A stretch of DNA of 64,000 nucleotides from Kiritimatiellia bacterium (GTDB lineage: Bacteria; Verrucomicrobiota; Kiritimatiellia; RFP12; UBA1067): NCBI GenBank assembly GCA_050949565.1, contig JBMNFY010000017.1, positions 1,600,001 through 1,664,000 of the forward strand, written 5' to 3'. This document shows, piece after piece, positions 1 through 64,000 of the stretch; the first letter of the stretch is position 1; the number at the start of each line of letters is the position of its first letter. A program made the translations under genes and the position numbers. Below the pieces are notes generated by a model. That model had not been told where the DNA came from. It saw only the letters and a program-made list of their open reading frames with translations, and did not search any database.

Positions 1-3000
1 TTCGATAACGCCGTGCAGGACGCCGCGGCCAAGGCCATCTGTATCAACTGCTGTACCGGCGGCCAGTTGCGCCCCGGTGCCGGTAATATCGCCGCAGATC
101 CGCTTTTTGTTGACGCCGCCAACGGCGATTTCCGGTTGCGCGCCGATTCACCCTGTATCAACGCGGGCGATGCGACCTACGGAGCCGGCATAGGCGGTGC
201 CGACTTTGTCGGTGCCCCGCGTGTGCAGGGCGGCGGTCAATATCGGCGCGTACGAAGGCGCGGTCGGCTCGATCATGGCCTCTGCCACCAGCGGCGGCTC
301 AATCAATCCCTCTGGCGCGTTCCTGCTGACCAATGACGTCACCTTCACTGCGACGCCGTGGCCCGGTCGCGCCTTCCGCCACTTCGAGTTGAATGGTGTG
401 CAGGTGCCCGGCAGCGCCACCAGCCTGGATATTGTGGCCGCCGATTATGGCGACGGTGCCGTTATCGTGCGTGCCGTCTTTCAAGATGGATTCTACGTGG
501 ATGCCGCGACAGGCGACGACGCCAACAGCGGCCTTGAAGCCGATCAGCCGCTTAAGACCCTGCAAGCCGCCGCATCACGTGCGTTGGACGGCGATACCGT
601 GCGCGTCGCGCCGGGCACCTACGACGCCGGCTCCGCAGCCGTGACCGCAGGCGCACTCGCCAACCGTCTGGTCATCACCAATGACATCACAGTCATGTCG
701 CTCGGCGGACCGGAAGACACCTTTATCGTCGGTGCCCGCAGCCAGAATGCGAACGGTTGCGGTTCGGATGCTGTGCGCTGTGTCTACATGTCGGCTGGCA
801 CGCTTCAAGGCTTTACCATCACTGGCGGTGCGACTGACACCGAGGACGGCGGGTTTGAGAACGACTGCGGCGGCGGTATCTATAGTTTGTTTTCATCGTC
901 GGCGAGCGTCATTGACTGCATTATCTCGAACAACATTGCTTACAGCAGAGGCGGCGGTGCCTCGTTCGGCGTGCTACACCGTTGCCGGATCAGCGGCAAC
1001 GCTGCCATCGGCACCGGTCCCACCGCCTTCGGCGGCGCGGTCCGTGGCAGCAGGGTTTATGACTCGCTGATCGTCAATAACAGCGGCTCATACGCCATCG
1101 CCTTCGCTTACCTGTACAATGTCACGGCCTACAATGATTCACCGGTCAGCACATCATCTGCCTACAATTCGATTTTGATCTTGATCGGCGGCGGCAACAG
1201 CTATGCCGGCTCTGACTCCAGCCGCAAGGTCTTCCACTCCTGTCTGTCCGGCACGCTTCCCGCAGCGAATGACGGCGGCGGCAATCTGTTCGAAGATCCG
1301 CTCTTCATGGATCCGGTGGCCGGTGATTTCCGCCTCCATCTTACCTCGCCCTGCATTGATAGGGGTAGAATCGGCCCTTACGGTAGCGGACTGGGTCTTG
1401 ATCTCCTCGGCGCCGCACGCCTGCAGGGCGCGGATGTGGATATGGGGGCCTACGAGGGCGGGGTCGGCGGCGTAAGGATTATTGCTTCCGTTGACGGTGG
1501 CGGCTCCCTCGAACCGCAGGGCACGATGTTGTATCCCGCCTCTCCGGTTGAAGTGAGTTTCACTGCCACGCCATGGCCGGGCCGTGCGTTCACCCATTTC
1601 TCGACCAATGGTGTTGCCCTGCCAGCCGTCGGCAATACCCTGCAACTCAATCTAACCACCGATCAAGCCATTAACCTGGTTGCGCACTTCGCCGGTACGC
1701 TCTACGTGGATGTCGCGCGTCCCGACGACAGCGGCGATGGGTTGAGTTGGGGAGCGGCGAAGCGTACCCTCCAGGCGGCTGTCGTAGAGGCCGCCGACAA
1801 CGACACCGTGCTTGTCGCGCCCGGCCTGTATCAGGAGGGTGCTTTTGTTACGCCGAATGAAAAGGCCACCGGCTATATCATGAACCGCGTGGTAATCACC
1901 AACCGGATCACGGTGCGCTCACGCGACGGTGCCGCAGCCACCGTCATCCAAGGCGCGTTCGACACCGCTTCCGGCGACCTTTACGGACGTGGTCCCAACG
2001 CCGTGCGCTGCGCCTACATGACCAAGGGCGTTCTGCAAGGATTTACCCTGACCGGCGGCGCGACCGACCGCGTCAATCTCGAAGACGAAAACAATCGCGG
2101 CGGCGGTGTTTATGTTCCGGAACTTACCTACACGCCGGAAATCCTCGACTGTGTAATTACCAACTGTGCCTCCGTCCGTGGCGGCGGCACCCACGCCGGC
2201 ACGCTGCGCCGCTGCGTGCTGCGCGGCAACTATGCCGAAAGAAACAGCGCCGCCGTACGCGGCAGCGTTGCCTACGATTGCCTGATCGTCAACAACCTCA
2301 CATGCGGTACGATTCCCCTGAGCGCGGTGGCGTATGGGTGGTGCTACAATTGCACGTTGGCCAATAATGCGGGGCGGGCCGGAGATTTCACTGCGTTCTA
2401 CAACTGTATCCTGACCGATCCCTCGGTCGACGGCAGGCATTTCGATTGCTGTATCGCCGGCGGCACGGTCCTCGCTGTGACCAACGACGCTTGTTTCGCC
2501 GACGCGCCGCTCTTCGTGGATGCCGCCTCCGGCGACTACCGCCTTGCGGCTGGCTCGCCCTGCATCGACCGCGCGAACCGTGCGTACGTGCGCGACCCGT
2601 TCGGTGCTGATGTGACCGGCGATTTGCGCATGCAGAACGCCGCCGTCGATCTCGGCGCGATCGAGCACGACTGGCGTCCGGCTCCGGCCGCCGCGCTCGA
2701 TGCCGACGGCGTGACTGTCTCCGACCTCACGCCGTTTGTGACCCACGCGGCGCAGACCGCATATCTTGGTGGCAGCGCCGTCTATCTGGACGGTGCCGCC
2801 GCACGGACGAACGGCCAGAGCGAGATCACGATGGGCGTACCTTGGTACGTGCCTTATGGGCGCAGCGCCACGCTGCGCGGCGAAGTCACCGGCAACGGCA
2901 CACTCGCGTTCTACGAAGGCGAGTCGCTGATTGCGACGCTGACTTCCAGTGATGGCGCGTTCACTCTGAAACATCCCACCGCCGTACAGAAACCCTTCCC

Positions 3001-3097
3001 GCTGCGCATCATCTACGCGGTCGGCGATGGCGATACCGGCGGCGCGTTCCTCGACGCATTTGAAGGTTGCGCTGGCATGCTCTTCATGTTAAGATAA
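1..3097 (+). CDS. Large secreted repeat protein, 5'-truncated (parallel beta-helix / choice-of-anchor Q-like modules); apparent frameshift near 230
   Basis: Frame 1 is open from base 1 (ORF 13..336, DPLFVDAANGDFRLRADSPCINAG) and continues in ORF 197..3097 (AVNIGAYEG). Repeated modules YVD..DD..G, DPLF.D...GDFRL...SPCID, DMGAYE. Ends AGMLFMLR*. Confidence 0.8.
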
Positions 3098-3119
3098 CAG
3101 CACTAATGGAGGATAAGAC

Positions 3120-6100
3120 AAGAAACGTGGTTCGCACTGCTTCTGGATTGTTCTGATTGTTTTGTCTGGCGGGTTGCTGCATGCGACGGAGTATCTCTGG
3201 ACCGGCGCGGCGGGCAATGGTTTATGGAGCGATTCTGCCAACTGGTCGCCGGCCGGAGTACCCGCCGAGACGAATGATCTTGCCACCTTCGACGCCGCCG
3301 CCACCGTCACGTCGCCCGCTGCGTATACCGGCGCGGTCGCCGTCACGACCGGTACACTGACGCTGATCACGCCCAACGGTGCCAGCCACATTCTGGCCGG
3401 CCCCGTGTCCGGCGCGGGTGCGCTTACGGTGGAAGGTCCCGGCACGTTGGCGCTTTTCGGCGTGAACACCGCCTTTACTGGCCCCATCGCCGTCACCAAC
3501 GGTACATTGCTGATCAATGATGAAGCGGCGCTCGGTGACAACATCGCCCCGCTGACCATCCATTCATCGGGCGTCCTTGATCTTGGCGGAGCGCCAACCA
3601 GTGGTTCCATCAAGATCGTCAAGCCCGTCACAGTGGCCGGTACGGTGGACAACACCTCGATTTACGCCCAGCAGCATGCGTTCGGCGGACGCGTCACACT
3701 CGCCGCCGGTGCACGGTTCACCGGCCCGGGACGCTTCGACATCCGCAACGGCACGCTTGATCTCGACGGTCAGGTGTTCACCAAAACCGGCACCAACTCA
3801 GTTCAGATCGTCGGCACCACCGCAGTGACCAACGAGCCGCCCGGCATCGCGTTCGACGTCCAAGAGGGCGAGTTGTTGTTCGCCGATGCTGTCACCTTCA
3901 GCGGCACCTCCGCTTCGACCGTCGAGGTCGCCGCCGACGCATGCTTGGCGGTCTATCTGGTCGAGCGTCCGATCCCGTACAGCGTGCGCGCCGCCTCGGG
4001 CGTCACCCTGAAAGCCAATGACGGCAACAGTGTACTGAACACCAACCTCAACATCTATACAGGACCGGTCCAACTCAACGGCGACATCAGCGTTGTGGGT
4101 TCGACTCATTCCCAGCAGTCGCTGCGCGGCCCTGTGAGCGGTCCGGGCGGCGTGACCGTCGCCAGTAGCGAACTGCTGTTGGCAAATCCCGCCAACAATT
4201 ACAGCGGACCGACTGTGGTTTCCGGCGGCGTCCTGCGCCCGCTCACGCCTGCCGCGCTCTCGCCCGCGTCGGCCCTCACCGTGAAAAACGGCGGCACGCT
4301 CCGCCTGCTCTCGGCACCGACTTCAGCGGAAGGCTGGACCGACACGGATATCGCGGGTGTGCTCACGTCCTCCGTTTTCCTCGACCCGACGGCCAGGCTC
4401 GGCATCGACACGTCGCTGCGCGATGTGACGTTGGATGCGCCGCTGGCCGACTTCACGCACGGTCTCGTCAAATACGGCACCGGAACACTCGACTACCTCG
4501 TATCCGGACCGCTCGAATCGGGAGCGCTCATCGTCCGTGAGGGAACGTTAAACATCGGACCGACAGGTGCACTTACGCTGCCTGCGCCCGAAACGGTTAC
4601 TGTCGATCCCGCCGCCGGACGAACGGGGTACCTGAACCTCTCCGGCAGTACCTCGGTGGCCACTGCGGATCTGGGGCAGGGCATCAACCAGCCCGCCCTT
4701 TATGCGGGGAGCACTGGTCGCGGCGTCGTCACTTTCACAAACACCGCTTCGGCCTCGGTCGGACGTCTCGATGTCGGTCGCGAAAACGGTTCTGTCGGCG
4801 TCATCCGGCTCGCTCCGGGCACGGTGCTGCACAGCCGCTCGGGTTCCGGCAACACGGCGTTTGCCGGTATCAACAACGGCTCGTACGGCTATATCCAGAA
4901 CGACGGCGGTACGTTCACCAACAACGGTGAACTCGCCCTCGGCCTTTATACAGGTTCCTGCGGCATCTACCGTCAGACAGCCGGTGAGTTCGCCATGGCC
5001 GGGGGCACGGTCGCGCCCGCCGGGACGCAGGGCGGGTACTACGGAGGACTCACCTACATCGGCCGCAGCGGGACCGGTCACGCCTATGTCAGCGGCGGCT
5101 CTTTCGTGCAGCACGGCGTCAACCAGATTCACATGGGGGCTCACTACGCCGCCACCAGCGGCGGGTTGTCAGTATTGACGGTCGACGGCACGGCCAGTGT
5201 TTCCGCTAACCGGATCGATTGCTGCAGCGGCAATCCCAACTCGCGCGTCCTGATCAATCTGTTGGGCGGTACCCTCTCACTGCGCTATATTTGGCGTAGC
5301 GCCCAGACTGGCAGCAGCGCCACCGTCAACTTCAACGGCGGCACTTTCCAGGTAGCGTACAACAATCAGCCCAATCTCTTCCAAGGCGGAACGGCCTGCA
5401 TCATCTACCCCGGCGGCGGCACGATCGACACCGCCGGCCGGAACGCCACGCCCGCCACCGCGCTGGTCGGGCGCCTCTGGCATGGGCGTGGACGCCATCG
5501 CTCTCGGCGCCCCCGGCACCGGCTACCTCGCGCCGCCGCTGGTCACTCTCTCGGGTGGCGGCGGGACCGGCGCGTTCGCGTTCGCGGAAATCGATCCAGA
5601 CGCCGGCACAGTGACCGCCGTCCGTATCCTGAACCCAGGCGCGGGTTACACCTCGCGCCCGTCGGTCACGTTCTCGGGCGGCGGCGGTAGCGGGGCCTCA
5701 GCCACCGTCACCCGCATCGCGCCGCAGGCCGGCGGCGGCTTCACCAAGGTCGGTGCCGGCACGCTCACGCTCTCCCATCCTTCTTCCTACACCGGTCCCA
5801 CGGTCGTGCGCGGTGGAGCCCTCAGCATCGCAGCCGACGGCGCGTTGCCCGCCACGCCGCTGACGGTCGGCGGCAGCGACGTCCCCGCCAAGCTGTTTCT
5901 GAACAATCGCACGGTCAACGTGCCTTCGCTCGCTCTGGATGATGGCGGACGCATTATCGGCGGAACCATCGCCACGCCGTTAATTGTTAAAGATTCTCCC
6001 GGCATCACCGATCTCGAAGTCCTGTGCGCCGCGCCGGCGTCCCTCACGCCGGGCCTCTATGCAGCGCAGATCGTGGACACCGGACTGACTTGGCAGGCCG

Positions 6101-7545
6101 TGCAGCAGCTTCCCCTGCCGCAGACCAATATCGAACTTGGTGCCACGCTCGCCAACACACCGAGCAGCCGTTGGAACCCCAACCATGCGGGGCTTTACAC
6201 CGGCTTCATCTGGAACCGCTCGCCCACCAACGAGGTCTGGTCATTCGCCGAATCAATTGACGATTGCGTGTTGCTCGTGCTGGACGGCGAGGTTCTTTTC
6301 AACGACGACCAGTGGAATCGCACGATGGTCGCCACGCGTACGATCACCCCCGGCCCCCATGCCATCGAGCTGCGCGTCTACAATCACGGAGGGGTAGGCG
6401 GCCCTGCGGCTGTGGACGGCTGGACCACTAATGGTTGGGGCGTCGGCGTGGACCGCCTCGGGCGCGGGTCGAAAGATACCGCCTGCTATGAAAAGCTGAT
6501 CGATCCCGGTGACGGTTCGTTGCTCACTGTCAACACCAACGTTGCGGCCCCTCGCGCCGAAGTCCGCAGTGGTACGTTGCGGCTCGTTCCCTGTGCGCGC
6601 CCCGGTCTGTATGCCGCCCAGTACACCAACGTTGCCTGGAGCACCACCACGCCCGCCAATCCTCTCGACTCGGTTGAGCTTGGTGCTACGCTCGCCAACT
6701 CCCCCGCAAGTTTCTGGAAGGACAATCATCTGGGTATCTACACCGGTTTCATCTGGAACCGCTCGCCCACCAACGAGACATGGAACTTTATCGAGTCGAT
6801 CGACGACTACGTTTGGCTGTCGCTCGACGGTGTGGTCGTCATCAACAACACGGCATGGAACGTGACCACGGTCTCTACCAATGTCGTCTCCCCCGGTCCC
6901 CATGCCATCGAGCTGCGTGTCTTCAACGGCACAGGAGGTGCCGGACCTGTGGCCAAGGACGGCTGGACCTCCACCGAGTGGGGCTTCGGCGTGGACCGCC
7001 TCGGGCGCGGGCTGAAAGATACCGCCTGCTATGAGCCGTTGATCGATCCCGGCGACGGCTCTTTCCTGACCACCGGCTCTGTTGAGCGCGACCCGTTCCA
7101 AGACGTGCCCGTTGATGTCGCCGCAGGCGCGGCGCTTGATCTGGACGGCGCGGCCCAATGCGTGCAGCTCATCACCGGCGGCGGCACCGTCACCAACGGC
7201 ACTCTCGCGGCTGGCAGCGTGCTCTCGCCCGGCGGCGACGACGCCACCGGCACGTTGACGCTGAGCGATGTGACCCTCGGCGCTGTGGTTTACCGCGCGA
7301 CGTTGCGCGATGCAGCGGCGGACGTCCTCGCCTTCACGCAGCCGGTCGATCTTTCGGCGCTCGTGATCGTTCCTTCGGACGCGCTTTCCCTCGCCGCCAG
7401 CGGCCGCGACTACATCATCGCCACGGCACCCTCGTTCACCGGTACCCGGCCCGTATTGTCGGGCTTCCCGTCCCGCTGGAAGGTGATCGTCCGGGGCAAC
7501 GAGTTGCATCTCGCAGCCCTCGGCGGCACGGTTGTCTTACCATCT
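3120..7545 (+). CDS. Secreted autotransporter-associated beta-strand-repeat protein with two PA14-like domains; split by frameshift at about 5470
   Basis: ORFs 3162..5690 and 5482..7674 join as ATALVG/ASGMGVDAI after removing one base. Repeats such as KVGAGTLTLSHPSSYTGPTVVRGGAL. A signal-like KRGSHCFWIVLIVLSGGLLHA follows GGAGGA. The 3' end is uncertain after GGTVVL. Confidence 0.7.
6046..7070 (+). repeat. Intragenic duplication of a PA14-like domain (about 6046-6530 and 6601-7070)
   Basis: Both copies read PGLYAAQ...ELGATLAN...YTGFIWNRSPTNE.W.F.ESIDD...PGPHAIELRV...GVDRLGRG.KDTACYE.LIDPGDGS, with visible DNA identity. Confidence 0.85.
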
Positions 7546-7546
7546 T

Positions 7547-9521
7547 ATGAAAACAACACGCATCATCGGATTGGTGCTCTGTGCGGCGGGAGCGTTCGCC
7601 GCGAATCCAGAGCAGGTCGCACGGGTTATGGACGGCACGCTCAAGGAAGCGCGCGCTTCGTGGTGGGGGTTTGACCCGCAAGAGTCGACCGCCGCCCTGC
7701 AAGCCGCGATCCATTCGCGCGTGCCGCGCCTGATCGTCGACAACATGGGCGCGCCGTGGATCACCGACCGGCTGACCGGCGTGAGCGATCAGGAGATCTT
7801 CTTCGAGCCCGGCACCGAGGTGCTGGCCAAGAAGGGCGCCTTCACCGGTAAGGCCGACGCGCTACTCACCCTCGCGGGCGTTACTAATGTCACGCTGCGC
7901 GGACCGGGCGCGACGCTGCGCATGCGACGCGCCGATTATGACGCGCCGCCCTATGTGCGCGCCGAGTGGCGGCATACGCTCTCGATCAAGAGTAGCGCCA
8001 ACATCCAGATCATCGGCCTCACATTCGCCGAAAGCGGCGGTGACGGCATCTATCTCGGTAGCCTCAGGGCTGCCTGGCCCAATCGCGATATCGTGATCCG
8101 CGATGTGGTCTGCGACCGTAACTACCGCCAAGGCATCAGCGTGATCTCAGCCGAAAACCTGCTGATCGAAAATACGATCATGCGCGACACGGCCGGCACG
8201 CCGCCAGCAGCCGGCATCGATTTCGAGCCGAACCACGCCGGTGAGCGGCTCAAGAACTGCGTCATGCGCAACTGCCTGACCGAAAACAATTATGGCGACG
8301 GCTACGAGTTCTATCTGCCGAACCTGACCGCCTCTTCCGAGCCGGCCTCCATCCGACTTGAGAACTGCCGCTCGGTTGGCGATCGGGTTGCGCTGCGCGT
8401 AATTACCGGCAATGCAGAGGCCGATGCCGTGCGCGGTACGATGGTCGTGGAGGGGTGCCGCTTTGAGCAGGCGAAGCGCAATGGGGTTGTGATCGGCCGC
8501 AAGCCGCCGCACGGCATGGCGCTGACGCTCGACCGTTGTGTGATCACCGGCTGCGCCGCCGGTACGAATGCCTTTGCCGATCTGCTGCTCAACGCACGTA
8601 CGGAGGATCAGATCCCGGTCGGCAACATCCGCCTCAATGACGTGGTCATCGAGCAGCCGGTCGCGCGACCGTGGATCGTCTGTCAGAGCGGCGCGGAGTA
8701 TGAGACGGTCACCGACCTGAGCGGAACGGTCACGCTGCGGCAGCCCGGAGCGGCGGAGCAGCGGATCACGCTCACCCCGGCGTGGACTCGCGCAGACCTT
8801 CCCGCCGCGCTTCACGGTGCGTGTACCGCGCATCGCCCCCGCGCTGGCATCGGCGCGCGTGGTCAACAAAGTCGAGGGCCTGCAACGTCTCGCACCCTTG
8901 CGCTTGCGGAACGGCGGCTCTTATCTGTTCCACGCGCAGGCAGGCGTGGAGGCGGTGCTTGCGGGTCAGCAGACACAGGTCGGTCATTATTCATCCGCCG
9001 CTAAGCCGCTGATCGTGCGTGCCGCCGATGGTCGTGTGATCAAATCCGTTCCGGTGCCGACTTTCCGTGAGCGCGTGGAGCTACGTTTCACGCCGCCGAC
9101 CACTGGCTTCTACACGCTGGAGGTCAGTGTTGGTGCAAATGCCTTCGTGCTGCTCGAAGCCAACGTGCCGGTCGCGTTCGAGACCGCCAAAAAGGCGGTG
9201 GGCCTGATCGGCAGCACGGGTAGCCTCTACGCCGCAGTGCCCAAAGGCACCGGTCTCTTCGCGTTCGGTGTGAGCGGCGAAGGCGACAGTGAATGCGTCA
9301 AGGCCACGGTCTACGATCCGTCCGGTCGCGCGGTCTGGAGCCGCGATGCGATCGCGCAGCCCGAGCGCTACACCGCGACCGACGGCGAAGGCGCGACAGG
9401 CGGGCTCTGGCGGATCACGTTCGAACGTCCGACGCGCGGTGTGCTTGAGGACTTCCACGTCGATGCACTGGGCATCCCGCCCTATCTCTTCCTGCACCCC
9501 GACCGCTACTGGACCTTTTGA
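7547..9521 (+). CDS. Secreted right-handed beta-helix protein (polysaccharide lyase/hydrolase-like); frameshift near 8800
   Basis: Signal peptide MKTTRIIGLVLCAAGAFA; motifs GGDGIY, NYRQGISVIS, GIDFEPN; continues in ORF 8817..9521. Confidence 0.72.
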
Positions 9522-9560
9522 TTGTAGTTCGCGGGTGGGCCTGCTACACTGATTCGCGTT

Positions 9561-10436
9561 ATGCCTCTTGCACTTAACAGCACAGGCCCGATTCGGCGGC
9601 GCATGCTGAATCTGGAAAAACTCGGCGTGCCCGGTGTGCCGCTCGTGGGATACACCCGGAGCGTGCGTTATGGTTGGACAGTGGACGAGCACGCCCACGC
9701 CGGGTGCCTTGAGATCGGGCTCTGCCTCCGCGGGTCGCTGGTCTTGGAGAGCGGGGCGGACCGGCACACGATCATGCCGGGCGATCTCTTCGTCAACCAT
9801 CCCGACCAGGTACATCGGCTGCAAGCCTTACCTAAGGGGGGCGTCCATTATTGGATCCACCTTCGCCTCAGTGATGCGCCGCCCGGTTTCTTGGGACTTC
9901 CCGCGCCGGAGATCCACGCGCTCCGGCGCAGGTTGAACCGGTTGCCCTGTCGCGTCACGGCGGACACGGCACGCATCGCCTCCGCATTCCGTCGCTTGTT
10001 AAAGTGTCACAGCAGTCTGTCCGGAAACTACCGGATGTTCGCGTTGCGTAGCGCCTGCATGTCCTTGGTCTTTGAGATCGCCGAACTTACCGGCAAACAG
10101 CAGCCCCTTGCCGGGACGGACAAGCTGTCTGCCATCATCGAGCGCATCCGCGCACATCCGGAGCAGAAGATCAACCTCGACGCGCTGGCCAAAGAGGCAG
10201 CGCTCTCGTCAACCCGCTTCATCAACGTCTTCAAGCAGGTTACCGGGTTTCCGCCGTTGCACTACCAGCTCGTGTGTCGCCTCAACGAGGCCAAACGTCG
10301 TCTCAAGGAGAGCGACGAATCTATCACGGATATCGCCGCCGCGCTGGGCTTTTCTTCATCGCAGCATTTTTCCACGCACTTCAAAAAGATGTTCGGCTGT
10401 ACGCCGACGTCCTATCGGCGGTCCGTGCGCGCGTGA
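9561..10436 (+). CDS. AraC family transcriptional regulator
   Basis: Cupin HAH..LEI motif; C-terminal double HTH SITDIAAALGFSSSQHFSTHFKKMFGCTPTSYR. Confidence 0.93.
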   Translation: MPLALNSTGPIRRRMLNLEKLGVPGVPLVGYTRSVRYGWTVDEHAHAGCLEIGLCLRGSLVLESGADRHTIMPGDLFVNHPDQVHRLQALPKGGVHYWIHLRLSDAPPGFLGLPAPEIHALRRRLNRLPCRVTADTARIASAFRRLLKCHSSLSGNYRMFALRSACMSLVFEIAELTGKQQPLAGTDKLSAIIERIRAHPEQKINLDALAKEAALSSTRFINVFKQVTGFPPLHYQLVCRLNEAKRRLKESDESITDIAAALGFSSSQHFSTHFKKMFGCTPTSYRRSVRA

Positions 10437-10469
10437 GACCGTGCTCCGCGCCAGCCTTGCGCCGGGCGC

Positions 10470-10740
10470 TCAATTTGGAGTGCGCGTGACAAGCACCGCG
10501 CTGTGCGCGGGGCGCGGCACCGCTTTCCTTCCGCGCTGCGCGCGGAAGGCGGCTCGCGGGGACGCTCGCCCTCCAGCGCGGGAATCCGACCCATTGACGC
10601 GAGACATGAGACACGAGACAAGATCACGACCTCGCACAAGCCCGGTCACCGGTCTTTCGCGGAGCACCGGGAGGGACGAGCGTCTGCTCGTCCGGGCGGC
10701 GCTTCTCGCCGCCCCACGGGCAAGATGCCCGTGCCACCCC
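10470..10740. repeat. Intergenic mosaic of REP-like elements
   Basis: Contains TTGGAGTGCGCGTGACAAGCACCGC..., GGCTCGCGGGGACGCTCGCCCTCC, GAGACAC heptamers, the palindrome GGACGAGC-GTCT-GCTCGTCC (about 10669-10693) and GGGCAAGATGCCCGTGCCAC; the palindromic families recur elsewhere in the window. Confidence 0.8.
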
Positions 10741-10760
10741 CCGAAAAAAGCACCTTCAGG

Positions 10761-12734
10761 TCAGTGCGCCGCCTCGCGGTAGCGCACATGGGTCATGCGC
10801 ACATTATTTTTTATGTCGGTGCGCAGATAGCCTTCGCCAAAGGCGACCAGTATCTCGCCCGGCACGGTCTCGATCAGTGCCGTGTAACCGGAGTGGTCTC
10901 CTGGGTCCACCAGCGTCAGGTCGTGCCAAGTATCGCCGCGATCCGAACTGAACAGCACATATGCGCCGGGACGGCCGGCCGATAGCGCGAGCCGTCCGTC
11001 TGACAGCGCGGTGACCACCGGATAAGCCCCGTTGACTCCGGTCCGCCACGGTTTCTTCCAGGTCCGACCGCCGTCGGCGCTGCGCGTGACCATGACGGGG
11101 TTGTCCTGACAGGCGATGTCGGTCATGTTGCCGGTGCGCAGAACGGCGACGATTTCGCCATTGTCCAGAAGCGCCAGCGTGCCCTCGTTGTATCCCTCGC
11201 TGCCGATGGTGTCGTAGCCGATCGTTGCGAGATACTCCCACACGCGACCGCCGTCGCTCGAGGTACAGACGTACGAACGCGAGTAGGGACGGCCATGCCC
11301 GTGCGGACACAGGGCATCGTCACCTGTGAACCACCCCATCATCAGGGCCAGCAGCACGCCGTCGGCCCGCTGCACGAATGATCCGGTGCAGAGTGGCCCG
11401 CGATGTTGCGCGTGACCGCGCGCCGCTTTGGCCAACGGTACGCGGCACTCTGCCGGTTCACGCATCACGGTTTTTCCACCGTCGACGGTGCTGCGCAGCG
11501 TGCCTGTGTAGACGCCCGGCCTCCCGTCAATCGGCAGCAGACTGTAATCCAGCGCGATCACACGCCCGTCGTGCAGCACGGGACAGCCGCCCACAATGCC
11601 GCCGCTCTCTGGGCGGGTCCACGTCCGTCCGCGATCATTGCTGATGCGTCCGCCATAAATCAGCGTACCGTCCGGTAAGCGCGTGAAACGTCCCGCGCTT
11701 GAGCCTTTGCAAGCTTCCCACGGTTCCGAGACCGTGACGCGCAGCCGGTCGGCCGGATCCTTGATGCGCAACGCGATGCGCCGCGTATCGGGGCGCCCCT
11801 CATCGGTGTGCGCTTCGATCGTAACGAAGTGGAGCCCCGGCTTCAAACCGTCGGTTCGCAGCGGCACGCGGATCGCGCCGTGCGCCGGATCGGTGTCCAG
11901 TGCGCCTTGATCCAGTACCAGTTCTGAACCGGGTTCGGCGAGGAACGCTTTACGGCTCGTCTCATCGTAACGGAAACCGGGCAATGTGTTTTCCGGTGCC
12001 ATGCGCAACGCTGTCGTGGCCTTCAGGCCGATCATGTTGGTCGCGGTCAGCACCACAGTCAGCGCGGTGGGGTCGCCGGCACGCACTGCGTCCGGCAGAA
12101 ACGCGGCGCTGCGGATGCGGGTCGGCGCGGGATTGCAGCGGTCGATCAACCGCACGGTATCATCTTTCACCACGACCGCGAATTTTGCACACACGGCTTC
12201 ATATTGGCCGTGACGCTTGTCGGTGCTGTTGTGCGCGAACAATCCCAGCTCGTAGTGACCGGGTTTCCAGTCGGCCGTGCTCACGCGCAGCCGGAAGGCG
12301 TTGGGTGCCGGATCATGGTCACGCGATCCGCCGTCGATCATTTGCACGCTCCGGTTGGTCTCGGTCATCGAGGCGAAGCGGCGTGTCGCGTCGTAATGGC
12401 TCAACACAGGCGGCGCGTCTTCTTGCTTGATGGGCTCGACCGTCCGCAGTACAAACGTCAACGTGCCCGCATCGCGATTCTTTACACGCAGGCTCACTTC
12501 AAACGTATCGCCGAGCGCCAGCCGCCGCCCGCCGTCCGTGGGCGCACGTAGCGTGAAGGTGTCAATCGTGAGACGTTGCGCCAGCAGTGGCGTGGCCAAC
12601 ATCACCAGCGCCAGTACGCAGAGGTCGCGCCTCGTGGCATGGGCGTCCCGCCCATGAAACACGAGCAAGATGCCCGTGCCACACCTGCAAGCAAAGAGCC
12701 TTGCAAAAGCCTCTAGAATCCTGTGATTCAACAT
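10761..12734 (-). CDS. Secreted sialidase-like (BNR/Asp-box) protein with N-terminal Ig-like domains
   Basis: Asp-boxes SNDRGRTW, SSDGGRVW, SADGGRTW, SSDRGDTW; RBS AAGGGAG upstream of ATG 12734. Confidence 0.8.
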   Translation of the reverse strand: MLNHRILEAFARLFACRCGTGILLVFHGRDAHATRRDLCVLALVMLATPLLAQRLTIDTFTLRAPTDGGRRLALGDTFEVSLRVKNRDAGTLTFVLRTVEPIKQEDAPPVLSHYDATRRFASMTETNRSVQMIDGGSRDHDPAPNAFRLRVSTADWKPGHYELGLFAHNSTDKRHGQYEAVCAKFAVVVKDDTVRLIDRCNPAPTRIRSAAFLPDAVRAGDPTALTVVLTATNMIGLKATTALRMAPENTLPGFRYDETSRKAFLAEPGSELVLDQGALDTDPAHGAIRVPLRTDGLKPGLHFVTIEAHTDEGRPDTRRIALRIKDPADRLRVTVSEPWEACKGSSAGRFTRLPDGTLIYGGRISNDRGRTWTRPESGGIVGGCPVLHDGRVIALDYSLLPIDGRPGVYTGTLRSTVDGGKTVMREPAECRVPLAKAARGHAQHRGPLCTGSFVQRADGVLLALMMGWFTGDDALCPHGHGRPYSRSYVCTSSDGGRVWEYLATIGYDTIGSEGYNEGTLALLDNGEIVAVLRTGNMTDIACQDNPVMVTRSADGGRTWKKPWRTGVNGAYPVVTALSDGRLALSAGRPGAYVLFSSDRGDTWHDLTLVDPGDHSGYTALIETVPGEILVAFGEGYLRTDIKNNVRMTHVRYREAAH

Positions 12735-12817
12735 GTGGTTTCTCCCTTTAACGCGGAACCCAATTCAATCTCATACAAAGGCACAAAGGGCACGAAGTTT
12801 TTTTCTGACCGCAGGAT

Positions 12818-13022
12818 GGGAGGGACGAGCGTCTGCTCGTCCGCAGGCAAGCAGACGCTTGCCCCTCCCGGCGCTCCGCGAGGTGACCAGAGACCACCCT
12901 TCCGCGCAGCGGAAGGCGGCTCGTGGGGACACTCGCCCTCCAGTGCCACGCCCCAACGGCTCGTGGGGACACTCGCCCTCCAGTGCCACGCCCCAACGGC
13001 TCGTGGGGACATTCGCCCTCCA
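12818..13022. repeat. REP doublet plus a 40-bp tandem repeat (about 2.6 copies, 12918-13022)
   Basis: GGGAGGGACGAGCGTCTGCTCGTCC...GGCAAGCAGACGCTTGCCCCTCCC, then GGCTCGTGGGGACACTCGCCCTCCAGTGCCACGCCCCAAC starting at 12918, 12958 and 12998 (partial). Confidence 0.88.
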
Positions 13023-13207
13023 ACCTTCGCGTCTTCGCGTGAAACAACAAAGCAATGCTTTTACACTCACCATTGCGACCACTGAGTGGTCGCAATAAGA
13101 GAGGTTGACCCGCGACCCGCGACTTGCGGCTAGCATTGCTACCAAAAAAATCTGCGTAATCTGCGTCCATCTGTGGATAAAGCAACCGAGCAGCGCTCCC
13201 AAACCGA

Positions 13208-15313
13208 TTACGCGCGCTTGGTCCACACCCATCCATTCGTGGGCTTGCGGTTCGGCCACACCAGGCTCGCCAGCAGCGCGGTGACCAGACACGCAATGAG
13301 CCCGGCCACGCCGTACAGCATGAGATGGGGCTTCCACGGCAGCGGACAGAACGCGAGCGTGAAACAGACCACGTAGTTCACAATCAATCCGAGAACGGCG
13401 GCGGTGCCGCCCACGCGCGGCGCGAACATCCCCAGCAGAAACAGACCGGTGATGCCCGAAGTGAGAATCCCCAGGAACTTGTAGAAGGTCTCTTGCATCG
13501 ACTGGATATCGGCATGCGCGAAAAGCAGTGCCAGCCCCAGCGCGATGATGCCGCCGATTACGGTCAACCCTTTGCCCCAGGCCACGAGCTTCGCGTCGCT
13601 GACCTTTTCGCGTTGGAAGCGCAAATAGAAGTCGGTGGTCAGCGCAGTCGCCGTGGCGTTGAGATTCGCCGCCAACGTTGTGAGCGTCGCCGCGAAGATG
13701 GAGGCCAGCAGCAAACCGCCGACACCCGGCGGCAGGCCGGTTGCGATGAACACCGGGAAGATCGCGTCGTTCTTGGCAATCGTCACATCCAAACGCTCCG
13801 GATGGCTGCTGAAGTAGGTGAAGAGTCCGGTACCGATCGTGTAGAGCAGGGGCCCGGAGATAAACGTGATCGCGATGCAGAAGAGGATACTGCGCACCGC
13901 CGAACGTTCGTCCTTGGTCGTCATGAAACGTTGCAGCACGCACTGGTCACTGGTGTAGGAGTTGAGGTTCGAGACAAACCCGCCGATGAGCATCACCCAG
14001 AAGACCGGTGCCGTCAGATCCCAAGAGAAATTGAACACGTCGAATTTGTTGTGTTCCCGCGCGATCGAGAAGAAACCCGACCAGCCGCCATCCGTCCCCG
14101 CGATCAAGATCGCCACTGTCACGGCGATACTGGCGATCAGGATAATGCCTTGGTAAAAATCGCCCCACACGATCCCTTTGATCCCGCCGGAGATGCAGTA
14201 CAGAACCGAGATAACGGTCAGCCCGATGATTGTCGTATCCAGCGGAATCGCGGCGATCTCCGAAACCGCGAGCGCGGGCAGAAAGACTACGAGCGCGGCG
14301 CGGAACAGCATGAAGCCCGAGAAGGCGGCGCTGGCAAAGAGACGGCAGGCGAGATTGAAACGCGCTTCCAGATACTCGTATGCGCTTGTTAAATTCAACC
14401 GCCGGAAGAACGGCAGATAGTAACCGGCGATAATCGGTACGATCAACAGCTTGCTGAGCACAACCGTGAAATAGGACCAGTTGAGCAGATAGCTGACGGC
14501 CGGCCCCGCGATCAGCGAGATCGCGCTGAACATCGCCGCATAGATGCTGACTCCGACCGCCCACCACGGCAACTTGCCGTCGCCTTTGAAATAGGAGTCG
14601 GCGGACTGTTGTTGCCGCCGCGACCTGACCATCATCACGGCAGCGGCTATGAGTAGGCAGGCGATATACACGGCCAGCACCACATAGTTGATCGGCGAGA
14701 AACGTTCCGTCCGCACCAGCCTGGCGCGCCAACACGGGCCGGACGTTGCGCCGTCACGCTGGCACAGCAGGAATGAAGAATCAGAGTCGGGCAGCAGAAC
14801 CGGCGGCGCGCTCCACGCGCCACCGGGCACGTCGCCGAGTTCGAACCATTTGGTCGTCACCGTGTGGTAGGCCAGCAACTTGGGGGCGCCTGCGGCATCA
14901 CGGGCGGTCAGCAAGAGGTGTTGGTGGCCCATCGGCAACACGGTTTCACCGGTCAGCCGGTACGTTTGCGCCGGGGTGCCGTCAACCGACGGCGGCGGCA
15001 ACGGCTTCCAGGTGCCGACAAGCTCACCGCGCGCGTCAAGCTCAGCTTCGTAGCCTACGGTGCCGCCGGCATCGGCCGCATCGGTCTCGAACACAAACAA
15101 GGCGCGCTTGATTTTGTCGGTGTTCTGGCGGCAGCTTACGGGACGCCGGAACGTCTCCGGCATGGATGCCGGGGGCGCTTCTGGGCGCGCGGCAAGCGCC
15201 GCCGTCGGCACGTCTTCCGGCTTCGCCTCCCGCCACTCGATCTGCACGGAAGCGTGACAGAGTGCGACGCTTCCTAAAAGCGCAATCCAGCAGATCCGCA
15301 GCGCACGGCTCAT
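13208..15313 (-). CDS. Sodium:solute symporter (SiaT-like) with an N-terminal extracytoplasmic domain
   Basis: SSS motifs YFKGDGKLPWWAVGVSIYA, SAYEYLEARF, DQCVLQRFMT; ATG 15313 overlaps the upstream stop (ATGA). Confidence 0.88.
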   Translation of the reverse strand: MSRALRICWIALLGSVALCHASVQIEWREAKPEDVPTAALAARPEAPPASMPETFRRPVSCRQNTDKIKRALFVFETDAADAGGTVGYEAELDARGELVGTWKPLPPPSVDGTPAQTYRLTGETVLPMGHQHLLLTARDAAGAPKLLAYHTVTTKWFELGDVPGGAWSAPPVLLPDSDSSFLLCQRDGATSGPCWRARLVRTERFSPINYVVLAVYIACLLIAAAVMMVRSRRQQQSADSYFKGDGKLPWWAVGVSIYAAMFSAISLIAGPAVSYLLNWSYFTVVLSKLLIVPIIAGYYLPFFRRLNLTSAYEYLEARFNLACRLFASAAFSGFMLFRAALVVFLPALAVSEIAAIPLDTTIIGLTVISVLYCISGGIKGIVWGDFYQGIILIASIAVTVAILIAGTDGGWSGFFSIAREHNKFDVFNFSWDLTAPVFWVMLIGGFVSNLNSYTSDQCVLQRFMTTKDERSAVRSILFCIAITFISGPLLYTIGTGLFTYFSSHPERLDVTIAKNDAIFPVFIATGLPPGVGGLLLASIFAATLTTLAANLNATATALTTDFYLRFQREKVSDAKLVAWGKGLTVIGGIIALGLALLFAHADIQSMQETFYKFLGILTSGITGLFLLGMFAPRVGGTAAVLGLIVNYVVCFTLAFCPLPWKPHLMLYGVAGLIACLVTALLASLVWPNRKPTNGWVWTKRA

Positions 15314-16434
15314 CGAACCTCCTCCCAATCATAGGAAAGACGGATGATCTTTGGCGAACCGCCACCTCCCCGTTTGTACGTCACAACATGGAATTGCGTT
15401 TTACCGTTTTGCTCGCGCCAATACGGCATGGCGTAGTAGCCGTCCGAGACCTTGTTGCCCTCGTCATTGTCCAGGATCACATGACGCTGGATCGCCAACG
15501 TCTCCGGATCAAACCGGAACAGGCTCAGGCGCATCGGGGTCTTGGGCGCCAAGAAGTTTCTGCCCAGCAAATACCAGCGACCGTCTCTGGTAAAGACGCG
15601 CGGACGGCCGACATGGCTCGTGATCTCGTCACACGTCTTGGCCACATTGACCTTGCGCGTCACATGAAATTTCGCGTCGGCATACGCCAGCCACTGGCGG
15701 GCGTCATAACCCCGCGCGGCGATGATGAAGCCGTCGCCGTGGGGCGCGAAGGAACTTTCATTGATCGAGACATTGCCCACCAATTCGCGCGACAAGCTCT
15801 GCACGAAGCGCCACGAGTGGCCGTTGTCTTCGGAACGGATGACATCTACGGAGCCCGCCAACGAGCGTGACGGCTGCTGTGAAAAGACCCCGCCGGTCAG
15901 GTTGGTGAAGGTCATCACCAGCATCCAAGTGGTCTGCCCGCGCGTCACAGCCTCAAACGCATATCCGTACTCTACGCCGTCGACGACGCCCACGCGTGTC
16001 ACCGGACCGAAGGTCTTGCCGCCGTCGCTTGATCGCGCCGCTGCCAGTCCGGTGCGGCTCGGTTGCTTGTTGCGCTGCGCGTCGATATAGGTGGCGATGT
16101 CACCGTTGGGGAAACGCACCCACTCGCCCATCTGCATGATCTCGCCCGGTATGGTCGCAATCGTCGAACAGGCCTTGACGGCACCGCTCGCGCCGTCGAT
16201 CCGCAAGAAATCCAGCACCGCACCGGTATCGGCCGCGTGCGCTTTCCCTCGTTTGTACGAAATCAAGACCTCGTTGCCGAGATCCAGCACTGCCGGAAAC
16301 GCCAGATACGGCTGCGCTTCTCCTTGCCGGTCGACGAGCACCGTCTCCTGCTTGTTTTTCGGCACATCGTATGCCCAAATTCCAGCCGCCAAAAGCAAGG
16401 CGGTCCCCAACACAGTTTTACGTTTGTCCATCAT
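15310..16434 (-). CDS. Secreted sialidase-like BNR/Asp-box protein
   Basis: Signal peptide; YLAFP motif; Asp-boxes SSDGGKTF and SEDNGHSW; coupled to neighbours. Confidence 0.75.
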   Translation of the reverse strand: MMDKRKTVLGTALLLAAGIWAYDVPKNKQETVLVDRQGEAQPYLAFPAVLDLGNEVLISYKRGKAHAADTGAVLDFLRIDGASGAVKACSTIATIPGEIMQMGEWVRFPNGDIATYIDAQRNKQPSRTGLAAARSSDGGKTFGPVTRVGVVDGVEYGYAFEAVTRGQTTWMLVMTFTNLTGGVFSQQPSRSLAGSVDVIRSEDNGHSWRFVQSLSRELVGNVSINESSFAPHGDGFIIAARGYDARQWLAYADAKFHVTRKVNVAKTCDEITSHVGRPRVFTRDGRWYLLGRNFLAPKTPMRLSLFRFDPETLAIQRHVILDNDEGNKVSDGYYAMPYWREQNGKTQFHVVTYKRGGGGSPKIIRLSYDWEEVR

Positions 16435-17384
16435 TTTTGTCCTTTTAACGCGTCATTCTCGCGCACGATACCCTGCTCGCGCATGCGCGCGGCAAGCGCC
16501 TCGTACTGCGCGTCCGTGAGCGGTTCGTAGGGCGGCCGCGCCGCGCCCACATCCAATCCGATGAAACGCACCATGGCCTTGCGGTGCGACCAGTTCTCGC
16601 TTTCCGTCAGCAATTCCAACACGCGGTTGGCCTCGGCCTGCAAGCGAATTGCCGACGCGAAGTCACCTTGTGTCATGGCGTCGAACATACGGGAGAAATG
16701 GCGGGGTACGACATTCTGCGTGGTGCCGATGCACCCCGCGATGCATCCCGAGGCAAACGCCGGTACGAAAAGCGGGTCCATCCCAGCGAAAAAAATCGCC
16801 GGGTGCGCCAGCCGCCAGATTAACCGCTGCAGTGCATAAAAATCGATGCCCGTGTATTTCATGCCCATCACATTCGGGATGTCAAAAAGGCGGGCGTCCC
16901 GTTCCGGGTCCAGTGCGGTGCCGACCGTTGCATAGATCAGAAAAGGCAATCCCGTGGCTGCGGCGATTTTGGTGTAGTGCCGATGCGCGGCTGCGAATGT
17001 CTGCCCGAAATAGACCGGTGCCACCGATGAGATCCAGTCGGCTCCAGTCTTTTCCGCATGGCGCGCCAGCGTGACCGCGTCATTCGTATTGATACAGCCG
17101 ATATGCGCGATGATGCGCATGCGTCCGGCATTGGCTCGCACCACGGTTTCCAGTACATGTTTTCGCTCCGCGAGGGTTAACAGCAACCCCTCGCCGGTGC
17201 CGCCGGTGACATACAGGCCGCGTATGCCGCACGCGGCGTAATAGTCAACCTGCTGTTCGAGCACGGCGACATTCACCGTGTCTTTTTTTGTGAATGGAGT
17301 CATCAGCGCGACATACGCGCCAGCCATATCTTTGAAAACGCTACCGTCCGGCACTCGCGCCGACACGCCTGTTTTTCGATTCAT
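16431..17384 (-). CDS. N-acetylneuraminate lyase / DapA-family aldolase
   Basis: ALMTPF, GLYVTGGTGEG, Schiff-base GMKYT; sits with sialidase-like genes and an SSS transporter. Confidence 0.85.
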   Translation of the reverse strand: MNRKTGVSARVPDGSVFKDMAGAYVALMTPFTKKDTVNVAVLEQQVDYYAACGIRGLYVTGGTGEGLLLTLAERKHVLETVVRANAGRMRIIAHIGCINTNDAVTLARHAEKTGADWISSVAPVYFGQTFAAAHRHYTKIAAATGLPFLIYATVGTALDPERDARLFDIPNVMGMKYTGIDFYALQRLIWRLAHPAIFFAGMDPLFVPAFASGCIAGCIGTTQNVVPRHFSRMFDAMTQGDFASAIRLQAEANRVLELLTESENWSHRKAMVRFIGLDVGAARPPYEPLTDAQYEALAARMREQGIVRENDALKGQK

Positions 17385-19042
17385 GGGGTTACTTTCTTGG
17401 GTGTTGCCTGAGTCGGAAGTTCCAAAATCCAGGCTTGGTTTTGAAGATAACTCGGAGGGTTGCTGTGGGGCACGCCCACATCGTGAAGAATCGTTTTCGG
17501 CCCGCGCAGTTCATTGTACGCCGCATAGACGCTCGGCGGCGGACAGGCTTCATCCGCAAAGCCGATCAGCACGCGGCACTCGCATTGCACCCGTGAGGCG
17601 AAGTGACCGGCATCGTAGTACGCCGCAGTGACCGCCACTGCCGCGCGGTCTTCGGGTCGCGCGCGCTCCATGAGCATGGGCCATCCTGCCCGACGGCCTA
17701 CACGGCCGGCGAGCATGTCGGCCATGGCGGGCTGGCAGAAGAGCGCGCGCGAGAAGACCGGCGTCAACGCCGTCAACATCATGCCCATTCCGCCGCCTTG
17801 GCTCCGGCCGAAATAACCCACGCGCGTGCGGTCGGCCTCGGGACGCTCCAGCACCCACAGCACCGCGCGGCGGATGCCCAGCAGGGGGTCGTGGTAGAAA
17901 TAGGTCGTGCGGTCGGTGTAGCCTGCGTAACGATGGTTCTCATAGGCACTGCGCAGTTTTATGCCGGCCACATCATCCGCGTAGCGCCGGTTCTGCTCGT
18001 CATATTTTCGGCGCTGGGTGGCGGCGTCCGGCCCCGGCTCGAAGTCGTGAATGTTTATGACCAGCGTGATGACACGGTCGTCATCGGGCCGCGTCTCCGG
18101 CGCATGTGCGCCCGGTCCGGCCCACGGCACCGTAACGCGCACAGGGAATGGTCCACGCGAGCGATCCGCCGGAACGCTCAAAAACCCATGCACCCGCTTG
18201 CCGTTGAAGGTCGCGAAACTCACACGCGAAACCTCGGTAGCGGCCGTGCAGGCCGACGCGAGGCGCGTGACACGCGCATCCAGCGGAACCTCCCGATCCA
18301 GCCGCGCGATCTCACCGCGCCAGTAGGCGTCGAAGTCCGGCGGCGGCCCGCCCGATCCCAGACGGATGCCGCACGGATCGAAGGCGATGCCGTACACGAC
18401 GGGCTTCACCAGCTTCTGGCCATCCAGCGCGGCGCGGCAGCGCAGAAAGCCCGGATGGTGTAGCGTACCGCGCCACACGAACGGATTGTCGCGCGCCAAG
18501 GTCAGCTTCTGCACGGCTAGACGATTGGTGCCGAAGTTATCGACCGTGAACGAGACGGTGCCGGTCTTCAGCAAGCCGCCCTGCGCATCGTTGATACGCA
18601 GCGTCACGGTTGTCTCTTCGCCGCACGCATAGACCGCAGACGGCCGGTCAGTCAGGAACGTGATCGTCGGCGCGGGCGGTGCTCCGTACAAAAGCCCAGC
18701 CGATGCGAGAACAAGGCAGAGCACAGCCGCGCGCGGAGTTGGCAGGTAGGATTTAGGATTTAGGAGTTGAGCGTTTTTTAACGCAGAGACGCAGAGACGC
18801 AGAGGTTTTTGGGGTGGCGGCGTGACCACCGCTGGGAGGGGCAAGCGTCTGCTTGCCCGCGGACGAGCAGACGCTCGTCCCTCCCGGTGCTCCGCGATGA
18901 ACCCTGAAACCATCCTTTCATTACACGGACGGGGCAGAAAGCGGTGCCGGTTCTGTGGGCGGCGTTTACGCTGCCGGGCAAGCGGACGCTTGCCCCTCCC
19001 AGTGCTCCGCGATGAAAGCCGATTACCCGCGCGCTTCATCAT
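17381..19042 (-). CDS. Acetyl xylan esterase (CE7/AXE1-like), secreted; N-terminus built from in-frame repeats
   Basis: PPDFDAYW, nucleophile GRSQGGG, DEACPPPSVYAAYN; ATG 19042 overlaps the upstream stop. Confidence 0.82.
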   Translation of the reverse strand: MMKRAGNRLSSRSTGRGKRPLARQRKRRPQNRHRFLPRPCNERMVSGFIAEHREGRASARPRASRRLPLPAVVTPPPQKPLRLCVSALKNAQLLNPKSYLPTPRAAVLCLVLASAGLLYGAPPAPTITFLTDRPSAVYACGEETTVTLRINDAQGGLLKTGTVSFTVDNFGTNRLAVQKLTLARDNPFVWRGTLHHPGFLRCRAALDGQKLVKPVVYGIAFDPCGIRLGSGGPPPDFDAYWRGEIARLDREVPLDARVTRLASACTAATEVSRVSFATFNGKRVHGFLSVPADRSRGPFPVRVTVPWAGPGAHAPETRPDDDRVITLVINIHDFEPGPDAATQRRKYDEQNRRYADDVAGIKLRSAYENHRYAGYTDRTTYFYHDPLLGIRRAVLWVLERPEADRTRVGYFGRSQGGGMGMMLTALTPVFSRALFCQPAMADMLAGRVGRRAGWPMLMERARPEDRAAVAVTAAYYDAGHFASRVQCECRVLIGFADEACPPPSVYAAYNELRGPKTILHDVGVPHSNPPSYLQNQAWILELPTQATPKKVTP

Positions 19043-21034
19043 GCATCACCGATCCTTTCGATTGCCACGGCATCCGCGACCACCACGCCGTCTGTACTGT
19101 CGGTCTCAATGCGGACTTCGGCTGGACTTTCCGGGCGTAGCTCCACGGTCGCCAATTCGTGCCACAGGCCCGAGCCCTGCCGCATGTCCACGGTCACTTG
19201 GGGCGTGCCGTGCGCATGCCGGATTGTCACCGGAACTGCTCCGGCGCGTCCGTTCCAATAATAATTCCAGATCATGCGGATGCGGTACATGCCCGTCTGT
19301 CGCACCGGCAGCGCGTAAGCGGCCCAGGTGTCTGCGCTGCCCTGTTCCGCATATCGGAACCCGCTACCGACATGATCGCCGTTTTCGTGCAGCCCCTTTT
19401 TCCACTCTCCGTGAAAGGTCACCTGCTCCGCGTCCGCGTCATCAATGATTGTCCATCCCGCCTGCGCCGGATCCGGACGGCCCGGGAAGGCTCCGCCGAT
19501 GCACGCTTGCAGTTCCGCGACGCGCGCGGGATCGGCCGCCAGTGCCTGCGGCCCCAGCGCGTGCCGTCGACAGAGCGCCGCCGCATAGCCGACGGCCACG
19601 CCCATCTGCCCGGTGGTGTTCATCACGCGCGGACTGGCGTGGCCCACATGCGTGGCGCTGAAACATCGTCCGGCCATCAGCAAATTCTTGACGTTGCGCG
19701 AGTAGAGTGCGCGTAGCGGAATCCAGTAGCGTCCGAACAATGGCTGACGACACATCGTCAGGAAATCCGCGCCGCCCGCGTGTTCGTGAAGGTCAATCGA
19801 CCATGTGCCTGTGGCCACCGCGTCTGGGAAAGGCGTCTGCTCGCGCACATCGTTTTCCGTCAGGATCACATCGCCCAGCAGCCGCCGCGATTCCCGCTTG
19901 CCTAAATTGTAGGGAACAAAATCCAGCACCCGGCGCGCATGTTGCGGATCGCGTTTGGCCAAGCTGAAGCTACCGTAGATCACGCGCAGCAAATGGTCGC
20001 GGATTGTCTCGCCTTCCGTGATGATGTTGTGGTCGAGCCCGTACTCCCAGTTCCACTCGCCCTGTGTGGCGACCACGCCTTGCGCGGCGGGTTCGGCCCA
20101 CGGCAGCGGGCCGAACGGCACGGCGGTGTTGGCTGTCATCGAGGTCCACATCAGGCTGCATCCCAAAGTCCGCCCATCCGCTACGGCCGGTGCCATGCTT
20201 TCGCCGAACTCGTCCGCCGCTTCGCGTCCCATGCGATAATCCGCGCCCGCCCAGTAGCCGATCCAGCCGTCGCCGGTGGCATCCACAAAGAGCGGCGCGG
20301 CGAACCGCGCCATCGCGCCGCTCTCAACCTGCCGCGCCGTCACGGCAGCGATTCGGTTCTCTTCCGCTGTTCGTTCCACGCCGCACGCTCGCCATCCCGT
20401 GTAAAGCGCTACGTTCGGCTCGTCCTGCACCAGCCGCATACGCGCTCGGTCAGAGAGCGCCGCGCCGGGCTCGCGGTTCATGAAGAGATTGCGCACTTCG
20501 CGCACCAGCGGGTGACGCGCTTCGCCGCCGCACCAGACACGCACCTCTTGGCTGGCGTTACCGCCCAGCATCGGTCGGTCGTGCAGGAGCGCGACTTTGA
20601 GTCCTTGCCGCGCCGCAGCCAGCGCGGCGCAGGTGCCCGCGATACCGCCGCCGACAACCACCAGATCAAAATTCCGTGGAGGCGCACCTTGCGGCTCGTG
20701 AGGACACTCGCCCTCCATTTCGTGAAGGGCGTCTGGGGGACGAGCGTTCCCGCGCGTGAAGGCGATACCGGCGCACCGCCCGTCAAACCCTGTGAGATCG
20801 CGCAACGCCACGCTGATTCGCGGGGTGGCGGTCTCGATTTCGCCGCCGTCAACCCAGCCCCAGGCGTCCGGCGCGATACCGAAAACCTGCGCGAGCGGGC
20901 GTTCGTCGATCAACACGTGAAACTGACCCGGCGGCTCCGCGACACCCGGCACCCAATTGCGCGTCCGCACCCAGACACGCCAACGTCCGGCTGCGGGCAG
21001 CGGCCAGCACATAGCATTGGTTTTCAGGTTTCAT
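19039..21034 (-). CDS. FAD-dependent oxidoreductase with a C-terminal golvesin/xanthan-lyase-like domain; 5' end appears disrupted near 21010
   Basis: Rossmann DLVVVGGGIAGTCAA, LGGNASQE, DATGDG, KRESRR, NLLMAGRCFS; tail VVVADAV. The likely start MKPENQ at 21034 is out of frame with ORF 19039..21012. Confidence 0.8.
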
Positions 21035-21140
21035 GTGGTAATGCGTCTCCGGTTCTGTGGGCGGCGTTCACGCCGCCGGGAGGGGCAAGCGTCTGCTTGC
21101 CCGCGGACGAGCAGACGCTCGTCCCTCCCCGCAGCCGTAC

Positions 21141-24100
21141 TCACCGTATCCGGATGATCGTTCCACCGCTCTTGGTCAGGATGCGGCCGTTACCCAGTAC
21201 AGTCGCGCCACCGGCGGTTCCCGTGCGCAACGCGCCGTTGAGCGGCACACCGTCCACGTAGATGTACTCCAGATACGGCGTGGAAGTGTTATCCAAGATC
21301 ACCGTCGAGCCGGTCGAGAGATAGAGCGACGTCACGCCTTCCGTGCGCACCGTGTTCAGACGCTTCAGCGATACCGCGTCGATCAGCACCGTGGCGTGCA
21401 GGTTATCAACCTCGGTGGGCAAGCCGACGAATTCCAGCGTATGCTCGCCCCGCGTCAGCGTCACGGGCACCTCGACCGGCAGGAAGCCGTGGTAACCGTC
21501 ATGAGTGACCGTGTATACGGTCACGCCGTCCACGCGTACCTCGACATTGCGCGTATTGCTCGAAAAGCCGTTGCGCGTGGCCTGTTCAAACGACAGTACA
21601 TGCGGGCCGGCGTGTTCCACAAGGAAGGTCGTCTGGATCGAGCCCTCTCGGATGAAAGCCGTAACGATACCGTTAGTCGTGTAGGGGGTTGGGTCGGAGA
21701 ACGCGCTGCCGTTGGTCTGGATGCCGCTCGTGTTGTTACCCGAGAAGAGCCAGCCGGTTTCTTTCGGTATGTAGTTGTGTCCATACTCATCGAAGGTGTC
21801 CGGCGCATAGATTTCAAAGCTGCCATTGGTCACGGCGACCGAGGTCTCCGCTTCGACTGCCGCGAACTGGGCACCCTGCACCTCGTCGTCAAAACGTAGC
21901 GCCGGGACGCCGATCAGCCGCACCGCATCGATCAGCACCGTCGCGTTGTTATATGAGCACGGTAACCCTTCAAATGTCAGGGTATGCGTTCCGGCCGTCA
22001 GCGACAGTGTGATTTCCTCTGGACGGAAGCCGTGTAACTCACCGCCGTGCGTGATGGTGTAAACCTTCACGCCATCAATTTTCACCTCCACGTTGCGCGC
22101 CCAGCTGTCGTAACCGTTGCGCGTGGCCTGTTCGAAGGCCAGGCGGTAGGTGCCGTCGTGCGGTACGTTGAAGTCACGCTGGATCGCCCCCCCTTCACGA
22201 AAGCCGTTATGGTGCCGTTGGTCGTGTGGTAGTCGGGATGGCTGGAGAAACCGCTGTCGTTGGCCTGAATGCCGCAGTTTGATGAGAAACTCCAGCCCGT
22301 GCCGGTCGGCTGATATCTGTAACTCTTTGTTATGGTAGGCGGGTTGTAGACCTCAAAGCTGCCATTGATGATTTCCGCTTCAGGCGCAGCCTCGGTCAGG
22401 CGCAGCGTACCGCCCGCCGCCACATGGATTGCCGCGTTGGAGATGCCACCGCCGCCGAGTTCCAGCGTGCCGCCGTCCTGCACCTCGATCGTTTTACCCG
22501 CGAACCACGCTTGGGCCAGACGCAGCGTGCCCTGCTCCACCGTCACCGGGCCGGATGAGACCAGCGGCTGCGTCAGGGTCAGGCACCCCTCGCCGAGTTT
22601 CCGTAGACCGCCATCAGGAATGGCACCGAGCAACGGATCAGCCTCGAGCGACTGGTGAATCGAGGCGTTCATGCCTGCCGTGTCACAGACGAACCCGCCG
22701 GAGCCGAGATAGATCGAGAGCAGATTCACACGGTTGATGCTGATGAAGTCGTTGGTCGCCGTGCTGGTCTGCGCCACCTTCAGCGTACCACCGTTCAGCC
22801 GCAGAATCGCGGGCTCCACCGCAAATATGCCACCGTCATAGCGGATTTCGTCAGCCTCCAGCACACCACCGTGCAATTCGAGCAGATGCGTCAACTGCTC
22901 ATCGCGGCGCTGGCTCTTGGAAAGATTCACCCGACCGGCGCGGAGGTGGCCGCCGTTAATAATCGTCCGCGTACTGCGGACGGTGTTCGGGGTGAACATC
23001 GGCGATTCGGCGAACGTGAGCGCGCCGCCGTTGAGGACAATTCCAACCGGCTCAAGGGGCGCGACGTCATTCGGAGGACTGGCCGTGCCATGGGCAAAAC
23101 GGAACGTCGCTTCTCCCGCCTCCTGAAGGTATTCGCCTCCCGCGACATTTAGGTAGAGCCCCGGTACGTTCAACACTGCGTCTGCCACACGCAAGCGCGA
23201 GCCATAACGCACTTCGACACGCGGATTGTCGGGCAACGAGTCGATTTGCTCGATGACCGTGCCGCCGTTCAACTCCAGATTGTTTCGGTCGTAAACGAAC
23301 ACATTGAACACCTTCGTGGTCGTGGCGGGATCCAGCGCAAGGCGCACCGCACTCGTGCCGGAACTCGTATGCCCGCCCACCTTGATTTGCTCGCAACCGG
23401 TATTGAACGCCAGACACTGCAACTCAAGCGTCCCGCCTTGCGCGGCGGCGACGGAGCCTCTGAGGCCGACGGTGACCAAGTTGGACACCGTCGAGTGGCT
23501 GTCCTCGCCCACAAGTGTCACATCAGATCCTGTCATTCCCACTTCCACCGGACCGGTTCCCAGCGCGTTGCTGGCCGCGATGAACACCTTACCCTGTTCA
23601 ATCCGGTTGGTTCCCGTGTAACTGCTGTCGGCCTACAGATACAGGTCTCCCGCTCCGATCTTGGTCAGGCCACCATCCAGCGTTGTGCCCAGTGCGGGAT
23701 CATGCGTGAAGGACTGCGACGTCTTGTAGAACTTTCCTCCCGGAATATTGACCCTCAGCCCGCCCGCCTGCATCAGGGCCTCGGTCATGCCGCTGATAAA
23801 TGCGCTGTTGGAACGTTCGGGGTACAGTTCGGTTCCGTTGAGCAAGAGACGGGAGTGTGTGCCGTTGGCACCACCTGTTCCGCCCATACGCGCCAAGGTT
23901 AGCTTGCCGCCGTCCAGTTGCAAGGTGGCACTGCGACCGGCCGCCAACTCGGTCATTTCGATCACCACTGTCCAGACGTCGGCGGAGTCCGCGATGCGGA
24001 ACCAGGCATCTTGCTCACGGCCCAAGACCACACGCGCGTTCACGCCATCACTGATGGCGGTGGCTCTGGCGTGCCAGACGCCGCCGGTGATCTCAAAGGA

Positions 24101-24703
24101 TGCGGGCTGCGCCGCAGTGCCATCTCCCAGCACCAGGATATCGCCGCCGCTGAGCAGCAGATTGGTGCCGCCGGTCTGCACGTACGCGGCCCCCGCCGCC
24201 ACGCTCTGGACGCCGGACAAGCACAGCGTGCGGCCCTCTTCGATCTGCAGCACGCCTTCGGCCACCGCCAGATCTTGCACATTGGTTTCGCCAGCGTATG
24301 CCGCCGCGCCCAGGCACAGCGTACCCGCGCCAGTTTTGGAGAGCGGCGTCTCCGCATGGATCGCGGTCTCCAGCCGTGAGGTCACACCGGCTCCTTCCGT
24401 CGCGATGAACGGCGACGCTCCGGTGAAGGTCAAAGAGTCACCGGTCAGCCGGTAACCATCCGCCGTGAAACGGATCGCGCCCAGACTGAGCGCCTCGCCG
24501 ACTGTAATGGCACGTTGCGTGGAGTCGCCGAACACAGCGGTGTGGCCCATGTTGTTCGGCCAGACTACGCCGCCGTCCCAGTTGGGTTCGGACGTGGACC
24601 ACACGCCGTTGGCCGGATTCGCCATCCACACCACATCAGCCGCTTGCAGCAGAACCGCCGAAGCCAGCAGTCCGCATACGCACAACACCCTATTTCTGCT
24701 CAT
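21141..24703 (-). CDS. Secreted autotransporter-associated beta-strand-repeat protein, split by frameshifts near 23630 and 22190
   Basis: RBS CAGGAGG and signal MSRNRVLCVCGLLASAVLLQA; ORFs 23633..24727, 22082..23587 and 21141..22091 are contiguous in character (GGLTKIGAGDL, GGLRKLGEGCL; duplicated NGSFE..GW.FS domain). Ends GGTIIRIR*. Confidence 0.72.
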
Positions 24704-24917
24704 AACACCCTCCTGACTTTTTACCAATTACAAGGCAAGGAGAGCACACGCCCGCAAGCAATGCGTCCACGTTATTAAAAATGTAATATCTTGAACATGT
24801 GCGCCGCGCCGCGCCGCACGGACGTGCGCCGCGGATTTAGGATTTAAGATTTAGGAGTTACCGGCACCGCCGACAGGATCGGCAGTCCCGGCAGTCCCCC
24901 CAAAACCTCTGACCCTT

Positions 24918-24935
24918 AAATACCTGTCCCTTAGT
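24918..24935 (-). repeat. RAYT-associated repeat copy (ACTAAGGGACAGGTATTT)
   Basis: AAATACCTGTCCCTTAGT on the + strand, identical to copies at 59244, 61078 and 61206. Confidence 0.85.
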
Positions 24936-25036
24936 GACCATTCCAACTGCCCGCTTCAGGGTAAAATGTTCATTTCATTTTTAACACACGTCATATAATA
25001 TAGTGCCAACTGTGTGGTTTCGGTGTTTTTGGGACA

Positions 25037-28021
25037 GTGCGGGTGAGTGCCCGCCAGAAAAGGAGTATAGTCGGGCTGCTGGCGACAGGCGCTTGGGCGG
25101 CCACTCACACATGGACTGGCAACGGTCCGGACAACAACTGGAGCAGTGTCGACAACTGGGATGCGGCTGGTCTTCCGGTCAGCGCCAGCAACACGACCGT
25201 CCGGCTGGCAAGCAACACGCGCCTCAAGCCGGTGCAGGATATCGCCACGCCGTTCGTCCTCAACCGGCTGGATTACGTGCGCGCCGCGTCGGGCCAGACA
25301 TCCGACACCGCTCTGGCACCGGAGGGCGCCCCGCTGCGCTTCGTGCCGGACGGCGCCACCCAGCCGCGGATTTGGCTCGACCGGTGGGCCAACTGCGACC
25401 TCCGCAATGACATCGAGATTCCGCAAGGGGTGACGCTGTTCGCAGACATCGGTACATGGGTAGTGAACCTTCACGGCTTGATTTCGGGCGAGGGCGGCAT
25501 TGACAAGTTGAATGACGCAGGCGCCATCCGTCTCTATCATGCCGATAACACTTTTTCCGGCGGGCTGATCGTTCGGGCCCCCAATGCCGCGTGGTGCCAA
25601 GTCCATGTGAGCGCAAGCGGTGCCATGGGCACTGGACCGGTCAGTCTTTACGGCGGCACGATCAATACCAACGTCGCCAATGCCGGCGGACTGATCCTCA
25701 ACAATACCACCACGCATACCAACACCATCCTCCTGTTCGCGCACTCGCCGATTCACGGACAGGGTACCATCTCGCTCTCCGGCCCCATCAATCTTGGCGC
25801 ATACACGCTGCATCTGCGCGGCAACGGCACCACCACGGTATCTGGCGTGATCGCCGGCAGCGGCGAGCAGGCGCTGGTCAAGAGTGACGCCGGACGTTGG
25901 ATCCTTGCGGCTACCAACACCTTCACCGGACGTGTCACCGTCAACAATGGCGCCCTTGGTTTTCAGGTTCCCGATGCATGGGCACCGAGCATCCCCCTGA
26001 CACTCACGGGCGGAACCCTCGAACTGAACGGCAAGAACCAGACGCTGGCTGAACTGGCCGGCGCTCCTGGCATCCGGCCTGCCTGTATCACGACCGATGC
26101 GGCGGCTGTGTTGACCGTTGCGCAGGATACGGACACCGTCTTTGAAGGGTCTTTGGCCGGTCCGCTTACGCTCGTCAAATCCGGCACCGGTACCCTTGCG
26201 CTCGGTTGTACCGCGAACACGTTTGGCGGCGACTACGCGGTCAGCAACGGCATTCTGGCCGCGACGGCGTCCGGTGCACTCGGTGTGGACAGTGGGCTCG
26301 ATCTGGCCGGAGGCAAGCTTCATTTAGGGGCTTCCGATTCGATCCGGCGTCTCTTTTACGACGGTGTCCAGCAGCCGCGCGGCACCTACGGCTCAACCGC
26401 TTCCGATGCGCAACACAAGGACGATACGCGTTTCACCGGCACGCAGGTGCTGTCGGTCACTGAAAGCCCGCCGGTCGCCTTCACGTCGTATGTCTGGGAC
26501 GCCGGCGCGGGTACGGACACCGCGCTCGCGACCGCCGCGAACTGGGTGGACGATATGCTGCCGCCCTTCGACGGCACGGCTCTCGCTGTCTTCGGTACGG
26601 ACGGTACTGCGGCGACTGTGACAACGGCGACCAGCCTCTACGGCGTCTCTTTTGATCGCGACGCCAATTTCAACGTGGACGGTACTGCCGCGCTCACGCT
26701 GGGTCAGGGCGGTCTCGCCGCCGCAGACCATACGGCGTGGCGTCATTACACTGTGACCACGCCGCTCACACTAGGAGATTCACAGTCGTGGAATATCGGT
26801 GCCAATGTGATCGTCCAGCTCTCGGGTACAATCAGCGACACGCCCGGCGTGCCACCGATACTGACCAAGACCGGCGCGGGCACTTTGCAATTGAGTGGCG
26901 CAAACACCTTTGCCAGTCCGCTCTCGATCGAAAAAGGCCAGCTACGTATCACGAACGGTGACGCGCTCGGTAGCACGGCAGGCGCCACCACCGTGAGAGG
27001 GGATCTCGGCGGCAAGCTGTTGCTCTCCGGCACCTTCACGTCGGACGAGCCGCTGATCCTCGGCGGTGATCTCAACAACTTCGGTCTTTTACAGCTCGAG
27101 AACGGGAATGTCACCCTGGCCGGTCCCGTGACCATGGTCGCCCAGACCCGTGTCCAGACAGGTGGCGGCAAGACGCTGACCTTCACGGGCGGCATCACGG
27201 GCAACGGAAATGGGTTGCTGGTCGTCAATCCCGACGGCGGAACCATCGCGTTTGTCGACAAACCGATCCGCATTCCCGGGCAGAAACTCTATTTCGACCA
27301 GACGGGATTCTGCGTTATAGCCGTCACGAACAACCTGTGGGGCGAAACATTGGTCAGCGGCGGCACGTTGCGCTGCGACCTGCCGGATGTCCTGCCGCCC
27401 ACAACGCTCATGCGAATCGGAGTCTACTATTCGACAAGCGGCACGCTCGACCTGAACGGCAATGACCAGACCGTCAGCAGGCTCACTTTGGGAACCTTTG
27501 ATCCCGGACAACGCGCGATCAAGAGTGCCACGCCCGCGACCCTCACCGTTCACCAGAACGCGAGCGACGTCCTTGACGTACGCTTTGACGGCGCGGTGAG
27601 TCTGCTCAAGAGCGGCACCGGTACGCTGACGCTCACCAACGCATTCTCGACGACCTCGGGCGGCTTCAGCGTGACCAACGGCACGCTGGCCGTGTCGAAT
27701 GCCGGTACGTTCGGCCCGAACTGCACAAACGTGACGGTTCTCGGCAACGGTACGCTGTCACTGGGCCATTCGACGGCGATCGCCAATAAGGCGGCGGTTG
27801 TGAGGATGCCGTCGGCCGATGTCTCGTCAGCCAAGATCGATCTGGCGGCTGGCGTGGACGTGCAGGTCGGCTGGCTCTTCTACGGTGATGAAAAGAAGCC
27901 CGCTGGCACGTACGGCGCATCCGGCAGCAATGCCCAGAACAAAGACGCAACGCACTTCACTGGCACGGGTAAGCTGACAGTGCTAGGTGACTGTTCGGGG
28001 ACGCTGGTGATCCTGCGGTAA
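25037..28021 (+). CDS. Secreted autotransporter-associated beta-strand-repeat protein
   Basis: Signal-like N-terminus, WTGNGPDNNWSSVDNW, repeated LVKSGTGTL..N.F.G motifs; no visible C-terminal barrel; ends SGTLVILR*. Confidence 0.85.
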   Translation: MRVSARQKRSIVGLLATGAWAATHTWTGNGPDNNWSSVDNWDAAGLPVSASNTTVRLASNTRLKPVQDIATPFVLNRLDYVRAASGQTSDTALAPEGAPLRFVPDGATQPRIWLDRWANCDLRNDIEIPQGVTLFADIGTWVVNLHGLISGEGGIDKLNDAGAIRLYHADNTFSGGLIVRAPNAAWCQVHVSASGAMGTGPVSLYGGTINTNVANAGGLILNNTTTHTNTILLFAHSPIHGQGTISLSGPINLGAYTLHLRGNGTTTVSGVIAGSGEQALVKSDAGRWILAATNTFTGRVTVNNGALGFQVPDAWAPSIPLTLTGGTLELNGKNQTLAELAGAPGIRPACITTDAAAVLTVAQDTDTVFEGSLAGPLTLVKSGTGTLALGCTANTFGGDYAVSNGILAATASGALGVDSGLDLAGGKLHLGASDSIRRLFYDGVQQPRGTYGSTASDAQHKDDTRFTGTQVLSVTESPPVAFTSYVWDAGAGTDTALATAANWVDDMLPPFDGTALAVFGTDGTAATVTTATSLYGVSFDRDANFNVDGTAALTLGQGGLAAADHTAWRHYTVTTPLTLGDSQSWNIGANVIVQLSGTISDTPGVPPILTKTGAGTLQLSGANTFASPLSIEKGQLRITNGDALGSTAGATTVRGDLGGKLLLSGTFTSDEPLILGGDLNNFGLLQLENGNVTLAGPVTMVAQTRVQTGGGKTLTFTGGITGNGNGLLVVNPDGGTIAFVDKPIRIPGQKLYFDQTGFCVIAVTNNLWGETLVSGGTLRCDLPDVLPPTTLMRIGVYYSTSGTLDLNGNDQTVSRLTLGTFDPGQRAIKSATPATLTVHQNASDVLDVRFDGAVSLLKSGTGTLTLTNAFSTTSGGFSVTNGTLAVSNAGTFGPNCTNVTVLGNGTLSLGHSTAIANKAAVVRMPSADVSSAKIDLAAGVDVQVGWLFYGDEKKPAGTYGASGSNAQNKDATHFTGTGKLTVLGDCSGTLVILR

Positions 28022-28136
28022 CAGGAGAAACGAAAAGACGCAGGATTTAGTTTCTTGCCAATTTCTCGTACGCGGTTGATTTTTGGCGAAAAGAGCGCTA
28101 CCCTGTAACCATTCAAGGTGGCTAAAAGGAGGAAAG

Positions 28137-29927
28137 ATGATGAATAGAACAATCTGGTGTGATAACGGATTTCCCAAAGTGGGCATCCGTCCGATTATTG
28201 ACGGCCGACGGCGCGGGGTGCGGGAGTCGTTGGAAACGCAAACCATGAACATGGCCAAAAGTGCGGCCAAGCTGATTTCCGAGAGCCTGACCTATCCCGA
28301 CGGCTCGCCGGTGCAGTGCGTGATCGCGGATACCACGATCGGCGGTTGCGCCGAGGCCGCCGCTTGCGCGAACAAGTTCGAGCGTGAGAATGTGGGGGTC
28401 TCGCTGAGCGTCACGCCCTGCTGGTGCTACGGGACCGAGACGATGGACACGGCGCCCCACACGCCCAAGGCGGTCTGGGGCTTCAATGGCACCGAGCGCC
28501 CCGGCGCGGTCTATCTGGCTGCGATGCTCGCGGGTTATGCACAGCGCGGTTTCCCGGCTTACGGGATCTACGGGCGCGAGGTGCAGGACCGTACCGACAC
28601 GTCGATCCCGGATGACGTGAGGGAGAAGCTGCTGCGCTTCGTCAAGGCCGGGCTGGCGGTGGCGATGATGCGCGGCAAGTCCTACCTTGCCGTGGGCACC
28701 TCGTCGATGGGTATCGCGGGCTCGTTCATCGATCCGGATCTCTTCCAGGATTATCTCGGCATCCGCGTTGAGAATGTTGACATGTGCGAGCTGGACCGGC
28801 GCGCCGTGGAGGGCATCTACGACAAGGCCGAGTACGAAAAAGCGCTGGCGTGGGCCAAGAAGTTCTGCAAAGAGGGCAAGGATATCAACAAGAAGCGACT
28901 CCAGAAATCGCGCGCCGCCAAGGACGCCGACTGGGAGTATGTCATCAAGATGACGCTGGCTCTGCGCGACCTGATGGTCGGCAACCCGGTGCTGGCGGAG
29001 ATGGGTCTCGGCGAAGAGGCGGTGGGGCGTAATGCCATCGCGGCGGGCTTCCAGGGACAGCGCCAGTGGACTGACTACAAACCCAACGGCGACTTCTCCG
29101 AGGCGATCCTCAACAGCTCGTTCGACTGGAACGGCATCCGTGCGCCGTACATCGTGGCGACGGAAAACGACGCGCTCAACGGCATCTGCATGTTGCTGAT
29201 GTATCTGTTGACCAACCGTGCCCAGATTTTCGCCGATGTACGTACCTTTTGGAGCGCGGACGCGGTCAAGCGTGTGACCGGCAAGCGCATGACCGGCCTT
29301 AACGCCAACGGGTTCATCCATCTGCTGAACTCTGGCGCGGCCTGTCTGGATGCCACCGGCAAGCAGCGTTTCAAGGGCAAGCCCACGATGAAGCCGTTCT
29401 GGGAGATCACAGCGAAAGAGGCGGAAGCGTGTCTCAAGGCGACGCGCTGGATGCCGGCCAATGTCGAGTACTTCCGCGGCGGCGGCTTCTCATCCAGCTT
29501 CCTCTCCGAGGGCGGCATGCCGATGACCATGACGCGCATCAGCCGCGTCAAGGGGCTCGGTCCGGTACTGCAGATCGCCGAGGGGTGGTCGACCACACTG
29601 CCGGCGGGTGTATCCGATACGCTCATGGCGCGTACCGATCCGACCTGGCCCTGCACATGGTTCGTGCCGCGTCTGACCGGCAAGGGTGCTTTCCGTGATG
29701 TTTACAGCGTGATGAACAACTGGAGTGCCAACCACGGTGCGATCAGTTACGGTCACATCGGCGCGGATCTGACCACGCTCGCGGCCATGTTGCGCATTCC
29801 GGTCGCGATGTCCAACGTGCCTGCGGAGCAGATTTTCCGCCCGCATGCCTGGGGCCTGTTCGGCGTGGACGATCCGATCGGCGCGGATTATCGCGCCTGC
29901 AAAAACTTCGGCCCGATCTACGGCTGA
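28137..29927 (+). CDS. fucI: L-fucose isomerase
   Basis: [63 protein letters not shown]; RBS AGGAGG. Confidence 0.97.
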
Positions 29928-29995
29928 CTCCGCGCGCAGCGCGGGTGCAGCCGATTTAGGAGTTGAGATTTTTTTATTTGAGCGTCCTTGTGCCT

Positions 29996-31555
29996 CTACG
30001 CGGTCTTGAGGATCGACGCCAGATCCTCGTCTGCCGTCTTAATCGGGGTGAGGCCGAATTTTTCGACCAGTACGTTGAGCACGGCGGGCGAGATGAAGGC
30101 GGGTAGCGTCGGCCCGATGCGGATATTCTTGATGCCGAGCGCCAGCAGGGTAAGCAGGATGCAGACCGCCTTTTGCTCATACCAGGAGAGGATCAGCGAG
30201 AGCGGCAGGTCGTTGACGCCGCAGTCGAAGACTTTCGCGAGCGCCACCGCAACCTTGATTGCGGAGTAGGCGTCGTTGCATTGGCCCATGTCCAGCAGGC
30301 GCGGGATACCGCTGATATCGCCCAACTGGCTCTGCAGGTGGTTGAAGCGGTACTTGCCGCACGCCAGTGTCAGGATCAGCGTGTCCTGCGGTGCTTTCTC
30401 GACGAACTCGGTGTAGTAGTCGCGTCCGAGCCTGGCACCGTCGCAGCCGCCCACCAAAAAGATGTGCTTGATCGTGCCGTCCTTGACCGCCTCGACCACC
30501 CTGTCGGCCACGGAGAGTACCGCATTGTGCGCGAAACCGGTCATCAGCGGTACGCCTCGGGTCTCGTCTTGCCAGCCGCCGAGGCGGATGGCGTGCTCGA
30601 TCATGGCTGAGAAGTCCTTGTGGCCGCTGGCGTCCGCCGCGACATGCGTGACGCCCGGCCAGCCGACTTCGGCGGTGGTGCAAAGGTTCCCGGCGTAGGA
30701 GGGCTTGGGCGGCATCAGGCAGTTGGTGGTGTAGAGCACCACGCCCGGAAGGTCGGCGAACTCCTTCTGCTGATTCTGCCAGGCGGTGCCGAAATTGCCC
30801 TTGAGCTGCGGATGCTTCTTGAGTTCGGGATAGGCGTGCGCCGGCAGCATCTCGCCGTGGGTGTAAACGTTGACGCCCTTGCCGTCGGTCTGCTCCAGCA
30901 ACATCTTGAGGTCGCGTAGGTCGTGGCCGGTGACAACGATGAACGGCCCCTTGTACTGTCCGGTCTCGACTTGGGTCGGCACCGGATTGCCGTACGCGCC
31001 GGTGTTGGCCGCGTCGAGCAGCTCCATACAGGCGAGGTTGATGGTGCCGAACTCCATAATCAGGCTGAGCCACTCTCCGACGCTGTGGTCGTCGCCGAGC
31101 GCCTTCATGCCCTTCTGGAACCAGGCGGAGACGGTCGGGTCGGTCTTGCCGAGCACGCGGGCGTGGGCGGCATAGGCGGCCATGCCGCGCAGGCCGAAGA
31201 GCAGTGTGGCGCGCAGCGAGACGACGTCAGGGTCGCCGTGGAAGAGGTTCTCCGGTGTGAAGGCTGCCGCGCCGCCCGCTATGGCGATCGCCGCGCAGAT
31301 GCGGTCGCGCATGGCCGTCAGGGCGGCAGGGTCGAAGTTCACGTTGGTGACGGTCATGAAGAGCGCATCCATAAAGAGCGCCTCGCATGCCGGGCAGGCG
31401 GGCTTGCCGTCCAAGGCACGCGCCAGAGTCACGAGCCCGGCCGTGATCTCATCCTGCAGGTTGGCGGCTTCGGGGTTTTTGCCGCAGACGCCCATGCGGG
31501 TACAGCCCTTGCCGCCCGCGGTTTGCTCGCATTGGAAACAGAACATATCGTTCAT
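29996..31555 (-). CDS. hcp: Hydroxylamine reductase (hybrid cluster protein)
   Basis: MFCFQCEQT..GCT..GVCGK, YTHGEMLPAH, GGCDG, GQCNDAYS, SWYEQKA. Confidence 0.96.
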   Translation of the reverse strand: MNDMFCFQCEQTAGGKGCTRMGVCGKNPEAANLQDEITAGLVTLARALDGKPACPACEALFMDALFMTVTNVNFDPAALTAMRDRICAAIAIAGGAAAFTPENLFHGDPDVVSLRATLLFGLRGMAAYAAHARVLGKTDPTVSAWFQKGMKALGDDHSVGEWLSLIMEFGTINLACMELLDAANTGAYGNPVPTQVETGQYKGPFIVVTGHDLRDLKMLLEQTDGKGVNVYTHGEMLPAHAYPELKKHPQLKGNFGTAWQNQQKEFADLPGVVLYTTNCLMPPKPSYAGNLCTTAEVGWPGVTHVAADASGHKDFSAMIEHAIRLGGWQDETRGVPLMTGFAHNAVLSVADRVVEAVKDGTIKHIFLVGGCDGARLGRDYYTEFVEKAPQDTLILTLACGKYRFNHLQSQLGDISGIPRLLDMGQCNDAYSAIKVAVALAKVFDCGVNDLPLSLILSWYEQKAVCILLTLLALGIKNIRIGPTLPAFISPAVLNVLVEKFGLTPIKTADEDLASILKTA

Positions 31556-32007
31556 GGTGTACTCCTTGAGGGTGTGTAAGATTTTTTTTGGTTGCGCTTC
31601 ACCGAGCGCACGACGCTCTCCAGCGTGGCGGATTTCAGCAGGGCGATCAGCCGCTCGTTCTCCTTGGCCATCAACTTGCCCAAGACGCAGCCTTCGCCGT
31701 TACAGATTTCCCGCTTCAGCAGACAGCCGGTGTATGCGGGGGAACCCCCCGCCGCCACGTAGATATCCAGCAGCGTGATCTCATCGGCCGGACGCGCCAG
31801 TTGTGCGCCACCGGCCGGACCGCGCTCGGTCTCCAAGATGTTGGCCCGCACCAGTTGTTGCGCCACCTTTGCAAAGTGGTGCGCGGAAAAACCGAGACGT
31901 TTTGAAATTTCCCGCGCCGATAGCTTCTGGCCGGGTTGGTCCGCCAAAATCACGCAGGTGTGCAGCGCAATCGACATCGCCTCCGAAATGTTCAACAGGC
32001 CAAGCAT
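31552..32007 (-). CDS. Rrf2 family transcriptional regulator
   Basis: wHTH with RGPAGG..LARPADEITLLDI and three Cys (CLLKREICNGEGC); directly upstream of hcp. Confidence 0.9.
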   Translation of the reverse strand: MLGLLNISEAMSIALHTCVILADQPGQKLSAREISKRLGFSAHHFAKVAQQLVRANILETERGPAGGAQLARPADEITLLDIYVAAGGSPAYTGCLLKREICNGEGCVLGKLMAKENERLIALLKSATLESVVRSVKRNQKKSYTPSRSTP

Positions 32008-32142
32008 GGTGAAAATCCCTTCCTCTCGCCAATTCGTCATAAAGGTACCAAATTGCCGAATAGCCGTCAATTACCCCCAGAAAAAATTTTTGTGGTAAAC
32101 GTTTGCTGCTTGGCGAGCGTTTAATAGAGCAAAGGAGATGCC

Positions 32143-32979
32143 ATGACGATCATTGAACCGCACATCCACATGCTGTCGCGCACCACGGACGAGTATCAGG
32201 CCATGTACCGGGCTGGCATCCGCGCCTGCGTGGAGCCCTCGTTCTGGCTGGGCACGAACCGCCGTTACGCAGGGTCGTTCTTCGACTACTTCCGGCTGAT
32301 TTTGGAGTTCGAGACCGTGCGCGCGGCGCGTTTCGGTATCGACCACTTCTGCGCGATCGCCATGAACCCCAAGGAGGCTGATGACCGCGGTCTGGCCGAC
32401 GAGGTGATCGACGGCCTGGACGAATATCTCGACCATCCGCGCTGCGTGGCCATGGGTGAGGTCGGGCTCAACCTCAATACACCCAATGAGGAGTACGCGA
32501 TGATCCGCCAGCTCCGCATGGCCGAGGAGCGTAAAATGCCGGTGATCCTGCACACGCCGCACGTGGACAAGCTGCGCGGCACGTTGCGCATTCTGGAGAT
32601 CATCAAGGCTGAAGGGTTCACGGTCGAGCGTATCGACGTTGACCACAACACCGAAGAGACGATCAAGCACACGCTGGACTCGGGGTGTTACGCCGGCATG
32701 ACTGTTTATCCGTATTCCAAGCTCACCCCGCAGCGCGTTTCGGCCATGGTCAAGCAGTACGGCCATGAGCGCGTGATCGTCAACGGTTCGGCCGACTGGG
32801 GCGTTTCCGACCCGCTTTCGCTCATCAAGGTGGTGGCGTACATGCGCGGCGACGGCCACAGCGATGAGGTGATTCGCGATTTGGTCTTCAATACGGCCAT
32901 GCGTTTTTACAGCGCCTCGCCCAACTGGAACCCCAATCTGGACATCCAGCCGCTTGATCCCAGCACCTATCAGCGGTAA
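32143..32979 (+). CDS. TatD-family metal-dependent hydrolase (EboB-like)
   Basis: EPHIHM, GEVG, ILHTPH, DHN, GSADWG; RBS AAGGAG. Confidence 0.88.
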   Translation: MTIIEPHIHMLSRTTDEYQAMYRAGIRACVEPSFWLGTNRRYAGSFFDYFRLILEFETVRAARFGIDHFCAIAMNPKEADDRGLADEVIDGLDEYLDHPRCVAMGEVGLNLNTPNEEYAMIRQLRMAEERKMPVILHTPHVDKLRGTLRILEIIKAEGFTVERIDVDHNTEETIKHTLDSGCYAGMTVYPYSKLTPQRVSAMVKQYGHERVIVNGSADWGVSDPLSLIKVVAYMRGDGHSDEVIRDLVFNTAMRFYSASPNWNPNLDIQPLDPSTYQR

Positions 32980-33156
32980 AACGCCGAACGCTGAACGCCC
33001 AACGAAGGATGGAACTTGAAACCAGAAACCAGAAACCAAATGAAACGGGACGCATTCCCGTTTCGCAATTGGCGCGAAGCTACGGTTGACTAGGGGGGCG
33101 GCGTTGGTTTAATATGTACCAATCTTCTCTAATTGCAGGAGAGTTTTTTAACCCGC

Positions 33157-34164
33157 ATGAACAAGGGAGCAGTCCCCATGATGGAGCAAGCAGGAGTGAT
33201 TCGGGCGAGAGTGTGTGTGTTGGCCGCTGTCTGGATGACGGCTGCCTATGCGCAGGAAGAGGCTCAGCCGGCCGCAGCCGATGAGCAGGCACCAGCCGCT
33301 GTGCAGCAGGAGGAATCCGCAAAAACTTTCATGCCGATGGTGCGTCTGGTTCAAGTTCGCGGTAAGTGCGAGGTGCTGAATCCTGACGTGGGCTCGTACG
33401 AGTCGGCCGTCGAAAACAAGGTGTACCCGCTGGGAACGCGTTTCCGTACCGGTCCGGACAGCTTGGCGACTTTGGTGTTTTCGCGGCAAGAGAGCGCGCA
33501 ACTCGCCAGCAGTACGGAGGTTTGCGTAGAAGCGCCTGACAAGCAGTCGGACAGCCGCGTGTTGCGGTTGATTGCCGGGACCGTCAAAACCAGTCTGCGT
33601 GAAAATCTGCCCGAGGGTAGTTTCAGCATCTGCACGCCCAACGCTGTCAGCAAAAATGTTGAGGGCCGTGGTGAATACACGCTGTTCACCGATGCGGTAA
33701 CGGAGACCCTGCAAATTGCCACCATCACGGGGGCGGCACGCATTGAGGGGCCCCAGTACCACATCCCCGCGTTGCGTGCGGCTAACACCGTCAACATCCA
33801 AACTTCCGTCGACCGCTCATTCAGCCGGTTGACCAGTGTGTCGGGCGATTTTGTGATTATTCTGAATAAAGGCGAGGAGGAGCCGGTTAATTACGGCATG
33901 TCGCCCAAGGCGGTTGTCAAAATCTGGCGCGAGAACGCGCCGGTGGGTGGGCGCCCGGTGATCGCTGCGCTCGTGATCAGCCCTACGGGTATCGCCAAGC
34001 ACCGCTTCGCGTATGCCGAAGGACGTTCGGGAGTCGCGACTGGCGAACTCGTCCAGCCGGGCGCGGAAGAGGATGAGGATCTGCCGGTTCTGCTTTCGAA
34101 AGACAGCGAGAAAGAGAAAAAGGAAGAAGAGGCGGAGAAGAACGAGGCCAGCACCGAACAATAA
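33157..34164 (+). CDS. Secreted FecR-domain-like protein
   Basis: Signal peptide, RTGPDS.A.L.F, LRLIAGTV, TPNA; acidic tail; exact start uncertain. Confidence 0.6.
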   Translation: MNKGAVPMMEQAGVIRARVCVLAAVWMTAAYAQEEAQPAAADEQAPAAVQQEESAKTFMPMVRLVQVRGKCEVLNPDVGSYESAVENKVYPLGTRFRTGPDSLATLVFSRQESAQLASSTEVCVEAPDKQSDSRVLRLIAGTVKTSLRENLPEGSFSICTPNAVSKNVEGRGEYTLFTDAVTETLQIATITGAARIEGPQYHIPALRAANTVNIQTSVDRSFSRLTSVSGDFVIILNKGEEEPVNYGMSPKAVVKIWRENAPVGGRPVIAALVISPTGIAKHRFAYAEGRSGVATGELVQPGAEEDEDLPVLLSKDSEKEKKEEEAEKNEASTEQ

Positions 34165-34185
34165 CTGACTCAGAAAAGGTTCTCG

Positions 34186-34220
34186 GAAAAACCGGCGGCC
34201 TGCGCAGCCTCCGGTTTTTC
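34186..34220 (+). terminator. Probable intrinsic terminator hairpin
   Basis: GAAAAACCGG...CCGGTTTTTC inverted repeat just after the stop at 34164. Confidence 0.55.
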
Positions 34221-34269
34221 GCGTCAAAAGAGTGTTTGCGCGAGTGTTAATTCTTTTGGACTATTAGCT

Positions 34270-35940
34270 GTGTTTATTTACCACTTTAACCGACTCATCC
34301 GTAACCGCATCCTGTGGGGATTCTTTGCCATCATTATCGCAATAGCATTCGTGGCGGTTGATTCGTGTTTTCAGAGCCCACAGGACGCGCAGTCCGCCGG
34401 AATGATCAATGGCAAAAGAATTCCGTATGACCAGTTCGAACAGACGGTCCGGGCGATTCGTGGATTTGGGCGTGACCGTGACAACGAAACCCCCGTGAGC
34501 GTCGTGGACCGCCGCGCGTGGGAGCAGATCGCAGCCCGGCAGACCGCTGAGAAAAACGGCATGGGCGCAGTTGACGATGAGATCCGTAGCGTATTGCGCG
34601 AAGTGCCCGGTTTCCAAGGGCCTAATGGGTTCGACATCAACCGTTACCGCATGATGCTCGCCGAACAAGGCCTCACGCCCGCAATGCACGAAAGCCTGGT
34701 CGCGCATCAGCTCGCGCTGATGAAAAGTGCCGCGCTCGTGGATTCGGCCTCTTGGGTCTCCCCGATGGAACTGAACGATGAACTCGCCGCCATGACGGAC
34801 CGCTTCACGGTGCAGACAGTCACGATCAGTAACCGCTTTGCCCAGACAGAGATGCGCCTCAGCGAAGAGGACCTGCGCAAGTTCTACGAGGAGAACAAGG
34901 ACTCGTTCGCCCTCCCCGACCGCGTTGCCGTGCGTTACATCGCGATTCCGGTCTCGAACTATCTGGCGCATGTCTCGGTGCCCGAGGATGACCTGCTGGA
35001 GTATTACGATAGCCATGCGGACACCTACACCCGCACAACTACCAACAACACGACGGAACCGATCCCTTTCGCCGAGGTGCGTGACAAGATCTTGGCTGAG
35101 CTCCAGCTCGAAGAGGCCCGCTATTGCGCCTCCACGGCAGTCACCTTCACGATCTATGGCAAACTCGCTGATGCCGGCGACAACGCGATGGAGGTCGCGG
35201 CGAAGCAGGCCAAGGTCACGCTCAAGACCTCGCCGCTCTTCGCGGCCGACGAAACCCTGTACTGGGCTGAAAACAGCAAGGAATTCGCAGACGCCGCTTT
35301 TGAACTGGAGCCCGACCGTTCGGACTCGCGCTTTGGCATCGTCAAGGGTGACCAGTTCATCTATGTCATTGAGCGCAAGGATTTTTCAGCCGCTCACACG
35401 CCGGCATATGAAGACGTCCTCAACGATCTGCGGCCGCGCGCACAGGCCAAAGCCCGCAGTGATGCTTTCCAGGATTACGTGAAAGAGCTGCGCACGGAGT
35501 TGAGCACCCTGATGGAACAGGGCAAGAGCTTCGCTGACGCGGCCAAAGCCAAGACGCTTAACGTTTCCACCTCACTCACCTACTCGGTGAACGAGGTTCA
35601 GAACCAGAGCTTCCCCAACAGTTTCTCGATTGCCTATGGTGCCATGTCCCTCCAGAAGGGCGAACTGTCAGAGGCCATCCCGACATCGACCACGCAGTCG
35701 TTGCTGGTTTATGTGCAGGAGCGTCAGCCGGGCGATGCACTGGCCGCCGAGATGATGCGTGCTCAGGTGCGCGCGGGCATCGCGCGCCGCCGCTCGAGTA
35801 ATCTCTTCTCGGACTGGTTGACGTGGAATCTCGCGCAACAGGATTTCAATCCGGCCCGCCCACTCAGTGACGGCGACGGCGATGACGACGAGGACGACGG
35901 AGCCTTCACGGATCCAGATGCGCCTGCGGAGAAAGAATAG
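34270..35940 (+). CDS. SurA N-terminal domain / PpiD-like membrane-anchored periplasmic chaperone
   Basis: N-terminal TM, INGKRI, FQGPNGFDINRY, YEENKDSF..PDRV.VRYI. Confidence 0.8.
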   Translation: MFIYHFNRLIRNRILWGFFAIIIAIAFVAVDSCFQSPQDAQSAGMINGKRIPYDQFEQTVRAIRGFGRDRDNETPVSVVDRRAWEQIAARQTAEKNGMGAVDDEIRSVLREVPGFQGPNGFDINRYRMMLAEQGLTPAMHESLVAHQLALMKSAALVDSASWVSPMELNDELAAMTDRFTVQTVTISNRFAQTEMRLSEEDLRKFYEENKDSFALPDRVAVRYIAIPVSNYLAHVSVPEDDLLEYYDSHADTYTRTTTNNTTEPIPFAEVRDKILAELQLEEARYCASTAVTFTIYGKLADAGDNAMEVAAKQAKVTLKTSPLFAADETLYWAENSKEFADAAFELEPDRSDSRFGIVKGDQFIYVIERKDFSAAHTPAYEDVLNDLRPRAQAKARSDAFQDYVKELRTELSTLMEQGKSFADAAKAKTLNVSTSLTYSVNEVQNQSFPNSFSIAYGAMSLQKGELSEAIPTSTTQSLLVYVQERQPGDALAAEMMRAQVRAGIARRRSSNLFSDWLTWNLAQQDFNPARPLSDGDGDDDEDDGAFTDPDAPAEKE

Positions 35941-35992
35941 GACGCGAGCGCAAAAACAGGTGTCTCGCGTCTCTCGTCGGCAGTGCCGGCGC

Positions 35993-36153
35993 GGCTCGCG
36001 GGGACGCTCGCCCTCCCGTCCTATGATCGGGCTCGCGGAGCACTGGGAGGGACGAGCGTCTGCTCGTCCGGCGACGTGAACGCCGCCCACAGAACTGGAC
36101 GCGAAAAATTTGGAGTGCGGCGGCAAGCGGTATTCCGCGCGACGCCGCTTTTT
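35993..36153. repeat. Intergenic REP mosaic between convergent genes
   Basis: GGCTCGCGGGGACGCTCGCCCTCC, GGGAGGGACGAGCGTCTGCTCGTCC and TTGGAGTGCGGCGGCAAGCGGTATTCCGCGCGACGCCGCTTT. Confidence 0.8.
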
Positions 36154-36943
36154 AGCGCAGCCGGTCCAGCCGCAACCGCTCGCGGTTGTCGAACAGGCGG
36201 CGTGCGCAGAGTTGCACCGTCAATAGGCTGCCGAACCCCGCGCCGGTCGCGATCAGGTACATGATCATCATCTGATAGCGCACCGCCGCAAGGGGATCGC
36301 TGCCCGATAGAATCTGGCCGGTCATCATGCCCGGCAGACTCACGATGCCACAGACCGCCAGCGAGTTGATGATCGGCGTCATGGCGGTGCGCACGCTTTC
36401 GCGCCGCAGGTCGGCTACCGCCTCGGATGCAGACTGGCCCAGCGCCAGCCGGTTTTCGATCACGGCGCGTTGCTTCCAGGCATTCTGCGTCAACGTGTCC
36501 ATCCCCAAGGCGATGCCGGTCATGGTGTTGCCGAGAATCATGCCGAGCAGCGGGATCGCATATTGCGGCGACCACCAAGGCCGGACGCCCACCAGCGCCA
36601 CCAACGCGAACACGGTCACGGTGAAACCGGCGGTGAACAATCCCAGCGCGGCCAGTCCGACCGTCCAGCCCGCCACGAAGCGCCGGTGCTGCCGCCGTGT
36701 AACCTCCCAAGTGCCGGCCGCCAGCATCACCATCGAAAAACAGAAGGTCCAAAGCGGACGCGCATTTTGGAACACGCCTTTTAGGACCACACCTACCAGC
36801 GCAAGCTGTATGAAAGTCCGCACTGCACCGATCATCAACGCGCGGCTCAGCCCCAGACGCTGCCAGGCGAAGAACACGGCCAGTGCGGTCAGTGGCAATG
36901 CGGCCAGCAAGATATCGCTCCACGACAGCGCGATCACATCCAT
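36152..36943 (-). CDS. fetB: ABC iron-export permease (UPF0014/YbbM)
   Basis: RTFIQLALVG, PQYAIPLLGMILGN, GIVSLPGMMTGQILSG.DP..AVRYQ. Confidence 0.88.
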   Translation of the reverse strand: MDVIALSWSDILLAALPLTALAVFFAWQRLGLSRALMIGAVRTFIQLALVGVVLKGVFQNARPLWTFCFSMVMLAAGTWEVTRRQHRRFVAGWTVGLAALGLFTAGFTVTVFALVALVGVRPWWSPQYAIPLLGMILGNTMTGIALGMDTLTQNAWKQRAVIENRLALGQSASEAVADLRRESVRTAMTPIINSLAVCGIVSLPGMMTGQILSGSDPLAAVRYQMMIMYLIATGAGFGSLLTVQLCARRLFDNRERLRLDRLR

Positions 36944-37542
36944 GTATCCACCTCTTTCCACACACCGCCCGCCGCCATGCGGTAACCGCGCGACGCCACG
37001 CGCGTGAGCTGCTCGGGGTCATGCGTCACCCAGAGTGCCATCATACCGGTTGCGCAACGGCCCGCGACCAGTGCTTCAAGCGCCCGCGTGTGCGCCGCAT
37101 CAAGATGTGCCGTAGGCTCGTCCAGCAGCAATACCGCCGGTTGATTCATCAGCGAGCGCAACAGGCCGAGCCGCTGTTTCTCGCCACTGGAGAGACGCGC
37201 CACCGGCCATCCGAGTACCCCGGGCTCAAGTCCTAACGCACGCAAATCAGCATCTTCAGGAGCGTGAGAAAAGTGTTCGTCCACGCCGTCAAACCACCAC
37301 TGGCTCTCGGCGGGTACGTACGCCACGCGCCGCCGCCAATGGTTGGCGGGAATCGTGGCCGGCGCAACTCCTTGTAGCGCGATGGTTCCCTCCCAAGGAT
37401 CCATATCAGCCAAAGCACGCAACAGGCGCGTCTTGCCACAGCCGGACGGACCGCTCACGCCGACGATCTCGCCTTCGCGCATCGCAAACGTCACCGGCCC
37501 GAAACCGCCATACGATAGATCTTTTACCTCGAACGCTGTCAC
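36934..37542 (-). CDS. fetA: ABC transporter ATP-binding subunit (YbbL/FetA)
   Basis: Walker A GPSGCGKT, LSSGEKQR, LLLDEPT; adjacent to fetB. Confidence 0.82.
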   Translation of the reverse strand: MTAFEVKDLSYGGFGPVTFAMREGEIVGVSGPSGCGKTRLLRALADMDPWEGTIALQGVAPATIPANHWRRRVAYVPAESQWWFDGVDEHFSHAPEDADLRALGLEPGVLGWPVARLSSGEKQRLGLLRSLMNQPAVLLLDEPTAHLDAAHTRALEALVAGRCATGMMALWVTHDPEQLTRVASRGYRMAAGGVWKEVDTWM

Positions 37543-37669
37543 ACCACTTTCCCTTCACCCTTGGCCTTGAAGTGTATCACCCGGCGGGTGAACGCTCAAC
37601 TGCTCTTATTGCGACCACGCAGTGGCTCGCAATCTTGAGAGTAAAAGCGCTGCTCGGCTTTTCGCCGCG

Positions 37670-38125
37670 AAGCGATGGAGTAGGGCGGGGCGTCTCGAAC
37701 CGCCCCGCCGCACTTTGTCCCGCGCAAGTCCAATCACCCGTCTCGCGCAGCGCTGGGAGGGACGAGCGTCTGCTCGTCCTTTGCTCTATTCTTTTCAGCA
37801 TTGCGCAAGTCTGGCAAATGGATCCAGTGCGGCGGCAAGCGGTATTCCGCGCGACACCGCTTTTTGAGCATGAGTGTGGTGGCAGGACGGCGCGCAAAAG
37901 CGGTGCCGCGACCCGCGCACAGCGCGGTTCTTGTCACCGCATTCCAAAGGGTGCGCTTGAAAATAACGTCAAAGCCCCGAAGGGGCGGTTTCACCCTAGC
38001 CCAGGGCAAGCGAAGGCGCAGCCCTGGGTCGCGACGCCAACAGTCGCGTGGCCTGAAGGGCCACCTCAAAGAAACGACCGACAGCGGATTTAAAAGACAT
38101 CCAATGCCCCCCTCCAGGGTCACAT
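37670..38125. repeat. Long intergenic mosaic of several REP-like families
   Basis: GTAGGGCGGGGCGTCTCGAACCGCCCCG, GGACGAGCGTCTGCTCGTCC, GTGCGGCGGCAAGCGGTATTCCGCGCGACACCGC, an inverted copy of the 10475 element, and GCCCCGAAGGGGC..CCCAGGGC..GCCCTGGG. Confidence 0.8.
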
Positions 38126-38227
38126 ATTCGAATATGTGACCCTCTGCCCGCCGCCCTTTTCACCAGCAACACATTGTCTTCGCACATCCCTGTCAATAAC
38201 CGACTACCGCGCTCCGCCCGTTAAACA

Positions 38228-38257
38228 TTGACCATTCGGCGGCTGTATCGGTATGCT
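38228..38257 (+). promoter_or_regulatory. Putative sigma70 promoter of argS
   Basis: TTGACC-18 nt-TATGCT upstream of argS. Confidence 0.45.
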
Positions 38258-38298
38258 GGACAGTTAATTCAACACGTTGTGAAAAGGTTGGTTTGGGC

Positions 38299-40029
38299 AT
38301 GCATGAGACAGTAAATAGGTGTGAAGAGATTTTAGCGGAGTGGCTGAGACAAGCGTTTCAGGCCGCGTTCGGTGAAGTGCAGGATTGGTCTGGCATCCGC
38401 GTTCAGCCTGCGACCGATGCGCGTTTCGGCGATTTCCAATGCAACGACGCCATGCAGGCGGCGAAGACGCTGCGCCGTCCGCCGCGCGCCGTGGCTGAGG
38501 CGGTGCTCGCCGCCCTGCCGTTGCCGCCGATGTTGACGCGCGCTGAAATCGCCGGCCCCGGTTTCATCAACCTGACGGTCGCGCCGGAATGGCTGGCCGA
38601 GCAGGTCGCCGTGCTCTCTGCCGCGCCGCGCTTCGGTATCCCGGACGCTGGACAGGGGCGCACCGTGGTCATCGATTACTCCAGCCCCAACGTGGCTAAG
38701 CCGATGCATATCGGTCATATCCGCTCGACCGTGATCGGCAATGCGCTCGACCGTCTCCACCGTGCTCTCGGTTACCGCGTGATCGCCGACAACCATCTGG
38801 GCGACTGGGGGACGCAGTTCGGCCTGTTGATTCAGGGCTACCGCACTTTCTTGACCGAGGCCGAACGCGAGGCCTTGACTATCGAAGCGCTTGAGCGCGT
38901 CTACGTGCAGAGCTACAACCGCTCCAAAGAGGATCCCGCCTGGCTTGAGAGCTGTAAGTCCGAGTTGGTTAAGTTGCAGCAGGGCGATGCAGAAAACCGC
39001 GCGATCTGGGAGCGCTTCATCGCCATCAGCCGCCGCGAGTTTGATCGCGTCTACGGACGGCTGGATGTGGCATTCGATCTCACGCGCGGCGAAAGCTACT
39101 ACAACGACATGCTGCCCGAAACCATCCAAGTGTTGCAGGACAAGGGTCTAGCCGTCGAAAGCGAAGGCGCGTTGGTGGTGAATCTGGAAGACGAAGGCAT
39201 GCCGGTCTGCATCGTGCGTAAAAGCGACGGCGGCTTTAACTATGCCGCCACCGACATCGCTACGGTGCGCAGCCGCGTCGCCGAGTTCGATCCCGACCGC
39301 ATTATCTACGTCACCGACGAACGGCAGCAGCTTCATTTCAGACAGTTCTTTGCGGTGTGCGCCAAGTTGGGCTATACCACGCATCTTGAACATGTTTGGT
39401 TCGGCCTCATGCGCCTGCCCGAAGGCACTTTCTCCACGCGCCAAGGCAACGTCATCAAGCTGGAGTCGCTACTGGACGAGGCGGAGCGCCGTGCGCTGGA
39501 GATCATCAAAGCCTCGAACAGCGAGATGCCGGAAGACGAGCAGAGGGAACTGGCCGTAGCGATTGGCATCGGTGCCATCAAATACACCGATCTTTCGCAT
39601 GATCCCCAGACCATGATCGTCTTCACGTGGGAGAAGGCCCTTGCGCTGGAAGGCAACTCGGGGCCTTATCTCCAATACGCCTACGCGCGCGTTTGCAGCC
39701 TGTTGGACAAATATGCCGAACAGGTGCCGGATCGCGACCCGCTCACCAACGCCCTGTTGCTGGACGAGCCGGTAGAAAAGGCGTTGGCGCTCCAGCTTAT
39801 GCGCTTCCCGGCCACCGTGCTACGCGCCGCTGAAGTCTGCAAACCTAGCGTACTGGCCGATTATCTCTTCAGCCTTTCGCAAACCTACAGCAGCTTCTAT
39901 CAGCGCTCGCCCGTGCTCAAGGCCGACGCGGCGGTGCGCGACAGCCGCATCCGCCTCTGCGCGATGGTCGCCCAAGTTCTGGCCGAGGGTCTCGGCCTGC
40001 TCGGCATCTGCACGCCGCGCAGGATTTAG
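38299..40029 (+). CDS. argS: Arginine--tRNA ligase
   Basis: FGDFQCN, AGPGFIN, DYSSPNVAKPMHIGHIRST, FSTRQG, GNSGPYLQYAYAR. Confidence 0.97.
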   Translation: MHETVNRCEEILAEWLRQAFQAAFGEVQDWSGIRVQPATDARFGDFQCNDAMQAAKTLRRPPRAVAEAVLAALPLPPMLTRAEIAGPGFINLTVAPEWLAEQVAVLSAAPRFGIPDAGQGRTVVIDYSSPNVAKPMHIGHIRSTVIGNALDRLHRALGYRVIADNHLGDWGTQFGLLIQGYRTFLTEAEREALTIEALERVYVQSYNRSKEDPAWLESCKSELVKLQQGDAENRAIWERFIAISRREFDRVYGRLDVAFDLTRGESYYNDMLPETIQVLQDKGLAVESEGALVVNLEDEGMPVCIVRKSDGGFNYAATDIATVRSRVAEFDPDRIIYVTDERQQLHFRQFFAVCAKLGYTTHLEHVWFGLMRLPEGTFSTRQGNVIKLESLLDEAERRALEIIKASNSEMPEDEQRELAVAIGIGAIKYTDLSHDPQTMIVFTWEKALALEGNSGPYLQYAYARVCSLLDKYAEQVPDRDPLTNALLLDEPVEKALALQLMRFPATVLRAAEVCKPSVLADYLFSLSQTYSSFYQRSPVLKADAAVRDSRIRLCAMVAQVLAEGLGLLGICTPRRI

Positions 40030-40042
40030 GAATTCCTAACTC

Positions 40043-43000
40043 CTAAATCCTAACTCCTCCTTCGCGCTCGGCGCGTACCGTGCGCCGCGCGCTCAGGCGC
40101 CAGACCGCCGGCAGCACGAGCAGGTTGAGCAGCGTGGCGCTGATCAACCCGCCGAACTGCACGATCGCCAGCGGCGCCAGCAACTCGCCGCCCGGCTGGT
40201 CGTACGCCAGCACGATCGGCACCAGGCCGAAGAGTGTTGTCAGCGAGGTCATCAGGATCGGCACCATGCGTTCGAGCGAGCCTTCGATGAGCGCTTCGTG
40301 CAAACTGTATCCCTGCGCCTGCAAGCTGCGGTAGCGGTTGAGCAACAGCAACCCGTTGCGGATGACGAAGCCGGCGACGGTTACGAAGCCTACCATCGCC
40401 GCCACCGAGAGCACCGGCGCGACATAGTTGCCGTCTCCGCAGACCAGTGCCCGCAGGTTGGCCCAAAGCGGCGCGGGCGCCGCTATCAGCATCGCCATTA
40501 CGCCGCCGATCAGACAGAGCGGCAGATTCACCAGCACCACCAGCGCGGCGCGGAAGCTGTCCAATGCGTAACCCAACAGCAGGACAATGATCAGCAGCAA
40601 TCCCAGCGCCAACCACGTCAGCCGCCGCGATGCGGATTGCTGCGCTTCGTAACTGCCGCCGTAGCTGACGGTGCAGCCGTGGGCGTGAACCACCGGTTCG
40701 ACATGCTCGCGCAGCGCCGCGACCAGATCGCCGACGTTGGAACCGGGCGCGACATTGCAGGAGATCAACGCCTTGCGCCGCGTGTTGTCGCGCACGATCA
40801 GGTTCGAGGCCTCTTCGCGGTAGACATCCGCCACCTCGTCCAGCCGCACGCGTGCGCCGTTCGGCGCGGTGAGCAGAAATGCGCCCACGTCGGCCAGCTC
40901 CTTGCGCTGGGTCTCATCCAGCCGCACTACAATGTCCCAGCGTTGCTGGTTACGCGCGACCTGCCCTGCGGTCACGCCGTCGAAAGCCGCCGAGACCTGT
41001 TCGCCGGCGTCCTTCAGTGTCAGCCCGGCACGCGCCAGCGCATCCAGGCGGTAACGGATGCGCAGGGTGTCCACCATGATCTCGCGGTTCGCGCGCGCGT
41101 CGGCCACCTGCGGCAGGGTGTCGAGCACCTGCTTGACTGCGGCGGCGGCGGTGCGCAGCGTAGCCAGATCATCGCCGAAGACGTTGATCGCCAGCTCGGC
41201 CTCGGTGCCGGAGAGTACCGAACTGATGCGATGCGCGATTGGGTAGCCGATCATTGTCGCCACGCCGGGGATCTGCCGGATCACGCCGTTGATCGCGTTC
41301 CGCAATTTCAGCGGATCGGCTTGCATGTCCACGCGCACCAGCAGTTCCGAAGCGCTGACCGGCTCGGCGTGCTCATCGCGTTCGGCACGGCCGGTGCGGC
41401 GCGTCACGCTCTTGACGCCTTCGATACGCTGAATCTCCTCCATCGCGCCCTGCGTCACGCGTTCGGTCTCCTCCAGCGAGGTGCCGACCGGCGTGTTCAC
41501 AAAAACGGTGTAGCAATCTTCATGGAAAGGCGGCAGGAAACTGGTGCCGAAGGTCGATGCCAGCCAGAGCGCGCCAAGGGTGACGCCCGTCATCACGAGG
41601 CACACCAGCCACGCATGCCGCACACAGAAATACAGCAGCGGTCGATAGCAGGCCTTGAGCACTCTCACCGTAAATCCATCGACTTTCGCTTTTTCATTCT
41701 GACCTTTGCGGATGCGCCGTGAGCGTGAAAAGAGCAGCAGGCAGAGCACCGGCGTCACCGTGAGCGCCACCAGCAGCGAAGCGCCGAATATTAGCAGATA
41801 GGCCATGCCCAGCGGTCTGAAGAACTGTCCTTCCAAACCGGAGAGGAACAGTAGCGGCAAAAAGACCAGCACGATGATCAGCGTCGAGAAGGTGACGGAC
41901 TGCAACACTTCGGCACCGGCCGCGCGCAACACGGTCACTTTGGGTACGCGATCTTCCGGCGGCCGGAGCGCGTTTTCATCCAGCTTCCGCCAGGCGAGTT
42001 CCACAAAGATGATCGCATTGTCCACCACGTCGCCTACCGCGACCGCCAGTCCGCCGAGCGTCATGATGTTGACGCCCAGACCGAGCGCCGGGAAAAAGAG
42101 CAGGCCGACGGCCATGGAAAGCGGCATCGCCAGCAGCGTGATCAGCGTGGTGCGTACGCGCAACAGCGTCAACCCCAGCACCAGCACCACGATGATCGCG
42201 GCGTCGCGCACGATGAGCCCGCCCTTGTCGATCGAGAGCCGGATGAAGTCGGCCTGACGGTAGGCGTCGCGATGCAGCACAGCGCCGGCCGGCAGCCGGG
42301 AGGCTTCGAAAGCGTCCAGCACCTGTTCGATGCGGTCGGTCAACTCGAGTGTGTTGCCACCGGGCGCCTTCTGCACCGCGAGCACCACGGCGTCATGCCC
42401 GTTGTAGGAGGCCGAGCCGCGTCGCTGCGCACCGCCCAGCCTGACGTCCGCCACCTGCCCGAGGCGCAGCTCGCGTCCGTCGTCGACCGGCACCTGTACG
42501 CGCCGCAGCTCGTCGATCGTCTCGACGCGGGCGGTTTGGCGCAGCGGGATTTCCTGCCCCTTGACGTCCGCCAGATATCCCGCGCTGGCCATGGTGTGCG
42601 ACGCGGTGGCGGCCTCGATCACATCGTTGAGCGTGACACCGTATGCGGCCAGGCGCTCTGGGGTGACATTGACCTGAAACTCGGGCAGGCGCCCGCCGAT
42701 CACCACCACCTGGCCGATGCCGGGGATCGCCATCAGTTGGGTGCGCAGCTCGTATTCGGCGAGCTGGCGCAGCTCCAGTTCCGATACCGTGCCGTCGGGA
42801 CTGGTCAGCGCCAGCATCATGATCTCGCCGGTTACCGAAACGATCGGCGTGATCTCGGGCTCGATGCCCTCCGGCAGGAGCGCGCGCGCAGCAGTAAGCC
42901 GTTCCGCTACGATCTGACGTGCGCGGTAGATATCGATGTCCCAGTCGAAATCGACCCACACAAACGAGAGACCGCCGCCTGACGAGGAGCGTACCGCCTT

Positions 43001-43237
43001 CACGCCGGGCAGTCCGTTCATGGCGGATTCGATCGGCACCGTGACGAACTGCTCGACCTCTTCCGCCGTCAGTCCGCCGGCTTCGGTCTGCAGCACCACA
43101 CGCGGCACCTTGATTTCGGGGAAGACATCCACCGGCAGACGCCGTGCTGCCACGACAGCCAGTGCCACCGCGATCGCGGTCACGCCCAGCGTCAGCCAAG
43201 GATTCTCTAAACAAAAATCAATCAGTTTTTTCAACAT
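40043..43237 (-). CDS. CusA/CzcA-family heavy-metal RND efflux permease
   Basis: LPVDVFP, NIMTLGGLAVAVGDVVDNAII, ERMVPILMTSLTT. Confidence 0.93.
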   Translation of the reverse strand: MLKKLIDFCLENPWLTLGVTAIAVALAVVAARRLPVDVFPEIKVPRVVLQTEAGGLTAEEVEQFVTVPIESAMNGLPGVKAVRSSSGGGLSFVWVDFDWDIDIYRARQIVAERLTAARALLPEGIEPEITPIVSVTGEIMMLALTSPDGTVSELELRQLAEYELRTQLMAIPGIGQVVVIGGRLPEFQVNVTPERLAAYGVTLNDVIEAATASHTMASAGYLADVKGQEIPLRQTARVETIDELRRVQVPVDDGRELRLGQVADVRLGGAQRRGSASYNGHDAVVLAVQKAPGGNTLELTDRIEQVLDAFEASRLPAGAVLHRDAYRQADFIRLSIDKGGLIVRDAAIIVVLVLGLTLLRVRTTLITLLAMPLSMAVGLLFFPALGLGVNIMTLGGLAVAVGDVVDNAIIFVELAWRKLDENALRPPEDRVPKVTVLRAAGAEVLQSVTFSTLIIVLVFLPLLFLSGLEGQFFRPLGMAYLLIFGASLLVALTVTPVLCLLLFSRSRRIRKGQNEKAKVDGFTVRVLKACYRPLLYFCVRHAWLVCLVMTGVTLGALWLASTFGTSFLPPFHEDCYTVFVNTPVGTSLEETERVTQGAMEEIQRIEGVKSVTRRTGRAERDEHAEPVSASELLVRVDMQADPLKLRNAINGVIRQIPGVATMIGYPIAHRISSVLSGTEAELAINVFGDDLATLRTAAAAVKQVLDTLPQVADARANREIMVDTLRIRYRLDALARAGLTLKDAGEQVSAAFDGVTAGQVARNQQRWDIVVRLDETQRKELADVGAFLLTAPNGARVRLDEVADVYREEASNLIVRDNTRRKALISCNVAPGSNVGDLVAALREHVEPVVHAHGCTVSYGGSYEAQQSASRRLTWLALGLLLIIVLLLGYALDSFRAALVVLVNLPLCLIGGVMAMLIAAPAPLWANLRALVCGDGNYVAPVLSVAAMVGFVTVAGFVIRNGLLLLNRYRSLQAQGYSLHEALIEGSLERMVPILMTSLTTLFGLVPIVLAYDQPGGELLAPLAIVQFGGLISATLLNLLVLPAVWRLSARRTVRAEREGGVRI

Positions 43238-43258
43238 GAGGGTTCCCTCCCAGACGGC

Positions 43259-44869
43259 TCAATGCTCGCCTTCATGAAATTGTCCGTCCGCGTGGAAGTG
43301 CCCCGCCGCGCGCCGCGTGGTGCCGGAGGAAGGCGCGGCCAGTTGCAGCTCGTATGCGCCGTCCAGCACCACCGCCTCGCCGGCGGCCACGCCCTCTACC
43401 GCCACCCAGCCGCCGTCACGCGCACCGAGTGTGACGCCCCGTCTGATCAGGCGCTGTGCGTCGTGCGGGTCATGCACGAAAACGATCGACTGCAAACCGT
43501 CCGTCACCACGCACGCTTCGGGCAGGGCGATCTGTTCCGGCGCGCTTTCTGCGATCACCACGCTCAACACGCCCGCCCGGCCCGGCCCGGCCCAATCCGG
43601 CCAGGCGTCCGATGTCAAGTACAACGGATGGATTCGTAGCGCGTCGTCCGTGGCAAACCCCATCTCGATGCGTCCAGTCGCGGACGGCTGTTTGGCGTAC
43701 GCCGTGACCGGCTCGACAAATCCGGCCTGTCCGTCGCGTACGGATGCCAACTCAGCCGGAACGCCGTCGGCGTGGAACCAGAGTCGGTCGGCGCGTACGA
43801 CCGCTGCCACTTCGGCGCCGGCATCGACCCATGCGCCGGAGACAACCGGTACCCGCTCAACCACACCGGCCTCGCGGGCGACGACCGTCAACACGCCATC
43901 CTGCTCGCGGCAAAGCGCCAGAATGGCGGCGCGTGCGGCCTCGGCGTTCTGGCGCGTCTGTTCGGCGCGTGCGGCTTCGGCCTCCTTAACCGCGAGTTGC
44001 TGTTCCAGTTCGGCATGGCGCACGCCGGCCTCGCGAAGCTGCGACAGCCGTTTGCGCAACGCCTCGCTTTCAGCCTTGAGCAGCGTGAGCGCGGCCGCAG
44101 CATCGCGCACCTCGCCGTTCATTCGCACCCACTCCGGAGCGTGCAGCGTGAAGAGCGTTTCGCCGGCGGCGACACGCTGCGGCGTGCGGACGCGAACCTC
44201 GATCACGCCCGGCAGTGGCGCACTGTATGCGCGGCGCGCGTCCGGCATCAACTCGAAGCGGCCGGGGAAGCGCACGGTGCCGGTGACGCGGCGCGGCATC
44301 GCCGTCACGACACTCAACCCAAGCAGACGCTGGGCACTCTCCGGCACTCTAAAGGCTTCTTCGCCGTGGGCATGGTCGCACGTCGCATCATGCGCGTGAC
44401 CCTCACACGCCTCGCCATGTGCATGCCCTTCGCATGTCTTGTCGTGCTTGTGCTCCTTTCCTTGAGCGCTGAGCGTTGAACGTTGGGCGTTGGGCGTTCC
44501 GCACGCCGCGCCATGCGCATGTCCTTTGCACGCCTTGGCGTGCGTTTGGTCATGTGCGTGTTCTCCGCAGCCGGTCAGCCAGAGTAGAACCGCAAACAAG
44601 GCAATGAGTGCCTTGCCGGTTGATAATGGCAATGAAAAACAGGTTGTTTCCCGTAATCGGTTAATGACAGGAAACATGCGAGTCGGGCGCGTGCTTGGCG
44701 TGTGCGCAGTCGGGAGCGCGGGCGTCCCCGCCCGCAGAGCGTTGAGCGTTGAGTGTTTTTTTAACGCAGAGACGCGGAGACGCGGAGGTTTTGATGCATG
44801 CGGCGTGACCGCCGCCGGGAGGGGCAAGCGTCTGCTTGCCCGCGGACGAGCAAAAGTAAAACGGTTCAT
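43259..44869 (-). CDS. RND periplasmic adaptor lipoprotein with a His/Cys-rich segment
   Basis: RBS CAGGAGG and ATGA overlap at 44869; lipobox LTGC; C.GHAH repeats; C-terminal GHFHADGQFHEGEH. Confidence 0.88.
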   Translation of the reverse strand: MNRFTFARPRASRRLPLPAAVTPHASKPPRLRVSALKKHSTLNALRAGTPALPTAHTPSTRPTRMFPVINRLRETTCFSLPLSTGKALIALFAVLLWLTGCGEHAHDQTHAKACKGHAHGAACGTPNAQRSTLSAQGKEHKHDKTCEGHAHGEACEGHAHDATCDHAHGEEAFRVPESAQRLLGLSVVTAMPRRVTGTVRFPGRFELMPDARRAYSAPLPGVIEVRVRTPQRVAAGETLFTLHAPEWVRMNGEVRDAAAALTLLKAESEALRKRLSQLREAGVRHAELEQQLAVKEAEAARAEQTRQNAEAARAAILALCREQDGVLTVVAREAGVVERVPVVSGAWVDAGAEVAAVVRADRLWFHADGVPAELASVRDGQAGFVEPVTAYAKQPSATGRIEMGFATDDALRIHPLYLTSDAWPDWAGPGRAGVLSVVIAESAPEQIALPEACVVTDGLQSIVFVHDPHDAQRLIRRGVTLGARDGGWVAVEGVAAGEAVVLDGAYELQLAAPSSGTTRRAAGHFHADGQFHEGEH

Positions 44870-46203
44870 GGTGTCCTCCTGGGATCGGGTTCGGTAGAAG
44901 AATCGACATACAGCAACGCGAGGCGGATACGGGCTTCGTTCAATCCGCGTTCGGCTTCGATCCACGCTTCGTGGATGTCATAGACGGCGGCTTCGGCTGA
45001 GATCAGTTCGGTCAGGGTGGCTTCGCCCTGACGGTAGAGGCGCTCGGCGCGGTCGACCGCCGCCCGTGCGGAGGCCAGACGCTCTTCGCGCAAGCGTCGT
45101 TCCAGAGTCTCGGTGGCCTGCAGCGCGGCACGGGCTTCGTGCCACTCCGCGACCAACGTGCGCCACTCCGCGACCGCCTCGAAACGCGAGGAGTCACGGG
45201 TGCTTTCGGCCTCGGCGATAGCCTGCCGGTTGCGGTTCCAGAGCGGTAACGTGAAACCCACGCCCACACCCGCGCGTGCGCTGCCTTCTTCGTGTCCGAA
45301 CTGCGGGCCGATCTCTAGTTCGGGATACTGGCGACGCAGTTCGGCACGCAAGGCCTCTTCGCTGCCTTCGAAGCGCGCCAGCCGTTCCTGCACGCGCGGA
45401 TGGCGTACAAGATCCAGGTCGGTCGCGGGTGCAGCACCGAATGCGGCGTACAGCGCGTCGGGTTGCGGCGCGGCCGCGAAATCCAGCTCCACCGGCGCGT
45501 CGGGATGCAGGCCGAGCGTACGCAACAGGGCGTGTCGGCGTGCGATTGCTTCGGCTGAACAACAGGGGCAGGCCGTTTCCAGCGCCAGCCGTTCTTGCGC
45601 GAGGCGTTCGCGTTCGTCGGGCGGCAACTCGCCGACCGCCACCAGCGCGGCGACCTGCCGCTCGCGTTCGGCGAGGCGCGCCAGATAGGCTTTCTGCGCG
45701 GCGGCGTTGCGGGCGTCGGTCGCGCAGGCGAGCCAGCGTTGCCCGACCTCCGCCAGCAACTCGCGTTCGGCGGCGGCCACGGCCAGGGCATCGGCGCGCG
45801 CGTAGGCGAGAGCGGCGCGCTTTTCGAGGCCGGGGATGCCGGTCAGCGGCAGGCTGAAGCGCAAGCCGCTGCCGAGGATCCAAGGGTGCGGGCCGCCGCG
45901 CAGTATGCGCAGCGATTCCAGATCAAAGGCGGGATCTTCCCACCAGCCGGCGGCGAGCGCCTCGCGCTCGGCGTTCTGACGGCTGAGACGCAGCGCGTTG
46001 ATCTCGGGGTTGAGGATCAGCGCGAGGTCGCGTGCCGACGCAGCCGAGAGCGTGACGCGGTTCGTGACGGCGTCCGACCAGACAGCGGCCTCGTGCGGCC
46101 AGTCGATCGGCGCGGGGGCGACATTGCGGCAGCCGGCATAGATTCCGGCGCCTATGGACAAAATGAGCGAAACGGAAAGGCTCCGTTGGACAATGCGGAA
46201 CAT
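44866..46203 (-). CDS. TolC-family outer membrane efflux protein
   Basis: Lipoprotein signal (YAGC), QYPELEIG, TLPLWNRNRQAIAEA; first gene of the RND triad. Confidence 0.88.
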   Translation of the reverse strand: MFRIVQRSLSVSLILSIGAGIYAGCRNVAPAPIDWPHEAAVWSDAVTNRVTLSAASARDLALILNPEINALRLSRQNAEREALAAGWWEDPAFDLESLRILRGGPHPWILGSGLRFSLPLTGIPGLEKRAALAYARADALAVAAAERELLAEVGQRWLACATDARNAAAQKAYLARLAERERQVAALVAVGELPPDERERLAQERLALETACPCCSAEAIARRHALLRTLGLHPDAPVELDFAAAPQPDALYAAFGAAPATDLDLVRHPRVQERLARFEGSEEALRAELRRQYPELEIGPQFGHEEGSARAGVGVGFTLPLWNRNRQAIAEAESTRDSSRFEAVAEWRTLVAEWHEARAALQATETLERRLREERLASARAAVDRAERLYRQGEATLTELISAEAAVYDIHEAWIEAERGLNEARIRLALLYVDSSTEPDPRRTP

Positions 46204-46291
46204 GAAAACCTCCTCGTGTGAAACGGCGTTCGGTAACTTCCGCCGAGCCCGAACGGGCGGCGGGAGACGAGAGATCCGTCACAGGGAGGTT

Positions 46292-46714
46292 TCAGCAGAG
46301 GAATTGCGTCGAGCGCGCGAGAAAGAGAAGTTGCGGTGCCGGTACCCCCGGCGGTCGATCACTGTGGCATCGCGGCGCGGTCTGCGGCGCGACAGGCGCA
46401 CAGGCAGGAGGCGGCATTGCGGCGAGAGCCAGTAGCAGGCCGTTCAGTTCTTTGACTGCGGCAGGCACCGGCTCGCCCGGTGGCGGGCCTTCAAAAATCA
46501 GGTGGTTGCAGAGGTGTTCGAGATGCGTTTCAGACGGGGCAGGCGGCGTTCCGCAGTCGTGGCAGTGTCCGCCGCAGCCGTCGGGATCCGGGGCACAGAG
46601 ACAAAACGTCAGCCCTTGGAGAACGGTCAGCGCGAACAGGCAAAAAGCCACCGCCAACCGCACGCTCCGTGCAGCCCAATGCAAAACGCTGGTACTATGA
46701 CACTTGAAGAACAC
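46292..46714 (-). CDS. Small Cys/His-rich hypothetical protein upstream of the RND operon
   Basis: Hydrophobic N-region, CLC..GCGGHCHDC, HLCNH; start uncertain. Confidence 0.45.
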   Translation of the reverse strand: MFFKCHSTSVLHWAARSVRLAVAFCLFALTVLQGLTFCLCAPDPDGCGGHCHDCGTPPAPSETHLEHLCNHLIFEGPPPGEPVPAAVKELNGLLLALAAMPPPACAPVAPQTAPRCHSDRPPGVPAPQLLFLARSTQFLC

Positions 46715-46780
46715 AACGGCATAGTATCAACGCGCCGTTTCCCGTGCAATAGGGATTATGCGGGTTGCGCGTAATCGGGT

Positions 46781-46825
46781 GACAACTAAGGGACAGGTAT
46801 TTAGACGGCTGGTATTTAGACGGCT
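46781..46825 (+). repeat. RAYT-associated repeat copy with an adjacent 15-bp tandem duplication
   Basis: GACAACTAAGGGACAGGTATTT at 46781-46802; GGTATTTAGACGGCT at 46796-46810 and 46811-46825. Confidence 0.88.
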
Positions 46826-46969
46826 CACACCCCTGTCATCAACCGATTACGATTACGAAATTACGAAATGTGCTACCGTGGGGCTTGTTTCTATGGGCCG
46901 GGGTGTGTAAGCTATGTTGTGTCCTGTATGACCGGAATCGGTTTATACGCAACAACCTTGGAGGCTCCT

Positions 46970-48346
46970 ATGAAACGTTACTTGATGCCGTGTGTTCTTA
47001 TTGCTTGTGCCGCGCTCGCGTTGCGCGCTGAACCGTATAAGGCGGAGTGGGAGTCGCTCGACAAACGCCCGATTCCGCAGTGGTGGCAGGAGGCCAAGTT
47101 CGGCATCTTTATCCATTGGGGCGTTTACTCGGTACCGGCCTACGCGCCGACCGACGCGGCCAATGTCTACGCCAAGTATTCGGAGCACTACGACAACCGC
47201 ATGCGCTCCAACAACGCGGCCTTCACCAACTTCCATGCCCGCACCTACGGCACCAACGTCACCTATGCGGACTTCGCCACGCAGTTCCGCGCCGAGCACT
47301 TTGATCCTGTCCAGTGGGCCGATCTCTTCAAGAAGTCCGGTGCGCGGTATGTGGTGCTTACGTCGAAGCACCACGACGGCTTCGCGCTTTGGCCGAGCGC
47401 TTACAGCCCGCGCTGGAACGCGCAGGTGCTCGGACCGCACCGCGACCTTGCCGGCGAGCTGACTGCGGCGGTCAAGCAGGCCGGTTTGCGCATGGGCTTC
47501 TACTACTCGCTGCTCGAGTGGGGCAACCCGCTCTACAAGGAGAATATCGGCCGGTGGGTCGCGGAGATGAACCTGCCGCAGATGAAAGAGCTGGTCACGC
47601 GCTACGAGCCCGATATAGTCTGGGCCGACGGCGAGTGGGACTACTCCGACGAAGAGCTGCGCAGCGTCGATTTCTTGGCCTGGCTGTACAACGAATCGCC
47701 GGTCAAGGAGAGCGTGGTGGTCAATGACCGCTGGGGCAAAAAGACGCGCGGCAAGCATGGCGACCACTACACGACCGAATACGATCTGGTTCATTCGGGT
47801 AGCTCGCTTGATACCCAGTTCACGCATCCGTGGGAGGAGTGCCGCGGCATCGGCGGTTCGTTCGGCTTTAACCGTTTTGAGACCACCGCGCATTACATGA
47901 CCAGTGCACAGTGCGTGGAGACCTTGATCGAGAAGGTCAGTCGCGGCGGCAACCTGCTGCTCAATATCGGTCCGCAGGCCGACGGCCTCATCCCGGTGAT
48001 TATGGAAGAACGCCTGCTTGATATGGGGCGTTGGCTGAGCGTCAACGGCGAGGCGATTTACGGCACCACCGCCTGGCGGCACCGTCCCAAGAACATGCGC
48101 GAAACCAAGGTCTATTTCACTCAGAAACCGGATGCCCTCTATGTGATCTGCGCGCGCTGGCCGCAAGCGCCGCTGGTGGTCAACCACATCGCCAAGGCCG
48201 ACTCGGTTTCGCTGCTCGGCAGTCCTTTGCCGGTCACGTTCACGTGCAGCGACGGGGTGCTCACGATCAAACCGCCCGTGGTCAATCCCGGCACCCTGCC
48301 CTGCGAGTACGCCTGGACCTTCAAGATTGCTCGTCCGCAGGAGTGA
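46970..48346 (+). CDS. Alpha-L-fucosidase (GH29)
   Basis: KFGIFIHWGVYSVP, TSKHHDGF, WADG, VNDRWG, GGNLLLNIGP; signal peptide; RBS GGAGG. Confidence 0.95.
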   Translation: MKRYLMPCVLIACAALALRAEPYKAEWESLDKRPIPQWWQEAKFGIFIHWGVYSVPAYAPTDAANVYAKYSEHYDNRMRSNNAAFTNFHARTYGTNVTYADFATQFRAEHFDPVQWADLFKKSGARYVVLTSKHHDGFALWPSAYSPRWNAQVLGPHRDLAGELTAAVKQAGLRMGFYYSLLEWGNPLYKENIGRWVAEMNLPQMKELVTRYEPDIVWADGEWDYSDEELRSVDFLAWLYNESPVKESVVVNDRWGKKTRGKHGDHYTTEYDLVHSGSSLDTQFTHPWEECRGIGGSFGFNRFETTAHYMTSAQCVETLIEKVSRGGNLLLNIGPQADGLIPVIMEERLLDMGRWLSVNGEAIYGTTAWRHRPKNMRETKVYFTQKPDALYVICARWPQAPLVVNHIAKADSVSLLGSPLPVTFTCSDGVLTIKPPVVNPGTLPCEYAWTFKIARPQE

Positions 48347-48467
48347 GCGCCGTGTGGCACGGTCGAGGGGATTGCAGAGGATATGGGTGCCCGATTTCGG
48401 TTATTGTCGTCTGAACTTCAAACCGCTAAGATGACGGTGTTTGTGGATTGGTACGGGGTTAGACAAA

Positions 48468-49580
48468 ATGAGTACTTACCATCTTAATTCCTTTACAATC
48501 GGGGCATTCCGTGGGCTTCAAGGTATGACTTTTGAGCGGCTGGGGCGCTTCAACCTTTTGATCGGCGGCAACAATTCAGGTAAAACCTCGGTGCTTGAGG
48601 CCCTGCAAGCCTTTTGTAATCCGGAAGACCCGGCTGATTGGGCTAGAATAGCAAACGCCAGAAACACAAGTTCACGTTTGTTTTCGACCCATTCGTTGAA
48701 CGACTGTTTGGTGTGGATGTTCCCGCACACGAAACAAACGGATACTGGTAGCTCTGGTTCGATTCAGCTTTCCAGTACTGGGGCATGTCCTGTCCGAGAG
48801 GTCAAGGCAAGTGTTCAACCTGTCTTCGGTATGCCAGATGAAGAGGATCTTAGGTATTTGGCGAAACGACCCCTAGACTCTAATCCCGCAACAGGTGGAA
48901 CCTATGAGGGGATTGAGATCAAATTGGACTCTATACGTGCTCAGGACGGCTCGTCGACCGTTGCGGAGTCCGTTACCCGCCGTTTTTGGCAAGACGTCCC
49001 CTTTATTCGGAGACGCGCTAATTCATTCGCGTTTCCTGTGGCCGCAGTTTTGGGATTCGAATACCGTTTTGCTGAACGCTGCGCCGACAAGTATTCAAAG
49101 TTGAAGGTCGATCAACAAAAAGACCTTCTCGAACTTGCGCGAATGTTTGATTCCGGCATAGAGAGTATCAGTGTTGCGTCCGAAAACCGCCGACCTTACC
49201 TGAGGGTTGAACACAAGGATTTTGGCGAGGCGCCGCTCATGGTTTTTGGAGACGGCATGAAGCGTGTGCTTTTCATAGCGACGGGACTCGTTACAGCCAA
49301 AAATGGCCTCTTGCTTTTGGATGAGATCGAGAGCGGCATCCATGCGTTCGTTTTGCCGGAGATCATGAAATGGTTGTTCAAGGCGGCACGGGAGAACCAC
49401 ATTCAGATTTTTGCAACAACTCACAGCCTTGAGGCTGTAGATGCTGTGCTCTTATCTGCAAAAGAGACGCCCGATGAATTTGTCACGTACCGTCTGAGCA
49501 AAGAAGATCATCTCGCTAAACGGTTGAACTATAACCTGCTGACAGACCTTCGGGTTCATGGTGGCTTGGAGATCAGGTAA
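48468..49580 (+). CDS. AAA_15/AAA_21-type ABC ATPase (putative defence)
   Basis: Walker A GGNNSGKT, signature-like FGDGMKR, Walker B LLLDEIESGIH, ATTHS; visibly lower GC than flanks. Confidence 0.88.
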   Translation: MSTYHLNSFTIGAFRGLQGMTFERLGRFNLLIGGNNSGKTSVLEALQAFCNPEDPADWARIANARNTSSRLFSTHSLNDCLVWMFPHTKQTDTGSSGSIQLSSTGACPVREVKASVQPVFGMPDEEDLRYLAKRPLDSNPATGGTYEGIEIKLDSIRAQDGSSTVAESVTRRFWQDVPFIRRRANSFAFPVAAVLGFEYRFAERCADKYSKLKVDQQKDLLELARMFDSGIESISVASENRRPYLRVEHKDFGEAPLMVFGDGMKRVLFIATGLVTAKNGLLLLDEIESGIHAFVLPEIMKWLFKAARENHIQIFATTHSLEAVDAVLLSAKETPDEFVTYRLSKEDHLAKRLNYNLLTDLRVHGGLEIR

Positions 49581-49583
49581 TCC

Positions 49584-50409
49584 ATGCGTGTCGATCTCAT
49601 CGCAGTTGAAGGTGCACACGACCTTGCTTTTGTTCAGAGACTACTCAGCGCTTTCGGTTTTGAACAGAAGAGAAAATTGGATAACCCGGAAAACCCCTCG
49701 GAAAACATCCCGTCCGAGGTTCGAGAGTTAGTTCCTAAGACATTCCCAACAAACGAAGAGCGTGATATCCACAAACGCTCTGACGTTCCTGCTTTCCATG
49801 TCAAAGACGAACAGTGTGTGGTTCTGATTTCTACTGGAGGTGACTCCAAGCTTGTTGGGGGGGGTGTCTTCTGCGATTGTAATTCTGGACAAAACTGATA
49901 TTCGCCCGTCATCGATTGGTTTCATTTTGGATGCAGACAGTAATCTGCCTAAGCAATTTGATAAACTGAAAACTGAGTGGGGCGAAAAAAGTAAAGACAA
50001 TGAATTACTCGGGACGTACTCGTTCCCTTCACATGTCGGCGTTTGTACCACAGGCACATGTCCGTTTGGCGTGTTCGTTATGCCCGACAATCAGAGCAGC
50101 GGCTCTTTAGAAACGCTCCTCCTGCAACGGGCGAAAGGTGTTTATCCAGTCCTGCATAAAAAGGCTGACGACTTTATTCAAGTCGTTAAGAACACCAAAG
50201 ACGCGATTCCGCCCGGATCAGAACTGGGCTCGAAGGGGCAAAATGAGGGCAAGGCCGTCCTCCACGCCATGACCAGTGTATTGAAACCTGGGAAGACCCT
50301 TCAGGCCAGTATCAGCGATAATGAATGGGTTCCTCAAGCCCCGGATCAATTTCCAGATTTTTTTCTACCACTTGTGAAGTGTCTCTCGCAACTTCTCGAT
50401 CTGAATTAG
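49584..50409 (+). CDS. TOPRIM-like (DUF3226-like) partner protein; frameshifted at a G8 tract (49857-49864)
   Basis: N-terminal AVEGAHD, DxD motif FILDAD, GSLETLL; deleting one G joins ORFs 49584..49898 and 49840..50409. Confidence 0.72.
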
Positions 50410-50460
50410 AAAGGGAAGAAGAGTCCGGGCATCGAACAGAAATGATGAAAGGCGACCGCG

Positions 50461-51911
50461 ATGCAATTGGGATGGAGCAAAATCAAGCAGAGTATTGGAA
50501 GGGGTGCACGGGAAGAGGCCGGAGAGACAAGCTCGGGGGCCGAGTATGAGCGGGAGCCGGTTCCGGAGCACGCTTGGCTGGGGTTGAAAAGCTATGTGGG
50601 GCAGTTCGCGGGCGAGCATGTCGCCGGGACGGAGCTGATGATCGGGCCGCTCTTTCTCGCGGCGGGGGTCAGTGCGTTCGACTTTTTTGCTGGCCTGTTC
50701 GTCGGCAATCTGCTGGCCGTACTGAGCTGGACGCTTTTCACTGCGCCGATCGCCACGCGCGTGCGGCTGACGCTCTACTACCACCTCGAAAAGATCTGCG
50801 GCCGCAGACTGGTGGTGTTCTATAACATCGTCAACGGCGTGATGTTCACGGTTCAAGCCGGGGCGATGATCACGGTGTCGGCCACGGTGCTGGGGTCTTC
50901 TTCAAATTCCGCATGCCGGAGTTGAGCGACACCCTGCCGACCGGCTTCGGTTGGATTGTGGCGGTATTGGCGACCGGCGTGCTCTTTTCGATTGCGGCGG
51001 TGAAGGGCTACCGGGTCGTGGCTGCCTTCGCCAATCTGGTCGCACCGCTGATGGTCGTGATGTTCGTGGTCTTCGGCGTGATCGGTTTTCGCAAGATGGG
51101 CGTGACCGGACTCGACAACTTCTGGGAGATCGCTTCGACGCGCATCTGGATCGGCGGCGAACCGCAGCCGGGGCAGGTGAAGTTCACGTTCTGGCATGTG
51201 ATGTTTTTCTCCTGGTTCTGCAACATGGTCTGGCATATCGGCATGGCCGACCTCTCGCTTTTCCGCTTCGCCCGTAAATCGTGGTATGCGCTCTCTTCGG
51301 CGGCGGGGATGTACCTCGGCCACTTCATGGCGTGGATCGCAGCCTCGACCCTCTACGCGGTTCAGCTTCAGGCCGATCCGACCAATACCGCCGTGCTGCC
51401 CGGTCCGCTGGCTTACAACGCCTGCGGTGCGTTGGGCCTGCTGGTTGTCGTGATCGCCGGCTGGACCACGGCCAACCCCACGCTGTACCGCGCGGGTCTC
51501 GCTTTCCAGGCGCTGGTTCCCGAGGCATCGCGTGCCAAGGTTACGCTGATCACTGGACTCGCGGCCAGCGTCACCGCGATCTTCCCGGTCGTGATCATGA
51601 AGCTGATGGGATTCGTGGCGATGTGGGGCATGATCCTGATGCCGATGGGCGCGGTGATCTTCGCTGATTACTGGCTGTTGCCGCGTTTCGGCATGCGGCG
51701 GTTTATCGCCGAGCATGTGCGGTTACCGATGAATTGGGCGGCGGGCGCGGCCTGGCTGGCCAGCGTTGTCTTCAGCGTCGGACTGTTGGCGGCCTTCGGC
51801 GCGGACAAGATCTTCTTCGTCAGCTTTCCCAGTTGGTTCGTCGCGGTACTCGTCTATGTCGCGCTGAGCCGTTCCCTTCAGCGCTCCTGCCCATCTGATA
51901 TCAATGCCTAG
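50461..51911 (+). CDS. Cytosine/purine permease-like (NCS1) transporter; frameshift near 50895
   Basis: EYEREPVP, GEHVAGTELMIGP, AGWTTANPTLY; ORFs 50461..50925 and 50913..51911 are both multi-TM. Confidence 0.75.
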
Positions 51912-52066
51912 GACGAAAGAAACGGAAGCGGACGATCCCACACACAGGGGAGGGACGAGCGTCTGCTCGTCCAGGGCAAGCAGACGCTTGCCCCTCCCGC
52001 ATGTCCGTGCCAGCCTTATGGCCTTTTTCAGGTGAGATATAACCTCTAAACGGAGATAACACACTT

Positions 52067-52381
52067 ATGCACAGACACGCCTTTAAGATGAAACTCAAGC
52101 CCGGTACTATCGCCGAGTACAAACGCCGCCACGACGAGATCTGGCCTGAACTGGCCGAGGCGCTGAGCGCGGCAGGTATCTCCGACTACTCGATCTTTCT
52201 CGATGAGGAGAGCCTGACGCTCTTTGCCGTGCAGAAGCTCAGCGAGACAAACACCGCCGCTCAATTGCCGCAGACCGCGATCATGCAGAAGTGGTGGGCC
52301 TACATGGCGCCGTTGATGGAGGTCAACCCCGACAACTCCCCGGTTTGTACGGAGCTGCCGGAGATTTTCCACCTCGCGTGA
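52067..52381 (+). CDS. rhaM: L-rhamnose mutarotase
   Basis: AFKMKLKPG..EYKRRHDEIWPEL, YSIFLD, KWWAYMA, NPDNSP. Confidence 0.93.
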   Translation: MHRHAFKMKLKPGTIAEYKRRHDEIWPELAEALSAAGISDYSIFLDEESLTLFAVQKLSETNTAAQLPQTAIMQKWWAYMAPLMEVNPDNSPVCTELPEIFHLA

Positions 52382-55300
52382 TCCGCAGCCAGACCCGTAG
52401 CAGTTCGGACACGCCCCACGCCTGTGCGCAACAACCGCGTGCCGCGTGCGGCGCGTCGCCATCGCAGATCTCCGGCGGATGCCCCAGACAGCCGCGGTTC
52501 AACTGTTCGATCGCCGACCCCAGCAGCGAGAGCCCGGTGGCGCGCGCGGAGTCGCCGTACAACTGAACCAGCGCCTCGACGTAGAGCGGGAAGGGCCAGC
52601 TCCACGCCGTGCCGTTGTGGTAGGCGGGTTTGCGCCGCGTGTCCTCGTCGCCCAGATAACGCCCTTGATAAGGCCGGTGCGGATCGTTCAGCAGGGTGCC
52701 GTTGTGCCAGACGGCGCAATCCGCCAAAACCGGTCGATCCGCCAAGCTGCGGATCGCGCCCGGCACCAGTAGCCGCTCGCACGCGCTGATCATCGTACGT
52801 GCCAGTTCGGGTGCCAGCGGCACGCCCAGCGTGAGTGCCAGCAGTTGGTTCGGGCGCAGCGTATCTTCCTGCAACGCCCGCTCGGCCGGTTCGCCAGCCT
52901 TGGCGCGCAGACAGTCCGCCAGCCACCCCTCCTTGACCACGTAGAGCCGCGCCAGCGCCGATGTCGCACGTTCGGCCAGCGCGTTCCATTCGGCGTCGAT
53001 CTTGCGTGCCACCAGCCGCAGGCTTGCGATCCAGAGCGCCTGAATCTCGACCGGATACCCTTCGCGCGGCGTGGCCGCCGGATAGTTGGTGTCCATCCAG
53101 GTGAAGTGCGACGGACTGTAGATCAGCCCGCTCGCCGGATCCATGTGGATGCCGTTGGGCGTACCGTCGCGATAGTACGTGAGGATCGACACCAGCACCT
53201 CGCGCAGCGTACGCGATCCGCAGGCCACATCAAGCACCTTGCGGTCGCCCATCGCCTCCATCAGGTCGCCGGCCGCCACGCAGAACCAGAGCGGCGCGTC
53301 AGAGGTGTCGCGGTTGCCCACCGTGTTGCCGTGGATGATATTCGGCAATGTGCCGCGTTCTTCAAAGCGACCGAACTCGCGCAGGATTTCCAGCGCGTCA
53401 TCGTGCCGGCCGTCGGCGATCAGCCCGCGCAGCACGATCAGCGTGTCGCGCCCCCAATCCAGAAACCACGGATATCCCGCGATCACGGTCTTCAGCGCAT
53501 CGCGCCGCACCACGTAGAGCGACAGTGCCTGCGACAGCGTTTCCGGTATCGTCGCCAGCGCACCCGTCGGCGTTGCATGTTGGGCGTTGAATGTTGCGGA
53601 TTGCGGATTGCGGATTGCGGATTGCGAGTTGTCCCCCGCCTTAAGCGTGATCTCGCCGCCGTCATCCAGGAGCAGATCGAACCAGCCGGGACTGAAAAGA
53701 TCGCTGTGTCCGTCAAGCCCGCGCTCCTGCTCTTCGGGATGCGCCACCATATACGCCCACGACGGCTCGATGTGGAATGCTCCCGCTGTGGCTTCGATGC
53801 CCAGCCGCATACCGTCGGTCGGCTCGAAAGTAAATCCGCGCGCCAAGGGATGCACCGCCGCCGGCCACTCATGCTCCGGCCCCATAAAAGCTTTGGTCTT
53901 GTGGTGGAAGCTGCGCCACTCGATGTCCGGACGCACGATCACCTTGACCGGTTCGTCGGCTTCCAACAACCCGGCCTGCGCCGCATCCAATCCACACGCG
54001 CCGACCGCCGGTCGCGACACGCGCAGCCGCGCGCGGTTGACGCCCGGCTCCAATTCGAGCCGGAAGCGCAGCGGCACCCAGCGTCCGATGCCGCACGGCA
54101 CCTTGAAGCACCACTCGGCGAAGCGTCCCGCCGGATCAGTCGTGAAGGCGTCGAGGCAGGCCGCCTCGATTGCATGCGAATAGCCGCGATAGCGCAGCCA
54201 AGTGCGGCAGCGCGTCCAGAAAATCATCTTGTCGGCCGGCACCCGCGGATCGGGATTGACGGCGAGCAGGCAGTCGTACTGGCTGCGCACTTCGCCCCAC
54301 GCGGCACGCGCCTGCGCCATCGCGCCTGCGCTGTTCGAGAGCACGGTACAGAAGTCCGGCTCATTGCGCACACGTACGCCGCTGACACGCGATACCGCCC
54401 GCGCCGCACCGGCGGGCGGCAGCACCAGCAGGTCGGAGACGGCGCGTTGCACGCCTGCGTCGGTGAAGACCGTCATCACCAGCGAGCGCTGTTCGGCGCG
54501 TGTGCCGTCCAACGCCGCGTCGTACGGTGGCACGATCAGGAACGCGCCCCATGTGCTGTCGTCCAGCCGCACCGCGCGCTCGCGTGCCTGCGTGTACCGT
54601 CCGCTCTTCAACTCGGCGCGGAAGGGCGCATCGGCCCGCGCCAGCAACACATGGCCTTCGGGCAGCATCACCTGCCGACGCTGATCCTCGGGCCAATACC
54701 ACACCGTGCGGCGCGGCAGTTGGTTCGGCGCGTCGGCGCAGAAGGCATCGGGATCAGCCGTCATGGCCGCGCCCAGCTCATCAGGCTCGCAGGTGCAGGC
54801 AAAGCGTTCGTCATCGTCGCCGTTGTCTACCGCCGCGAGGTGCAACTTCACCCGCAACGCCATGAGATTCCGCCGGCGGCGCGACAGCGCGGCCGGTTCG
54901 ACGACCGCCGCCGCTGCGGCGTCGACCGCCGCGACATCTTCTGCGCACAGCGTCAGGCAGCAGGCGCGTCCCGGTGCAAGCGCGAGACCCGCGCCGGGCG
55001 TGAGTGCAAAGGCTTCGCCGGTGACGAGATCCCACGCCTTCGTTCCGTGAAAGGCCGCCTCGTCCCAGTGCGCCGTCTGCGGGTGCGCGCAATCGAGATT
55101 GACCAGCACCAATAACGCGCTTCCGTTGGCCGCTGCATCTGTGTCGATGTCGCGCAGCACCGCCAAGAACGGCCCGTCGCCGCGCTGCACCGGCCGCAGG
55201 CGCGTACCGGGGCCGAAGGCCGGATGCGTTTCCAGCAGGGCGTTCAGGCGCGCGATCTCCGCCACTTGATTGTGCGGCGCGTCCCAGTTGAGCGCCGAGG

Positions 55301-56690
55301 CGCCGTGTACGTCCACCTTCTCCGTGGCGAACCACTCGACGCCCGCCGTGATGCCGAACGCGCCTTGGTGCGAGAGCAGAGCCGACAGCGCCACGCGCAT
55401 ACGGGCATAACATTCGCCGCGCGCGGCCAGGCGGTTGTTGTCGTGCGTCTCGGCGAAGTGGATCAGCGGGCCGCAGCGTTCCGCCAGCGGGATCGCGCGC
55501 GGCAGGTACCAGTCGAATGCGCCGCGATCTTCGGTCTGGAACAATTCGGAGTAGGCCCAGTCCAGATTGGCTACGGTGAGCAACTCTTCGGTCACCTCGA
55601 CCTTGCCGCCCAGCCCTTCCAGCATGAAGATGGTGTCGGGGAACTCTTTGCGCACACGGGCCACGATATAGGTCCAAGTCTCGACCGGGATCATGTAGCC
55701 GGCATCGCAGCGGAAACCGTCCACGCCTTGGCTGCACCAGAAGAGAAACACCTTGGCCATGTAGGCGCGCAATCGTGGGTCGCTGTAATCCAACTCCACC
55801 AAGTCGGCCCAGGTCACGCCCCACGCGCCCGGCGAGATGAACTCGCCGTCGGGTCTACGCCGGAACCAGTCCGGGTGGTGGGTATGGAGCGTCGCGGCCC
55901 AGCCGGTGTGGTTGGCGGGCAGATCCATAAAGAGACTGCCGCCGCGACTGTGTACGGCATCGATCAGCTCGCGGAATTGATCGAGCGGCGTGGCGTACGT
56001 ATCGAACTCCGCCAGCGCGGGATCGACCGAAAAGAAATCGAGCGCCGCGAAGGCCGACCCGTAGCGGCCCATGCGCGCGTAGGTGGTCGGCACCGGATGC
56101 ACCGGCAGAAGCTGCAGGATGCGGAAACGCTGGCGCCCCATGATGGTGTCGAGCTGGCGGATAAGATCGCGGAACGTTCCCGATGGCGGGATGACGGTGT
56201 AGCCTTGCCGGTCGAGCGCGGCCTCGTGTTCCCTGAGTTCCGGCGTGCTCGGGTTGCGATGCCGTGCCGCGCCGAACTGGCGCACGAAGGCGGTGTACAT
56301 GGTATTGGCGCAGGCGGTGTGGGCGGGGCCGACCTTGATGCGCAGGTTGTCGCCCGCCGGCCACTCCGGCACCGACGAGCCCTCGGCAAAGAAACAGGCC
56401 TTGCCCTCAAAGATGCCGACTTCGGTCAACGGCACACGCACGCGGAACACGCCCGGCGCTTCCTCGCGCATCGGGATATCGTGCCAGTCGCGTGCCAGCA
56501 CCGGCTCGCCCGATTCAGTGCTGGCGATCAACTCGCGGCGTCGCACGCGCGCCATGCCGAGGTTGGTGCGGAAGACGGCGCGTCCCGGCCGGGGCCGGTC
56601 GAGCCGCAGTGTCACTTCAAAGAGATCTCCGGCCCATTTCAAATGAGGCGTGTCGGCTGATGGGGTCTGTTGCATAGTGGTGTACAGCAT
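52323..56690 (-). CDS. Glycogen debranching enzyme (GH13 domain fused to amylo-alpha-1,6-glucosidase)
   Basis: GH13 motifs DLPANHT, DGFRCDAG, ETHDN; GDE motifs IAGYPWFLDWGRDT, TWMD, YHNGTAW, QAWGV. Confidence 0.9.
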   Translation of the reverse strand: MLYTTMQQTPSADTPHLKWAGDLFEVTLRLDRPRPGRAVFRTNLGMARVRRRELIASTESGEPVLARDWHDIPMREEAPGVFRVRVPLTEVGIFEGKACFFAEGSSVPEWPAGDNLRIKVGPAHTACANTMYTAFVRQFGAARHRNPSTPELREHEAALDRQGYTVIPPSGTFRDLIRQLDTIMGRQRFRILQLLPVHPVPTTYARMGRYGSAFAALDFFSVDPALAEFDTYATPLDQFRELIDAVHSRGGSLFMDLPANHTGWAATLHTHHPDWFRRRPDGEFISPGAWGVTWADLVELDYSDPRLRAYMAKVFLFWCSQGVDGFRCDAGYMIPVETWTYIVARVRKEFPDTIFMLEGLGGKVEVTEELLTVANLDWAYSELFQTEDRGAFDWYLPRAIPLAERCGPLIHFAETHDNNRLAARGECYARMRVALSALLSHQGAFGITAGVEWFATEKVDVHGASALNWDAPHNQVAEIARLNALLETHPAFGPGTRLRPVQRGDGPFLAVLRDIDTDAAANGSALLVLVNLDCAHPQTAHWDEAAFHGTKAWDLVTGEAFALTPGAGLALAPGRACCLTLCAEDVAAVDAAAAAVVEPAALSRRRRNLMALRVKLHLAAVDNGDDDERFACTCEPDELGAAMTADPDAFCADAPNQLPRRTVWYWPEDQRRQVMLPEGHVLLARADAPFRAELKSGRYTQARERAVRLDDSTWGAFLIVPPYDAALDGTRAEQRSLVMTVFTDAGVQRAVSDLLVLPPAGAARAVSRVSGVRVRNEPDFCTVLSNSAGAMAQARAAWGEVRSQYDCLLAVNPDPRVPADKMIFWTRCRTWLRYRGYSHAIEAACLDAFTTDPAGRFAEWCFKVPCGIGRWVPLRFRLELEPGVNRARLRVSRPAVGACGLDAAQAGLLEADEPVKVIVRPDIEWRSFHHKTKAFMGPEHEWPAAVHPLARGFTFEPTDGMRLGIEATAGAFHIEPSWAYMVAHPEEQERGLDGHSDLFSPGWFDLLLDDGGEITLKAGDNSQSAIRNPQSATFNAQHATPTGALATIPETLSQALSLYVVRRDALKTVIAGYPWFLDWGRDTLIVLRGLIADGRHDDALEILREFGRFEERGTLPNIIHGNTVGNRDTSDAPLWFCVAAGDLMEAMGDRKVLDVACGSRTLREVLVSILTYYRDGTPNGIHMDPASGLIYSPSHFTWMDTNYPAATPREGYPVEIQALWIASLRLVARKIDAEWNALAERATSALARLYVVKEGWLADCLRAKAGEPAERALQEDTLRPNQLLALTLGVPLAPELARTMISACERLLVPGAIRSLADRPVLADCAVWHNGTLLNDPHRPYQGRYLGDEDTRRKPAYHNGTAWSWPFPLYVEALVQLYGDSARATGLSLLGSAIEQLNRGCLGHPPEICDGDAPHAARGCCAQAWGVSELLRVWLRITRGGKSPAAPYKPGSCRG

Positions 56691-56756
56691 AGCCGAACAC
56701 GCAGCGGAAGGCTATGCGATTCCGGAGTGAGGTTTTTTGAGACGGTGATGTCCCCG

Positions 56757-56785
56757 TTGACAACACTACGCCAATGGCGTACACT
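56757..56785 (+). promoter_or_regulatory. Sigma70 promoter with an overlapping palindromic operator for the TA operon
   Basis: TTGACA-17 nt-TACACT; inverted repeat TACGCCA-A-TGGCGTA at 56767-56781. Confidence 0.75.
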
Positions 56786-56791
56786 TTTCGC

Positions 56792-57115
56792 ATGGTAATT
56801 GTGGAGACCAGCGTGTTCACTCGCCGTATCGGAAGCTGCATGTCCGACGAGGAATATCGGGCGTTGCAGATGTTTCTTGTCGGGAACCCCTGTGCAGGAA
56901 GTGTTATTCCGGGCGGCGGAGGCCTGAGAAAATTACGCTGGTCAAGTTCAGGAAGAGGTAAACGCGGTGGGACGCGCATCATTTACTACTGGTGGGTTCC
57001 AGAAACGCTATTCATGCTGTTTCCATACCGTAAGAATGAGACAGAAGACTTAACAACGAACCAGGTACGACAGCTTAAAGCGGTCGTCGAGGAGTGGCTT
57101 CATGAAGAAAAATGA
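56792..57115 (+). CDS. RelE/HigB-family toxin
   Basis: VETSVF, NPCAGSVIPGGGGLRKLRW..GRGKRGGTRIIYY, YRKNE..DL. Confidence 0.9.
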   Translation: MVIVETSVFTRRIGSCMSDEEYRALQMFLVGNPCAGSVIPGGGGLRKLRWSSSGRGKRGGTRIIYYWWVPETLFMLFPYRKNETEDLTTNQVRQLKAVVEEWLHEEK

Positions 57116-57392
57116 TTTTAACGAGTTGCTCGCTAGTGTCAAAGAGGCGGGAAGCATCAAGAAGGGCGAAAAGCCTGCAAGCCGCCGCTTTGAGTTTTCG
57201 CCACCCGACATCAAGAAGGTGCGGCGGTCGCTGAACGTCACTCAAGAGGTGTTCTCGCGCATGATCGGTGTGAGCGTTGGCACCCTTCAGAACTGGGAGC
57301 AGGGGCGGCGAGAGCCGGAAGGTCCCGCGCGGGCACTCCTCACTGTGGCCGCAAAGAATCCGCAAGCCGTACTATCCGCCCTTCACGAATAA
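57102..57392 (+). CDS. HigA-type HTH antitoxin
   Basis: VRRSLNVTQEVFSRMIGVSVGTLQNWEQGRREPEGPARALL; overlaps the toxin. Confidence 0.9.
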   Translation: MKKNDFNELLASVKEAGSIKKGEKPASRRFEFSPPDIKKVRRSLNVTQEVFSRMIGVSVGTLQNWEQGRREPEGPARALLTVAAKNPQAVLSALHE

Positions 57393-57493
57393 ACGCATAA
57401 CCGCAGTCAGTTGGTGACAGTGCGGCGGCGAGTGGTATTCCGCGCGCCGCCGCTTTGGAAGCACAAGTGTGGTGGCGAGGCGGCGTGTCCCCA

Positions 57494-57515
57494 AATTACC
57501 TGTCCCTTAGTTGTC
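57494..57515 (-). repeat. RAYT-associated repeat copy
   Basis: AATTACCTGTCCCTTAGTTGTC on the + strand (one mismatch to consensus). Confidence 0.85.
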
Positions 57516-57581
57516 CCGCAGGGCACTGGGACTGGACCGGCCTTGCCGGGTGGGGCAGCGCACCCGGCGCTTATTCCAATT

Positions 57582-57914
57582 CTACGCCTTGCTTCCCCAT
57601 ATGGCTTTGACGTATTCGTTTGATTCGGCATATGGACCGTACAGCGTTTCGCGGAGACCTCTTGGTGCCTTCTTGTCACAAGACGTCCATTCCACAAAAA
57701 CCAACCGATATGGTTTCAGACTTGTGGTATCTACAACGATCCCTGTGGCAATGATACGCCCGCCAGTCTTGAGTGCGATACCATCGCCCTTTTTGATCTG
57801 TTCGAGACGACCTTGAGTCGTTTCCGCATTCGCAAACCAGATTCCATGTTTGCGGCACAATTCATGAACAGGCCGGTTGTCCACCTTGGCGTGGGCGATC
57901 CAATACTGAGTCAT
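57582..57914 (-). CDS. Hypothetical protein (low GC)
   Basis: 110-aa ORF coupled (TAATG) to the upstream lipoprotein; IKKGD.IALK..IIATG.V resembles PUA/EVE-like segments (inference). Confidence 0.55.
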   Translation of the reverse strand: MTQYWIAHAKVDNRPVHELCRKHGIWFANAETTQGRLEQIKKGDGIALKTGGRIIATGIVVDTTSLKPYRLVFVEWTSCDKKAPRGLRETLYGPYAESNEYVKAIWGSKA

Positions 57915-58411
57915 TACTCGGCCCAGCCTTTCTCTGTTTTCGACAGCGACATAGATGAGTTGAATCCAAGTGTTTTTTCTTTATATCCAGCCTCGGAAAA
58001 GCCGTGCGCATTTGCAATTCCTTCTGCTATTTCAGGAGGCAACATTTTTCCATCCTTCTTCCAGCCGTAATCCCCTTTGACTTTGGAATCGTTGGGGACA
58101 GGGGCCGCGCTAAACCGACCTCCGGAGCCTCCGAACACAGCCATTGCTCGGCGGTCCCACATACAATCATCTGTGAAGGTGATTTCGTACGTGAAATCCA
58201 TCTCGTAGAATTTCTCCCCGGTCATCGGCACCTTCTTCATTGCCCCGTTTGTCTTCTGAAACGCGGTCAACTTGTTCAAGCCCTTTGACTGTGACTGAAT
58301 CTTCGATTCGAGTATCTTCTTCGCATCGATCTCCGAAGGTTTTCCCGAACAACCTGTGAGAACCAGTGCACTTGTTAGTACCAGCAACAAAGATCTGATT
58401 CCGTTCATCAC
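57914..58411 (-). CDS. Hypothetical lipoprotein (low GC)
   Basis: Signal peptide with lipobox LVLTGC; GGAG upstream. Confidence 0.65.
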   Translation of the reverse strand: MMNGIRSLLLVLTSALVLTGCSGKPSEIDAKKILESKIQSQSKGLNKLTAFQKTNGAMKKVPMTGEKFYEMDFTYEITFTDDCMWDRRAMAVFGGSGGRFSAAPVPNDSKVKGDYGWKKDGKMLPPEIAEGIANAHGFSEAGYKEKTLGFNSSMSLSKTEKGWAE

Positions 58412-58653
58412 TCATCTCCCAACCGCTTCTGCGTTTTTTAGTATCGGACCGTGCGGTTTACGGCTCCGACAGTGGATAAGATAATGCGTTTGATCTGTTA
58501 CGCACGCATGGTGCATACCATTCAGTCGCGTTCGGATTGCCGACACGACTTCTTCCGCTCATTGTCGCTTGTTCATGTTGATCCTTTCTCCGGTCGACGC
58601 TAAGACACGAAGCGTTGTGCGACCGATATTGCCAACGCCATTTAATAAGTGAA

Positions 58654-58845
58654 TTACTGTTTTTTTATGAGCAACAGTTTTGAAATCAAGTAAACGCCAA
58701 CAGCCGTCAATATAATGCCGAACCCGCCATCATCGAAGCGATATAAGTTCATTCCTTCAACTTCACTCAAATTTTGCTTAATGGTCAAAGCAACGATTAC
58801 CGCGCCCGCAAGACTTGCAATTGCGTAATGAACGGATTCCTTCAT
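58654..58845 (-). CDS. Small two-TM hypothetical membrane protein
   Basis: RBS-like AAAGGG; two hydrophobic stretches; AT-rich. Confidence 0.5.
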   Translation of the reverse strand: MKESVHYAIASLAGAVIVALTIKQNLSEVEGMNLYRFDDGGFGIILTAVGVYLISKLLLIKKQ

Positions 58846-59085
58846 AGTGTGCCCTTTCTATGACAATGACATGTTCTCACAGTAGTGAAATCACTACCAT
58901 CCCACAGGGTAAACCGGCAACTCACCGGCTCCCATGGTTGGCACGCATTGTGCGGGGGGGGGGTAAAAGTCAACCCAAAACTTTCTAACTTTCTACCCAG
59001 AACGCCACCCACATTACCAACAGATTTTTTTGGGGGCAGGGCTGGCCGCAAGTCGCAAGTCGCGGGTCGCGAGTCAACCTTCGTA

Positions 59086-59261
59086 GACAACTAAGGGACA
59101 GGTATTTTGAACCAAAAGGTTGTGTTTCCGATCACCGGTTTTAAGGTTCGATTCAAACGCTTTTATCTCTGATCCTCTGCTCATATGATTCTCTCACCCA
59201 ACGTTGCTCCTCACCAAACACCGCCTACCCTCCGGAGTTTTTAAAATACCTGTCCCTTAGT
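59086..59261. repeat. Inverted pair of RAYT-associated repeats enclosing about 136 bp (REPIN/MITE-like)
   Basis: GACAACTAAGGGACAGGTATTT (59086-59107, +) and AAATACCTGTCCCTTAGT (59244-59261). Confidence 0.85.
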
Positions 59262-59321
59262 TAGTAGTTAGTTAGTAGTTAGTTCAGTTGGTTGTCCGTT
59301 AGTTTTTGTGGGAAATGTTTG

Positions 59322-59364
59322 TTGACACCCATTCCATACTTTTCGATCATGCTTCCATACTTTT
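59322..59364 (+). promoter_or_regulatory. Putative promoter/operator of the AbrB-PIN module
   Basis: TTGACA at 59322; direct repeat TTCCATACTTTT at 59332 and 59353; GGAGG follows. Confidence 0.55.
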
Positions 59365-59375
59365 GGAGGTGAAGT

Positions 59376-59600
59376 GTGTTGACTGCGACCGTTGCTGAAC
59401 GAGGGCAAGTGACGATTCCCAAGGCCTTGCGTGACCGTTTGGGTATCAAGCCGGCGACCGTGTTGGCGTTCAGTGTGAAAAATGGCGTTCTGACGGCTGT
59501 GAAAGTCGTGCCGAATGATCCCGTGGCCGATGTCACGGGATGTCTGGGGGCGGACAGGCGTACGGATGAATGGGTGGCTGAACTGCGAGGCGCACCGTGA
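59376..59600 (+). CDS. AbrB/MazE/SpoVT-family antitoxin (VapB-like)
   Basis: TVAERGQVTIPKALRDRLGIKP. Confidence 0.88.
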   Translation: MLTATVAERGQVTIPKALRDRLGIKPATVLAFSVKNGVLTAVKVVPNDPVADVTGCLGADRRTDEWVAELRGAP

Positions 59601-59783
59601 TCACCGCTGTCGACACGAATGTGCTGTAACAAGACGCCGCGCAGTGATCGAGTGATCGCCGATTTTTTGGTCGCGGCTCATGCGGCCGAGTGCGCAGACC
59701 GTTTGTTGACGCGTGATCGCGGATTCTACCGCACACACTTCAAAGGGCTCTCCCTTGTCGATCCACTGCGTTTGAGCGACTAA
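59597..59783 (+). pseudogene. PIN-domain (VapC-like) toxin remnant with a stop and an internal deletion
   Basis: GTGA overlap, then MITAVDTNVL*; shortly after, RVIADFLVAAHA..ADRLLTRDRGFYRTHF. Both PIN ends are present in about 190 bp and the middle is missing. Confidence 0.8.
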
Positions 59784-59799
59784 ATATCTGCCCCTTAGT
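59782..59799 (-). repeat. Degenerate RAYT-associated repeat downstream of the transposase
   Basis: AAATATCTGCCCCTTAGT (two mismatches to consensus). Confidence 0.7.
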
Positions 59800-59837
59800 C
59801 GTGGTTCCGGTTGTGGTCTGCCGCACCGCCACTGCTA

Positions 59838-60848
59838 CTATGCGCAAGGAAGCTGAACCGGCGCGATGCGGAGCGCGCGTGCCGTCCGCAACTCGCCCCA
59901 TTCGGCGAAACGCATCCTGCGCGCGCCGTCCTTGCGCTTCGGGCCGAAGAGCCGCCGGTTCTGTTCGAACACCCCGTCGACAAACGCCCTGCTGCCCAAT
60001 GCCATCCCGTCCGTGAAGTAGCGTACCCGGCAGTGCAGCACCTGCGGGAGCGTCAGCCTCCCGCCCTCATCGAGCACGTGCGCCACCTCCGCCGCACTGA
60101 ACCCGGGCCGGACGACCTGCCCGCTCTCCTCGACCGCGCGCCGTTCCTCCCCGGCTACGTAGAGCAGCTCACGGCAACTCTTCTGAACCTGCCGCCACTC
60201 GCCAACCCCCGCGCCGTGGACCGCCGCCAGTCCTTCACGCGCCAGTCTGCCGCCCGCGCATGCCTCGCCGTAGCCGCCCCAGCGGTAATCCTTGGGATCC
60301 ACGACAATCCCCGCGCGCACCGGGTTCAGGTCGATATACGCCGCCACCGCCGCCAGCGCCCCCATGGCGCCCTCGATCAGCACGCTTTTGAAGCGGTCTT
60401 CCCAAAGCGTCCCTTTGCGCCCGTGGCGGCCGTTGTAGGACATGCTGTAGCGTTGCTTGAGCGTCTTCACGAACGCGCTCAGGTCGTACATCCGCGCCCG
60501 CAGCCGCTCCTGCTGCTCCTCGACCAAGTGCGCCAGCCCCATCCGCCGCCACTCCGCCCACTGCCGCTGGACGCCCGCGACATGCTTCTTGCCGTAGAGC
60601 AGCGTCATGCGCCGTACCAGTTCAGCCTCGTCCACCTCAGTCCGCTCACCCACCTCGACCAGCAGGTGGAAGTGGTTCGACATCACTGCATAGGTTAGTA
60701 CCCGCACCCCGCAGAACGCCTCCGCGCGCCGCATGATCCCGCGGAAAATCTCTTTCTCCACATCATCCATCTTGAACGCCCGATCCACGATCCGGCTCAC
60801 CACGTGGTAATACCCCGTACCCTCAGCCTTCACCCTCGCCTGCCGCAT
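59838..60848 (-). mobile_element. REP-associated tyrosine transposase (RAYT; IS200-like Y1 HUH endonuclease), long C-terminal type
   Basis: MRQAR..YYHVVSR, HUH motif YAVMSNHFHLLV, GTLWEDRFKS, catalytic YIDLNPVRAGIV.DP.DYRW; RBS GGAGG before ATG 60848; flanked by the repeat on both sides. Confidence 0.92.
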
Positions 60849-61077
60849 GCCTTCCTCCTTCCCGTTCGAACCCCATACCCACATCCGCTCCCATCGGAGC
60901 CTCGCCCTGCCCGTCCGGCCGCGCACCCCCCAAAAAGCTCTCTCAGACAAAAACGTCCGAAAAGCACCGTCAAAAAAACACGCTTCCATTCCCAGAAGCA
61001 CCTCGGCGCTGCCCCGAGCACAGAACACCGTACACTTTACCACCTTCCGCATCTGAGCTACAAGCCTCATTTCTACT

Positions 61078-61223
61078 AAATACCTGTCCCTTAGTTGCAG
61101 AAGAGCCGCCGGTTCCGTTCGAACTCCCCGTCGACAAACGCCTTGCCGCCCAAGCACCATCCCGTCCGTGAAGTAGCGCACTCGGCAGCGCAACACCTAG
61201 TTACAAAATACCTGTCCCTTAGT
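61078..61223 (-). repeat. Two direct RAYT-associated repeats (61078-61095, 61206-61223) enclosing a 99-bp diverged copy of RAYT coding sequence
   Basis: 61100-61198 aligns by eye to 59946-60043 with about 10 substitutions and one indel. Confidence 0.9.
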
Positions 61224-61318
61224 TGAAATTGTCGAGACTTGGCAAGATGAAACCAAGTACGTATACTGGTGCTCTTACTGTCTGGATTAGCCATTCTGTA
61301 AGCCGATACGACACAACC

Positions 61319-62203
61319 ATGACCTTTTTCGAAAAACTTCAGAGCGGTCACCCGACCATTTCGTTTGAATTCTTTCCGCCCAAGACGCCGGAAGGCTGGG
61401 CGCGGCTGTATGCGACGCTGGCCGAAACCGCACGTCTGAACGTGGATTTGGTCTCGGTGACTTACGGTGCTGGCGGCAGTACGCGCGAAAACACCGTGGA
61501 CTTGGTGGCGTCGTTGCAGAACAATCTGGGGTTGCACGCCATGGCGCATCTCACTTGCCTCGGCCATTCGCAGGTGGATCTCTCCAGAATCCTCGACCGG
61601 CTGGCGGAAAAGAACGTGCCGGCCATCATGGCTCTGCGCGGCGACCCGCCGCAGGGGGAGAGCAGTTTCCGCCCGCATCCGTATGGATTCGCCTATGCCA
61701 GCGACCTGATTGGCTTCATCCGTGATGGCTGGCCGCAGTTCAAGATCGGTTGCGCCGCCTACCCAGAGGGCCACCCAGAATCTTTTGCGGAGGGCCAGCC
61801 GCGTTCGCCGGCGCGCGACATCACCTTCTTGAAGCGCAAGCAGGAGAACGGCGCGGACTTTGCGGTCACACAGCTCTTTTTCAGTAACTCGGCTTACCAT
61901 GACTTTGTTGCGCAAGCTCGTGATGCGGGGGTCACGATCCCGCTGCTGCCCGGCATCATGCCGCTGAGTTCGGCCAAGCAGATCGAACGCTTTGTCGAGC
62001 TTTCCGGTTGCTCGATCCCGGACGCCCTGCGGCAGGCGGCCGCCGCCGAGGATGTCGAAGAGGCCGGTTTCTGTTTTGCGCTCGATCAATGTCGCGACCT
62101 GCTGGCGCATGGTGCGCCGGGCATCCATCTCTACACACTCAATCAGTCCTCGCTCTCCGGCCGTATCTTCGCTGCGCTGCGTGCGGAAAATGCCGGTTTG
62201 TAA
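61319..62203 (+). CDS. metF: Methylenetetrahydrofolate reductase
   Basis: ISFEFFPPKT, SVTYGAGGST, AHLTC, LRGDPP, AYPEGHP, TQLFF, HLYTLN. Confidence 0.96.
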   Translation: MTFFEKLQSGHPTISFEFFPPKTPEGWARLYATLAETARLNVDLVSVTYGAGGSTRENTVDLVASLQNNLGLHAMAHLTCLGHSQVDLSRILDRLAEKNVPAIMALRGDPPQGESSFRPHPYGFAYASDLIGFIRDGWPQFKIGCAAYPEGHPESFAEGQPRSPARDITFLKRKQENGADFAVTQLFFSNSAYHDFVAQARDAGVTIPLLPGIMPLSSAKQIERFVELSGCSIPDALRQAAAAEDVEEAGFCFALDQCRDLLAHGAPGIHLYTLNQSSLSGRIFAALRAENAGL

Positions 62204-62275
62204 AAAATTGTGTGCGTCACGATGTGCGTGATGTGGTAACCTCGTGGAAAACTCTTCAGCAACAGGGTATTGTGC

Positions 62276-63262
62276 ATGCGTGTTGTCTTTATGGGATCTT
62301 CGGACGCGTCGGCGGTCACCTTGCGCGCGCTGCTGCGCGCGCCGCAGGTGAACGTGGTCGGCGTCGTGACCCAGCCGGACCGTCCTTCGGGCCGGCGGCA
62401 ACGCTTCACACCCTGTCCCTGCAAGGCGTTCGCGGTTGAGAGGCAAGTCGAGCCGATCATCACGCCCGAGAAGGTCAATGCGCCCGAAGTCTTGGAGCAA
62501 CTCGAGCAACTCAAGCCTGACGTGATCGTTGTGGTCGCCTTCGGCCAGTTCCTTGGCCGACGGTTGCTGGCGTTGCCGCCGCACGGCTGCATCAACGGCC
62601 ACTTCTCGCTGTTGCCCAAGTATCGGGGCGCCGCGCCGGTTCAGGCGGCCATCGCTTCGGGCGACGAGGTCACCGGCGTAACCGTTATGCAGATGGCGGA
62701 GGGCATGGATGACGGCGACATTCTGCTCAAGGCCATCGAGCCGATCTGCTCGGACGATACTGCGGTCACCCTGATGGAGCGCCTCGCGATCCTCAGCGCC
62801 GTCACGATCGTTAAGGCACTGCGCTTGATGATCGCTGGTACGTTGCCGCGCGAACCGCAGGACCACTCGCAAGCGACCTACGCCCCAAAGATGCGCAAGG
62901 CCGACGGCCAGATCGACTGGTCGTTCCCGGCCAGACTCATCGAACGGTGCACCCGCGCTTTCGAGCCATGGCCCGGTGCGTTCACGTTCTTGCCAGTACG
63001 TATCGACAAGACGGGTGCGCCGGAGCGCATCAAGATCTTGCAGGCGGAGATGGTGAGTAATGAGGAGGTGCCCGGGTTTGAGCAGGCTGCGCCCGGCACG
63101 GTCTGTCTGCTCTCACCGACTGGCCCGGTCGTTGCCACCGGCAACGGCCTGTTGCGTCTGACGGCATTGCAGCCCGACGGCAGCCGCCGCATGGACGGGA
63201 AATCCTTTTTGAACGGCCACCCCATGGAGCCGGGTGACCGCTTTTGTAGTGTGCCGCTGTGA
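62276..63262 (+). CDS. fmt: Methionyl-tRNA formyltransferase
   Basis: MRVVFMG, VVTQPDRPSGR, HFSLLPKYRGAAPVQ, MDDGDI, PWPGA. Confidence 0.95.
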   Translation: MRVVFMGSSDASAVTLRALLRAPQVNVVGVVTQPDRPSGRRQRFTPCPCKAFAVERQVEPIITPEKVNAPEVLEQLEQLKPDVIVVVAFGQFLGRRLLALPPHGCINGHFSLLPKYRGAAPVQAAIASGDEVTGVTVMQMAEGMDDGDILLKAIEPICSDDTAVTLMERLAILSAVTIVKALRLMIAGTLPREPQDHSQATYAPKMRKADGQIDWSFPARLIERCTRAFEPWPGAFTFLPVRIDKTGAPERIKILQAEMVSNEEVPGFEQAAPGTVCLLSPTGPVVATGNGLLRLTALQPDGSRRMDGKSFLNGHPMEPGDRFCSVPL

Positions 63263-63314
63263 GTGCGCGGTGTATGATGACGCTTACTACAACCGAATTA
63301 CGAAGAGAGACAAG

Positions 63315-64000
63315 ATGAAAAAAATACGCATTGAGGCTGTTTTGGTTTCCGTCCTGGGCGCGATTCTGCTAATCAGCGGTTGCGTCACAAATCCCATTAC
63401 CGGCAAACAGCAGTTCAGCCTGTTGCAGGGCGAGAGCGGCAAGAGCCAGCTCATCTCGCTCACCAAGCAGGCGGCACCGTCGCAATTTGCGTCGGACTAT
63501 GGCGAGGTAAGTGATGCGCAGGTTGTCGCCTACGTCAATCAGGTCGGGCGCAAGCTGGTCGCCACCCTCACGCCCGCCGATACCGTCTTTCCGGACATGC
63601 CCTTCAACTTCCATGTGGTCAACGCGGTCTACGTCAACGCCTACGCCTTTCCGGACGGCACGATCGCCATCACGCGCGGCATGTTGGCCGAAATGGAGAA
63701 CGAAGCGCAACTCGCGGCGGTGTTGGGCCATGAGATCGCCCACGTCAACTGCGGCCACACGGCCTCGGCCATGAGCAAGAGTACCGTCTACGACATGTTG
63801 ATTACCGGCACACAGGGATACCTCGCCAGTCAGGGCAGTTCATGGGCGGATCTCGCGGGCACGGCCGGCCAGCTCGGCAGCGCCGTGGTGCTGGCCAGCT
63901 ACAGCCGTGCACAGGAGCGCGAGGCCGACGAGGGCGGCATGCTCTACATGGTGCGCGCCGGCTATGACCCGCAGGGCATGGTGCAATTGCAGCAGTTGCT
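63315..64000 (+). CDS. M48-family metallopeptidase lipoprotein (3'-truncated by the window; not in the ORF track)
   Basis: ATG 63315 MKKIRIEAVLVSVLGAILLISGCVTNPITG; VNAYAFPDG, zincin HEIAH, YSRAQEREAD, AGYDP. Confidence 0.9.
   Translation, partial: MKKIRIEAVLVSVLGAILLISGCVTNPITGKQQFSLLQGESGKSQLISLTKQAAPSQFASDYGEVSDAQVVAYVNQVGRKLVATLTPADTVFPDMPFNFHVVNAVYVNAYAFPDGTIAITRGMLAEMENEAQLAAVLGHEIAHVNCGHTASAMSKSTVYDMLITGTQGYLASQGSSWADLAGTAGQLGSAVVLASYSRAQEREADEGGMLYMVRAGYDPQGMVQLQQL

Follow-up and report, generated by a model that had tools for sequence, protein, structure and literature searches.

Does a transposase gene set among copies of one short repeat mark a site where foreign DNA is captured and stored, or the home of an enzyme and the DNA site that it acts on? 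The question is raised by a 64,000-nt stretch of a Kiritimatiellia genome (contig JBMNFY010000017.1, positions 1,600,001–1,664,000; hereafter the window), in which a 3.7-kb island at 57494–61223 holds a RAYT gene and six copies of a repeat. A preliminary description had proposed an integron-like cassette platform, driven by the HUH enzyme and cut at the CT at the 5′ end of the repeat, with a discrete unit in each interval.

The RAYT Gene and Its Product

The gene for this RAYT/TIRYT-type Y1 HUH transposase lies at 59838–60848 on the minus strand. Its 336-aa ORF matched Pfam Y1_Tnp (E 5.8e-11), and the start at 60848 is consistent with homologues of about 340 aa. The catalytic residues are H59 and H61 (HUH) and Y171 (Y-x3-NP); the HUH and the Tyr were invariant across 54 homologues. 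Against the NCBIfam models, the protein scored 58.6 bits with REP_Tyr_transpos, under the cut-off of 80, and 16.7 bits with transpos_IS200 (cut-off 55). The top fold match of its AF2 model (pLDDT 88.2) was TnpA-REP (4er8_A, E 3.9e-6, TMt 0.72). In this model, helices 74–117 form an insertion of about 45–55 aa after the HuH strand, and the long C-terminal region is group-specific and had no Pfam match. This is the only full RAYT copy in the 4.66-Mb genome, in which the sole remnant of the same clade is a fragment at 61096–61205.

Organization of the Island

The six repeat copies, the RAYT gene, the RAYT fragment and a VapB/truncated VapC module were all found where the preliminary description had placed them. 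The metF-proximal end of the cluster is a copy of the repeat, hereafter the motif, at 61201–61227 (−); a promoter-like site for metF lies 12 bp from it, at 61239–61267 (+). The next copy, at 61073–61099 (−), precedes the RAYT start by about 225 bp, a position conserved in orthologues. With a motif copy on each side, the RAYT fragment (61096–61205, −) is an internal, frameshifted piece of a second RAYT copy, covering about residues 270–302; it is 88.2% identical to the resident gene over 102 nt and 93.1% identical to the gene of the sister species G002, which has just 20 bp at this position. A degenerate, directly oriented copy with two mismatches (59777–59803, −), which is kept in G002, lies 35 bp 3′ of the RAYT stop, and the vapC remnant overlaps with it at its stop codon.

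The VapBC module (59376–59783, +) consists of a MazE/AbrB-type antitoxin gene (vapB, 59376–59600; Pfam MazE_antitoxin, E 6.6e-8) and a PIN toxin gene reduced to a remnant, with a Pfam E-value of 0.0078 that fails the cut-off and with ~238 bp missing internally when compared with its contig C8 paralogue. Intact vapBC paralogues are present at C8:215176–215865 and in the genome of another sister species, G004. The motif copy at 59239–59265 (−) is followed by a tandem AGTTAGTTAGT tract with an 11-nt period, and metagenome run X12 carries an 11-bp deletion at 59257. A 136-bp spacer separates the 18-mers (see below) at 59107 and 59244, beyond which the copy at 59086–59112 (+) is inverted relative to the other five of the cluster. 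The RelE/HTH-proximal end is a variant copy (...GGTAATTTG) at 57489–57515 (−), and just beyond it Pfam matches identified a RelE-like toxin and HTH (Xre/MqsA-like) antitoxin pair (56774–57392, +). The interval 57512–59089 has 49.7% G+C, compared with 60% for the genome, and ORF calls gave three low-GC ORFs of 110, 165 and 63 aa in it (57582–58845, −), with no family match in Pfam or NCBIfam. The 165-aa product has what we take to be a lipoprotein-like N-terminus (LTGC motif, by eye), and the 63-aa product reads as a putative membrane-like protein. No integrase match was obtained among the nine island ORFs scanned. Elsewhere in the window, solitary motif copies lie at 24913–24939 (−) and 46781–46807 (+), the latter followed by a duplication of its 3′ half (GGTATTTAGACGGCT twice).

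Form and Genome-Wide Spread of the Motif

The motif has a non-palindromic consensus of ~25 nt, G[AG]C[AG]AC[TA]AAGGGACAGGT[AG]TTT[AT]GAC, with AAGGGACAGGT as its core, and its edges are sharp, the information content reaching background no more than 3 nt outside them. The 18-mer ACTAAGGGACAGGTATTT matched eight times in the window vs. 0.00 expected (100 shuffles): exactly at 24918(−), 46785(+), 59090(+), 59244(−), 61078(−) and 61206(−), with one mismatch at 57494(−), and with two at 59782(−). Genome-wide, 78 copies were found at ≤3 mismatches and 86 with a 27-nt weight matrix at a threshold of 16 bits, above which the control gave no match at all; 78 of the 86 scored ≥28 bits. By our own gene calls, 72 of the 86 are intergenic. 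They occupy 56 places, 39 of which hold a single copy, and form 17 clusters, the window locus being the largest (six copies) and the next largest having four, so that the island is not a unique, dedicated array. The gene 3′ of a dispersed copy is on the same strand in 48 cases and on the opposite strand in 33, and the motif orientation showed no replication-strand bias on the 1.97-Mb contig.

The hairpin potential of the motif is at background level in this genome, which agrees with the preliminary description of a repeat lacking a hairpin. The proposed cleavage at the 5′ CT found no support: this dinucleotide is not conserved (T in 49 of 78 copies), relatives carry ACAAAGGG, ATAAAGGG or ACAGAGGG at its position, and the junctions seen lie elsewhere, near CAGGT or at the motif 3′ end. 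Counts of motif half-sites were at control level (9 and 23 observed vs. 12 and 16 in controls), so the cut site that we propose below rests on a handful of junctions.

The Motif Accompanies the RAYT Clade

The heptamer GGGACAG, used as the motif core in a survey of 80 PVC RAYT loci (64 scored upstream, 74 downstream, and 57 distal controls), was the commonest 7-mer upstream of the RAYT genes. Of 64 loci, 25 carried it within 300 bp upstream on the strand of the gene and 10 carried it there on the other strand, vs. 0 of 57 distal controls on each strand, which bears out the suggested tie between repeat and RAYT clade. Within 400 bp downstream, it was inverted in 13 of 74 loci and direct in 6 of 74. 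A single gene body out of 80 contained it on the gene strand, and none of the 80 did on the other strand. Same-strand copies of the motif precede RAYT orthologues in seven relatives, 40–190 bp upstream of the start, and many relatives also carry flanking copies that lie downstream or are inverted. The motif is real, sharply bounded, and accompanies the RAYT clade across the PVC superphylum.

In the congeners G001 and G003, 3/3 and 2/4 motif copies, respectively, lie just upstream of RAYT genes; as the motif there is almost exclusively beside RAYT, the solo copies represent a lineage-specific amplification. Gene and flanking sites are multicopy in G038 and G032. In G038, where the motif occurs 66 times and RAYT matches number 34, three element copies were compared: direct CTTAAAGGGACAGACTATTTAAG stands at both ends of the 1,131 bp common to two of them, and the third shares the left end alone, homology beginning and stopping at the motif. 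Judged by these alignments, the G038 RAYT gene and its pair of direct motif copies act together as an IS-like unit that is present in multiple copies. G004, an assembly only 78% complete, has 23 exact motif copies and zero RAYT matches.

Arrays and Junctions

Motif pairs less than 3 kb apart are direct in 26 of 30 cases (p = 6e-5). Copy pairs that share only the 5′ flank, abutting the motif, number 23, compared with two that share only the 3′ flank; repeated or variable units have the motif as their 3′ end. At C17:224997–227021 the genome studied here (G000) has four motifs and three unrelated cargo segments, where G004 has one motif. This motif contains the crossover, being preceded by the 5′ flank of the first G000 copy and followed by the 3′ flank of the last one. 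Outgroups carry no motif at this site, leaving the event unpolarised. Elsewhere in G000 an ADP-ribosylglycohydrolase gene lies between two direct motifs, and G004 has one motif and other cargo there, with the flanks conserved. A gene-bearing insertion of ~690 bp in G004 ends in a motif, with the breakpoint ...GGGACAGGT|GTTTTGGG.

Most inter-motif intervals are 50–430 bp long, non-coding, and filled with other repeat families, and gene orientation in the window intervals is mixed. ORFs in intervals include a HigA-type antidote (E 2e-29), MazE (E 1e-5), a DUF6036 nucleotidyltransferase and the ADP-ribosylglycohydrolase; others gave no family match, and some of these have N-termini that look, by eye, like those of secreted proteins or lipoproteins. 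Two different arrays were never found to have gene-bearing cargo in common, the sole shared module being a 155-bp non-coding block, and neither a promoter nor a fixed entry point of the attI kind was identified.

When 25 motif loci of G004 and G002 were compared with G000 by manual reading, about 7 had a breakpoint within about 35 bp of a motif and about 11 lay inside larger unalignable segments. The outer limits of the island itself, relative to G003, which lacks it, are not at motifs. No cassette gain or loss was seen: the locus structure is unchanged in contigs of four metagenome runs (four studies, 2016–2025), and no circle junction was seen in these contigs. The one candidate circle joint, 61098>59045, proved to be the paralogous locus at C17:1777547.

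Interpretation of the Locus

We read the island as the place where a TIRYT/RAYT-type Y1 HUH transposase resides with its cognate DNA site, a direct flanking motif that has dispersed in this lineage to ~86, mostly intergenic, places; from sequence, we give this reading a probability of roughly 0.6. Its mechanism, that is, binding, cleavage and transposition, we infer. The enzyme would cut one strand within the motif, probably either close to its central CAGGT or at its 3′ end, and keep the new 5′ end bound to Tyr171 until it is joined to a second copy of the motif or to a half-site resembling it. Since the motif would then serve as the preferred target and also terminate the moving DNA on its 3′ side, successive insertions would accumulate head to tail, and sequences that lie between motif copies, or next to one, would be gained, lost or duplicated. 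Seen in this way, the 3.7-kb island, the largest of the clusters, is a variable region driven by the repeat, in which toxin-antitoxin remnants and orphan genes have gathered, rather than a platform dedicated to capture. Recognition of a hairpin with a guide, usual for Y1 enzymes, is not evident, and we count this against the reading, together with the absent strand bias, the half-site counts, the motifs of G004 without RAYT, the unchanged metagenome locus, and the modest share of compared loci with a motif-near breakpoint. Ordinary recombination between direct repeats of 25 bp, with deletion of what lay between them, could explain the one-vs-four polymorphism just as well.

An integron-like platform, on which the HUH enzyme would excise cargo plus one motif as circles and insert them at a resident motif to build ordered, same-direction arrays of foreign genes, seems to us unlikely. 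The arrangement that suggested it is partly borne out, since neighbouring copies are mostly direct, motifs end repeated or variable units, the one-vs-four junction falls in the motif, the interval ORFs are cassette-like, and the RAYT gene itself is placed as one such unit. But solitary copies prevail, the short intervals hold other repeats more often than genes, gene orientation relative to the motif is mixed, and the absence of shared gene cargo, circle junctions, an entry point and motif-bounded island edges all speak against it. The preliminary interpretation as a whole is partly supported.

Still less probable is decay, in which solo motifs are the residue of a G038-type multicopy IS (motif-gene-motif) whose gene was lost by direct-repeat recombination, as with solo LTRs, the resident RAYT being the last copy, nothing being mobile now, and motif rearrangements being ordinary host recombination. 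The full element in G038, the RAYT remnant between two window motifs, the stability of the locus across metagenome runs and the one-vs-four polymorphism, which direct-repeat deletion explains, fit it; however, a single same-clade remnant faces 86 motif copies, the RAYT gene is intact with all invariant residues present, and the same-direction arrays with unrelated cargo, the asymmetry of shared flanks and the gene-bearing insertions ending in a motif are left unexplained. We consider it improbable that the motif is an operator or host-factor site for the RAYT promoter whose dispersed copies were co-opted for regulation or chromosome organisation. The orthologue motif does directly precede a conserved cTTGc-N17-TAAGGT-like stretch, a putative promoter by eye, and congeners carry the motif almost only there; yet scanning the RAYT strand of the window for promoters gave no sigma-70-like site, dispersed copies lack a clear orientation preference towards genes, many relatives have downstream and inverted copies, and homology of the G038 elements starts and stops at the motif.

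Relation to Known Systems

Like REP/RAYT systems (REPtrons, REPINs), the locus combines a single-copy Y1 gene with a flanking short repeat over-represented in extragenic DNA, and E. coli TnpA-REP is the top structural match; unlike them, the repeat is no GC-rich palindrome and has no GTAG-type tag or inverted doublets, and the protein falls below the NCBIfam equivalog cut-off. The Y1 HUH catalytic fold and the multicopy gene and sites of G038 and G032 recall IS200/IS605 elements (IS608, ISDra2), from which the system differs in having no subterminal hairpins, a protein twice as long, no tnpB, identical direct repeats as element ends in G038 and, relative to IS608-type single-strand transposons, no replication-strand motif bias. 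As in integron arrays, short same-direction sites here separate unrelated small genes, toxin-antitoxin genes included, and array length varies among relatives. However, the attC site is a 57–141-nt hairpin and the site here is 25 nt and non-palindromic; no integrase was matched among the nine island ORFs scanned, and the sites are scattered genome-wide without a fixed entry site. HUH relaxases and rolling-circle Rep proteins recombine two nick-site copies, and IS91/ISCR elements carry adjacent DNA along in one-ended transposition, so that excision or joining of DNA between two directly repeated cleavage sites has a precedent among HUH enzymes. Those are Y2 or relaxase types acting at origins, whereas the enzyme here is Y1, and we know of no Y1 RAYT-like enzyme for which this has been shown.

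The closest published kinds are the TIRYT/TIRtron class and TnpA-Y1 subclass 2.3. The former, a precedent absent from the preliminary description, comprises TIR-associated tyrosine transposases, RAYT-like Y1 proteins longer than classical RAYTs, whose genes are flanked by short repeats that are not REP hairpins (Di Nocera et al., 2013; PMC3733652). Many of these repeats share GGGG[AT][CG]A[CG], to which the core here, AGGGACAG (GGGGACAG in some copies), may be compared, and in some genomes they form moderately abundant dispersed families, single or clustered (PMC3733652). A long RAYT-like Y1 gene, short non-REP flanking repeats and a dispersed family are common to both, but flanking and clustered copies are direct here and inverted there. 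The Kiritimatiellia and other PVC lineage, the conserved 25-nt form, the gene-cargo arrays and the motif-located crossovers go beyond the TIRtron description in the portion of PMC3733652 seen. New here are the direct rather than inverted organisation, the motif at the 3′ end of repeated units, and the one-vs-four array with its crossover in the motif.

In the scheme of Quentin et al. (2018; PMC6006769), subclass 2.3 is nested within subclass 2.1, the counterpart of TIRYT. Unlike what the available portion of that account gives for subclass 2.3, a conserved flanking motif is evident here and the hosts are PVC bacteria. The likeness is one of protein features, and comprises a length of about 325–340 aa, an HuH-to-Tyr distance of ~110 residues (H59/H61 to Y171 here), the helical insertion of about 45–55 aa after the HuH strand, the Y-x3-NP signature, and the long group-specific C-terminal region without a Pfam match.

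Repeat Copies and Genes of the Island

The six repeat copies that the preliminary description had reported in the 3.7-kb island at 57494-61223 were recovered at their positions and on their strands; those at 59090(+), 59244(-), 61078(-), and 61206(-) were exact, and those at 57494(-) and 59782(-) carried one and two mismatches, respectively. Including two exact copies elsewhere, at 24918(-) and 46785(+), the window held eight matches to the repeat, compared with none in 100 shuffles. The RAYT gene reported among the copies was confirmed as an ORF of 336 aa at 59838-60848(-) with a Pfam Y1_Tnp match (E 5.8e-11), and the stretch at 61096-61205, described as a RAYT-paralogue fragment, is indeed an internal piece of a RAYT gene, 88.2% identical to the resident gene and 93.1% to that of the sister species G002. 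In the VapBC-like module, vapB encodes a MazE/AbrB-type antitoxin, and the PIN gene that follows is a remnant, about 238 bp short relative to its paralogue on contig C8. The interval 57512-59089 has a G+C content of 49.7% vs. 60% for the genome.

Bordering the first motif on its outside, at 56774-57392, the gene for a RelE-like toxin (E 1.5e-7) shares 14 bp with that for an HTH/MqsA-like antitoxin (E 6e-9); this pair belongs to the segment missing in the congener G003. Adjoining the motif at 59239-59265, the tract AGTTAGTAGTTAGTTAGTAGTTAGTT (59262-59300) repeats the motif's own 5' end (AACTAA, other strand), and it differs by 11 bp in the metagenome run X12.

Form and Distribution of the Motif in the Genome

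The whole 4.66-Mb assembly (G000; 21 contigs, with the window on C17) was scanned for the repeat, and its 18-mer occurred 78 times at ≤3 mismatches, spread over 13 contigs. A weight matrix built from these 78 copies retrieved 86 copies above 16 bits, a count that may hold one duplicate, since the flanks on C12 and C16 are identical at that copy; none exceeded 16 bits in the reversed-genome control. The conserved span is about 25 nt, G[AG]C[AG]AC[TA]AAGGGACAGGT[AG]TTT[AT]GAC, and background was reached within three bases on either side. Judged by gene calls from a simple codon-usage caller of our own (2,959 genes, 84% coding), 72 of the 86 copies fall between genes, 10 touch the end of a gene, and the other 4 are contained in a called ORF. 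The copies occupy 56 places, 39 as singletons and 17 as clusters, of which the six-copy cluster in the window is the largest.

A hairpin reading was rejected for G000, as the motif offers at most a 4-bp CTAA/TTAG stem, in which the pairing position shows no covariation (T,A 32; A,A 23; T,T 15; A,T 2); in relatives, the mean length of the best stem is 3.99 bp vs. 3.66 in shuffles. The motif belongs to no known RNA family, since an Rfam scan of 56500-61500 at E≤1 gave only a chance snoRNA match of 18.7 bits. A promoter reading was also rejected, because the orientation to genes lacks a clear preference (downstream neighbour on the motif strand in 48 cases vs. 33 on the opposite strand) and no sigma-70-like site was called on the RAYT strand.

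Other short repeats, mostly GC-rich hairpins in 100-215 copies, also crowd this genome. Genome-wide, with an example at window 59021-59080, the hairpin GTGGCACGGGCAAGATGCCCGTGCCAC has about 215 copies, CATGGGCGGGACGCCCATG about 165, and GGGCAAGCAGACGCTTGCCC about 140, and the tandem units CATGAAACACATGAAACTTCATGAAA and TCCTAAATCCTAAA have about 147 copies each; none of these families flanks the RAYT gene.

Direct Arrays and Their Cargo

Neighbouring motifs mostly point the same way: among 30 pairs <3 kb apart, 26 are direct, a few evident tandem duplications included, and 4 are inverted (binomial p = 6e-5). Flank sharing up to the motif is asymmetric, being confined to the 5' side in 23 copy pairs and to the 3' side in two, and nine copies terminate a repeat unit that is rich in hairpins and about 100 nt long, so that recurring units tend to end, on their 3' side, in the motif. 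The breaks of partial tandem copies fall around the junction of ACAGG and TATTT. Intervals >350 bp between motifs carry a HigA-type antidote (E 2e-29), a MazE antitoxin, a DUF6036 nucleotidyltransferase, a fragment of another Y1 gene, an ADP-ribosylglycohydrolase (E 7e-62), and several ORFs without a family match, some of whose N-termini are, by eye, putatively signal-peptide- or lipoprotein-like. The locus L167 (C4:29140-31880) is a four-motif direct array with a DUF6036 nucleotidyltransferase and a piece of a different Y1 transposase (160 aa; E 2.5e-7), the latter being a second transposase remnant between motifs.

Association of the Motif With the RAYT Clade

The proposed link between repeat and transposase proved correct, as the motif accompanies RAYT genes both in relatives and in loci across the PVC superphylum. 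At orthologous loci of seven relatives, it lies 40-190 bp upstream of the start codon on the gene strand, often as a tandem pair, and a downstream copy is direct in G000 and G002 and inverted in one locus of G038, a relative of the same order. Further, 80 of >500 matched loci were examined, from Kiritimatiellia, Lentisphaerae/Victivallales, Verrucomicrobiales, Akkermansia, and Opitutales, and their commonest upstream 7-mer was the motif core GGGACAG. The exact 7-mer occurred within 300 bp upstream in 25/64 loci on the gene strand and in 10/64 on the opposite strand, and within 400 bp downstream in 13/74 loci inverted and in 6/74 direct. It was found in 0/57 distal upstream controls on either strand, and in gene bodies in 1/80 on the gene strand and 0/80 on the opposite strand.

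Two relatives of the same order carry active-looking IS forms of the same family. G038 has 34 RAYT matches and 66 motif copies; of three copies compared, two have a common 1,131 bp bounded by direct CTTAAAGGGACAGACTATTTAAG, outside which the sequence is unrelated, and the third matches at the left end only. G032 has 52 RAYT matches; inverted GTGTCAGRCTRTTACACTTGACAT flanks one subfamily, whereas several ...AAGGGACAGgcc... copies, likewise inverted, flank another. Many of these homologues in G032 and G038 sit at contig ends; the two genomes would be well suited to delimiting the element. Empty sites of the G038 elements were sought in its congener G029, which at 64-75% identity was too divergent.

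Within the genus, the exact 15-mer has 49 copies in G000, 23 in the sister species G004, and 13 in the other sister species, G002, whose assembly is 56% complete. With a wider pattern, the congeners G001 and G003 have three and four copies, of which 3/3 and 2/4, respectively, are directly upstream of RAYT genes. Therefore, amplification of the solo motif is restricted to one lineage.

Properties of the RAYT Protein

A tblastn search of G000 returned one full RAYT copy, the adjoining fragment, and a distant Y1 gene at 27.5% identity (C8:242532-242906). The protein scored 58.6 bits against NCBIfam REP_Tyr_transpos, below the equivalog cut-off of 80, and 16.7 bits against transpos_IS200 (cut-off 55). 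It has thousands of homologues, each of about 340 aa, which are named in the sources either 'REP element-mobilizing transposase RayT' or, from Kiritimatiellia, 'transposase.' The Y1 HUH core residues H59, H61, and Y171 are invariant in 54 aligned homologues; together with the rest of Y171-I-D-L-N175-P (Y-x3-NP), they are invariant or nearly so in this set and in one of 14 homologues. The spacing from H61 to Y171 is 110 residues. The AlphaFold model (pLDDT 88.2, pTM 0.87) matched best E. coli TnpA-REP (4er8_A; E 3.9e-6, TM 0.72 on target), with the transposases of ISDra2 and IS608 next. In the model, a helical insertion at residues 74-117 (helices 74-85, 87-102, and 106-117) follows the HUH strand and precedes the next core helix, and residues 191-336 form an extra, mostly helical C-terminal region. 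This region had no Pfam match at E≤10, and a protein-atlas lead scored only 0.76.

Comparison With Sister Species, Outgroups, and Metagenomes

The preliminary description had proposed comparing orthologous loci for cassette gain or loss with breakpoints in the repeat, and one clean difference with its junction in the motif was seen. At C17:224997-227021, G000 has four direct motifs separating three unrelated segments (1,247, 254, and 416 bp), while G004 has a single motif that joins the 5' flank of the first G000 motif to the 3' flank of the last. The outgroups G005 and G006, by which the one-vs.-four difference would be polarised, have no motif there and a different neighbour gene, so gain and loss are indistinguishable at this locus. 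Two further cases are one-sided. In G000, two direct motifs enclose the glycohydrolase gene, and within the same outer flanks G004 has a single motif and 230 bp of different sequence; in addition, a one-gene insertion in G004, about 690 bp long, ends in a motif, where the junction runs from ...GGGACAGGT into GTTTTGGG, vs. an empty site in G000.

At the island itself, G002 has no RAYT remnant, has 20 bp between two upstream motifs, and carries motifs also at breakpoints within vapB and vapC. The G004 VapBC locus offers no evidence that VapBC moves as a cassette, because it is the orthologue of the C8 paralogue and not of the window copy. G003 is without the whole island, its metF adjoining the 1455-aa gene. 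By manual reading of 25 G004/G002 motif loci, about 9-10 retain the motif at the site orthologous to that of G000, about 7 show a structural breakpoint ≤~35 bp from the motif, and about 11 lie within larger unalignable segments, categories that overlap, as one locus may both retain the motif and have a breakpoint close by.

Contigs of four metagenome runs from four studies (2016-2025) were colinear with 56600-58962 and 59484-61400, apart from a tandem-repeat change of 11 bp at 59257 and variation in the length of a G10 tract. A circle junction was also sought in Logan contigs, which are unable to show rare forms and say nothing on absence; the sole back-joint (61098>59045 with 17 nt between) was rejected as a paralogous locus, C17:1777547.

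Relation to Known Systems

Like RAYT/REPtron systems, the locus combines a Y1 HUH core with a single gene copy flanked on both sides by a motif abundant in extragenic DNA. It differs in that the protein falls below the REP_Tyr_transpos cut-off, and in that a REP is an imperfect palindrome with a tetranucleotide tag, neither of which the motif has; REPIN/BIME doublets are inverted, whereas direct pairs prevail here. IS200/IS605 elements, in contrast, are multicopy, with a short TnpA of about 130-150 aa and subterminal hairpins, compared with 336 aa, a single copy in G000, and no hairpins. Integron attC sites are imperfect palindromes of 57-141 nt with paired core sites, unlike the sharp-edged, non-palindromic motif of 25-27 nt, and none of the nine ORFs scanned in 56.7-61.3 kb matched an integrase, leaving no IntI beside the array.

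A closer resemblance is to TIRYT genes, which, in the available sections of Di Nocera et al. (2013; PMC3733652), are RAYT-like but longer, with inverted-repeat flanks, many of them GGGG[AT][CG]A[CG], some of them forming dispersed families. The extra length and C-terminal extension of the protein agree with that account, and the motif core AGGGACAG, set against the TIR consensus, matches 7/8 positions; some G000 copies and several PVC loci have exact GGGGACAG. However, the repeats are described there as inverted, whereas they are direct in G000, G002, and two G038 copies; inverted flanking motifs were found at locus L012, in G032, and in the 13/74 PVC loci. In the available sections of Quentin et al. 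(2018; PMC6006769), TIRYT corresponds to TnpA-Y1 subclass 2.1, in which subclass 2.3 is embedded; the latter has a median length of 325 aa, a HuH-Tyr distance of about 110 aa, and, between beta3 and alphaC, a conserved stretch of about 55 inserted residues, and for both subclasses these sections report no associated DNA structures. Compared by description only, the RAYT protein resembles subclass 2.3 in its HuH-Tyr spacing of 110 residues and its helical insertion past the HuH strand. A full-text search for TIRYT/TIRtron found no description beyond these two papers, and a literature search combining Kiritimatiellae with repeat, transposase, and intergenic found nothing on the motif or the arrays. 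Relative to what these sections say of TIRYT and RAYT, the direct organisation, the 25-nt form conserved across PVC, and the arrays with cargo appear new.

A Transposase and Its Probable Cognate Site

The reading favoured here, at a probability of roughly 0.6, is that of a transposase with a cognate site that would serve as both end and target. A site acting in both roles would generate head-to-tail clusters and local rearrangements. The substrates of RAYT-like enzymes beyond the classical REP systems are an open question in the field, for which G000 and its relatives supply a concrete candidate whose core is conserved across phyla. The same genomes supply a natural series, from gene plus motifs as an active-looking IS (G038/G032), through a gene with its own motif (G001/G003), to an amplified motif (G000/G002/G004), and thus binding and cleavage specificity is directly testable with oligonucleotides.

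It is rather improbable that the Y1 HUH transposase goes beyond this and runs an orientation-specific, integron-like capture system that would dispense with both a tyrosine recombinase and a hairpin site. Arbitrary cargo with one 25-nt motif at its 3' end would then be excised from one strand and joined into a resident motif, an unlikely course of events to which the clean G000/G004 difference at C17:224997-227021 nevertheless conforms. Same-direction arrays of toxin-antitoxin and accessory genes would accordingly lengthen and shorten at many sites along the chromosome, with the RAYT gene itself as one unit, in a system that would be widespread in PVC. Against an active platform of this kind, no replication-strand bias of motif orientation was found, and a half-site census aimed at locating the cut gave counts no higher than controls. 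Moreover, the 5' CT of the repeat, proposed earlier as the cleavage point, is not conserved, the island edges relative to G003 do not fall on motifs, the four metagenome runs are unchanged apart from tract lengths, and the one back-joint belongs to another genomic locus. If direct arrays nevertheless arise by motif-to-motif strand transfer, integron-like gene arrays would have a second route of origin, unrelated in mechanism to the first; otherwise, the transposase and its cognate site would still be a clear case of a transposase site turned into a genome-wide repeat that shapes variable regions.

Additional Features of the Window

The G10 tract (58944-58953) lies about 100 bp upstream of a 63-aa ORF (58654-58845, minus strand), and its length is changed by +1, -1, or -2 among the metagenome contigs, which may reflect phase variation or assembly noise. 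The sole sigma-70-like call in 59700-61350 is TTGGCA-17-TATACT at 61239-61267(+), which precedes metF and is separated by 12 bp from the outermost motif; since the metF upstream region differs in G003, which is without the island, the island may supply the metF promoter. Finally, the cumulative GC skew of contig C17 is minimal at about window position 40000 (C17 ~1,640,000), so the replication origin may fall inside the window.

Follow-up and report, generated by a model that had tools for sequence, protein, structure and literature searches.

How does a scrap of a transposase gene come to lie between two identical copies of a short repeat, just upstream of the very gene that it resembles? The question is posed by a 64,000-nucleotide stretch of a Kiritimatiellia bacterium genome (G000, contig C17, positions 1600001-1664000; hereafter 'the window'), in which the 20-mer AAATACCTGTCCCTTAGTTG occurs on the plus strand at 61078-61097 and again at 61206-61225 with no mismatches. 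Eight copies with up to three mismatches are present in the window as a whole, against an expectation of 0.00 from 100 shuffles. Read along the minus strand, in the direction of the gene, the outer copy (R3, 61206-61225; sense form CAACTAAGGGACAGGTATTT) comes first, followed by TGTAACT, then by the gene fragment, which abuts the 5' edge (..CTCTTC|TGCAACTAAGGG) of the inner copy (R2, 61078-61097), itself the repeat at the left end, or upstream, of the resident element. The two exact repeats enclose 108 nt (61098-61205, minus strand), and 99 nt of this spacer are 88.9% identical, with one gap, to positions 59946-60043 within the neighbouring gene (E 5.7e-30, with the whole 4.66-Mb genome as database). 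Positions 61100-61198 are homologous to gene nucleotides 803-906, or residues 266-301 of the 336-residue transposase, and carry a frame-breaking 1-nt indel. An earlier, sequence-only reading had described this arrangement of direct repeats around a 3' gene piece, and had quoted two pieces of reading frame from it; on both counts it was accurate, as the list of open reading frames contains one starting at 61196 that includes MLRCRVRYFTDGMVLG... and one stopping at 61091 that ends in ...GGKAFVDGEFERNRRLF, both of which align with residues 266-301.

The same reading worried that the unit might be a chimera that long reads would fail to span. Single DNA contigs, one each from two runs of different studies, cover 59700-61700 in one piece, with 0-2 differences from the window and no gaps. 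As these independent contigs span it, the unit is genuine and an assembly artefact is excluded. All sampled words of 60700-61500 are also present in 14 DNA runs from at least nine studies, some of which may be the source sample.

The gene beside the unit (59838-60848, minus strand) encodes a RAYT-like, TIRYT-type Y1 HUH transposase of 336 residues. Residues 1-74 match Pfam Y1_Tnp (E 5.8e-11), while the protein's scores against NCBIfam REP_Tyr_transpos (58.6 bits) and transpos_IS200 (16.7 bits) lie under the respective cutoffs of 80 and 55. Residues H59, H61 and Y171 are invariant in 22 homologues, giving the HUH motif and catalytic tyrosine on a Y1 fold that define the Y1 HUH superfamily. A structure model built from those 22 homologues (mean pLDDT 81.5) found as its best solved match in Foldseek 4er8 (E 6e-5), the Escherichia coli TnpA-REP bound to a REP hairpin, followed by the TnpA proteins of ISDra2 and IS608; a single-protein sequence search of solved structures returned no match at E <=1, and a profile search returned weak matches only. 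The gene segment homologous to the fragment (59943-60046, minus strand) encodes a conserved RVRYFxDG...FV..VF motif, with columns V275-G281 invariant. There is one close copy of the gene in the genome, the remaining homologue found by blastn and tblastn being a distant one on contig C8 (27% identity). Between R2 and the start codon lies a 5' leader and promoter region (60849-61077, minus strand) with two terminator-like hairpins (61001-60980 and 60963-60940).

The repeat itself, R, belongs to a dispersed family. With up to two mismatches there are 58 copies on 13 contigs (none in a reversed control); up to three mismatches yield 70, in both orientations, on 14 of the 21 contigs, and up to four yield 80 (three in the reversed control). 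Three further copies checked in the window all fall in gaps between open reading frames of at least 100 residues. The resident gene is followed, 36 bp after its stop codon, by R1 (59782-59801, minus strand), a degenerate direct copy with three mismatches that forms the right-end repeat and shares one orientation with R2 and R3. R1 can fold into a 7-bp stem (-4.8 kcal/mol, z -2.8); as single strands R2 (-0.9 kcal/mol) and R3 (0 kcal/mol) have little tendency to fold, both with z about 0. In a set of 45 variants, the arms on either side of an 11-nt loop are paired in 61% of cells, compared with 55% when shuffled and 36-47% when slid, a value attained in one of 500 shuffles, such that covariation is modest.

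Copies of R frequently stand close together: 19 close pairs are spaced by 3 to 518 nt, tight R-R dimers occur (C4:28669/28692), and partial reiterations of 15-23 nt are common. Low-copy matches occur in 12 of 160 R flanks, and among those examined the confirmed gene copies are the fragment unit and a toxin-antitoxin copy. The latter is a decayed AbrB/MazE-PIN module (59244-59801) bracketed by R1 and a further copy of R at 59244-59263 (plus strand); it is 82-84% identical to a copy at C8:215176-215862, has lost about 238 bp of its PIN gene, and the stop codon of this truncated gene, on the strand opposite to R1, lies inside that repeat. In the window, four direct copies of R thereby mark off the toxin-antitoxin relic, the transposase gene and the gene scrap as three separate stretches. 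More broadly, intergenic gaps contain an abundance of other dispersed repeat modules (e.g. at C17:1207341-1207475) with 25 to more than 300 blast matches each, some of them directly beside R in at least eight places, and arrays repeated in tandem every 300 bp are present on C18 (19576-20545) and C5 (12436-13405). Cumulative GC skew along the 1.97-Mb contig C17 has a shallow minimum near 1,662,000, roughly 1 kb from the transposase locus, where the mean skew turns from negative to slightly positive (about 40000-64000 in the window). The strand of R shows no clear bias with GC skew on C17, with 18 plus and 14 minus copies before 1.662 Mb and one plus and six minus after it.

Identical direct repeats around a match to a mobile-element gene naturally call to mind a CRISPR array. 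R differs in being dispersed genome-wide, in both orientations and at irregular spacing, and the 'spacer' here is 108 nt long. Besides the fragment unit there are 17 inter-R stretches of at least 30 nt, of which 12 hold other high-copy repeats, four have no matches or short ones (three unique, one with two short matches) and one is the toxin-antitoxin module copy. The repeat-spacer-repeat appearance arises because R is the element's own end repeat.

That R is such an end can be read from the relatives. Of 87 loci with homologous genes, drawn from Kiritimatiellia, Verrucomicrobiota and related MAGs, 35 have a sense-oriented repeat with a GGGACAG core no more than 300 bp ahead of the gene, a motif at a fixed distance from the gene being a mark of TIRYTs; the distance here is 46-296 bp (46-175 bp for the nearest convincing copies of R), and the bases flanking the core vary by genome. 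The boundaries are visible in G038, a genome with 34 matches to the gene and 64 copies of an R variant of its own; both are absent from its congener G029. The aligned elements of G038 are 88-91% identical. Homology among three of them begins exactly at a 23-nt R that precedes the start codon by about 74 bp, and in three of four it stops, again exactly, at a further direct R some 60 bp beyond the stop codon. The R2-gene-R1 layout of the window is that of the G038 element, and likewise occurs in G002, a genome of the same genus as ours (G000). On comparative grounds, R is thus the repeat conserved at the end, or upstream, of a RAYT-like Y1 transposase of TIRYT/TIRtron type. An inverted downstream motif occurs in 12 of 82 loci, with convincing copies in L037-L039, L070-L072 and L104. 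The link between repeat and gene is not strict among close kin, as G001 has five gene matches and no copy of the exact variant. G004, of the same genus, has 34 copies of R and no transposase protein match in a genome that is 78% complete. In G038 and G032 (loci L012 and L030-L041; 52 gene matches in G032) the gene family resembles a multiplying insertion sequence, and G000 has one gene and about 70 repeats, most of them solo. A search of G029 for the empty site of the G038 elements matched one flank, and as the flanks were not adjacent no site could be read.

As far as sequence can define it, the system is a member of the TIRtron kind with direct, rather than inverted, end repeats. TIRtrons, or TIRYTs, are RAYT-like genes with non-REP repeats on their flanks; the repeats have GGGGWSAS in common, and some make up families found in dimers or clusters, according to the parts of Di Nocera et al. 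2013 (PMC3733652) drawn on here. The present locus shares with them a long, C-terminally extended Y1 protein of RAYT-like type, a core (AGGGACAG) that fits the GGGGWSAS-type motif at seven of eight positions, with an exact GGGGACAG in relatives L060 and L072, and a moderately abundant repeat family that is often in dimers or clusters. It departs from them in that the repeats around the gene share one orientation in G000, G002 and G038, where the published definition, in those same parts, has them inverted, and in that Kiritimatiellia/PVC MAGs do not appear as hosts in the portions of the published accounts used. In the parts of Quentin et al. 2018 (PMC6006769) consulted, 20 of the 26 TIRYTs described fall in TnpA-REP subclass 2.1, a feature of which is a C-terminal HTH like Bac_DnaA_C, HTH_23 or HTH_28; the last 140 residues here (197-336) match no Pfam family at E <=10, including any HTH or DnaA_C, and are helical in the model at lower confidence (pLDDT 53-86). 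The REPtron of E. coli is comparable in having one transposase gene with tens of cognate short intergenic repeats, R flanking the gene on both sides and numbering 58-80 copies. It is unlike R in that R lacks a GTAG foot or stable palindrome and is not arranged in the inverted pairs of REPINs or BIMEs, and the protein here falls below the NCBIfam RAYT cutoff and is twice as long.

When, and from what, was the fragment copied? It is 93.9% identical to the orthologue in G002, 88.9% to the neighbouring gene and at most 85-86% to those of other congeners. A lineage about 6% diverged (lineage M; contigs L126 and L127) carries the same R3-fragment-R2 unit with identical junctions, and a third contig from a metagenome scan is identical to the window; the fragment is 93-94% identical to the resident genes of both G002 and lineage M. 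With changes polarised by two outgroups, the resident gene of G000 has acquired four derived changes and one ambiguous one within the 104-nt donor segment, G002 has none, and the resident gene of lineage M equals that of G002 across the segment. Four of these five sites still show the ancestral base in the fragment, the fifth having a third base that lies inside the indel region; these ancestral states survive in the resident genes of G002 and lineage M. The fragments of G000 and M have three derived bases and a small indel in common, and removing the changes private to G000 leaves just these three substitutions and one small indel; the two fragments are separated by three further substitutions and a 7-nt duplication. 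Because the junctions are identical in lineage M, the unit had a single origin: it arose once, before G000 and M split, from a gene like the ancestral resident one. The 11% difference between fragment and gene arose because the fragment drifted while the resident gene gained four to five changes. A local copy made before that divergence explains the numbers, although a closely related donor may have served. A frame of 452 codons (59838-61196, minus strand) opens at a GTG within the fragment, crosses R2 and the leader and continues into the transposase gene; it is probably a chance effect of high G+C, because the 7-nt indel of lineage M would break it.

In G002 both repeats are present with 12 nt between them. 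This genome cannot polarise loss against gain of the fragment, because the locus is a mosaic and its leader haplotype there is about 20% diverged. Compared with L002 (from G002) and L127 (lineage M), window positions 59710-62348 form a recombination mosaic in which the near-identical pair switches with each block of 100-300 bp: across 61238-60953 G000 and M differ by 1-2% with G002 about 20% away, and across 60874-60675 G000 and G002 agree with M 10-15% away. The leader region is 79.6% identical to that of G002, and differs from that of M at one of 94 compared sites in 61046-60953 and at eight of 78 in 60952-60875. In G003, G005 and G006 homology begins at the start codon of the MTHFR gene; neither repeat nor transposase is there, and these genomes are uninformative on the history of the unit.

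Insertion sequences are known to leave deletion derivatives and tandem copies, as in the palindrome-associated elements of the IS200/IS605 group. We give an even chance to a history of this sort, in which the unit is the relic of a 3'-truncated tandem copy of the element that was later shortened by internal deletion. The starting point would have been the resident element (R2 - leader - gene - R1) in a Kiritimatiellia-like host of anaerobic digesters, the donor being the resident gene, or a near-identical allele, in the common ancestor of G000 and lineage M. In a first step, a 3'-truncated copy would have been made whose broken end, at about gene nucleotide 900, was joined to the 5' edge of R2; in a second, an internal deletion would have removed the leader and gene nucleotides 1-802, so that R3 and R2 are now about 100 nt apart. 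Like deletion derivatives of insertion sequences, the unit is a short non-coding remnant with element ends and a scrap of transposase gene. It differs from them in being present as one copy with no sign of mobilisation and in retaining an internal 3' piece, not subterminal ends, and the system differs from IS200/IS605 in scoring below the IS200 model and in having a single-copy gene in G000 (multi-copy in G038 and G032).

The first step has parallels elsewhere. The sequence-only reading had proposed a survey of other RAYT loci for self-derived spacers between repeats, and self-derived pieces were found beside the gene in five of 80 loci surveyed. In L101 (1356-2150) a 707-bp duplicate, 99.9% identical, ends near gene nucleotide 534 and abuts an R array; in L121 (1959-2560) three nested units of 188, 125 and 88 bp end in the 5' part of the gene and each abuts left-end sequence, a boundary confirmed by two other copies in that MAG; and L118 (2170-2400) has many still shorter restarts. 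These nested truncated units upstream of the gene (L121, L118, L101) range from about 12 nt to 707 nt. Tandem copies occur in L049, L008 and L112, a 758-bp partial copy of 80% identity starting at R in L117, and internally deleted gene scraps in L017 (20 bp from a copy of R) and L019. The stacked truncated units suggest a site-specific restart at the left end of the element, which transposase or replication might bring about, and the right junction of our unit, gene nucleotide 900 or so against the 5' edge of R2, fits that pattern. Short C-terminal gene matches were also collected in relatives; nine of the 12 gene-matching stretches lay at contig ends and the matches were dropped as assembly breaks, a thirteenth fetched stretch holding repeat copies only.

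The left junction is open to two readings. The favoured one is R3 followed by the first bases of the leader, then a deletion reaching gene nucleotide 803; alternatively, the TGTAACT that follows R3 is close to TGCAACT, the 7 nt with which R2 and its extension begin, and could be its duplicate, the two flanking DNA inserted into a tight R-R dimer. What survives in the truncated copies of other lineages is the 5' part of the gene, not an internal 3' piece as in the unit of G000, and an intermediate of the form R3 - leader - longer gene piece - R2 was absent from the genomes and contigs searched. A further point against the two-step history is that both fragment ends lie 0-7 nt from an edge of R, so that it needs a deletion endpoint right beside R3; direct insertion would explain such R-adjacent ends more simply.

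Direct insertion is at the heart of an unlikely rival, in which the Y1 enzyme would have excised about 100 nt from its own gene, in single-stranded form, by cleavage at two weak sites, and joined the piece to an R edge in a tight R-R dimer. Such dimers exist in the genome, both junctions are at R edges, the imperfect repeat TGTAACT/TGCAACT flanks the insert, and the stacks of restarted units at the left ends of related elements may be counted in its favour. The protein's best fold match is, moreover, an enzyme of apt habits: in the parts of Ton-Hoang et al. 2012 (PMC3333891) used here, cleavage by E. coli TnpA-REP needs only C^T, strand transfer occurs in vitro and the enzyme is proposed as the builder of tandem BIMEs, so that low cleavage specificity combined with strand transfer offers a route to tandem units and odd junctions. 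The sequence-only reading had noted CT at both junctions and offered strand transfer as one source of the unit. CT does stand at both junctions of the unit (AACT|AGG and TTCT|GCAACT, minus strand), but the donor gene at the matching breakpoints has none (GC|AGG and TTC|GGC, without the T), which counts against the enzyme having cut there and leaves strand transfer as a rival. Target duplication, moreover, is not known from Y1 transposition. There is, further, one such unit in the whole genome, and a literature search found no biochemical work on TIRYT or TIRtron elements, which have been described by sequence comparison alone.

A more doubtful alternative dispenses with the transposase. Here host replication would have stalled at an R hairpin, jumped about 1.1 kb to the 3' part of the gene, copied about 100 nt and returned to R2. 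The copy is indeed direct, and its donor lies on the same strand at a distance of 1.1 kb; the left junction could overlap by AGG and the right by GC, and the common 15-23-nt reiterations of R are what slippage at a structured repeat would be expected to leave. This microhomology is, however, only 2-3 nt, single-stranded R2 and R3 fold weakly, and restart, always at the same element edge in unrelated lineages, suggests a site-specific event.

Capture from a different but related RAYT gene, either a paralog or an incoming copy from another strain, was the source preferred in the sequence-only reading over a local copy, and appears improbable. The fragment is nearer to the orthologues of G002 and M than to its neighbour, the locus is a recombination mosaic between lineages, and relatives hold 2-5 gene copies per genome, all of which would suit a foreign donor. 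The excess distance to the neighbour is nonetheless made up of the neighbour's own derived changes, and in lineage M the fragment sits beside a gene of ancestral sequence. The closer full-length paralog for which that reading had suggested a BLAST search was not found: there is none in the genome itself (blastn, tblastn); in 150 genomes of the family no closer donor appeared, the matches to the fragment being RAYT 3' regions (best G002, 93%); and one metagenome scan, with a 24-nt pattern spanning two fragment-private bases, found the fragment unit three times and no full-length donor. No gene with the fragment's shared derived bases (A, A, T) was found in the 150 genomes or the scan, and capture from a paralog is unsupported; a foreign paralog need not be invoked as the source.

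Lastly, it has been proposed that the fragment is transcribed as a guide or antisense element. A sigma-70-like promoter match for the MTHFR gene (61319-62203) stands downstream of R3 at 61239-61267 (plus strand, 10 of 12 hexamer positions), RNA contigs for this gene from two studies start beyond it at 61288 and 61299, and the RNA contig of X16 ends in the leader at 60931, X16 leaving 60932-61287 uncovered; RNA contigs show neither strand nor level, may include DNA carry-over and count neither way for transcription. That a transcript regulates or guides the transposase, be it as antisense to the 3' region of its mRNA, as decoy or as guide, is scarcely credible: for all that one low-depth RNA contig (X15, depth 2.9) covers 60915-61178, or R2 and 80 nt of the fragment, and that the fragment derives from the most conserved C-terminal motif, it lies in sense orientation, is missing from G002, is conserved no better than its flanks (three substitutions and a 7-nt indel between G000 and M), has no fold signal as a unit (z +0.6, +0.9), bears different frame-breaking indels in G000 and M that give no sign of constraint, and lies outside the RNA contigs of MTHFR, which begin downstream of R3. 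The fragment is most likely inert junk, and the more exciting readings first placed upon it are accordingly set aside.

There is a more adventurous view, to which we give a low probability, that edges of R are live recombination points at which the Y1 enzyme restarts or pastes DNA, such that R-bounded stretches amount to a crude cassette array. If this were true, scraps stacked at R would be a natural record of DNA processing by TIRYTs, and the unit a direct product of it instead of an outcome of slow decay. Taken by itself, the unit is ordinary and provides a modest mechanistic hint. The locus and its relatives nevertheless define an element, a mobile unit that begins and ends at a 20-23-nt repeat, and set one that multiplies like an insertion sequence in G038 against the single gene and scattered solo repeats of G000. 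The one point of wider interest is that truncated copies recur which begin anew precisely at the edge of the repeat, a pattern that marks this edge as the place to seek the cleavage site of the enzyme.
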